Part shown: positions 1 to 32,000 of the stretch, in pieces | How the letters are laid out: each line of letters begins with the position of its first letter | How positions within the stretch are numbered: the first letter of the stretch is position 1 | From: Candidatus Saccharimonadota bacterium | Lineage (GTDB): Bacteria; Patescibacteriota; Gracilibacteria; BD1-5; UBA6164 | Length of the DNA stretch: 32,000 nucleotides | Direction: 5' to 3' | NCBI GenBank assembly: GCA_965227835.1 | Contig: OZ245768.1 | Coordinates: 630,001 to 662,000 of the forward strand | The notes under the pieces: model-generated | Database searches by the model: none | What the model saw: only the letters and a program-made list of their open reading frames with translations | What the model was told of the DNA's origin: nothing | Translations under genes and position numbers: made by a program

Positions 1-1185
1 TATTTTATTATCTTTTTGATTATTAAGCTGAAAAGAGGAAGTAAAATCTCTGTTTTGAAAATGACTATATATTTTAAATATTAAATAAAAAACTATAATA
101 CTAACAAAGAAAAGTCCTTCATCTACTTTCATATCTTTAGCTTGATGAAAAACAACCATAGGCATAGAAATAAAAATAACCGAAAGCAAAAGTCATATAT
201 TTATTATGTGTTTTTCTCCTTTGGATTTTATATTAGAAAAAAGATCTGAGACAATAAGTATAAGCACTATAACCGTCAAAAATCCTCATACTGAGTTTAA
301 GAAAAATGCTTGTACTGGTTCTGAAATCATATATCAAATTCCAGTAAAAATCTGCCAAGAATACATTCATCCTAGAAAATCAATAACTCAAGATTGAGCC
401 ATTTGCCTAGGGAAATTCATATATACTCATAAATCGTCCCAACCTATAGGCATAGGTCTAACAATATTTATTAAATTTATAGATAAAACTACAACAAGTA
501 TCAAAAATAAAAATTCAGTTGATATTAAATTGAAAGAAAGTTTATCAGATAAACTTTTACTTTTAAAATCATGATTATCAAAATCTATTCTGTAACTAGA
601 AATTCAGCTAACAAGCTCTAAAATCTCTTTTTTGGAATATAAAGCAAACAAAAAGATTATAAAAAAAACTAAATAAAGATTATATAATCAAAAAAGACCT
701 ACTATAAAAAGTAGTGAAATAAAAGAAAAAAATCAAATAGACAAAGAAAGCAAAAAATTGAAAATACTATATTCTAGATTATATCAAAACAGTCCTATCT
801 TTTTTATAATCTTTCTTCAAAATGATATACTTATAAAAATCAAAAATATAGGAAAAATCATATATCAAAGTATTTTAAAAAAAAGTCCTACTCATTTAGA
901 AGCAGAGAAATCTTGTCATCAAGAAAAAACAAAAAATAAAATACTAAGAATAAAAAGATTTAATAAAAAATATAAAAACACCTCAATTAAGGTAAAACTT
1001 ACTATATTTGAAGAGTTTTTAGTCTTTATATATTTATAAACTGCATAAAATATAAATATAGGGATTATATAGTGTAAATATCAATCAAAATTAACCATAT
1101 GAGATGGTGTAATTGTATAATAAAAAAAAGCTATAATAAAAGAAAATATTACAAGAAGAAATAATTTAGATATGTAGTTAATCAC
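1..1185 (-). CDS. Polytopic membrane protein, possibly a GT-C-type glycosyltransferase. Partial: the 3' end runs off the window.
   Basis: With TGA=Gly the minus frame is open from about 1209 to position 1. An ATG lies at 1098 and an upstream in-frame GTG at 1185, before a hydrophobic segment (LFLLVIFSFIIAFFYY). There are many hydrophobic stretches and a loop reading PMPIGWDDLGVYMNFPRQMAQSG. The start codon is uncertain and the function is a guess from topology. Confidence 0.6.
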
Positions 1186-1324
1186 TTTTAGTTTTAAAAT
1201 TAAATGTTAAAATAAGTTTTTAGAAAATAATAGGTAAATTTTATAAATTATTGTTTTTAAATTGGATACCTCTATCTATGCACATTATGTATTATACACT
1301 CTATGTGTGAAAAAGAACAAAAAT

Positions 1325-1353
1325 TTGACAAAAAATACTTGTTTTTATATAAT
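1325..1353 (+). promoter_or_regulatory. Consensus sigma70-type promoter (TTGACA-17-TATAAT) with no downstream plus-strand gene
   Basis: TTGACA at 1325-1330, a 17-nt spacer, and TATAAT at 1348-1353. It points into the 3' end of the convergent NYN gene. Confidence 0.5.
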
Positions 1354-1413
1354 ACTATATGTTCACGACAAGAGAGAGACCAAACGGCTAACTACCTAAG
1401 GACATCTCTTTTT

Positions 1414-1911
1414 TTATTGTTTTAATAGTTCTATTTTTTTTCTTATATCTGGTAAACTAAGATTACTTCTGTATTTAGTTTCTATTTTTTTATATAAAGA
1501 AGAATGATTCTTGTTTGGAAATAGAACTTTTTTAAGTCTATTTTTCTTTATTAAATATTTAACTAATTTTATGTAGTCTCAATCTCAAGAAACCAAAACT
1601 ATTTTATCAAAATCATTTTCTTCTATAAGTCTATACATTATTTCAAAAGTTATATCAACATCTACATTTCATTTTTTCTTTCACTTCATTGCAGTATGAT
1701 GTTCTCTAAAAATCAATATAAATCCAGCTTTCTGTATTTTCCTATACATTTTCTGATTAATATCTACAAATCATAAAAAAATACATGCTTCGAATACATT
1801 ATATTTTTTTTCTAAGTAAACTCTAAATTTCTTAAAATCTACTTTCCATCCGTCTGACAAAGTTAAAAGATGAAGATTTTGTCAATCTATAAATGCTATA
1901 TCATTATTCAT
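1414..1911 (-). CDS. NYN domain (LabA/DUF88-like) protein, 165 aa
   Basis: Table-25 translation: MNNDIAFIDGQNLHL...KGKKKGNVDVDITFEIM...FDKIVLVSGDGDYIKLVKYL. The GNVDVDI and LVSGDGDY motifs are typical of the NYN/LabA family. There are 6 in-frame TGA. The stop is TAA at 1414-1416. Confidence 0.8.
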
Positions 1912-1969
1912 TTTTTAAAATTATAGGTTAGTTTTTACTCTTTTAATATAAAAGTAATATATACTTAAT

Positions 1970-2000
1970 TTATTATATCAAAAATTTTTTGATATAATAA
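1970..2000. promoter_or_regulatory. 31-bp perfect palindrome containing outward-facing extended -10 elements (TGATATAAT)
   Basis: The sequence is ttattatatcaaaaa-t-tttttgatataataa. The minus-strand TGnTATAAT lies about 55 nt upstream of the NYN start at 1911. Confidence 0.4.
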
Positions 2001-2078
2001 TCAATTTTAAGAATTAAAATTTATAACTGTAATGAAGATAAAAATACTAAAAATATGGGAAAGTTAATGCACTATAAA

Positions 2079-3167
2079 TTATGAACCCACACAAAAACAG
2101 AAAAGGTAATGGTCCTTTAGATAGGTACCACCAATTTTAGCAAGATTATCTAGGATAAGGACAGGGAAATTATTAAATTTTGTAGGAAGAATTATATTAC
2201 AACTTCTAAGTTTTTCAATAGGACTTAAACCGTTCATACCTATTCAAAAAGAAGGTCTATAATTATTATAAGTATAAATATATTTACTACTATGGTTTAA
2301 AAAATTAGGAAGAGATTTCATGCGATCAAGATAAGGTCTATATAATTCTTCATCATCAGTTCTATGAGATCTCTCTACAATTCATTGAAGATATTTTTTT
2401 CAAGCAGGAATACTCTTAAAACAGCAATTTATATTATTTAATATAGCATTCCACTGATTTTCCTTTCTCTTACTTCATCCACAAAAATCAGCAGGGCCAT
2501 TATCTCATTGAAATTCCATATGATAATATATTCACATACTCCTAAGATATGTAGCTATAGTAAGTATAAACATAAGACCAAATTCAGAAGAAAGACTATG
2601 AGAATAAGCTATAAATTTATATTTTGTTTTAGCACATATATATGTCCATTGATATAAAGGAAGATTATATTTTCTTAGTATAAAACAAAGTTCTCATAAA
2701 GCTTCAAAATCTTCTATATGCTTTGTATCTACTTGACCATACTCAAAGGGAAGAATATTTTGATAATCGTATAGAGGTTTACTATCTCATTTTCTACGAG
2801 AATAATGATGCTTTTTTACTTTGTTTCTTTTTAGTATATTTCATATAGTAGAGGAAGAGAATGTTATTCCATATCTGAGGAATAAATACTTTGCTAGACG
2901 TACTCTTCAATATTTTGTTTTATTTCGTTCTTGTAATACAAGTCATTCTAAATCAGAAGATGTTTTTTTATTATGAGGAGTCTTAGGAGCTCTTGATATA
3001 TTTTCTATAGGACCATCTCTACTTCTTCTTACTGTTTTACGAGAACATCATAATATATAAGCTGTTTTACTTACGTTTCCTTTGTTTTCTTCAAGTATCG
3101 ACCTCGCGAGGATTCTTGCTGATTCTACTCCTTGCTTAGTACACATTTTTTCATATAATCATTTCAT
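2079..3167 (-). CDS. DDE (rve-type) transposase, IS481-like, 362 aa
   Basis: Table-25 translation: MKGLYEKMCTKQGVESARILARSILEENKGNVSKTAYILGCSRKTVRR (HTH)...YGQVDTKHI...MEFQGDNGPADF...VERSHRTDDEE. This is the D..D..E integrase-fold pattern. There are many in-frame TGA. The ORF reads out through the left inverted repeat and the direct repeat to TAA at 2079-2081. Confidence 0.8.
2090..2104. repeat. Left copy of the 15-bp direct repeat cacaaaaacagaaaa flanking the IS481-like element
   Basis: An identical 15-mer occurs at 3283-3297, immediately outside both inverted-repeat ends. Confidence 0.7.
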
Positions 3168-3282
3168 AAGAGGTTTGGGATTATAAAATAAAATTTTTTA
3201 CAAAATCTATTATATCCTCATCCTCTTTTTTACACAATTCCATATCAATAAATAGTGGTACCTATCTACTGGTACAGATAAT
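2105..3282 (-). mobile_element. IS481-like insertion sequence (about 1.18 kb)
   Basis: The terminal inverted repeats share a 14-bp perfect core: tagataggtaccac at 2118-2131 and its complement at 3256-3269. The outer parts are imperfect. The element holds a single DDE transposase ORF and is flanked by a 15-bp direct repeat. Confidence 0.75.
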
Positions 3283-3297
3283 CACAAAAACAGAAAA
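3283..3297. repeat. Right copy of the 15-bp direct repeat cacaaaaacagaaaa
   Basis: Identical to 2090-2104. Confidence 0.7.
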
Positions 3298-3301
3298 AAA
3301 T

Positions 3302-3329
3302 TTGATTTTAGAGATTTTAAGATTATAGT
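3302..3329 (+). promoter_or_regulatory. Putative promoter TTGATT-16-TATAGT for the small ORF at 3395
   Basis: TTGATT at 3302-3307 and TATAGT at 3324-3329. Confidence 0.45.
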
Positions 3330-3394
3330 AAATAGGCTCAAACATAATTGAGTTAGCCTAAAATGTAAACTATAAACAAAGGAGAAAGTCCAAA

Positions 3395-3691
3395 ATGAAA
3401 CATAAAAGAGAAGCTGGAAACAGAAATAAACGAAGTGAAAGAACAATGCTTAGTATGATAAATTCATACTTTGGGTTATGTAAATCTGAAAAAAGAGCTT
3501 TACACAATTCACTAACAATAAAAACAAAAAAACTCGGTATTAGTATTCGTGCCTACCTAGAAAAAAATTATGAAAATATATGCAGATTACCTAAATCTCA
3601 TAAAAAATCGATTATAAGGGGAGATATGTTACCCGGCTGAAAAGGCTATAAAATTAACCGGTATCTTAAAAAGATACCGGTTTTTGTTTAG
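3395..3691 (+). CDS. Small basic hypothetical protein. It is 81 aa if TGA at 3638-3640 is a stop, and 98 aa if TGA is read as Gly.
   Basis: An AAGGAG Shine-Dalgarno site lies 9 nt upstream of the ATG. The 81 codons contain no internal TGA (5 Gly, none TGA). The first TGA sits 15 nt before a perfect intrinsic terminator. Under table 25 the frame continues through the hairpin to TAG at 3689-3691. Confidence 0.55.
3656..3686 (+). terminator. Rho-independent terminator
   Basis: aaccggtatc-ttaaaaa-gataccggtt, followed by ttttt. Confidence 0.8.
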
Positions 3692-4072
3692 AAAGATTTT
3701 AGGGAAATTTGCAAAAAAAATTAGCATATATTAGAAAGTAATCTTTTCATTTTTTGAAAACAAATGGCTCTAGCCATTTGACCATAGTTTTTGAGATATT
3801 AATATTCTCAAAAGAAAATATCTGAATTATTATAAAAATAATTAGCTTTTTTGAGACAATACTAGTCTTTTGCAGTTCGTTCTTGTAAGAAATCTCTCTT
3901 TTTAAAAAAAGCTCCAAGGTTTACACGAAGGATTCTTATAATTTTGCCTTTTATTTATCAATGTATATAGCAAAGTAACTTGTAAATTAGTTTGATATAA
4001 TTTAAAAAGCTTATAATTTCATAAGAATTAAATATTTTTTAATCCCTATAAATACAGAAATTTAAAATAAAT

Positions 4073-4099
4073 TTAGCACCTAATTAAAAAAAGTGCTAA
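4073..4099 (+). promoter_or_regulatory. CIRCE operator (HrcA-binding inverted repeat)
   Basis: TTAGCACCT-N9-AAGTGCTAA against the consensus TTAGCACTC-N9-GAGTGCTAA. It lies directly upstream of the dnaK promoter. Confidence 0.8.
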
Positions 4100-4106
4100 A
4101 AATCTT

Positions 4107-4134
4107 TTGACATATTAAAAAAAATTAATAATAT
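4107..4134 (+). promoter_or_regulatory. dnaK promoter (TTGACA-16-TAATAT)
   Basis: TTGACA at 4107-4112 and TAATAT at 4129-4134, about 55 nt upstream of the dnaK ATG. Confidence 0.55.
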
Positions 4135-4188
4135 ACCCCCTAGAGTTTAAATCTAAGCTCAAAAATTTATATTTAAAATTTAGTAATT

Positions 4189-6102
4189 ATGGCAAAAATA
4201 ATTTGAATAGATTTAGGTACAACTAACTCATGTTTAGCTTTTATGGAAGCTTGAGAAGCAAAAGTTATACCAAATGCTGAAGGAAATAGGACAACTCCTT
4301 CTGTGGTAGCTAAAACCAAAGATTGAAGCATAATAGTAGGTACACCTGCTAAAAGACAACAAATAACTAATCCAGCTGAAACCATATATTCTGCAAAAAG
4401 ATTTATTGGTAGAAAATATGATGAAGTAGCAGATGAAATTAAAAATGTACCTTTTGAGTTGGTTAAAGGTAAAGCTTGAGAGGCTTTGATAAAATTTGAT
4501 GGTAAGGAAGTAAGACCTGAGGAAATATCTAGTCATGTATTGATGAAACTAAAAGAGGATGCAGAAAAATTTTTGTGAGATAAAGTAACAGAAGCTGTAA
4601 TAACTGTCCCTGCTTATTTCAATGATGATCAAAGACAAGCTACAATAAATGCTTGAAAAATTGCTTGATTAGAAGTAAAAAGAATAGTAAACGAACCTAC
4701 TGCGGCAGCTTTATCTTATTGAGCTTGAAAAGGTAAAAATGAAAAAATAGCAGTATTTGATTTAGGTTGAGGTACTTTTGACATATCAATTTTAGAATTA
4801 TCTGATGAAGGTACTTTTGAAGTATTATCTACAAATTGAGATACTCACTTAGGTTGAGATGATTTTGATAAAAGATTGGTAGATTATATAGTAACTGAAT
4901 TTAAAAAAGATGAGGCTATAGACTTATTACAAGATCCTATGGCATTACAAAGAGTTAGAGATGAGGCTGAAAAAGCTAAAAAAGAATTATCAAGTACTAC
5001 AAGCTATGATGTTAATCTTCCCTACATAACAGTAGCAAATTGAGTTCCAAAAAATTTGATGATGACAATCACTAGAGCAAAATTTGAAGAGTTAACTTCT
5101 GATTTAGCAGAAAAAGCAATAGAGCCTTGCAAAAAAGCTTTAGAAGATGCAGGCATTTCTAGTTCTGATTTAAACCAAGTTTTACTTGTATGAGGTTCAA
5201 CAAGAATACCTCTGGTAAAACAAAAAGTTGAAACTTTTTTCGGTAAAAAACCAAATGAATGAATTAATCCAGATGAAGCTGTTGCTCTAGGTGCTGCAGT
5301 ACAAGCTTGAATTATAGGTTGAGATGTAACAGATGTATTACTTTTGGATGTTACTCCACTTTCTTTAGGTATAGAAACAATGTGAAGTGTATGCACAAAA
5401 ATGATAAATAGAAATACAACTATCCCTGCAAGTAAAACAGAGGTTTTCTCTACTGCAGTTGATAATCAACCATCTGTTGAAATACATGTATTGCAATGAG
5501 AAAGAGAAATGGCCGCAGATAATAAATCTTTGGGAAAATTTATGCTTGATCAAATAAGTCCTGCTCCTAGATGAGTGCCTCAAATAGAAGTTAGTTTTGA
5601 TATAGATGCAAACGGTGTACTTACAGTAAAAGCAAAAGATAAATCAACAGGAAAAGAACAACATATTACAATACAAGGTTCTACATGAATGGATGAAGCA
5701 GAGGTAGATAAATTGGTTAAAGAGGCAGAAGCAAAAAGAGATGAAGATAAAAAGAAAAAAGAATCTGTAGAAGCAAGAAATATGGGAGATTCATCTGTGT
5801 ATCAAGCTCAAAAAATGATTGATGATAATAAAGACAAAATAGAAGAGGCTGATAAAAAAGAATTAGAGGAAAAGATAGAAAATTTAAAAAAGGTTTTGGA
5901 TAATGAAGAGAGCCAAAAAGCTGATTTTGAAAATCCTACAAAAGAGCTTAATGATTCTATGATGAAAATAGGTCAAAAATTACATCAACAATGAACTTCT
6001 CAAACTTGATGAGAAGAAACATCCCCAGATAGTAAAAACGAAGATTGAGTGGTAGATGCAGAAGAAGTAAAAGAAGATGATAAGTGAGAAGAGAAAAAAT
6101 AG
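4189..6102 (+). CDS. dnaK: Molecular chaperone DnaK (Hsp70), 637 aa
   Basis: [17 protein letters not shown]..., DLGGGTFD, and the rest of the protein read as Hsp70 throughout. I counted about 26 in-frame TGA by hand, several at invariant Gly positions (for example 4204-4206 and 4768-4770). The stop is TAG at 6100-6102. The track ORF 5689..5994 is an internal fragment of this gene. Confidence 0.97.
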
Positions 6103-6134
6103 AAAATTATTTTTAGGGACAAATTTTATAAAAT

Positions 6135-6178
6135 AAAAGAGTTTCTTTTCATAAATATGAAAAGAAACTCTTTTATTT
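6135..6178 (+). terminator. Rho-independent terminator of dnaK
   Basis: An 18-bp stem, aaaagagtttcttttcat / atgaaaagaaactctttt, followed by a T-rich tail. Confidence 0.8.
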
Positions 6179-6234
6179 GTGCATCCATTAGGAATATGCT
6201 ATAAAACATATATTGTTTTTAAGATATAATAAAT

Positions 6235-7321
6235 GGGCTAATACCAAAAATGTGTGCTAAAAAGGTATAGATTTTTTGCATTAAATAAGGAAGAAATAAG
6301 ATATATTTATGTAGTTTAAAAAATAAAATTTTATTATGCAAAAAAAACTGTCCCAAATGTCGTTGTATTTATATAAAAAAGAACTGAAAGAATAGTCAGT
6401 GAAAACAAAAATATAAATGTAAAAAATGTAATTTTTGTTTCGTTATCTCAACAAGAAAAACCCCAAGAATATATTGAGAAAAAATATTTCAAGATTGGAT
6501 TGAAGAATGATATTCATGTAGACAATTTTGAAAACAGAAATTAAAAAACAAAAAAGATATACTTAAAAATATTCAAAGTCATCTTGATTCAAACAAAATA
6601 TTTCAAATAGATCTTGTTTTTAAAAATATAAGTTATGTAATGATAGATGGAATATGGATTTCAAAAAATATATGTCTTATAATTTACTATGAATATATAC
6701 AAAAAAAAGTTATTCGTTTTGGTTTTTATAATTGAGAAAGATATGAGGATATACTAGAAGACTTAAGAATTCTTAAATATGAATTTAAATATAATATTTT
6801 GAGTTTTACTGTAGATTGAAGCAAACAAATAAAAAAAGCAATAGGAGAAATATATCCTAATGCAAAATTTCAGAGATGTTTAACACATATTCACAGACAA
6901 ATAACAAATTATATATCTAAAAAACCTCAAAGTGATTGTTGAAAAGATTTACAGAAAATAATGAATTTTAAAAACTTTGAAAATGAGAAAATTTTTACTG
7001 AATATTTCCAGAGTTGGGAGAGAAAATACTTTGATTTTTTAAAAGAGAAAAGTTCAAATTGAATAAGAACTTGGTATACTCATCGAAGACTCAGACAGGC
7101 GAAAAAACACATAAAAAATGCTCTTCCATATATGTTTCATTATATTAAAGATAAAAATATCAAAAGAAGTTCTAATGATTTAGAATGATATAATGGAGTT
7201 TTATCTAATCATATTTATTCTCACAGATGATTAAAAAAACATAGGATTATTTCTTTCATATCTCTTTGGATTTATAATAGAAATCTTAAGCAAAAATAGC
7301 ACACATTTTTGGTATTAGCCC
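6235..7321 (+). mobile_element. Insertion sequence (1087 bp) with perfect 25-bp terminal inverted repeats, IS1/IS1595-like
   Basis: gggctaataccaaaaatgtgtgcta at 6235-6259 matches the reverse complement of 7297-7321 exactly. One zinc-finger DDE transposase ORF lies inside. I could not see a target-site duplication. Confidence 0.85.
6319..7299 (+). CDS. Zinc-finger DDE transposase (IS1/IS1595-like). The open frame has no in-frame canonical start near its 5' end.
   Basis: Table-25 translation: ...CPKCRCIYIKKNGKNSQGKQKYKCKKCNFCF...VMIDGIW...FTVDGSKQ...SSNDLEGYNGVLSNHIYSHRGL. The only nearby ATG (6336-6338) is one frame off, across an A8 run at 6340-6347. The TAG stop at 7297-7299 is the first triplet of the right inverted repeat. 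Confidence 0.75.
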
Positions 7322-8800
7322 CAAAAAATTATAAAATGGTTCTAAATTTATTCATGTTCATTGAAATTCTATTTCATATTTACCTGAATTATTTTCAACG
7401 ATTTTCATATCAGGATATAGACATTTTAACCTTTCAATAGATACTCATACTTGATTATCTCTAACTAGAAAAGATTCTCCTCAATCATTTTCACGAATAG
7501 ATAATCTATCTCAAGTCTTAATTTCATCTATATCAATTACATTTTTATTTCTTGATAAATCTCTACTATTATTTTTATTTCTTTCATAGTTAATAGCAGG
7601 AATATCTTCTTCTCTTGCCAAAACTCACTTATGTAAAATCGAATTGCTATAAAAAGATTCATACTTTTTAGTAATTATTGCTTTAGTATTTGAAAATAAA
7701 TCGTTTTCTAATTCTGCTGACATATCAAACCATGATTTGGGTAATCAATTAGGAATCAGAAGTACATATCAATTAGGGTTATCTTTATTAAACTTAGAAA
7801 TTATATCAAACCAATTATTCATCAATTTATATTTAAATTGTGGAAATACTTTACTGAAAGAATTAGCCATTTTTATACGATTAGGAATATCATATATCTT
7901 ATTTCAACAAGGATCATGATGTGCTTTTAAAAATTCTTCTTCAATACTGTTTACTACCAAAACAGGTAAGTCCGTAAAAAATGCTGGACACCATTTATCT
8001 AATAAGCAAAGAATATCAGAATTCTCTTGAAGTTTTTCATTATCAGGATAATTTAAACTTCTCATTTGTACTACATGTATACTACCATCTTTTCAAATAA
8101 CATATTCAATAGCAATCCTACCATATTTTTTTTCTAATTTTTGAACAATTGAGAGTAACTTCTCTATATATTTTTCTTGATTATATGGCAATCCAGAATC
8201 ATATTGAATAACAGGGGTAATTTCATCATCTGATTTAAAACCAAGAGCATTACCACAATGTTCTTCTTGCATATGATTTCACCAAGCTATTGGCATATAT
8301 TTTTTTCCTTGAGGGCAACAGGAATGAATTGTTCAATATCAATTTTCTATTCATTCTACATATTCTTGTATAAGAATTCACATAGTATCTTGTATAGAGT
8401 ACTTTTTTCTATATTTTATAGCTTTTTCAGTATTATAAGAGTAATAAACATTCTTTATTCATGATAAAAAATTTTCAATAGTATCACATTTTATTTTTAT
8501 ACTTTGATAAACTCAGGTAAAAGAATGTCTTCAATCTTCTGCCATAGAATTTGAACGAATCATGATAGTCTTTCATTTGTATTTCTCAAAAAGTAAATCG
8601 TAATATGTTAATAATTTTTTTGATTCGCTTTTAACTATTCAATCAATTCTAAAAGAAAAAAAATCACTAGCTTCTTTTAGAAAGTCAGGATTTATTTCTT
8701 CGTATTTAGGTACTAGGAAGCCAAGATCTCTGGATTCTTGTAAGCAATTATATAGTCACCTAGCTTTACCCATAGTTGATTTTAATTCATGAATTTCCAT
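7286..8800 (-). CDS. PEP/pyruvate-binding (PPDK_N, ATP-grasp) domain protein, 504 aa. The 3' end is supplied by the IS.
   Basis: The N-terminal half, MGKARGLYNCLQESRDLGFLVPKYEEI...MIRSNSMAEDGRHSFTGVYQS...MGILIQEYVEG, matches the PEP synthase / PPDK N-terminal nucleotide-binding domain pattern (GGKA..L, RSSA.EED..SFAGQ). I did not recognise the C-terminal half. The last 12 codons plus the stop (7286-7321) lie inside the IS right end. Confidence 0.75.
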
Positions 8801-8840
8801 ATTTACTAAAATTAAATAATAATCCTCCTCCTAAAATCCT

Positions 8841-8923
8841 AAATTTTCACAAACGATTATAAATATAATTATATATTTGTCAAATTAACTTTATATATTC
8901 CCTTTTTATAGGTAATCAAGTAC
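8841..8923. repeat. Copy A of a duplicated promoter/upstream module of about 85 bp
   Basis: About 88% identical by eye to 10073-10154. It includes the -10, the -35 and about 40 bp upstream (ttatatattccctttttatag[g/c]taatcaagtac). Confidence 0.7.
8856..8883 (-). promoter_or_regulatory. Promoter TTGACA-16-TATAAT (minus strand) for the PPDK_N gene
   Basis: The -35 is the reverse complement of 8878-8883 and the -10 is the reverse complement of 8856-8861. Confidence 0.6.
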
Positions 8924-9011
8924 CCAAAGTAAGAAATGAAGTGCAATTAAAAGAGAAGAAAATATAGTATTCCCCGTAGGGTAATAACATTATTTTCTAA
9001 TATAATAAGAT

Positions 9012-9161
9012 ATGTACTGACAATTAATATTCCAAGAGAGAGAAAGTATTGAATTTCATTTAAATAAATGATTAAAGAAAAAAGATATAGCATCAATACT
9101 AAAAAGATCAGAATCAACAATAAGCAGAGAGATATACAGTTTTTATAAAAAACATACTTAG
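9012..9161 (+). pseudogene. IS30-family transposase N-terminal HTH remnant (49 codons)
   Basis: MYGQLIFQERESIEFHLNKGLKKKDIASILKRSESTISREIYSFYKKHT*. This matches the IS30 HTH signature (ER..I......G.s...IA..L.RS.STISREI), but no catalytic domain follows. Confidence 0.5.
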
Positions 9162-9207
9162 TTTTTGTCTTAGCAGAATCTAATTTTCTTATTTCTTTAT
9201 TAAGTTT

Positions 9208-10047
9208 TTATAGTTTACCAAATATATTTTTAAGATGAAATAATATAGATTGTCCAGGTAATTCTATTTCATCATTAAGGATACCATCTAACTTTTCGTC
9301 ATTTACATTTCAATTAACCAAATCATCTCATAATATCCTTAATTTTGCCCTATATCTAAGTAAATTTTCCCCATTATATACAGAAACATAATCTTGATAA
9401 TGACTACGAACACTATAATAAGTAACTATTTTGGTGTAATATTTTTTTGGAGTATTTTTTAATATTATTCTTATTTTATTAATGGTCATTCATTCATTTG
9501 CTAAAATCCTTCATCAAATAGCCCTTATCACCCAATTCTCTAAATTTGATATTTCTTCAATTTTTCTATAAGTCATTCAATCACTTACCAAATTTTCTCA
9601 TCATATATCTCTTATATTTTCAGCACTTAAATTTTTTGCTATAAAATATATTTTATCAGGATTTAAATATTCAAAATAATCCATTAATAGTTTTCTTTTT
9701 TCAACATTTATTAAATTCAAAAATACCATGTTAGCAGATTCAAGTATAGTTATTTTAGAACTATCTGACAATTTATAATCAAGATCTGACCAATTAAATT
9801 CTGGATACTTAGCATAGCAAGGATAGTCAAAACAGTTTCCAGGTACTTCTTTATCAAAATTTAAATTCTTTCTAAAAGAATCATTAAAAGCTAAGCCAAC
9901 TTTAAAATACCTTATAGCACTTTTTATATCTACTTTTTTGTCATCAGTATGTAATTTTTTGTTATGAGAAACAATATATTTAATTATTTCTTCAGTTAGA
10001 CTTCAAAATTGTTCTTGAGGTTCTAATTCAGATTTAATTGCGTTCAT
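9208..10047 (-). CDS. Hypothetical protein, 279 aa, with internal repeats of about 25 aa
   Basis: The frame is open under table 25 from ATG at 10047 to TAA at 9208-9210. The repeats are NIRDIGGENLVSDGMTYRKIEEI / AIGGRILANEGMTINKIRII / RILGDDLVNGNVNDEKLDGI. I recognised no family. Confidence 0.65.
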
Positions 10048-10072
10048 ATTTATAAAAAAATTAAATAATAAT

Positions 10073-10154
10073 AAATTTTGCAAACGATTATAAGTATAAT
10101 AGTATATTTGTCAAATAAATTTTATATATTCCCTTTTTATAGCTAATCAAGTAC
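10073..10154. repeat. Copy B of the duplicated promoter/upstream module
   Basis: See 8841-8923. Confidence 0.7.
10087..10114 (-). promoter_or_regulatory. Promoter TTGACA-16-TATAAT (minus strand)
   Basis: The -35 is the reverse complement of 10109-10114 and the -10 is the reverse complement of 10087-10092. It is part of the duplicated module. Confidence 0.6.
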
Positions 10155-10261
10155 TATTTTAAAATATATTATAAAACAAGAAAACAATTTATTTTGTAAA
10201 AATAAATTAAAAAAATATAATGGAAAAGCTTGATATAATATATTATAACAAAAAGTAAATT

Positions 10262-11221
10262 ATGAAACAATATCTAGAACAATTAGAACAAATAAAAGAC
10301 AATTGAGAGCTAAGAGATGATAGAACAGGCACAGGAGTTAGATCAATTTTTTGAATGCAAGCAAAATATAATTTAAAAGAAGGATTTCCTCTAGTTACTA
10401 CAAAAAAGACATTTCTAAGAATAATAATTATTGAACTTTTATGGATTATAAGATGAGATACAAATATAAAATATCTAGTAGACAGAAATTGTCATATATG
10501 GGATGAATGGCCATTCCAAAACTGGTTAGAGAATAGTGGTGAGAAAAAACCTAGGGATTACCCTACTTATTCTGAGAAACGGAATTACTTAAAAAAAGAA
10601 TTCATAGATAAAATAAAATATTCTTCTCCAGAAGATCCATTTGTAAAAAAATGGTGAGAATTATGACCAGTATATTGACATCAATGGAGAAATTTTAATT
10701 GAGATAAAAATGTTTTAGAAGACACTAAAGATAGAGTAGATCAACTATTAAATGCTGTAAATGAAATAAAAAATAATCCTCAAAGCAGAAGAATAATAAT
10801 ATCTTCTTGGAACCCCAAACAAATAGAAGATATGCTACTACCCCCTTGTCATGCATTTTTCCAATTCAATGTAAATACAAAAAATAAAACACTTGATCTA
10901 CAACTTTATCAGAGAAGTGCAGATATGTTTTTAGGTGTTCCTTTCAACATAGCATCATATTCAGCTCTATTAATTCTAATATCAAAAATAACTGAACTGA
11001 CACCATGAACATTTACACATACTTTGGGGGATGCACATATATATAATAATCATATAAAACAAGTAGAAGAACAACTGAAAAATGAACCTTTTCCATTACC
11101 TGAACTTAAAATAAATAAAAAAATAAAAAGTCTTGAAGATATAGAAAATCTAGAATGGGAAGATTTTGAATTATTAAACTATAAATCTCATTGAGTTATA
11201 AAAGCACCAGTAGCAGTATAA
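10262..11221 (+). CDS. thyA: Thymidylate synthase ThyA, 319 aa
   Basis: [31 protein letters not shown]...[10 protein letters not shown]...[12 protein letters not shown]...[26 protein letters not shown]...DAHIYNNH. I counted 9 in-frame TGA by hand. Confidence 0.95.
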
Positions 11222-11240
11222 AATAAATACATTTTAAAAA

Positions 11241-11774
11241 ATGAAAAAATTTAGCATAATATTTGCATGTGATAGTAAGAACTGAATATGAAAAAATGGA
11301 GACTTACCATGGTCAATTAAAGAAGATTTGAAATATTTTAAAAGTATCACAAGTAATTCTATAGAAGGCAAAAAAAATGCTTTGATAATGTGAATAAAAA
11401 CTTGGGAATCTATCCCTGAAATATATAAACCTTTATCAGAAAGAATAAATTGTATACTATCAAGAAGTCATAGTTTTGAAGATAAAAACTGAGAAGTTAG
11501 AAGATTTAGTAGTTTTGAATCTGCAATGCAAAATCTAAGTTTGGATGATGATATAAATAAAATATTTGTTGTAGGATGAGCTTATTTATATAACAAGGTA
11601 TTTCTTGATAAAAATCTAGAATATATATACAAGACGAATGTAGCAGGAGATTTTGGTTGTGATGTATTTGTAAATAATATACCAAAAGAATTTATTTTAG
11701 AAAAAAAATCTGAGATAAAAAACGAAAATGAGTTGGAATTCAATTTTGAAATATATAAAAAAACTCTTTCTTAA
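11241..11774 (+). CDS. folA: Dihydrofolate reductase, 177 aa
   Basis: MKKFSIIFACDSKNGIGKNGDLPWSIKEDLKYFKSIT...ALIMGIKTWESIP...VVGGAYLY. It lies immediately downstream of thyA. Confidence 0.9.
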
Positions 11775-11785
11775 AAAGAAAGAGT
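11763..11785 (-). terminator. Hairpin actctttctt/aagaaagagt. A U-run follows only on the minus strand.
   Basis: On the minus strand the stem is followed by ttttttt. On the plus strand it is followed by aaatcaag. It overlaps the folA stop codon. An identical copy lies at 12259-12281. Confidence 0.65.
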
Positions 11786-11863
11786 AAATCAAGTTTAAGT
11801 ATTCTTGTGTCTATATGTGATTTACAATGGCTACACTTTGGAAATCATATATAGATAAAACAA

Positions 11864-11953
11864 TTAACTTAGTGAAAATTGCCAGAACCTTTCTAAGGAA
11901 TAAACTTGAAAATCCCCCCTTTTTATTTGATAGTTCTCATTGACACCTATCAT
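11864..11953 (-). CDS. Candidate 29-aa small ORF (MIGVNENYQIKRGDFQVYSLERFWQFSLS), copy 1
   Basis: An AGGAG lies 6 nt upstream of the ATG. The ORF sits inside a promoter-to-terminator unit and is identical in both duplicate copies. It contains no TGA. It could equally be part of a noncoding RNA. Confidence 0.3.
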   Translation of the reverse strand: MIGVNENYQIKRGDFQVYSLERFWQFSLS

Positions 11954-12055
11954 CCTAGACTCCTAATGAATGGACTAAATCCAAGGTTGCTGGAAGTCTA
12001 GGCAGAAAAACTCAGAAGAGATAACTAAGCCGGAGTACCACAACAACCAATTTAA

Positions 12056-12083
12056 AATATAAAAATACATTGATTTTTGTCAA
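12056..12083 (-). promoter_or_regulatory. Promoter TTGACA-16-TATATT (minus strand) driving the repeat-encoded unit, copy 1
   Basis: The -35 is the reverse complement of 12078-12083 and the -10 is the reverse complement of 12056-12061. Confidence 0.55.
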
Positions 12084-12102
12084 ATAAATTTGGTTCAAAT
12101 TT

Positions 12103-12176
12103 ATTATCTGTACTAGTAGATAGGTACTATTATTTATTGATATGAAATTGTATAAAAAATAAGATAAGGATATAAC
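12103..12176 (+). mobile_element. Solo-end remnant of the IS481-like element
   Basis: attatctgtactagtagataggtactattatttattgatatgaaattgtataaaaaataagataaggatataa aligns with the reverse complement of 3209-3282, which is the right end of the intact copy. There are a few substitutions and one small indel. Confidence 0.7.
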
Positions 12177-12358
12177 ACATATTGTACATATGTACACGGA
12201 GAATGACTTAGAAAAAATCCAAGATGAGTTAAAATTCAATCTTGAAATATACAAAAAAACTCTTTCTTAAAAAGAAAGAGTAAGTCAAGTTTAAGGATTC
12301 TTATGTCTATATATGACTTACAATGGCTACGCTTTGGAAATCATAATAGATAAAACAA

Positions 12359-12448
12359 TTAACTTAGTGAAAATTGCCAGAACCTTTCTAAGGAATAAAC
12401 TTGAAAATCCCCCCTTTTTATTTGATAGTTCTCATTGACACCTATCAT
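12359..12448 (-). CDS. Candidate 29-aa small ORF, copy 2 (identical peptide)
   Basis: Same as 11864-11953. The terminator copy is at 12259-12281. Confidence 0.3.
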   Translation of the reverse strand: MIGVNENYQIKRGDFQVYSLERFWQFSLS

Positions 12449-12549
12449 CCTAGACTCCTTGACGGATTGGCTCAAAACCAGGGTTGTTGGGAATCTAGGA
12501 AGAAAAAACTCAGAAGAGATAACTAAGCAACAATCAACAACCTAACTAG

Positions 12550-12577
12550 AATATAGTAAAATATTAATTTTTGTCAA
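12550..12577 (-). promoter_or_regulatory. Promoter TTGACA-16-TATATT (minus strand), copy 2
   Basis: The -35 is the reverse complement of 12572-12577 and the -10 is the reverse complement of 12550-12555. Confidence 0.55.
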
Positions 12578-12585
12578 AAAAATTT

Positions 12586-13251
12586 ATGAATAAATTTGAA
12601 GAAACATTTTTTAAAAAATATATACCACAAGACAGTGAAATAATTCAAGTATTTCATAAACATTTTATAAAAGTAGCTGATAGCTTGGTATTTATAATAT
12701 GAATTTGAGTGATTATACCTGTTTTTTTGTATTATAATTCTTATTTATTTCAAAAATATATAAATTTCTTATACTTAGAAATATATTTAATTTTTGTTTA
12801 TATATTAACTATTTATAAACTATTTGATTGGTACAATGATGTTCTAATATTGAGTAAAGATTCTATAACAAAACTAAAATGGTCTCTTTTTAAAAATAGT
12901 GTGGAAAATGTAGATTTAAAATATATAGAATGAATTGAGATAAACAAAAAAAATATTTGGGATAAGGTTTTTAGAAAATGAGATATAATGATTTTGAAAT
13001 TTTGAGATGAAGAGCTAGTATTTGAAGAAGCAAGTAATCCATATAAAGTTTTAAATGAGATAGAGAAATCTGTTAATTATATCAAGTCAAGTCTAGATAA
13101 AACAAAGTTTGACTTGATGATGGATACTTTAGGTTGAATAGTAGAAGATTATTTATGAAAAGAAAAAGAAGATAAAGATTTGAAAGAAAAGGAGAAAGAA
13201 AATATTTTGAAAAATGTAGAGGAAAAAGATTCTACGATAGACCTTAGATAA
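12586..13251 (+). CDS. Hypothetical membrane protein, 221 aa (two TM helices followed by a soluble domain and an acidic/lysine-rich tail)
   Basis: Table-25 ORF: MNKFEETFFKKYIPQDSEIIQVFHKHFIKVADSLVFIIGIGVIIPVFLYY... Track ORF 12709..12933 is an internal fragment. The topology resembles bPH/YdbT-like membrane proteins, but that assignment is weak. Confidence 0.65.
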
Positions 13252-13253
13252 AT

Positions 13254-15080
13254 ATGAAAAAATTAGAAAAGATTTTATCCACACTCCCAAACTCAGCTGG
13301 TATATACCAGTTTTTTAATATTGAAAAAAAAATAATATATATATGAAAATCTGTTAATTTAAAAAGTAGAGTGAATTCTTATTTTAATTGAACAAAAAAC
13401 TTAAATTTTGCAAAAAAACAGATGGTAAGTGAGATAAGAGATATAAAATATATAATGGTTGAAAACGAAAATGAAAGTCTAATTTTAGAATCAAATTTGA
13501 TTAAAAAAAATCTTCCAAAATATAATATTTTGATGAAAGATGGTAAGAATTATGTTTATATAAAAATAACAAATTCCAAATTTCCAAAAATAATAAAAAC
13601 TAGAAAATGACCTTGTGATGAGATAACTTGAAAAGAGAAAAAAGAAATTTTTTTCTGACCTTATATATCAAATACAGATGTAGATAATATACTAAAAGTT
13701 CTAAAAAAAGTTTTTTGATATGGTGTAGGACAAAATAGTTTTTTTAACTCAAAAAGAAGCTATAATCTAGATAAATATTTATTTCCAAGTAAAAGATCAT
13801 CAGGTATAGATGAACAGAAGGTGTATTTTAACAATCTTGAAAAAATAAAAAAATTTTTGAGATGAGAATACAAAGAAACTATAAAAGAACTTGAAGAAAA
13901 AATGTTAAGATTTGCAAAAAATCAAGAATTTGAGAGAGCAGATATTTTAAAAAAGCAAATACAAAGTATAGAAGTATTGAATCAAAAACATATAGTAAGA
14001 GAATGAATAATATGAGATTTTGATGTAATAAGTTATTTAGAGAAATTTGATAAAATTTTTTTGTGAAAAATAGAAATAAGAGATAGTAAAATAATATGAT
14101 TTTATCCATATGAAGTAGAAAATAATTTATCCCAAAATATAGAGGAAATATTAAAAGATTTTGTAAAAAAATCTTTTGTGGAAAATATACTGATAGCAAA
14201 AAAAAATAAAATACCACAAATTATAATTTCAAAACAAATAGAAATAGATGAAGAAACTTTTAATAAATTGGATATAGCAGTACCTCAAAAATGACTTAAA
14301 CTAGACTTAATTAAGATGTGTTACAAAAATACATATGAATTTGCTTACAAAAAACATATAGATTCTTTAAGCACAAAAAGTTTTAGTAAAGCAACTATGA
14401 AAAATATACTTTTTAAACTTAACTTTGTAAGAATAAATAAAAATATAGTTTTTGAATGCAATGATATATCTCATTTATCTGGAACTCATACAGTAGCTTC
14501 TCGTAGTGTAATAGAAAATTGAAAAACAGCCAATAGCAAATATAGAAAATATAGAATAAAAAGCTTGAAAGATAAAGAAATAAATGATTTTGATTCTATG
14601 AGAGAGCTAATATCAAGAAGACTTATTGAATTAGAAAAAACTTGAGATATTCCGGATTTAATAGTAATAGATTGATGAAAACCTCAACTAAGTAGTGTAT
14701 ATGAAGAACTAAATAAATCAGAACTTAAAGATAAAATTCAAATAGTATCAATAGCAAAAAAAGAAGAAATACTATATACTTTGAAAGATTGAAATTATAG
14801 CGAGTTAATACTTGATAAAAATAGCCCCGAACTTAGACTTTTACAAAAAATAAGAGATGAAGCTCATAGGTTTGCTATATCTTTTAACAGAGAATCCAGA
14901 AATAAAGCAATGAAAAAAAATATTTTAGAAAGTTTACCAGGGATTTGAATAAAAACTAGAAAAAAAATATTGAAAGAGTTTGGAAGTATAGAAAATTTGG
15001 CAAAACAAGAAAAAGAATATCTAGAATCTAAACTAAATAAAAATATTATAAATATATTAGAAGAACATGGGATAATTTAA
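13254..15080 (+). CDS. uvrC: Excinuclease ABC subunit C (UvrC), 608 aa
   Basis: The GIY-YIG N-terminus reads [30 protein letters not shown]...[29 protein letters not shown]. The UVR region is FEEAAxLRD-like ([14 protein letters not shown]). A C-terminal HhH region is present. Track ORFs 13422..13610 and 14316..14522 are in-frame fragments. Confidence 0.93.
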
Positions 15081-15290
15081 GAAGATTTAAGAAATGCGTT
15101 AAAATTAACATTTTGCAGAAGAAATAACTTTATAATTTAAATTTTTTATAAACATCAAACTATTGAATATGACAAGAAAAAAATAATTTTGATAAAATAT
15201 ACACTTTAAAAAGATATTCCAAAATAAATATATTTGAAATAATGAAAAAATTGTGTAAATTAATCAAAAATTAATAATTAAATATAAAAT

Positions 15291-15815
15291 ATGGATATAA
15301 TAAAGAAATATAAAAAACAAAAGAAAGTCAAAACCATAAGTATAGTTTTAACAAGTTTGATGATAGCTGTTTCTATAAATTTCTTTTTATTTTATGAAGA
15401 TTCTATAACTGATAATATAAAAGCAAACATATTAGAATCTGAAAAAAAACAAAATATTTGAGATATATTTTTAGAAGAAAACCAAAACTGAAGTATAATT
15501 TTGAAATCAAACAAAGAAATTATAAATATAAAAAATATAAATTTATCAATAGTTTATAATCCAGAAAATATAGATATAAACAATGTTTCAACAAAAATAG
15601 ATTGAGAAATATCAAATATATCAAATACAAAATGAATAAACACTATAATTATACAAAGCTCTAAATATTATAATGTAAAACCAGGCCAAGATATAGTTGA
15701 AATAAATTTAGATAAGAAAAATGAAACAAGTGAAAATATAAATATAATAAATGCAAACTTTACTGATATGAATGATGATACTTTTGAACTACAATCTAGT
15801 TGAATAGTTTATTAA
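15291..15815 (+). CDS. Hypothetical N-terminally membrane-anchored protein, 174 aa
   Basis: MDIIKKYKKQKKVKTISIVLTSLMIAVSINFFLF... followed by an Asn/Ile-rich soluble part. The frame is open under table 25 with several TGA. Confidence 0.6.
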
Positions 15816-15824
15816 GAAGAGTAT

Positions 15825-16652
15825 ATGATTTTTGATACTCACTGCCATCCAAACCTAGCAATACAAAAAGATAAAACAGAAGTTATAAAAAACTTTTTGG
15901 AAGAAAATCCAAAAGGTTTTTTAAATATGATTTGAACAAATATAAAACAAAACATAGAAATATTAAAACTATCTAAAATATCTAATAGAATATATTGCTG
16001 TCTAGGCATACATCCTTGTGATTCTCTAAGATCCGATTTAAAAAAAGATACCTTAGAATTAGAAAAACAATTGATAGGAAACAAGGAAAAAGTAATTGGT
16101 ATTTGAGAATGTGGACTTGATTATTACTGGATTGAAAGAGAAATTTATGATTTATTATGAGATGAGTTAAAAGAAAAGAAACAAGAAAAAAAAGAAATTC
16201 AAAAAAAATTTTTTGAATCACAAATAGATTTAGCTTTAAAATATGATCTTCCTTTAGTCATTCATAATAGAGAATCAAAAGATGATATATTTGAAATTTT
16301 AGTAAAAAAAGATTTTAAAAACTTCGTATTTCATTGCTATAGTGAAGATTTAGAATTTGCAAAAAAATTGCTTGAATTTTCACCAAAATCTATGATAGGA
16401 TTTTCGTGAATTGCTACATTTAAAAATGCCTTAGAGATAAAAGAAACTGCCAAAAATATACCTTTAAAAAATATTATGATCGAAACAGATAGCCCTTATC
16501 TAACACCCTCACCTTTTAGATGAAAGCAAGAAAATGAACCTAAATTTGTAAAATATGTTTTAGAAGAAATTATAAATCTTAGAAATGAAGAACCAGAGGA
16601 AGTTAGAAAAGTTATCTTTGACAATAGTAAAAATTTTTTTAACCTAAAATAG
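15825..16652 (+). CDS. tatD: TatD-family metal-dependent hydrolase/DNase, 275 aa
   Basis: MIFDTHCHPN...IGIGECGLDYYW...LPLVIHNRES...FHCYSED...METDSPYLTP. Confidence 0.88.
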
Positions 16653-16680
16653 CTTAAAATACTTATATTAAATATAAAAA

Positions 16681-17490
16681 ATGAAAATAATATCATGGAA
16701 TGTAAATTGAATAAGAGCTGTTGCTAAAAAGTGATTTGTAGATTTTGTAGATTCTGAAAAACCTGATATATTGGCTATACAAGAAACAAAAGCTTTTGAA
16801 GAACAGTTTTTAAATGAAGTATGAAATCTAGAATGATATAAATATATATGGCATATTGGGGAAAGACCTTGATATGCTTGAACTGCTATTTTTTACAAAG
16901 AGGATTTAGATATGATAGAAGTAAAAAATAGATTTTGAGAAATAGAGTCATTTCACGAAGATTGAAGGTTAACACAAATTGAATTTTATTACAAGGATGA
17001 AAATTGAAATAAAAAAAATGTAGTTTTGATAAATTGATATTTCCCAAATTGATGAACTAGAGCTGATGGAACAGAAATGGTTAGTTATAAACTAAATTTT
17101 TACAATAAAATAATCAAATATACAAGAGATTTAAAGAAACAAGAGAAACAAGTAATAATAACATGAGATTTAAATATATGTCATAGAGAAATAGATATAG
17201 CAAGACCAAAAGAAAATGAGAATTCTATATGATTTCTACCGATAGAAAGAGAAAAAATATGAGAACTTATTGATGATTGAAACCTAGATGTGTATAGAAA
17301 TTTTTATCCAGATAAGAAAGATGTTTATTCTTGGTGGAGTTATAGAGCTGGGGCAAGACCTAGAAATATATGATGGAGAATTGATTATTTTTTAGTAAAC
17401 AGAGATTTTATACAATGTGTGGAGTGAATATATTATATGAATGAAGTAATGGGTAGTGATCATTGTCCAGTTAAACTGGAAATTAGGTAA
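16681..17490 (+). CDS. xth: Exodeoxyribonuclease III (AP endonuclease), 269 aa
   Basis: [19 protein letters not shown]...[10 protein letters not shown]...[14 protein letters not shown]...[23 protein letters not shown]...GSDHCPV. Confidence 0.92.
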
Positions 17491-17500
17491 GATTTAGTAT

Positions 17501-17535
17501 AAAAAATATGGTGATATTGCTATCACCATATTTTT
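17501..17535. terminator. Bidirectional intrinsic terminator between xth and the first cassette gene
   Basis: aaatatggtgata-ttgc-tatcaccatattt, with A-runs and T-runs on both sides. Confidence 0.75.
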
Positions 17536-17548
17536 AAAGAAGAATAGA

Positions 17549-17773
17549 CTATTCGCTAGGTGGTTTCAACATTGATTGCGAATATGAATAAACATAATAA
17601 CCAGGGGCAGGGCCAGAAAAAGGATCCACATATTCTTTATATTTATGTTTAACTTGATGTCCTCCCAAAAGAGAATAACCTTGACTTAATTTTTCATTGA
17701 CTGAATCTGAAAGTTCTTTTAAGCTTTTTCCAGTTACTATTACATATCTATCTTCTACCACTTTACCACACAT
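17549..17773 (-). CDS. Small DUF1737-like protein, 74 aa (cassette 1)
   Basis: MCGKVVEDRYVIVTGKSLKELSDSVNEKLSQGYSLLGGHQV... The pattern Y.vv...s..eL...Vn..l.qGy...GG is what I recall for DUF1737. An AAGGAG Shine-Dalgarno site is present. There are 7 Gly, none TGA. The stop is TAG. Confidence 0.7.
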   Translation of the reverse strand: MCGKVVEDRYVIVTGKSLKELSDSVNEKLSQGYSLLGGHQVKHKYKEYVDPFSGPAPGYYVYSYSQSMLKPPSE

Positions 17774-17855
17774 AATAAAATTACTCCTTGTTTTTTAAAA
17801 AAATTAACTTTTGTTTTGAAACTAAATAGTATAAAAACTATTTTGTTCAATAGTT

Positions 17856-17883
17856 ACTATAATTTATTTTTTAATTTTGTCAA
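17856..17883 (-). promoter_or_regulatory. Promoter TTGACA-16-TATAGT (minus strand) of cassette 1
   Basis: The -35 is the reverse complement of 17878-17883 and the -10 is the reverse complement of 17856-17861. Confidence 0.6.
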
Positions 17884-17961
17884 AAAATATTTTGACTTTT
17901 TTATATTTTAAAACTTAAAAGTTTGATTAAAATCGGCTAATATTTAAATAGTTTAAAAAAG

Positions 17962-17994
17962 AAAAACCGTCGGAATTTATTTCCGACGGTTTTT
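17962..17994. terminator. Palindromic intrinsic terminator (accgtcggaa/ttccgacggt) downstream of cassette 2
   Basis: A 10-bp GC-rich stem flanked by an A-run and a T-run. It could work in both orientations. Confidence 0.8.
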
Positions 17995-18029
17995 GTGTAG
18001 AATATTTTTTGGAAAATTTATAAAGTAGG

Positions 18030-18245
18030 TTATTTACTAGGTGGTTTCCACAATGTTTGTGATAATTGAGTTCCATAAAAATCACCTTCAGAACCGAGTT
18101 TACAAACACCATATCCTGAAATATTTTGTACTCCACCTGACGGAACATAGCCTTCTTGTATTTTCCGATCTACTTCCTCAATAAGCTCATTAAGTTTAGA
18201 TGAAGTTATCACTATGAAACTTTTTTCTACTACTTTACCACACAT
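18030..18245 (-). CDS. Small DUF1737-like protein, 71 aa (cassette 2, divergent paralog)
   Basis: MCGKVVEKSFIVITSSKLNELIEEVDRKIQEGYVPSGGVQN...LWKPPSK. It shares only the first 7 residues (MCGKVVE) and the last residues (KPPS) plus the core motif with cassette 1. There are 9 Gly, none TGA. Confidence 0.7.
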   Translation of the reverse strand: MCGKVVEKSFIVITSSKLNELIEEVDRKIQEGYVPSGGVQNISGYGVCKLGSEGDFYGTQLSQTLWKPPSK

Positions 18246-18328
18246 AATAAAATTACTCCTTGTTTTTTTAAAAAATTAACTTTTGTTTTGAAACTAAATA
18301 GTATAAATACTACTTTTGTTCAATAGTT

Positions 18329-18356
18329 ACTATAATTTATTTTTTAATTTTGTCAA
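18329..18356 (-). promoter_or_regulatory. Promoter TTGACA-16-TATAGT (minus strand) of cassette 2
   Basis: The -35 is the reverse complement of 18351-18356 and the -10 is the reverse complement of 18329-18334. Confidence 0.6.
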
Positions 18357-18433
18357 AAAATATTTTGACTTTTTTATATTTTAAAACTTAAAAGTTTGAT
18401 TAAAATCGGCTAATATTTAAATAGTTTAAAAAA

Positions 18434-18467
18434 GAAAAACCGTCGGAATTTATTTCCGACGGTTTTT
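18434..18467. terminator. Second copy of the palindromic terminator. It overlaps the 3' end of cassette 3.
   Basis: The same accgtcggaa/ttccgacggt hairpin. The TAA stop of the 102-aa ORF (18450-18452) lies in its loop. Confidence 0.8.
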
Positions 18468-18758
18468 GTGTAGAATATTTTTTGGAAAATTTATATTGTT
18501 AAGAATGTTCCAGAATTCTGTCAACTCCTCATCTGATAGAGGCATATGATTAGTAGACACTTCCTGAGGACTAGAGTCTACAGAGTTTTCTATATTTATA
18601 CCAATAGGACCTTCTTCCTGCATATAAATATAAGAATTGGTTTTAACAATTAATGCAAGGTGTTCCAGTTTAGAAACACATTGTAGAACTCCTCCAAATC
18701 TCATCATATAGGATAATTCTCGATTACCTGAAATTTTCCAAATTTTAATTTTATCCAA
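18450..18758 (-). CDS. Hypothetical protein, 102 aa (cassette 3), TTG start
   Basis: AGGAGG lies 6 nt upstream of TTG at 18758. There are 5 Gly, none TGA. The last 14 codons are contributed by the repeated module. I recognised no family. Confidence 0.6.
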   Translation of the reverse strand: MDKIKIWKISGNRELSYMMRFGGVLQCVSKLEHLALIVKTNSYIYMQEEGPIGINIENSVDSSPQEVSTNHMPLSDEELTEFWNILNNINFPKNILHKNRRK

Positions 18759-18847
18759 TTTAAACCTCCTAAGGTCTTAAAAAAAAGATATTAACTATAC
18801 TTTACCATTTAAGCTAAAAAATAACATAAAAGTAAAATATATTAGAT

Positions 18848-18875
18848 ATTATAATACAATAAATTATTTTGTCAA
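18848..18875 (-). promoter_or_regulatory. Promoter TTGACA-16-TATAAT (minus strand) of cassette 3
   Basis: The -35 is the reverse complement of 18870-18875 and the -10 is the reverse complement of 18848-18853. Confidence 0.6.
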
Positions 18876-19138
18876 AAAATATTTCTCAAAACTACCCACT
18901 TTTTATAAAAAACTTATCTAGCTTTTACTTTAAATAAAAGAATAATGAACCATTTTTAGTTTTTTATTTTATATATTTCATAAATTAATTATTTAAGCTA
19001 ATTTTATCTTTATAAAATTCAATCAATATAAAGCCTCTGTTTTTACTTATATAAAGGTAAAAAATTAACTATAAAATACAAAAAATTGGATAGATTTGTA
19101 ATATTTTCTTTTTTATATTTTAAAACTTAAAAAGTAAA

Positions 19139-20419
19139 CTATTCATATTTATGAGACCACCATTTTATAACAATAGGAGCAACTATATCCAAGAAAAGAA
19201 TAGTAACTACTACTACAGAACTAAATATTTCTGAATCATTAAGAAGTCAATAATTTATAGCTATTCATAAAATAACAAAAGCAAGTACATCACGGGGCCA
19301 CATACCAAATCAAACAAGTACAGAATCTTTGTAAGACAAAGAGGCAGTATACCTGGCAGCAAGAGAAGCGGCTAAAAATTGCAAAGAAGCTACGAACAAG
19401 AAAAGGACAAAAGCATAATAAAATACCTGTTTAAAATTATCAAAATCTATAATTAACTGAGTTCAAAGATATATAAAAAACATAGGTCATAAAAAATGAT
19501 TTGCCATAGAATATATAACCTCACTAAGTGCCAAATGTCCTGTATCTGAATCATTATCATCTCAATGATGAAACATATCCCTATTTAAAATAAGACCCGT
19601 TAAATAAGCTCAAATAGCTGCATGTAATCACATAAAATGGGAAAATATTGAAAGAAAAATCATTAAAAAAAGAATAGTTGGAACAAGAATTTCAACTCTA
19701 TGAAATTTTTTGGTAAACCATTTTAAACCAAAAAGATTTGTTATGAAAAATAGAAGTTTTCTAGTTCATTTGTATTTTTTATAATCTTTATGAGTTTCTG
19801 GAAATACAACAGTTGCTAAAACAAAAAAAACTAAAAAACACAAAATAAGGAGTAATAGTTTTATTCAAGTTCAAGTTATAATTGAGACAGCACTTCCCTC
19901 CCCTGTTTGCAATAATACAAAAGTAGAAAATACAGCTGACATAAAAAATATGGATATGAAATTATCAGCCATAGCAGCAGCTATTATAGACTTAGCAGCT
20001 GGAGTTTTATGAAGTTTGAGAGATTGTAAAACTCAAATAGTATAAGGTACAGCAGTAGCTGTAAAGATAAAACCTGCCACAACAGATTCATTGAAACTAA
20101 AACCTAAGACCTTTGTACCAAGATAAGCTCAAACAAAAGGTCATATTGCTCATATAATTGCTATCCATTTATTTTTTATAAATTTTTTTACAAAAGTTCT
20201 AGAATCTTCATGCCATCAAGCATAAAACATCAAAAACAAAACTCATACTTCTGAAAGAAAAAATATTATCTCATTTTCGGGATCAAGTACTCATAATTTA
20301 GCAAGTATAAATCATATTATTATGTAAAAAAGTACATCTACTACTTTTACACCATGAGCGAATATTTTTCAAACTAAAACAATTCAAAGAAGAACAGCAA
20401 GTAAACTCAAAGAATCCAT
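19139..20419 (-). CDS. Cation:proton antiporter (Na+/H+ exchanger / Kef-type, CPA family), 426 aa
   Basis: Table-25 ORF: MDSLSLLAVLLGIVLVGKIFAHGVKVV...FLSEVGVLFLMFYAGWHED...AAAMADNFISIFF...GAYLTGLILN. There are about 11-12 hydrophobic helices and many TGA-Gly codons within helices. Confidence 0.8.
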
Positions 20420-20488
20420 TTATTTTTAAATTAAAATGTAAAAAGTGTATTACAAATATTAATTAAATTTAAAAAAAATAAGCAATAG

Positions 20489-20517
20489 TTGTAATAGTTA
20501 TAAATATATGATAAAAT
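20489..20517 (+). promoter_or_regulatory. Putative promoter TTGTAA-17-TAAAAT for the 820-aa gene
   Basis: TTGTAA at 20489-20494 and TAAAAT at 20512-20517. Confidence 0.35.
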
Positions 20518-20593
20518 ATTTTTTGATATAACACAAGAAATATAAATTAATTTTATAGTTTTTTATGTGATAAATATTTTTTTAATCCTATAT

Positions 20594-23056
20594 ATGGAAA
20601 AATTATGATCAAACATTTGATTTGAAACAAGCCAAGAAAATTTATATGAAAACAAAACTAAAAGTTCTTTTTCTATGCTAGAAGATTTGTTGTATACAGA
20701 TAAATATTCCTTGGAAAATGGAGGAAATGATTTTTTGATGATAGATGAAAAATCATGATGGGAAAATATTTTTCAAACACTAGATAAAAAATTGTTACAA
20801 GAAATTGGTATAGAAAGTACAGATTGATTAAGAAAATTTGTAACTTTATTCAAACTTTGAGAGACATGAGAAACAAATGAACAAATAAGAAATTATGAAA
20901 TGATTAAAACCAGAAATTCAATTGCTTTGATTTCTTTGAAATTCAGGGAACTAAATTCTGAAGTAAAAATAAAGTTTGATATATCAGATTTCTTCTTTTC
21001 AAGTGAAAAAAACAGAAAATTTCTTAGAGAGATAGACAGAAAAATACCATGATTTAATAAAACAGATGTCATAGAATCAACAATTTTTAGTGCTATACAA
21101 ATTTATATAAACAATTGATGAAAGTTAGAAGAAATAAATAGAAAAGAAAATATATCCTTAATTTTAGATAATGTTTCATATATTCAAGAAAAAAGAGAAG
21201 AATATAGAAATGAAATAATTGAAAAATTGGAAGAAGTATGAAACATAGATTTTTTAGATAAAAATTTATTAAAACTGATAGATTCCAGTATTAGTATGGA
21301 AATTTTCCTAGAATCTATACCAAAAAATTCTGAAATGCTCTTTAGTTTAGAGCTTGTTAATTTTTTAATAATAAATGATAAAAAAGAAGCATTAAGTATT
21401 TGGAAAAGAATGATTAAAAAATCAGATAAATACGAAGATATATACGATTATATATATATAAACCCAAATAAGCTAAGTAATATTAAAATAGATTATCTGT
21501 TAAATTTAAATCAAGATTATAATTATAATATTTTTATTGAGAATGAAGAAAAAAAAGAAGAAAGGAAAATAGATAAAGAAAAAATAAAAAAACTTTTAGA
21601 AATATGAATGGCAAATCTAAACACAAATGAATTTAGAGAATTATCAGAAATATTTAAAAAATATAGAGTAGTAATTAAGAATAAAGAATATCCATATACA
21701 GGTTTAACAATAATGCCATGAGAAGAATTTGTGAGAACAATATCAAGAGATAGTAAAATATCTTTAAGTGAAATTGAATATATTTTAAATATAGAAGATA
21801 ATGAAAATCCTATAATTTGAATAGTTGATAATAATTTAAAAGAAAATGAAACAAGTACAAAAGATGAATTTTTAGATACAGAAACATGACTTTTAATTGG
21901 ACCAAAAGGAATAAGAAAATATGATTACGAGAAAAAAGAATTTTTGTTTTCAATAGAATATGAAAAAATAGGATATGGAGATTTAGAATATAGCTATTCT
22001 TCGTCTTTCAATGGATTTAATATAATACACTTTAAAAATTGAAAATTCATGTCTATTGATGAAGAAACATGAAAGATAGCTTATATAATATGATACAAAG
22101 ATCTGTGATTTGATGAAAATGAAAATATTAATAGGATAAATTTTATGAAAAAAGAATACATTGATAATATAATTTTTAAAGAAAATTTAATATTATCCTG
22201 AAGTGAAAAAGTTCTATCTTTTGATTTAAAAACATGAATAACAAATTGGTCATATAATCATGAAGAATTATTTAAAGAACCTGTATGGAATCTATTTAAA
22301 AGTAAATTTGAAAAAAATTTTTACACAGATGATAACTATATATATTTTTATCATACGGAAGATAAAGATGTATATATTTCCATAAACAAAAATACTTGAG
22401 AAATATTTGATACAAGAGAAATGCCAGAAAGAGAGTTAGAAAGAGCATCTGAATTTTGAATTAATAATTTACAGAGATTTCATAATTATGATACATTTAG
22501 ACATATATTGCAAAATAGAGAATTACTAGAAAACTGAGATTTTGAAAAATTGGCAGAAAAACCTACATTTGTAATATTATATCCAAAAAGTGATTATAAT
22601 AATGCATTTACACAAAGTTCTATATATAAATTTGTAGAAAATTGATATAACATAATATATGCAGAAATAGAAGATGAAAATGATATGATAGATTTATTAA
22701 AAAAACTAAAAAAATCTGATCTTAAAGATATTACTGCCATCTTTTGAGGACATGGTAGACCAAGTGGAATGCAGTTTAGTAAATCTTTTTGGGAGGAAGG
22801 AAATTTAGGTATAGATGATATATGAGATTTCACTTGATTTGAAGGTTTGTTTGAAAAAATTTATCTAAATTCTTGTAGCACCTGAAAATGAAGAGATAGT
22901 TTAATAAATTTAGCTAACTTCATAAAGTATAGTTTTAAACCAGGAAAAGGTGTAACAGCTCCAGAAATAGATACATGGTCTACATATGAATTTGATGAAA
23001 ATTGAAGATTTATTTGATTAAAATATTGAGAAGGATCTACATATAAAACTATTTAA
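20594..23056 (+). CDS. Large hypothetical protein, 820 aa, with a C-terminal HG...C module (DUF4347/CHAT-like)
   Basis: The frame is continuous under table 25, and track ORF 21296..21607 is an internal piece. The C-terminus reads TFVILYPKSDYN...DITAIFGGHGRPSGMQFS...EKIYLNSCSTGKGRDSLINLANFI...GKGVTAPEIDTW. This resembles the pattern hivsHG.pG.l.lG ... llyGC.va.G..G..f...la...ga.V.As. I did not recognise the N-terminal 600 aa. Confidence 0.7.
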
Positions 23057-23142
23057 GTAAAAAGTTGATAAAACAATAATAAAACAAATATTTTAATATA
23101 TTTATTATTTTCTATCAATATAATTATGAATGGTTTTACATT

Positions 23143-23378
23143 TTAATTAAGAAAAACCAAATTATAGCTTTCTTCGAGTTCCATTAGTATAATTCTTGAA
23201 TCAAATCAAGCATTAATAGAACTACATCAAGGATATTTTTTTCATACATTATGATTTCTCAATTGAGGATTTATTGGATTTTTCATAAATAAACTTAATG
23301 TTCTATCAACTCTATCTTTATTTTTTTATCTAATTTTTGATACATTTTTATAAAACTCTTCTTGTAACTTATTTTCAT
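23143..23378 (-). pseudogene. YafQ/RelE-like toxin gene, frameshifted in an A7 run
   Basis: The first frame reads MKISYKKSFIKMYQKLDKK..., and then the frame breaks at gat-aaaaaaa-t (reverse complement of 23321-23327). The next frame reads KNKDRVDRTLSLFMKNPINPQLRNHNVGKKYPGCSSINAGFDSRIILMELEESYNLVFLN*. It matches the RelE/YafQ pattern (np..p.L..H.L.G...g..s..i..d.Rii). One extra A would restore an intact ORF. Confidence 0.6.
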
Positions 23379-23717
23379 GAATTTCTTAAGGAAAACCTGA
23401 AAAATTCATTTAAAAGAAAAATAATTCTTCAGCCTTTCCTTAAATTATTTATTAACTATCTTGAATCGGAAAATATTTCAGATGCACCTATTCAATTTTT
23501 AGCTTCCTCGCATAATTTCATTAAGTCTTGTTATTTATCTTTTTTTAAATCATTCTTTATCCTTAAATAAAAAGATATTCATTTATTTTCAAGAGAATCA
23601 TTTTTTAAATACATTGATATAACAGAACTAATATTTGTTCATAATTTTTTAGCTAAAATACTTGCTTTTAGCTTTAAATGTTCATCCAAGTCTTATAGTT
23701 GTACTAACTTTTGTCAT
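23369..23717 (-). pseudogene. DinJ/RelB-like ribbon-helix-helix antitoxin gene, disrupted
   Basis: MTKVSTTIRL, then a 1-nt frame break, then DEHLKLKASILAKKLGTNISSVISMYLKN... This matches DinJ (iRiDe.lK..A..vl..lGl..S.ai). Downstream homologous sequence (...EEAKNGIGASEIFSDSR*LINNLRKG) is interrupted by in-frame TAA and TAG. Its end overlaps the toxin ATG, as in typical TA operons. Confidence 0.5.
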
Positions 23718-23861
23718 AATAAAACAGTTATAAATTAAATACATTGTAATAATATCACAACTTTTATAGAAATAACATTTAATTACAAAAAGGTAATTTT
23801 TCTTGATTTAGAAAATATGTTTTATATACTAAAAAGAAATTAATTTTTAAACATAAAAAAT

Positions 23862-24836
23862 ATGAAAGCAATATCCCCTATACTTATAATATTATTTTTA
23901 ATACTATCAATATTTTCTTTTCTCTATTGAAGTTGAGTATTAAGTTTGATATTCTTTTGTGTTATGGTAGCTATAATAATACTATCAGTTAGAATAGTTT
24001 CTCCTCAAACAGTAAAAACTGTAGAGGTCTTTGGTAAATTCAATAGAATTTTAAGACCTGGTTTAAACTTCATAATCCCTTTTGTAGAAACAACTATATC
24101 TCAAACACTTTACAGAAAAAACTTTGCCGTTGATGTAGAATGAATAACAAAAGATAATGTAACATGATTTATTGGTTTAAATGTAATATATTATGTTGAG
24201 GATGAATCAAATGACACAAAAACATGAAATATATATAAATCAGTTTATTCAATTGATGACCCAAGAACTATGATGAAATCTACTATAGACGAACAACTTA
24301 GGGCTATGATGGTAACATTTACACATATGAATATATTTGAAAAAAGGGAAGAAATATGAGAAGCAATAGAATCAAGACTTAGAGAGAAACTATCTACTTT
24401 TGGTTATAGACTAGATTCTATACAAGTAAGAGATGTTAAACTGGAAAGCTCTGTAATGTGAGCTATGAACAAAATAGTTGAAACAGAAAAATTGAAACAA
24501 GCTGCTTTAAATGAAGCTGAAGCTAAAAAAATTATGCAAGTGAAAGAGGCTGAAGCTGAAAAAGAATCAAAAATACTTCTTTGAGAAGGTATGGCAGGGC
24601 AAAGGCTTAAAATAGCAGAATGATTCAAAGAATCTGTAGATATGATAAAAAGTGCAGATAATAGTCTAAATGCAAAACATATACTAGATTTTCTTCTTGA
24701 TAGTTCCAGAATAGAAACTCTTGGCAATATATGATGAAAAGATAATTCTAAACTTATTTATTTAAACGAAGATTTAGAATGAAAAGTTAGCAAACAAAGA
24801 AATGAAAAATTAATCTCAGGTTCTGAAATAATGTAG
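23862..24836 (+). CDS. SPFH/band-7 (stomatin/prohibitin-like) membrane protein, 324 aa
   Basis: An N-terminal TM segment is followed by RIVSPQTVKTVEVFGKFNRILRPGLNFIIPFVE...IQVRDVKL...EAEAKKIMQVKEAEAEKESKILLGEG. Track ORF 23946..24143 is an in-frame fragment. Confidence 0.85.
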
Positions 24837-24872
24837 AAGTAAAAACAAATAATTTTTGATATTTCAAAAAAG

Positions 24873-25958
24873 TTAATCAGAAATAAGTATAAGGTCACTA
24901 TTTCTCAATATTTCAAATTTTATATTTTCTATGAATTCTCTAAGATCTTTTCATTTTATTATAATTCTAAAATGATATTTATTGAATTTTTTAAAACTTT
25001 TTTTGTTTAAAATTATTTCCTTTCTAGAGCTAGAATTAAAAAAAAGAGAATCATTTAAAATATCTAGTTTATTTTTCAAATTACACATAAAATCAAAAGC
25101 TTTTTTTTCTGATTTATTTTTATATTCTAAAACAAGCATTCCACAATAAGGAGGATATTTAAATATTTTCCTTTCTTCCAAAGTATCTATAAAAAAATCC
25201 TTATAATTCTTTTCAGTAAAAGTCTTTATAATTTCATTTTCAGGTATAAAAGTCTGCATTATTATATTTGTTTTTTCTCACATCCTATTTCCTCTTCAAA
25301 TTAGCTGTTTTAAATTTATATAACCCCTCTCTTGAGAATTATATGATGGAAAACTAGATTCTTGTTCTGCTAAGATAACAGCTATAAGTCAAATATTTTT
25401 GAAATCAAAACCTGTTGTTATCATTTTAGTCGCAATTATAATATTGGCATTTTTTAGTTTATCCAAAGCCTCTTTTTTTTGTGTTTTATTTTTAGTGGAA
25501 TCCAAGTCAAACCTAAATATATTTGGTTTTTTATACCTAGTTTGAATATCATGAGTTAAATATTTTTCTCTAGTTTTATTTTCATTATTAAAATAAAGTG
25601 AATAACTATCAAAATAGGATATTAAAGAATCTTCTATATTTTTTGTTCAAACTCATATTTTTTTTAAGTTTTTTGAATTACAATTCTTACAAACTTTCGG
25701 GATTAATCAAGAGGATCAACATGTATGACAAGCTAGTTTTTCAGGATTGTAATGTACAGTCAAAGAAACATCACAGTTTTTACATTTATAATAATATCAA
25801 CAATCACTACACACAAAATTTGAAAAATTTCATCTTTTATTTAAATAAAGAATTATTTTTTTGTCATTTTTAAGATTTTCTTCCATTTCTAAAAGTAAGG
25901 TATCTGAAATATAATTGCTTATTTTTGATTTGTTTTGGGATAAGTTTACTATCAACAT
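24873..25958 (-). CDS. priA: Primosomal protein N' (PriA), C-terminal half only, 361 aa. This is a 5'-truncated gene or fragment.
   Basis: MLIVNLSQNK...ILYLNKRGNFSNFVCSDCGYYYKCKNCDVSLTVHYNPEKLACHTCGSSGLIPKVCKNCNS..LKKIGVGTKNIED is the Zn-binding CRR. IIIATKMITTGFDFKNIGLIAVILAEQ is helicase motif V/VI. ...FKYPPYCGM is the C-terminal domain. No Walker A/B lobe or N-terminal DNA-binding domains are encoded upstream: a TAA lies 4 codons before the ATG and non-coding sequence follows. Confidence 0.8.
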
Positions 25959-26085
25959 ATAAAAATAATTTTACTTAATAAAAAAATAAGAAAAAAACTT
26001 AAAAGTAAGAATTTATTTCTCATAAAATTTTTTCCTAAAAATTCAAATCCATTATACCGTTTTCAAAAAATTATTATACAAAAAC

Positions 26086-26180
26086 TTGCATTTAAATCAA
26101 AAAATATATAATCAGGTATCAGGTATGCAACGATAGTATGGTTTCCTCCTTTACCAGACATTGTTGCATATCTTTTTTTG
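26086..26180 (+). ncRNA. Candidate small RNA: putative promoter plus an 8-bp-stem hairpin plus a U-tract
   Basis: TTGCAT at 26086-26091 and TATAAT at 26107-26112, with a short 15-nt spacer. The hairpin is tatgcaac...gttgcata (26124-26131 / 26163-26170), with an inner stem tggt/acca exposing uuccuccuuu. It is followed by tcttttttt. There is no plus-strand gene upstream, and dnaJ has its own putative promoter further down. Confidence 0.3.
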
Positions 26181-26273
26181 TGTAAAAAATAGGAATAACT
26201 AAGAAAATTAAAAACTTGAAAAAAAAATAAAGTTTATAAAATATCAAGTTAATTATTATTTTTTCAAAAGAAA

Positions 26274-27377
26274 ATGGATTTATATCAAACTTTGTGAATA
26301 GATAGAAATGCTAGTAGTGAAGAAATCAAAAAGGCATACAGAAAACTAGCAATGAAGTATCATCCAGATAGGAATAAATGAGACAAAGAGTCTGAAAAGA
26401 AATTTAAAGAAATAAATGAAGCTTATCAGGTATTGTCTGATAACTCTAAAAGACAGCAATATGATAGATTTGGTTCGGTATCTTGAACTTGATGATCTTG
26501 ATGATTTTGAGGTTTTTCGGATGGTGTCGATATAGATTTGTGAGATATATTTGATCAATTTTTTTGATGATCTGGAAGTGGATTTTCTTGAAGAAGAAAA
26601 AAAGAGAAAAGAGGAGAAGACATAGAACAAGTTTTAGAAATAGATTTAAAAACATCTATATATTGATGAAAAAAGAAGATAAAAATAGGGAAAAAATCTG
26701 TTTGTGATAAATGTGAAGGTATTTGATGAGAATGAAAAAAAACTTGTGGTACTTGTAACTGAAGGTGACAAATAACATATACATCTCAAAGTATATTTGG
26801 GACAATACAACAGACATGAACTTGTAATGTATGTTCAGGAAGTGGTGAAGTATTTGATAAAATATGTGATAAATGTTCTTGAAGTAAGAGAGTGTTTGAT
26901 GAGAAAGAGATAGATTTAGACATTCCTGCTTGAATTAATGATAAAATGATAATTAAACTAGAAGCAGAAGGTAACGATTGAGTTTGAACAAAAGCTTCAT
27001 GAGATTTGTATATAAAGATTTTAGTTAATTTAGAAGAAAAATGATTGAAAAGAAAAGATATAGATTTATTTTATAGTTTGGAGCTAGATATAGTAGAAGC
27101 AATACTTTGAACTACAAAAGAATTAAATATCCCTATAATTTGAAAAAGAAGTATAGATATAACAAGCTGAACACAAACAAATACTACTCTAAAAATATCT
27201 TGAGATTGAGTAAAAGAGATAAGATGAGAAAGAAAATGAGATTTATATTTAGATTTAAATATTAAAATACCTAAAAAACTTAGTAAAAAAGAAAAAGATT
27301 TATATCTAGAAATTGCAAAGGAAAGGAAAATAAATGTAAATAACCAAAAGTGAATCTTTGAAAAAATTTTTGGGTAA
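26274..27377 (+). CDS. dnaJ: Molecular chaperone DnaJ (Hsp40), 367 aa
   Basis: J domain: [36 protein letters not shown]-rich linker is encoded largely by TGA. Four CxxCxGxG repeats are present; for example, in CGTCNGRG both Gly codons are TGA (26760-26762 and 26766-26768). Confidence 0.95.
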
Positions 27378-27421
27378 TTTAATCTATATAAGAGAAAAAT
27401 ATTATTTTTAATATATATAAT

Positions 27422-27628
27422 ATGATAAATAAAAATGAAATAGAATTTCAAGATCCTAGGAGTATTGTATGATGAACAGATAAATATTCAAAAAAATTGA
27501 AATCAGATACAAAATCAATGTCAGAAAATAAAAACATTAATAATCAATCGGTAAAAGCCCAAACAGCTAAAATAATTAAAGTAAAGGTAGATAATTGAGA
27601 GGTAACTGTAACTAATCAAGATAAATAG
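27422..27628 (+). CDS. Hypothetical protein, 68 aa
   Basis: Table-25 ORF: MINKNEIEFQDPRSIVGGTDKYSKKLKSD...KVKVDNGEVTVTNQDK*. It contains 3 TGA. It is tightly packed between dnaJ and the next gene. Confidence 0.45.
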
Positions 27629-27634
27629 ATTTGT

Positions 27635-28477
27635 ATGTTATATGAAACATTTTACTTTAGTTATCCATCTTATAAAAATTTTTTTATGACAGAAATAAGA
27701 AAACTAAAATCTGAGATTAAAAAATTAAAAGAATCAAATAAACTTATTTCAAGGAAACTTCAAATTGCAGAAACCTGGATGCAAAAAGAAATTAAATCTT
27801 GTGTTATTAGAATAAATAAAAGAAGCAAAAAAAGATTTTTTCTAGATTCTGATGATTTTTGAGATAATTTAGAAGATTCCATCACTCAAAAGATAAGAGA
27901 ATATTTTTGAGATTATATTTTGATGGTTTTAGATAACTCCATAATAGATAATATAATATCGGCAGAGATTTCTTATAATTTGTTAAAACAAAGCCCAAAA
28001 TATGATGGATTTTGAATAATTAGTTCCTATCATAAAGCTCTTGATTCTATAATAGAAAAGTTTATTACTAAAGGTTATAGAAAATTTGCCAAAAAAATCT
28101 GACAGGTAGAATTAAAAAATAACGATGTATTAGAAAAATCTTTGCATTTGGTTGTAAATAAATGATATATACTTAGTGTTTGAAGGCTTTTTCATATAAT
28201 AAAAACAATAAAGCAAAAGGAAAAAAGCCATAATTATTTAAATACTTTTGTGTCTTATCTTGATAAATATAGCTTTTTAAAAGATACACTTTTGGATGAT
28301 GATTTTTTAATTTTATTTTCACAAGCTATAGAAACTCAGTGTTTTTGAAAAAAAAGGCATTTTTGAAAGATGAGTTTTGAAGAAACAAAAAAAGCTAGAA
28401 AGCTTTTAATTTGAGATTTAGGGGATAAAAATAGTTTGATATATTTATTTTTGAAAAATCAGGGGGCAGATTTTTAA
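27635..28477 (+). CDS. Hypothetical protein, 280 aa (N-terminal coiled coil, helical C-terminal domain)
   Basis: The frame is open under table 25. Track ORF 27635..27862 is its N-terminal fragment, ending at the first TGA. I recognised no family. Confidence 0.65.
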
Positions 28478-28489
28478 GTTTTCTTTGAA

Positions 28490-28603
28490 AAATTATGATA
28501 AGTTTTTGTAAAATTACGATAAGTTTTTTTGAAAAATAGTTTTACTTAAAACTAATATTTATTAAAATTACGATAAGTTTTTATAAAATTACGATAAGTT
28601 TTA
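28490..28603 (+). repeat. Four direct repeats of 17-18 bp, AAATTA[C/T]GATAAGTTTT(T)
   Basis: The copies lie at 28490-28507, 28511-28528, 28565-28582 and 28586-28602. They form two pairs with 21-bp spacing, 54 bp apart. The last copy abuts the ATG of the wHTH gene. Confidence 0.85.
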
Positions 28604-29697
28604 TGAAAAAATCAGAACTTACAAAATCTAGGATATATCAATATATAAATTCAAATCCATGACAATCTAGTATTCAAATATCAAAATTTTTATGAATTAC
28701 TAGAGTTGCTGTTTTACATTACTTACAAGAATTATTAAAAAATAATAAAATCTATAAAACAGGTAATACTAGAGCTACTAGATATTTTGTTTTGGTTGAG
28801 AAATATCCAATGAAAATATCAAGAGATTTTTTCACTAGTTTAAAAAAAGACTTGATGAATGAATATGATTGATTAGAAGATATATATATACCAAATTTAC
28901 TTGATAGTTTATTAGCAATATTAAAAGCTGATTGAACTTGGGAATATGGTTTTCAAGCTTTTATAGAAAAAATTATCAAAGAAAATTCTTGAAAAATACC
29001 TAGTGAAAAATTATTGTATAAAAGGGTATTTTCCTTTTTAATAAGTTTTTTTGAAGAAGAAAGAAAAAGAAGAAAAAACTGATTTTTTGATGGAACAGAG
29101 AGTCTAAGAATTATAATGAATTCTTATGATACAAAATCGTATATAGATAAATTACTTTTCACCCAAATATCAACTCTTCCTCATTTTTGAAGACTTAGAG
29201 GTACTACAGAGCTTTTTTATTGAAAATTGGATCAGAATAAATACTTGATTGAAAAATCAATTACTAGATCTATAAGCTTAATAATTGATTTTATAAGGAA
29301 AAGTAAAATAAAACACGTAATATTCACTCCCCCCACACTTAAAAGAAAAACACAATTTAGAGATATTTTGAAAGAGATTTTAAATAAAAATGACATTTAT
29401 CTAAAAGAAATAAGCTGTGAAAAAATAAAATCAGATTTTATTCATACACTTAGACCCCAAAAAGAATTGAAGTGATATGACAGAATTATAAATGCTACAA
29501 AAACTATAGTTTTGAAAAATACTTGAATCAATACAGATAGTATAGTTATCTTTGATGATAATTTTACTACTTGAGCAACTTTGAACTCTATTGCCGAAAA
29601 ACTAAGAAACTCTAATTATATATGAAATATAACAGCAATTACAATAACTTGAAATTTTGAATACATTCCATGAGTTACAGATGTTTGAGAAATTTAA
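28603..29697 (+). CDS. Winged-HTH plus phosphoribosyltransferase-domain protein (PurR-like architecture, ComF-like PRT motif), 364 aa
   Basis: The N-terminus, SRIYQYINSNPGQSSIQISKFLGITRVAVLHYLQELLKNNKIYKTG, is a wHTH. The C-terminus, SIVIFDDNFTTGATLNSIAEKL, is the PRPP-binding loop (vvDDv.TTGaTl). Track ORF 29227..29475 is an in-frame fragment. Confidence 0.75.
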
Positions 29698-29717
29698 TTA
29701 CTAATCTCTAAAAAACG

Positions 29718-30392
29718 ATGTTATATATAGTATCAACTCCTATATGAAATTTAGGAGATATCACATACAGAGCAGTAGAAACCCTGAAAAATGTAGATAT
29801 TATTGCTTGTGAAGATACTAGGGTTAGTCTAATACTTCTTAAAAACTATGATATAAAAAAGCCTCTTTTAAGTTATCATTCTTATTCAAATAAAAACAAA
29901 ACAGAAAAAATAATAGAATATTTAAGAGACGGTAAAAATGTTGCTCTTATAAGTGATGCTTGAACTCCTTGAATTTCTGATCCTTGATATTTACTTATAA
30001 AAGAAGCTTTAGAGCAAGATATAGAAATAATTCCTATTCCTTGAGTTACGGCTTTTTCTACAGCCTTAGTTTGAGCTGGTGTTCCTATGAATCATTTTTT
30101 ATATTTATGATTTTTGCCTTTGAAAAAATGAAGAAAAACAATTTTTGAAAAACTTTCTTCTAGGAGAAAAGAAAAAAATTCAGAGACTATTGTAGTTTAT
30201 GAATCTGTACATAGACTTATAAAAACTATTTTTGATATAAAAAACTATTTTTGAGAAAATCATTATATAGTTGTTGCAAGAGAACTGACTAAAAAGTTTG
30301 AAGAATTTAATAGAGGTAGTGTAGAAGATATACTTGAATTTTTTTCTAAGAATCCCTGAAAGCTTAAATGAGAATTTGTGATAATTTTTTAA
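29718..30392 (+). CDS. rsmI: 16S rRNA (cytidine1402-2'-O)-methyltransferase RsmI, 224 aa
   Basis: [35 protein letters not shown]...ALISDAGTPGISDPGY...IPIPGVTAFSTAL...VVYESVHRL. Confidence 0.9.
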
Positions 30393-30398
30393 AATATT

Positions 30399-31118
30399 AT
30401 GCAGAGTTTTTCCACTAAATATCATGATAAATTTATAAATTTTTTTAAGATTAAAAAAAATCCTTGAAAAATAGAGTTATGACTTCTAAAAAAAACTGAA
30501 ATATATTTGAAATTTTTAAGATTTCTTCCATGACTTAAAATGATTTGAGTATGAAATAGTGTTTCTATGAATTGTGCTAAAGAAGAAAGTGATATAGATT
30601 TATTTATTGTTACTACAAAAAACTCTATGTGGTTTAATAGAGTTTTTATAACTTTATTTTTTGAAATTCTTTGATTAAGAAAAACAAAAAAAACTCACAT
30701 ATGAAAATTTTGCTTGAGTTTTTTTTCTACACTTGATTGACTTGACTTTAGCTCTTGGAAAATAAAAGATGATATATATCTTTATTTTTGGATACTTTAT
30801 TTCAAACCTATACTTGATTATTGAGATACTTATAAAGTTTTTTTAGAAAAAAATTCTTCTTGGGCTGATTTTTCATCTTATAATAATTTAATAGATAGAA
30901 ATAAAAAATATATTAAATATAAAAAAGAATATTTAGCTTCAAAGTCAGAGTGATTTTTTGTAAAATTTCTTGATTATTTATTAAAAAAAGTATTTTTTTC
31001 TAAAACTTTAAAATCATACGAAATATTATCTAAACCTTATTGAGTAATAATAAATGATGATTTATTGAAATTTCATGATGAAGATATAAGAAAAACTTTG
31101 AGAGATAAATTAGTTTAG
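30399..31118 (+). CDS. Hypothetical protein with a Pol-beta-type nucleotidyltransferase motif, 239 aa
   Basis: IGVGNSVSMNCAKEESDIDLFIVT fits G[GS]-x(9-13)-D-x-D. The frame is open under table 25 with many TGA. Confidence 0.65.
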
Positions 31119-31271
31119 TTTAAAGTAAAGGATTCAGCCTTATGTTTACGAAAAATCAAATGTTAATTTTTTAGGTTTTCTTAAATAAGATTAGAATTTT
31201 TCTCACAATATTAAGCTAGTTTTTAAGTTATTTTACTATAAAACTTTTAAATTAAATACTTTTATCAATAT

Positions 31272-32000
31272 TTATTTCCTCACAAATCCACCATGAAATC
31301 CTGCTGTTATTCTAACTGGAAAATATGCTGAAAATTCTTCTTTAAAATTTTTAGCATTAAGCCCAAGTAAAAAGTTTTTCTCTTTTTTTTCATCAAACCC
31401 ATAACACAATAAAATTCCATCATCTTCACTTTTAGAATTTTTATTTTCTACAAAAACTGGTTCTCCAAAATAACAATGTTTTTTTGTAAAAATTAATGAT
31501 TTTTTATGTTCTATTACATCAAGTTTTACTATGTTTTTAAAAATATCATTTCCTTTTATATTTCTTTTCAAGTTCCCAATTCCATACACAAATCTATGTT
31601 TTTTATTTACATATTTCTCATTTATTCTTTGAAGCTCACAAGTATAATCTGATATTTTTTCTTCTTTAACTAATCCACTTTTTAAGTTCATAAAATATCT
31701 CATGTATTTTGGTGGATAAATTGAAACTCCTCCTTTTTTTAAATTTTCTATCATAAAATCTTTTAAAATTTGTGCATTTTCAAAAACTGGAAGTTCAAGT
31801 GTAATTGTATCATTTTCTTCATAGGCATTTGTTGTGTGAAAAAAGAAAAAAGGATTTACTTTAAATGATTTAACTTTTTCACCATTTGATTTTTTAATAA
31901 TATGAATTTTTGTTTTCATAAAATTTCCAAACCATTTTATATTTTGAAAAAATGAGAAAGGCAAAAAAACAACTGCTGCTGGAAATAATAATTTATAGGG
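31272..32000 (-). CDS. Carotenoid oxygenase (RPE65/CCD family) C-terminal part. Partial: the 5' end runs off the window.
   Basis: FFFHTTNAYEEND...RFVYG...YFGEPVFV...EDDGILLCYGFD...FPVRITAGFHGGFV matches the family pattern (H.fNAyE, E.R.d, GEP.FvP, eDDG.ll, lP.r.P.GFHG.w). The frame stays open to 32000. There are about 15 Gly in 243 codons, none encoded by TGA. Confidence 0.8.
   Translation of the reverse strand, partial: PYKLLFPAAVVFLPFSFFQNIKWFGNFMKTKIHIIKKSNGEKVKSFKVNPFFFFHTTNAYEENDTITLELPVFENAQILKDFMIENLKKGGVSIYPPKYMRYFMNLKSGLVKEEKISDYTCELQRINEKYVNKKHRFVYGIGNLKRNIKGNDIFKNIVKLDVIEHKKSLIFTKKHCYFGEPVFVENKNSKSEDDGILLCYGFDEKKEKNFLLGLNAKNFKEEFSAYFPVRITAGFHGGFVRK

Follow-up and report, generated by a model that had tools for sequence, protein, structure and literature searches.

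Bacterial RNAs of several described kinds resemble the locus analysed here, each in part. OmrA/OmrB of enterobacteria and PrrF1/PrrF2 of Pseudomonas are pairs of sibling small RNAs (sRNAs) from neighbouring paralogous genes, and every gene of such a pair has a promoter and an intrinsic terminator of its own; one block is identical between siblings and the remainder has diverged. The same arrangement is found here, but the present RNA would be 2-3 times longer, its identical block is central and spans 87 nt instead of being a short seed, it carries a start site and an ORF, and Rfam reveals no sequence relation. With dual-function sRNAs such as SR1/SR1P of Bacillus, RNAIII/delta-haemolysin of Staphylococcus and SgrS/SgrT, the locus shares a structured RNA of a few hundred nucleotides, an ORF in the range of 26-43 codons and a constraint on the RNA that exceeds coding needs; it differs in its putative peptide, for which there is no homologue, while the conservation of SR1P and SgrT extends across genera. 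The hok, aapA1 and fst mRNAs hold their Shine-Dalgarno sequence in a stable intramolecular structure, as is predicted here, and the likeness extends to a different predicted fold of the nascent RNA, to tandem or multiple copies near mobile DNA and to a narrow distribution. RNA thermometers and other hairpin-gated starts offer a further parallel, with AGGAG and AUG built into the hairpin's 3' arm.

The locus lies 3' of folA in the genome of an uncultivated Gracilibacteria bacterium, within a stretch of 32,000 nucleotides (the window), and consists of about 400 bp present twice. Strain L003 of the same species (~97% identical) has the same two-copy layout. The copies align in four segment pairs: 11717-11849/12213-12345 at 90% identity, 11851-11964/12346-12459 and 12006-12030/12504-12528 at 100%, and 12041-12091/12535-12585 at 80%. 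At their junction is a solo, internally truncated end of an IS481-like element (12103..12186, plus strand), an inverted match at 87% to 3199-3282, which is the end adjoining an IS481-like transposase gene (2079-3167, minus strand). The full element representing this source family (2101..3282, minus strand) is flanked on both sides by CACAAAAACAGAAAA, and the corresponding site in L003 is empty. The solo end, also found in L003, begins exactly at the IS terminus ATTATCTGTAC, and IS sequence sits exactly at the joint between the two direct repeats. This layout bears out the IS-associated tandem duplication of the original prediction, as well as the solo IS end at the junction, which measures 84 nt and not the 74 nt first given. 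We infer that the sibling pair arose through an old IS-junction tandem duplication.

Intact folA (11241..11774, plus strand; dihydrofolate reductase translated with code 25, homologues with PF00186) has its stop codon inside the terminator hairpin of copy 1, so that folA and copy 1 are convergent and overlap by ~18 nt. Copy 2 starts with a relic of the last ~26 codons of folA (12190..12270, plus strand, identified by translation and alignment); its translation, ...NDLEKIQDELKFNLEIYKKTLS, resembles the ...EKKSEIKNENELEFNFEIYKKTLS of the intact gene, as had been proposed. On its other side, copy 2 is divergent from a membrane protein gene (12586..13251, plus strand), relatives of which are named PH-domain proteins in Gracilibacteria, and uvrC is next.

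Each copy has the signals of an independent minus-strand gene. The promoter of copy 1 comprises TTGACA (12078-12083), a 16-nt spacer and TATATT (12056-12061), and that of copy 2 (12550..12577, TTGACA-16-TATATT) stands back to back with the start of the next gene; both score 11/12 matches. At the other end, copy 1 has an intrinsic terminator with a 10-bp stem, a 3-nt loop and U7 (11757..11785), and copy 2 has its counterpart at 12253-12281. The U-run is on the minus strand only, the terminator is invariant in four copies, and a scan of 2.1 kb found no terminator-like site besides these two, where shuffled sequences give 0.4. Both L003 copies likewise carry promoter and terminator on the minus strand, so the adjacent paralogues of that strain also have signals of their own. 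In the four-copy alignment none of the 12 hexamer columns varies, compared with 6/16 in the spacer and 4/7 downstream. Taking the transcript to run from ~7 nt past the -10 hexamer to the terminator U-run, we predict an RNA of ~293 nt for copy 1 (11757..12049), the bounds at which a covariance model matches itself, and one spanning 12253..12543 for copy 2. The promoter-to-terminator unit claimed for the minus strand, with its promoter and its one-sided U-run, is thus recovered in both copies. A consensus sigma-70-type promoter would start an RNA of ~290 nt that ends at the intrinsic terminator, and in copy 1 the terminator hairpin would double as the site of the folA stop.

Base pairing points to the same strand. 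Among the variable predicted pairs, 7/8 keep pairing on the minus strand only, by way of G-U, and three invariant G-U pairs in a long-range helix would be A-C in the plus-strand equivalent. An argument of this kind had been made from one substitution in the outer stem of the hairpin that precedes the ORF; we find two (C-G/U-G and U-G/C-G between copies), and the pairing indeed holds on the minus strand only. The region might instead be no separate gene at all: it could belong, on the plus strand, to the 3' UTR of folA or to the 5' region of the operon that follows, or be a decaying by-product left by IS activity. The plus-strand fold is the more unusual in energy (z = -3.8, against an unremarkable -1.4 and -2.8 for the minus strand), the remaining variable pair favours the plus strand, and the hairpin at the end of folA has no U-run after it in that direction, making read-through possible. 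We nonetheless consider this explanation very improbable. The minus-strand hexamers and terminator are kept in all four copies amid variable surroundings, and the pairing preferences of the seven pairs and of the three G-U pairs run against it. A plus-strand ORF of 43-46 codons has no homologue and is frameshifted in L003 copy 2. Finally, both copies of the unit are intact whereas the folA relic and the IS end are truncated.

The unit matches no known family and is found in one species only. Rfam 15 gave no match in the window at gathering thresholds; with E values up to 10, in the window and in L003, only far sub-threshold chance matches appeared (SNORD91, 19.7 bits against a threshold of 51; CC0196, 17.8 against 35), none of them a riboswitch. 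The original prediction had likewise placed the unit in no known RNA family. ARAGORN detected neither a tRNA nor a tmRNA, and inspection by eye found no SRP domain IV, RNase P, tmRNA, 6S rod or hammerhead motif. A transition-tolerant pattern spanning the G-run junction had no matches in metagenomes and viral contigs, and blastn against phages and plasmids returned a single A+T-rich chance match of 37 nt. The covariance model R1 recovered only the four known copies from 13 loci (~170 kb) of Gracilibacteria relatives, a FolA-based locus search in genomes returned unrelated bacteria only, and the variable hairpin segments, considered as possible guides, matched nothing in the rest of the window or in L003. 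Single-copy relatives with the unit directly after folA, as had been envisaged, did not appear among those fetched: relatives at 46-66% FolA identity have another gene directly 3' of folA, an xth or dehydrogenase gene lies directly 5' of the PH-domain gene, and the unit is missing at both syntenic sites. A literature search found nothing on Gracilibacteria non-coding RNAs.

Four copies from two strains represent three distinct alleles, and their comparison exposes an 87-nt core (11878..11964, minus strand; 12373-12459 in copy 2) that runs from AGGAG through ATG and codons 1-25 of the ORF. None of its 87 columns varies, compared with 64/257 outside (four copies; Fisher p = 1.2e-9). Between strains the core has 0/88 differences and the surrounding patch has 42 in 181 nt (~23%); in copy 2 the strains differ on either side of the core and nowhere within it. 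Codons 1-25 have no synonymous differences, with all third positions frozen, and neighbouring sites differ at 10-35%. The invariant stretch takes in non-coding bases, and further invariant islands lie outside the ORF. Variation in the RNA is greatest in the leader and in the interior of the upstream hairpin, in keeping with the earlier observation of a diverged hairpin interior and a conserved ORF region. The pattern indicates that selection on the core acts on nucleotide sequence, beyond any peptide. The preserved object would be the RNA sequence itself, with a frozen centre and a periphery that drifts or recombines, its predicted helices mostly kept. Composition is also distinctive: when G+C is measured over 200 nt, the 32-kb window averages 24.2% and its two top peaks, at 36.5%, coincide with the two units, and copy 1 has 33% G+C against 21.7% in intergenic DNA. 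Judged from its sequence, then, the unit is a real, species-restricted gene for a structured minus-strand RNA, present as two sibling copies and under selection at the RNA level.

The ORF that begins in this core comprises 29 codons and a stop (11864..11953, minus strand; 12359-12448 in copy 2), identical in both copies as had been reported, with an AGGAG 6 nt before the ATG. It encodes the putative peptide MIGVNENYQIKRGDFQVYSLERFWQFSLS. Neither Pfam nor NCBIfam has a family for it, phmmer against 1.84 billion representatives returned only two repeat-protein artefacts, and the degenerate pattern ENYQIKRGDF had no matches in 185,579 species genomes and JGI metagenomes. The codon index of the ORF, 0.478, coincides with the off-frame mean; among real in-frame windows this is the 0.15th percentile. 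Other small genes of the window with AGGAG before the start have similar G+C and a similar codon index (0.48-0.61), and three other intergenic AGGAG-spacer-ATG sites in the window with ORFs of at least 20 codons are part of likely real small genes; the larger genes have no Shine-Dalgarno sequence (21/21). In L003 copy 2, a naturally occurring deletion of 8 nt removes the last four codons of the ORF and falls within a predicted hairpin loop.

One explanation for these data is an ordinary small-protein gene with long UTRs, whose core owes its invariance to gene conversion between the tandem copies. The canonical ribosome-binding site fits such a gene, as do a G+C content and codon index like those of other AGGAG-led small accessory genes, and a second tandem pair in the window (17660-18495) similarly has a 100% identical block beside a 74% identical one. 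Conversion, however, would need identical tract borders in both strains, or later divergence that spared the core alone, and the strain differences in copy 2 flank the core without entering it. Invariance that extends to non-coding bases and to islands beyond the ORF, and a C-terminus that L003 copy 2 does not keep, also speak against it, and we regard this account as distinctly improbable.

A second explanation, unlikely but a serious contender, is a pure structured non-coding RNA, either a trans-acting base-pairing sRNA or one that binds protein, encoded by a sibling pair in which the ORF is incidental. The AGGAG would then be a mere purine strand of a helix and the frozen core an interaction surface. 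In its favour are 25 codons without synonymous differences between neighbours that differ at 10-35%, a codon index equal to that of non-coding frames, an ORF-trimming deletion that keeps a hairpin, a peptide with no homologue in our searches, the prevalence here of genes without a Shine-Dalgarno sequence and the G+C peak, of the sort that structured RNA genes typically form where genomes are rich in A+T. On the other hand, we put at below ~1% the probability that a random RNA of this size has an AUG opening 29 codons with an AGGAG ideally spaced before it, and this organism's ribosome evidently accepts small genes led by AAGGAG. Complementarity to a target was not found in 52 kb (32 kb and 20 kb), covariation gives no support in the three alleles, and the competition between leader and hairpin described below would serve no obvious purpose unless it mattered whether the start site is accessible.

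The start site itself is predicted to be buried. Immediately upstream of the ORF, and including the AGGAG, is hairpin H1 (11954..12002, minus strand; 12449-12499 in copy 2). Its predicted base is 10 bp long, with AGGAGUCUAGG as the 3' arm, and above it come a large internal loop and an apical stem of 5 bp. The base is free of mismatches and carries two wobble changes among the copies; the interior is hypervariable, most of all on its 3' side, and the apical stem is preserved by a different sequence in each allele (UGGAU/GUCCA, UGGUU/AGCCA or CUGGU/ACCAG). Predicted stability at 37 C ranges from -17.3 to -21.1 kcal/mol. In all three alleles AGGAG and AUG are predicted to be paired in H1 (pair probability 0.78-0.80 and 0.61-0.87, respectively), in agreement with the proposed sequestration of the Shine-Dalgarno sequence.

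A competitor for H1 is provided by the leader. The 5'-terminal GGUUGUUG (12041..12048, minus strand) is a candidate anti-sequestor or pseudoknot strand because it is complementary to CA(G/A)CAACC (11985-11992), which forms part of the 5' arm and internal loop of H1. None of the four copies has a better leader duplex than this one, and the pairing holds throughout; against shuffled leaders it is better in two of three alleles (p = 0.088, 0.016 and 0.001). When the nascent RNA is folded, each of the three alleles has the leader:arm helix at its energy minimum, and the resulting state differs from the H1 state by -0.2 to +5.4 kcal/mol. Since the start site would be locked in the base of H1 and GGUUGUUG can pair with the H1 5' arm, we infer a gate with two states: open when leader and arm form their helix and the AGGAG-N6-AUG of the 29-codon ORF is free, and shut when H1 forms and blocks it. 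The competition therefore gives concrete form to the idea of translational control raised in the original prediction. The ORF is probably hairpin-gated, and its translation is putative.

The particular kinds of control named there fare less well. A thermosensor label is not supported by the fold predicted at 37 C, in which H1 would be more stable than typical thermometers: its base is a perfect 10 bp at -17 to -21 kcal/mol, theirs are weak and mismatch-studded, and the item gated here is a 29-codon ORF in a terminated RNA rather than a heat-shock or virulence gene. A riboswitch-like element would have a conserved aptamer upstream of an expression platform; here the region 5' of the AGGAG is the least conserved in the RNA. 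A type I toxin-antitoxin-like system, in which a stable, self-occluded toxin mRNA is activated by refolding or processing and accompanied by a plus-strand antisense RNA, shares more with the locus: a strong promoter, an RNA of ~290 nt, a ribosome-binding site occluded in the predicted folds of three alleles, an alternative predicted fold of the nascent RNA, tandem copies adjoining an IS remnant and a very narrow distribution. Such features are usual for the type I loci hok/sok, aapA/isoA and fst. Unlike the toxins of those loci, the peptide is not hydrophobic, in line with the earlier assessment. Its six charged residues are spread along it (positions 6, 11, 12, 14, 21 and 22), it has no apolar run of 15 or more residues, and no stretch is long enough for a membrane helix. 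An antitoxin RNA gene was not detected either, the plus strand having no terminator-like site and promoter-like matches of only 9/12, within the number that shuffles give. We find the type I toxin-like layout suggested earlier unsupported and distinctly improbable.

Other predicted structure surrounds the gate. Within an invariant block (GCUUAGUUAUCUCUUCUGAG, 12011..12030, minus strand, unchanged in four copies), the CU-rich AUCUCUUCU (12014-12022) can pair with AGGGGGGAU (11912-11920) in a 9-bp long-range helix proposed by RNAalifold; it has no covariation in the four copies, and we estimate that about one 9-bp helix would arise by chance per sequence in RNA rich in A+U and G+U. The core also contains a hairpin H2 (11929-11951) and a G6 run, and its UCAAGUUUA (11901-11909) is able to pair with UAAACUUGA at 11789-11797. 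In the 3' domain, hairpin H5 (11810..11855) differs among alleles, mostly by pair-preserving changes. Covariation is not significant, as there are only three distinct alleles from one species: one pair has changed on both sides, and 81/500 shuffles equal the observed score. A more far-reaching reading takes the unit as the first member to be sampled of a new class of large structured RNAs that code-25 Gracilibacteria would possess, with the core as a catalytic or a protein- or ribosome-binding module. In one variant, the strong start site and the rare AGG-GGG codons could act on the translation machinery. On the same reading, the three alleles could be a glimpse of a diverse pool that swaps peripheral segments around the core. 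We consider a new class improbable.

Our preferred reading, held tentatively and at somewhat less than even confidence, is an mRNA-like regulatory RNA with a hairpin-gated start, either a dual-function sRNA or a gated small ORF, encoded by sibling genes. It takes the RNA to be made, the switch to operate and the ORF to be translated. The sole indirect sign of translation is the AGGAG-N6-AUG. Counted against this reading are the ORF's codon index of 0.478, the 21/21 larger genes without a Shine-Dalgarno sequence, the peptide without a homologue, an ORF four codons shorter in one allele and the unremarkable folding energy of the minus strand.

Candidate-phyla-radiation bacteria are uncultivated and have tiny genomes, and to our knowledge almost nothing is known of the regulatory RNAs and small proteins of Gracilibacteria and the other members of this group. 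The significance of the locus is limited, since we found it in a single species only. It is nevertheless a clean, self-contained candidate, with its own consensus promoter and terminator, the top local G+C content and an unchanging core, and it provides a worked case of a retained IS-junction duplication. If expressed, the RNA would be a first handle on RNA-based control in the Gracilibacteria lineage, and a natural example of an RNA start-site gate with a competitor in its own 5' leader.

The duplicated unit lies downstream of thyA (10262-11221, plus strand) and folA (11241-11774, plus strand); beyond its two copies come a gene for a PH-domain-like membrane protein (12586-13251, plus strand) and uvrC. 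Window G+C is 24%, and relatives of the window's proteins carry the name Candidatus Gracilibacteria. Code 25 is in use throughout, and because TGA is read through as a sense codon, translation table 11 yields only four open reading frames (ORFs) of at least 110 aa in the 32 kb. A repeat finder and pairwise alignment confirmed that the approximately 400-bp unit is present twice (predicted transcripts 11757-12049 and 12253-12543), sharing one 114-nt stretch of 100% identity with flanks 80-90% identical. At the start of copy 2, as originally described, sits a folA relic, here comprising the final ~26 codons. The IS481-like end proposed at the junction was also recovered: 12103-12186 matches, in inverted orientation and at 87% identity, 3199-3282, the terminus of an IS481-like element whose transposase gene occupies 2079-3167 (minus strand). 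This solo end starts right at the IS terminus and is truncated internally. CACAAAAACAGAAAA flanks the full element (2101-3282; 362-aa transposase with weak rve_3 and HTH matches) on both sides, and 13% divergence separates this element from the solo end. A second strain lacks the insertion at the corresponding site (L003 3690-3715), which marks it as recent.

Both copies carry the predicted minus-strand TTGACA-16-TATATT promoter (11/12 matches) and a minus-strand 10-bp/U7 terminator; no other terminator-like site occurs in 2.1 kb. Both signals are conserved and point to the minus strand as the transcript strand. The original wobble-pair argument also held: of eight variable predicted pairs, seven are preserved by G-U pairing on the minus strand alone and one favors the plus strand, a count biased by the structure having been predicted on the minus strand. 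Folding-energy z-scores (-1.4 and -2.8 for the minus strand, -3.8 for the plus) do not help to assign the strand. Among 200-nt G+C peaks in the window, the two units rank highest (units, 33%; invariant core described below, 36%; intergenic DNA, 21.7%; coding DNA, 24.5%). Elsewhere, an 82-nt repeat (8842-8923 and 10073-10154; 89% identical) places a perfect minus-strand TTGACA-17-TATAAT promoter ahead of each of two different genes; it seems that promoter regions get copied from place to place in this genome. Four copies of AAAATTAYGATAAGTT, in two 21-nt arrays (28484-28609) directly before and into the ATG of ORF 28603-29697, look like an operator array.

A protein search with FolA retrieved the second strain as a 24.7-kb ENA contig, L003, which is ~97% identical to the window overall and thus belongs to the same species. 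Its layout is the same: copy 1, IS end, relic, copy 2. Copy 1 is almost identical between strains and copy 2 strongly different, giving three distinct alleles. Variable columns number 0/87 in the core (AGGAG to the first base after codon 25; 11878-11964 in copy 1) versus 64/257 outside it (Fisher p = 1.2e-9). Gene conversion alone does not account for this, as copy 2 has diverged between strains on both sides of the core: the surrounding 181 nt hold 42 differences, the 88 nt at the core position none, and near-identity resumes farther out. Selection on a peptide alone is likewise insufficient, because all third codon positions within the core are frozen too. Further invariant islands are the promoter hexamers (0/12 variable columns, versus 6/16 in the spacer), a 20-nt CU-rich block, UAAACUUGA, and the terminator.

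The strains differ in a mosaic pattern, the last 140 nt of folA holding 19 differences and nine amino-acid changes (11636-11756 region) and its first 390 nt two differences, none after 11300 and with no amino-acid change, which points to short-patch recombination with diverged alleles. A 219-aa ORF (6640-7299), at first glance resembling a transposase gene fragment, and an adjoining 504-aa gene are without counterpart at that place in L003. L003 also has only a single copy of a second tandem pair (17660-18022 and 18132-18495), comprising two short genes on the minus strand, one of 74 aa with its start at 17773 and one of 71 aa with its start at 18245, with a weak DUF1737 match and each with an AAGGAG Shine-Dalgarno sequence; within the pair, promoter and terminator DNA is 100% identical over 182 nt, and the coding parts only 74%.

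RNAalifold predicts a hairpin whose 3' arm holds the AGGAG (H1; 11954-12002 and 12449-12499), a hairpin right after the AUG, three 3' hairpins, the terminator, and two 9-bp long-range helices, AUCUCUUCU/AGGGGGGAU and UCAAGUUUA/UAAACUUGA. Three different sequences maintain the H1 apical stem, and 99.7% of cells pair in the consensus fold. Only one pair is changed on both sides, which 81 of 500 shuffles equal; the predicted fold is thus compatible with the data, not proven. An 8-nt deletion in L003 copy 2 falls inside a predicted hairpin loop and cuts the ORF short at codon 25. At its 5' terminus the RNA carries GGUUGUUG, which is complementary to CA(G/A)CAACC in the H1 5' arm and internal loop. 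This pairing is the best leader duplex in 4/4 copies, and in all three alleles the first 85 nt have it as their minimum-energy fold; relative to the H1 state, the full-length RNA with this helix is placed at +4.2, +5.4, and -0.2 kcal/mol. The pairing outperforms that of shuffled leaders, with p = 0.088, 0.016, and 0.001 for the three alleles, which are not independent. Such a competing helix is in keeping with the H1 interior, conserved on its 5' side and hypervariable on its 3' side.

The hairpin, the AGGAG six bases 5' of the ATG, and the identical 29-codon ORF were all found in both copies, in agreement with the original description. For translation counts the canonical start site; other intergenic AGGAG-spacer-ATG sites with ORFs of at least 20 codons occur only at 3395 (plus), 17773 (minus), and 18245 (minus), and likely belong to genes. 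Against it count the absence of a Shine-Dalgarno sequence in 21/21 larger genes of the window, a codon index of 0.478, equal to the off-frame mean, and a peptide with no family and no homologue. The codon-index argument is weakened because other AGGAG-led small genes, also higher in G+C, score 0.48-0.61. RNA-level function of the unit is well supported, and the ORF is a candidate coding sequence. The few AAGGAG-bearing small genes in the window are G+C-richer with low codon indices, pointing to a separate class of accessory or foreign genes.

Searches of species genomes, JGI metagenomes, viral contigs, phages, and plasmids yielded no homologue of the unit, and neither did relatives' loci (~170 kb) scanned with R1, a covariance model of the unit. 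Whether single-copy relatives have the unit directly after folA had been posed as a check; in the relatives, a convergent gene immediately follows folA, and another gene comes directly before the PH-domain gene. Sampling is thin: outside the species, FolA identity reaches only 66%. The unit belongs to no Rfam family. Several of its habits are common to type I toxin mRNAs, but its peptide does not qualify as a hydrophobic toxin and no antitoxin gene is visible; the proposed toxin-like layout is not supported. Nor is it the suggested riboswitch-like element, as conservation is lowest in its upstream part. Its layout works like that of sibling sRNA genes and of dual-function or hairpin-gated small-ORF RNAs. 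The original anatomy is accurate and the finding real: an orphan gene for a structured RNA, present in duplicate and carrying a putatively gated small ORF.

What the first reader, a model, noticed from the sequence alone, without database searches (positions are those of the whole stretch)
17536..19134. Tandem array of three self-contained, TGA-free small-gene cassettes with swapped ORFs inside near-identical regulatory modules
Three minus-strand mini-genes (74, 71 and 102 aa) each have their own consensus TTGACA-16-TATA(A/G)T promoter, a strong AGGAG Shine-Dalgarno site and an intrinsic terminator.

A 250-bp module comprising the 5'UTR, promoter and upstream terminator is duplicated at about 97% identity (17774-18022 and 18246-18495). 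The two DUF1737-like ORFs it flanks share only their first 7 residues (MCGKVVE), their last residues (KPPS) and a core motif. The ORF bodies are far more diverged than the non-coding flanks, which is the reverse of normal paralog decay.

A 25-bp motif, CTTTTTTATATTTTAAAACTTAAAAG, recurs at 17896, 18369 and 19108 and seems to mark the cassette borders.

None of the 21 glycines in the three ORFs is TGA, although native genes use TGA for about half of their Gly. Local GC looks higher than in the surrounding sequence. This looks like a recombination-driven or cassette-exchange locus, or a phage- or plasmid-derived insert that stays translatable under either genetic code. I know of no described system with this layout.
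Basis: partly seen in the sequence, partly recalled or inferred. Interest (0 to 1): 0.8.

Follow-up and report, generated by a model that had tools for sequence, protein, structure and literature searches.

The report
Standard-code mini-gene island in recoded bacterium
Three tiny genes in a Gracilibacteria chromosome that reads TGA as glycine carry ordinary bacterial signals (no TGA codons, classic ribosome-binding sites, own promoters and terminators), which marks them as phage-type imports later duplicated and reshuffled by ordinary recombination, not a new cassette-exchange machine.

Summary
Three minus-strand mini-genes (74, 71 and 102 aa) each have a consensus promoter, a strong Shine-Dalgarno site and a hairpin terminator. 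A 270-nt module is duplicated with 4 differences, while the two ORF bodies are only 52% identical. None of the 21 Gly codons is TGA, against 64% in native genes (P about 5e-10).

New points:
- None of about 141 native Gracilibacteria genes examined has a real Shine-Dalgarno site, and all use TGA. The six TGA-free genes found all have one (P about 2e-9).
- A sister strain lacks the 473-bp ORF74 unit.
- The unit's junction looks like a tandem duplication. ORF74 lies in a roughly 400-bp tract of different ancestry.
- The third "border motif" belongs to the ORF102 promoter and was displaced by a 213-bp MITE.
- ORF74 and ORF71 are distant DUF1737 relatives, a phage capsid-decoration fold. ORF102 has no detectable homologue.

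Best reading: this is a strain-variable island of moron-like cassettes from the TGA-avoiding, code-11-compatible phage gene pool already described for Gracilibacteria. It was shaped by duplication plus homologous allele replacement. I found no evidence of a dedicated cassette-exchange system. Protein function is unknown. Interest is moderate, mainly for the link between Shine-Dalgarno sites and absence of TGA.

The parts
17502..17535 (.). Hairpin terminator downstream of ORF74. It is bidirectional and also follows xth, which ends at 17490 on the + strand.
   Evidence: Fold gives -17.2 kcal/mol, z -8.1. Conserved in the sister strain L001.
17443..17841 (-). Tract of different ancestry. It carries the last ~15 codons of xth, the terminator, the ORF74 body and the 5'UTR of unit A.
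   Evidence: Divergence between window and L001 jumps from 4 differences in ~840 nt (16600-17440) to about 12% from 17443 on. All 4 differences between R_A and R_B lie 3' of ~17841. The tract edges are inferred, not shown.
17549..17773 (-). ORF74, a 74-aa distant DUF1737-like protein with no TGA (7 GGN codons).
   Evidence: AF2 model at pLDDT 91.5 with beta-alpha-beta-beta-beta topology. Unique among 15 billion proteins.
17784..17789 (-). Shine-Dalgarno site AAGGAG, 10 nt before the ATG of ORF74.
   Evidence: Native genes have none.
17856..17883 (-). Promoter A, TTGACA-16-TATAGT.
17879..17896 (-). Palindrome GTCAAAA-TATT-TTTTGAC overlapping the -35 hexamer. Candidate operator (inferred).
   Evidence: Read from the sequence. 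Present in R_A, R_B and in the intact ORF102 promoter of L001.
17896..17921 (.). 26-nt A/T-rich motif, copy 1, abutting the -35 region. It is a promoter-upstream (UP-like) element, not a cassette border.
   Evidence: No RNA structure.
17753..18022 (-). Repeat R_A. It holds a fragment of the last 14 codons of ORF102, the terminator, the motif, the promoter, the 5'UTR and codons 1-7.
17962..17994 (-). Terminator hairpin after ORF71, inside R_A.
18023..18029 (-). Duplication junction. About 11 nt of the ancestral 3' flank of the ORF (with the stop codon: TAACCTACTTT) are joined to the ORF102 3'-end fragment.
   Evidence: Three-way comparison with L001 and unit A.
18030..18245 (-). ORF71, a 71-aa distant DUF1737-like protein with no TGA (9 GGN codons).
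   Evidence: Present in L001 with one aa change.
18256..18261 (-). Shine-Dalgarno site AAGGAG of ORF71.
18329..18356 (-). Promoter B, TTGACA-16-TATAGT.
18369..18394 (.). Motif copy 2.
18225..18495 (-). Repeat R_B, identical to the single R of L001.
   Evidence: 0 differences in 279 nt.
18435..18467 (-). Terminator hairpin after ORF102. The ORF102 stop codon lies in its loop.
18450..18758 (-). ORF102, a 102-aa protein with no detectable homologue. TTG start, no TGA (5 GGN codons), atypical codon use.
   Evidence: no homologue. Codon use p<0.001. AF2 model is poor, pLDDT 54.
18765..18770 (-). Shine-Dalgarno site AGGAGG of ORF102.
18848..18875 (-). Promoter C, TTGACA-16-TATAAT (12 of 12).
18886..19098 (.). 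213-bp MITE-like insertion. Terminal inverted repeats TCAAAACTACC / GGATAGATTTG and a target duplication of about AATATTT. It separates motif 3 from promoter C and destroys the left arm of the palindrome.
   Evidence: Absent at this site in L001, where motif and promoter are contiguous. A copy at 87.5% identity lies elsewhere in L001 (17497-17710), flanked by GCAAGAAC on both sides.
19108..19133 (.). Motif copy 3 (1 mismatch), the displaced upstream element of the ORF102 promoter, just after the stop of the Na+/H+ exchanger gene.

Best explanation
The 1.65-kb gap between xth and the Na+/H+ exchanger gene of this code-25 Gracilibacteria chromosome is a small, strain-variable island of three autonomous, moron-like transcription units. 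Each unit has a sigma-70-type promoter with an A/T-rich upstream motif and a palindrome overlapping the -35 hexamer, a strong Shine-Dalgarno site, a small ORF and a hairpin terminator.

The units use standard-code, Shine-Dalgarno-dependent signals that native genes do not use. They most likely come from the TGA-avoiding, code-11-compatible phage or mobile gene pool that is known for Gracilibacteria.

Two ORFs are deeply diverged members of the DUF1737 fold, a phage capsid-decoration domain. The third has no detectable homologue.

The near-identical 'regulatory modules' are not a swapping device. They arose by a 473-bp tandem duplication or unequal crossover. Its junction lies about 11 nt after the ORF stop and 45 nt before the ORF102 stop. 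In the distal copy, the transcribed part (about 17443-17841) was then exchanged by homologous recombination for a divergent allele, ORF74. The order of these events could be reversed.

The third motif copy is simply the ORF102 promoter element, pushed away by a MITE.

Shown: the anatomy, the link between Shine-Dalgarno sites and absence of TGA, the strain difference, the junction and the MITE.

Inferred: the phage origin, the order of events and expression.

The protein function is unknown. My guess is small phage-derived proteins that interact with capsids, either as a leftover or as interference with superinfecting phage. I hold that guess at low confidence.
For: Foreign signals:
- 0 of 21 Gly codons are TGA, against 64% in native genes. 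TGA is present out of frame.
- All three ORFs have AGGAG-type Shine-Dalgarno sites, while 0 of 22 native window genes do.
- Across the window and L001-L004, L011-L014, the counts are: 6 TGA-free genes, all with a Shine-Dalgarno site; 141 TGA-using genes, only 2 with a weak 4-mer match. P is about 2e-9.
- Small native genes of 84-96 aa do use TGA.
- ORF102 has atypical codon use, p<0.001.

Phage link:
- A profile search finds only small DUF1737-type proteins; 19 of 27 alignment members (ORF74, ORF71 and 25 hits) match PF08410.
- Homologues sit in phage-like contigs packed with small genes.
- The best structural matches of the AF2 model are phage and giant-virus proteins, including annotated DUF1737 proteins.
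- DUF1737 of phi24B gp84 is a capsid-binding decoration domain.
- Liu et al. 2023 report that 34 of 38 predicted Gracilibacteria phages lack in-frame TGA.

Recombination history:
- The sister strain has ORF102-R-ORF71-terminator only.
- R_B is identical to the R of L001, and R_A differs only 3' of the transcription start.
- Divergence steps up at 17443.
- The junction retains about 11 nt of the 3' flank.
- The window holds another ~495-bp tandem duplication and another reused promoter module.

MITE.
Against: - No phage hallmark gene, integrase or att-like repeat flanks the island.
- No phage or other contig carrying these exact genes or the module was found in IMG/VR, GTDB representatives or JGI metagenomes.
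- Third-position GC (GC3) and non-Gly codon use of ORF74 and ORF71 are nearly host-like (p=0.14 and 0.04). The donor must therefore be equally AT-rich, or TGA avoidance is actively selected.
- Only two genomes of this species exist in the databases, so the direction of change (gain or loss of the ORF74 unit) and the tract edges are not resolved.
- Local divergence between the strains is mosaic everywhere, 0-11% per 300 nt.
- DUF1737 membership is below Pfam's cut-off.
- Expression has not been tested.
Confidence: 0.6

Rival explanations
1. Old in-situ tandem paralogues. An ancient duplication of one DUF1737 gene was followed by diversifying or relaxed evolution of the ORF bodies. Gene conversion kept the promoter, 5'UTR and first 7 codons homogeneous. 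The sister strain then lost one copy by deletion between the conserved 3' ends.
For: - dN is about equal to dS in codons 8-66 (0.78 against 0.73).
- The ORF 3' ends share a 12-nt identical block, GAAACCACCTAG.
- ORF71 of L001 carries a 3' flank like that of unit A.
- The variable stretch matches the variable loop of the whole family.
Against: - Saturating divergence inside a genome where 64% of Gly codons are TGA should have produced TGA codons, because GGA to TGA is one synonymous step. None of 16 Gly codons in the two ORFs is TGA.
- R_B is identical to the R of the sister strain while R_A differs, so there has been no recent homogenisation of the 5'UTR.
- Flank divergence steps up at 17443.
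- The deletion would need a crossover in only 4 nt (AATA), not in the 12-nt block.
Confidence: 0.2
2. TGA avoidance and Shine-Dalgarno sites are selected features of a functional gene class. These cassettes must stay translatable when TGA-as-Gly decoding is unavailable, for example during infection by a standard-code phage that restores termination at TGA, or in a standard-code cell.
For: - The link between TGA-free coding and Shine-Dalgarno sites is perfect across several Gracilibacteria genera.
- GC3 and codon use of ORF74 and ORF71 are host-like, and codon use of the RPE65 fragment is fully host-like, yet none has TGA.
- Code-11-compatible phages of Gracilibacteria exist.
Against: - There is no functional evidence.
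- There are no matches to defence families.
- The cassettes are unrelated genes without homologues in different genomes, which is what random imports look like.
- An AT-rich, TGA-avoiding donor explains the composition equally well.
Confidence: 0.12
3. A dedicated cassette-exchange or site-specific recombination system (integron-like or shufflon-like) that uses the 26-nt motif as its recombination site.
For: Three copies of the motif where none is expected. Different ORFs sit behind near-identical modules.
Against: - The motif sits at a fixed distance from the -35 hexamer. The third copy was displaced by a MITE.
- The repeat edges and the difference from the sister strain do not fall at the motif.
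- Each cassette has its own promoter.
- No recombinase or reverse transcriptase lies nearby.
- Another promoter module in the window is reused in front of unrelated genes.
Confidence: 0.04
4. Assembly artefact: two strain haplotypes (ORF71 type and ORF74 type) were strung together in tandem.
For: A 182-nt perfect repeat can mislead short-read assemblers. ORF74 is seen in one genome only.
Against: - The junction ...AAATAACCTACTT|TATAAATTTTCC... is a sequence that neither haplotype would contain.
- The source contig is a 1.49-Mb assembly.
- An independent assembly confirms the rest of the locus.
Confidence: 0.04

Closest known systems
Phage 'morons': autonomous promoter-gene-terminator units inserted between genes (concept of Hendrix and colleagues; my own knowledge)
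   Same: Each ORF has its own consensus promoter, ribosome-binding site and intrinsic terminator. Each sits between unrelated genes and differs from its neighbours in coding style. The units vary between strains.
   Different: They do not lie inside a recognisable prophage. The neighbours are housekeeping genes (xth and a Na+/H+ exchanger). The difference is one of genetic-code and Shine-Dalgarno usage rather than GC content.
[quoted passage not shown] 2023, PMC10746230)
   Same: No in-frame TGA. TAA and TAG stops, with a second in-frame stop 4-8 codons later. Genes are readable under both codes. The host lineage is the same.
   Different: Here the genes are chromosomal single cassettes without phage hallmark genes. 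The paper reports that integrated prophages of these hosts are rich in TGA, so TGA-free chromosomal genes are not what it describes. The paper does not discuss Shine-Dalgarno usage in the parts I read.
DUF1737 (PF08410), including the N-terminal capsid-decoration domain of phi24B gp84/NanS-p (bioRxiv 10.64898/2026.04.10.717836)
   Same: Small helix-plus-antiparallel-sheet domain. Shared signature YIVV..L.EL...VN.KI..GY.P.GG...QAM.K. Most members are single-domain proteins of 50-80 aa found in phages.
   Different: Scores are below Pfam's cut-off. Both ORFs have a lineage-specific MCGKVVE N-terminus and a KPPS C-terminus. There is no capsid gene nearby, so capsid binding is untested.
Integron gene cassettes
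   Same: An array of small ORFs with recurring sequence between them.
   Different: There is no intI and no attC-like sites. Every cassette has its own promoter. The repeat edges do not sit at the motif.
Allelic replacement at hypervariable loci with conserved flanks (for example pherotype or specificity loci such as agr and comC; my own knowledge)
   Same: Sharp switches from near-identical flanks to very divergent coding sequence. This is explained by homologous recombination in the flanks.
   Different: Both alleles sit in tandem in one genome. Only two genomes are known, so a population-level polymorphism has not been demonstrated.

Membership tests
DUF1737 (PF08410) | Score at or above Pfam's gathering threshold (24 bits). 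| tested here: not met
   ORF74 scores 20.4 bits (E 4.8e-4) and ORF71 scores 12.4 bits (E 0.15).
DUF1737 (PF08410) | Remote homology: a profile of the two ORFs retrieves family members and shares the family signature. | tested here: met
   28 hits at E 5e-6 to 1e-3, all small proteins. 19 of 27 alignment members (ORF74, ORF71 and 25 hits) match PF08410. Shared pattern YIVV..L..L...VN.K...GY.P.GG...QAM.K.
DUF1737 (PF08410) | Fold: one helix packed on a small antiparallel sheet, as resolved for phi24B gp84 residues 2-57. | tested here: inconclusive
   The AF2 model (pLDDT 91.5) is beta-alpha-beta-beta-beta. The best viral matches have E about 7e-4 and TM 0.6-0.7, and include annotated DUF1737 proteins at E 0.04-0.05. 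There is no solved DUF1737 chain to compare by sequence.
DUF1737 (PF08410) | Binding to capsid hexons. | not testable with these tools
   Known only from the phi24B cryo-EM study.
Phage moron | Own promoter and own terminator around a single gene. | tested here: met
   Consensus promoters and hairpin terminators at z -6 to -8. These are sequence evidence only.
Phage moron | Located inside a phage or prophage genome. | tested here: not met
   No phage hallmark genes in the 32-kb window. The neighbours are xth, tatD, uvrC and a Na+/H+ exchanger.
Phage moron | Sequence character different from the surrounding genes. | tested here: met
   TGA-free with a Shine-Dalgarno site, against TGA-rich neighbours without one. 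GC itself is not different.
Code-11-compatible Gracilibacteria phage genes (Liu et al. 2023) | No in-frame TGA; stops other than TGA; several stops close together. | tested here: met
   0 in-frame TGA. Stops are TAG, TAA and TAA, with a further in-frame TAA 4-8 codons downstream.
Code-11-compatible Gracilibacteria phage genes (Liu et al. 2023) | Carried on a phage genome targeted by Gracilibacteria CRISPR spacers. | tested here: not met
   No match to the proteins or the module in IMG/VR or INPHARED, apart from a weak DUF1737 hit at E 0.3. Spacer matching was not done.
Integron cassette array | An intI integrase, attC sites and promoterless cassettes. | tested here: not met
   No such integrase in the window. 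Each ORF has its own promoter. The only recurring elements are the terminator, the motif and the promoter.
Diversity-generating retroelement | A reverse transcriptase plus a template/variable repeat pair that differs mainly at adenines. | tested here: not met
   No reverse transcriptase found among the window ORFs scanned. The ORF bodies differ at about 48% of sites and by indels.

The most novel reading that the evidence does not exclude
Gracilibacteria chromosomes may carry a distinct class of small autonomous genes that are kept outside the recoded translation regime. These genes are TGA-free, have a Shine-Dalgarno site, and have their own promoter and terminator. Selection, not recent arrival, would maintain this. 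It would let them be made when TGA-as-Gly decoding is switched off, for example by a standard-code phage, or in a standard-code partner cell. The tandem DUF1737 pair would then be two specificities of an anti-phage, capsid-binding protein under diversifying selection.
Probability: 0.12. Interest if true: 0.85.

Novelty: new variant of a known kind. Interest (0 to 1): 0.55.

Why it matters
Stop-codon reassignment is thought to act as a barrier to gene flow. This locus shows what gets through that barrier: short genes with no TGA that bring their own promoter, ribosome-binding site and terminator.

Across all the Gracilibacteria loci I sampled, TGA-free genes have a Shine-Dalgarno site and TGA-using genes do not. 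That gives a simple sequence test for imported or phage-derived genes in code-25 genomes. It also raises a testable question: do these ribosomes, whose native genes lack Shine-Dalgarno sites, still use such sites for initiation?

The locus is also a clean worked example. Duplication, homologous allele replacement and a MITE insertion together can mimic a 'cassette system'.

Tried and rejected
- Searches for relatives of ORF74/ORF71 in GTDB representative genomes, IMG/VR and JGI metagenome contigs found none.
- DNA-pattern scans for the module in IMG/VR found nothing.
- A 23-nt promoter/palindrome pattern hit three unrelated contigs. These were a 36% GC Gracilibacterium upstream of a normal TGA-using gene, and a 42% GC organism upstream of an ORF I read as dsrC/tusE-like from its translation. 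I judged these uninformative: generic strong-promoter sequence.
- ORF102 had no homologue in 5.8 billion proteins, and its single-sequence AF2 model was too poor to search with.
- PADLOC gave no defence-family match.
- Rfam gave nothing in the window.
- Syntenic loci of the next relatives (71-73% Xth identity) have a different gene order and no homologues of the three ORFs.
- dN/dS is near saturation and says little.
- I first took the low strain divergence of ORF102-R-ORF71 (0.8%) as a possible sign of a recent sweep. I dropped this because divergence is mosaic everywhere, 0-11% per 300 nt.
- The PDB fold matches to Alba and ribosomal protein S10-like folds are weak (E 0.013 or worse), and I did not use them.
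- Higher expression as the cause of TGA avoidance was rejected. DnaK, DnaJ and GrpE use TGA heavily.
Full report
**1. Setting**

The window is 24.2% GC and comes from a bacterium that reads TGA as a sense codon. Under table 11 only 15 stop-to-stop ORFs of 100 aa or more survive. Under table 25 a normal gene map appears: DnaK, ThyA, DHFR, UvrC, TatD, Xth, a Na+/H+ exchanger, DnaJ and others.

TGA aligns with Gly of E. coli DnaK at 13 of 17 positions, including the invariant GIDLGTT and DLGGGTFD motifs. Xth homologues are all named Candidatus Gracilibacteria.

The finding occupies the 1.65-kb gap between the 3' end of xth (+ strand, ends 17490) and the 3' end of the Na+/H+ exchanger gene (- strand, ends 19139).

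**2.

- Three minus-strand ORFs of 74, 71 and 102 aa are present.
- Their promoters match the sigma-70 consensus at 11, 11 and 12 of 12 positions.
- Their Shine-Dalgarno sites are AAGGAG, AAGGAG and AGGAGG.
- Three hairpin terminators have z-scores of -6.4, -6.4 and -8.1.
- The repeat is perfect for 182 nt (17841-18022 equals 18314-18495). It runs on through the 5'UTR to codon 7 with only 3 substitutions and 1 indel.
- From codon 8 identity falls to 52%. It recovers to 79% over the last eight codons. The proteins are 36-38% identical.
- The 26-nt motif occurs three times where none is expected.
- None of the 21 Gly codons is TGA, against 319 of 499 (64%) in 24 native genes. The binomial P is 5e-10.
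- TGA does occur 11 times out of frame inside the ORFs.

Two points in the description do not hold. The island is not richer in GC than its surroundings (24.3% against 24.2%). ORF102 does not have a private terminator region: its last 14 codons lie inside the repeat and its stop codon is in the hairpin loop.

**3. A second signal: Shine-Dalgarno sites**

None of 22 native genes in the window has even a 4-nt Shine-Dalgarno match in front of its start codon. I repeated the test on called genes in eight further Gracilibacteria loci:
- the sister strain L001;
- three genera at 71-73% Xth identity (L002-L004);
- four more distant loci (L011-L014).

All 141 TGA-using genes lack a real Shine-Dalgarno site; two have a weak 4-mer match. 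Every TGA-free gene has one. The TGA-free genes are:
- the three ORFs of the finding;
- L001 17740-18045 (101 aa, 0 TGA and 8 GGN);
- L002 659-1066 (135 aa, 0 and 3);
- L003 7561-7881 (106 aa, 0 and 5).

Each of the last three also has its own TTGAC-type promoter or GC-rich hairpin terminator. The 2x2 table is 6/0 and 2/139, giving P about 2e-9. The first version, with fewer genes, gave 1.5e-8.

Gene size is not the cause, because native genes of 84-96 aa contain TGA. High expression is not the cause either, because DnaK, DnaJ and GrpE use TGA heavily.

The three cassettes therefore belong to a small recurrent class of genes whose expression signals differ from those of the host genome.

**4. 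What the proteins are**

ORF74 is unique among about 15 billion proteins. ORF71 occurs only in this genome and in L001.

A profile of the two ORFs, searched against 1.84 billion representatives, finds 28 weak hits. All are proteins of 49-133 aa with the pattern YIVV..L.EL...VN.KI..GY.P.GG, then a variable loop, then QAM.K. Nineteen of the 27 alignment members (the two ORFs and 25 hits) match Pfam DUF1737. The two ORFs themselves score below Pfam's cut-off.

The stretch that differs most between ORF74 and ORF71 is the stretch that varies in length across the whole family.

With this alignment AlphaFold gives a confident model: pLDDT 91.5, topology beta-alpha-beta-beta-beta. Its best matches are uncharacterised phage and giant-virus proteins, including annotated DUF1737 proteins. 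PDB matches (Alba, S10-like) are weak.

Two homologues that I located sit in short contigs packed with small same-strand genes, one of them with weak phage-family hits.

A 2026 preprint shows that the DUF1737 domain of phi24B gp84 is a hexameric capsid-decoration domain, and that most DUF1737 proteins are single-domain.

ORF102 has no homologue at all. It has clearly atypical codon use (p<0.001) and gives only a low-confidence model. There are no matches to defence families.

**5. The sister strain resolves the layout**

L001 is an independent ENA assembly, about 97% identical overall. It has this order: exchanger stop, motif, promoter, ORF102, terminator, motif, promoter, ORF71, terminator, xth. 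Two things differ from the window.

(a) In L001 the motif and the ORF102 promoter are contiguous, with the same architecture as in the repeat. In the window a 213-bp element (18886-19098) sits between them. It has 11-nt terminal inverted repeats and a short target duplication. A copy at 87.5% identity lies elsewhere in L001, flanked by an 8-bp direct repeat. This is a MITE. The 'third border motif' is therefore the upstream element of the ORF102 promoter, displaced by the MITE.

The motif abuts a palindrome, GTCAAAA-TATT-TTTTGAC, that overlaps the -35 hexamer. The insertion destroyed the left arm of the palindrome. I read the motif plus palindrome as a promoter-upstream element and possible operator. 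That is an inference.

(b) L001 lacks the 473-bp unit that carries ORF74.

- The R of L001 is identical to the window's R_B (0 differences in 279 nt). R_A differs at four sites, all downstream of the transcription start.
- After the ORF71 stop, the window keeps about 11 nt that are homologous to the normal 3' flank. It then jumps into the last 45 nt of ORF102. That is the signature of a tandem duplication or unequal crossover.
- Divergence between window and L001 is 4 differences in about 840 nt of xth. It rises to about 12% from 17443 onward, through the end of xth and the terminator.

ORF74 therefore lies in a roughly 400-bp tract (about 17443-17841) whose ancestry differs from that of its surroundings.

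The simplest history is a 473-bp duplication followed by homologous replacement of the distal copy by a divergent allele. An equivalent history is an unequal exchange with DNA from a lineage that carries that allele. With only two genomes I cannot prove the direction of change, and strain divergence is mosaic elsewhere too.

**6. Why the divergence did not arise in place**

GGA to TGA is a single synonymous step in this code, and the genome sits at 64% TGA. Two genes that diverged to saturation in place (dS about 0.7) should have acquired TGA codons. None of their 16 Gly codons is TGA.

Either they diverged in a gene pool where TGA is not a sense codon, or selection removes TGA from them.

Their GC3 (0.15-0.17) and non-Gly codon use are close to native. 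The donor must therefore be similarly AT-rich. That fits the TGA-free, code-11-compatible phages predicted to infect Gracilibacteria, which were 34 of the 38 examined (Liu et al. 2023). The same paper reports that integrated prophages of these hosts are rich in TGA. TGA-free chromosomal cassettes are therefore not simply what it describes.

**7. What it is not**

- The window has no integron-type integrase, no invertase and no reverse transcriptase. Its transposases use TGA like native genes.
- The repeat edges and the strain difference do not fall at the motif.
- Each cassette has its own promoter.
- Reuse of promoter modules and half-kilobase tandem duplications occur elsewhere in the same window. 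An 82-nt promoter module (89% identical) precedes two unrelated genes. A ~495-bp tandem duplication at 11717-12585 has copies that each carry a promoter, a terminator and a TGA-free 29-aa ORF with a Shine-Dalgarno site.

A dedicated cassette-exchange system is therefore not supported.

An assembly chimera is unlikely because the junction sequence belongs to neither haplotype. Only reads can settle this.

**8. Verdict**

It is partly wrong: there is no evidence for a cassette-exchange mechanism.

The thing itself is a strain-variable island of moron-like cassettes shaped by duplication, homologous recombination and a MITE.

The most interesting result is the strict pairing of 'no TGA' with 'has a Shine-Dalgarno site' across Gracilibacteria loci. 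I did not find this described in the papers I searched. I did not search exhaustively.

The function of the proteins is unknown. A capsid-related role is only a lead, taken from the DUF1737 literature.

Noticed in passing
window-wide; also L001-L004 and L011-L014: Native Gracilibacteria genes have no Shine-Dalgarno sequence; their start codons sit in plain A/T-rich leaders. Of 141 TGA-using genes, only 2 show a weak 4-mer match. The only genes with a Shine-Dalgarno site are the TGA-free ones.
   Followed up: yes
window 18886-19098; L001 17497-17710: A 213-bp MITE-like element with 11-nt terminal inverted repeats and a 7-8-bp target duplication. It sits at different sites in the two strains. 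In both strains it lies directly next to a TGA-free cassette (the ORF102 promoter here, a 101-aa ORF in L001).
   Followed up: partly
window 11717-12091 and 12213-12585: A ~495-bp tandem duplication (90-100% identity), shared with the sister strain. Each copy has a minus-strand TTGACA-16-TATATT promoter, a hairpin terminator and a TGA-free 29-aa ORF with a Shine-Dalgarno site (MIGVNENYQIKRGDFQVYSLERFWQFSLS), set in a ~330-nt transcript with long untranslated regions. No Rfam match. This could be a small-protein or RNA gene pair. The first copy overlaps the 3' end of the DHFR gene.
   Followed up: partly
window 8842-8923 and 10073-10154: An 82-nt promoter module (89% identical, with a perfect TTGACA-16-TATAAT) precedes two unrelated minus-strand genes: a PPDK_N-like 504-aa protein and an unknown 279-aa protein. 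Reuse of regulatory modules before different ORFs is therefore not unique to the finding.
   Followed up: partly
window 31275-32000 (-): The C-terminal part of an RPE65/carotenoid-oxygenase family gene (Pfam E 4e-48) has 14 GGN and no TGA codons (chance about 6e-7). Its other codon use is fully native-like. Its start lies outside the window, so Shine-Dalgarno status is unknown. This is hard to explain by recent import alone.
   Followed up: partly
window 3395-3688 (+): A 98-aa ORF with an AAAGGAG Shine-Dalgarno site, only 1 TGA against 6 GGN, and atypical codon use (p=0.005). It lies next to an rve-type transposase gene. It may be a partly adapted member of the same class.
   Followed up: partly
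window about 6109-8922 against L001 17441-18172: A strain-variable segment. The window has a Mutator/IS256-like transposase and a PPDK_N-like gene where L001 has the MITE copy and a TGA-free 101-aa ORF with a Shine-Dalgarno site and its own hairpin terminator.
   Followed up: partly
L002 659-1066; L003 7561-7881: Other Gracilibacteria genera carry unrelated TGA-free small ORFs (135 and 106 aa) with Shine-Dalgarno sites, their own promoters and GC-rich hairpin terminators. Neither has a detectable homologue. Three of these cassette proteins, including those of the finding, start with MC or MIC.
   Followed up: partly
window 16678-17490 against L002-L004, L011, L012, L014: Gene order differs from most of the other Gracilibacteria loci sampled. 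In six of the seven (L002-L004, L011, L012, L014) xth follows grpE; in L002-L004 and L012 it heads the uvrC-tatD block (L013 has yet another arrangement). Here it follows tatD. In L003 a 195-aa gene lies between tatD and the exchanger gene, in the position of the island; L002 and L004 have a 199-aa gene in the same place after tatD, but those loci do not reach the exchanger gene. This gene has no match in the window.
   Followed up: partly
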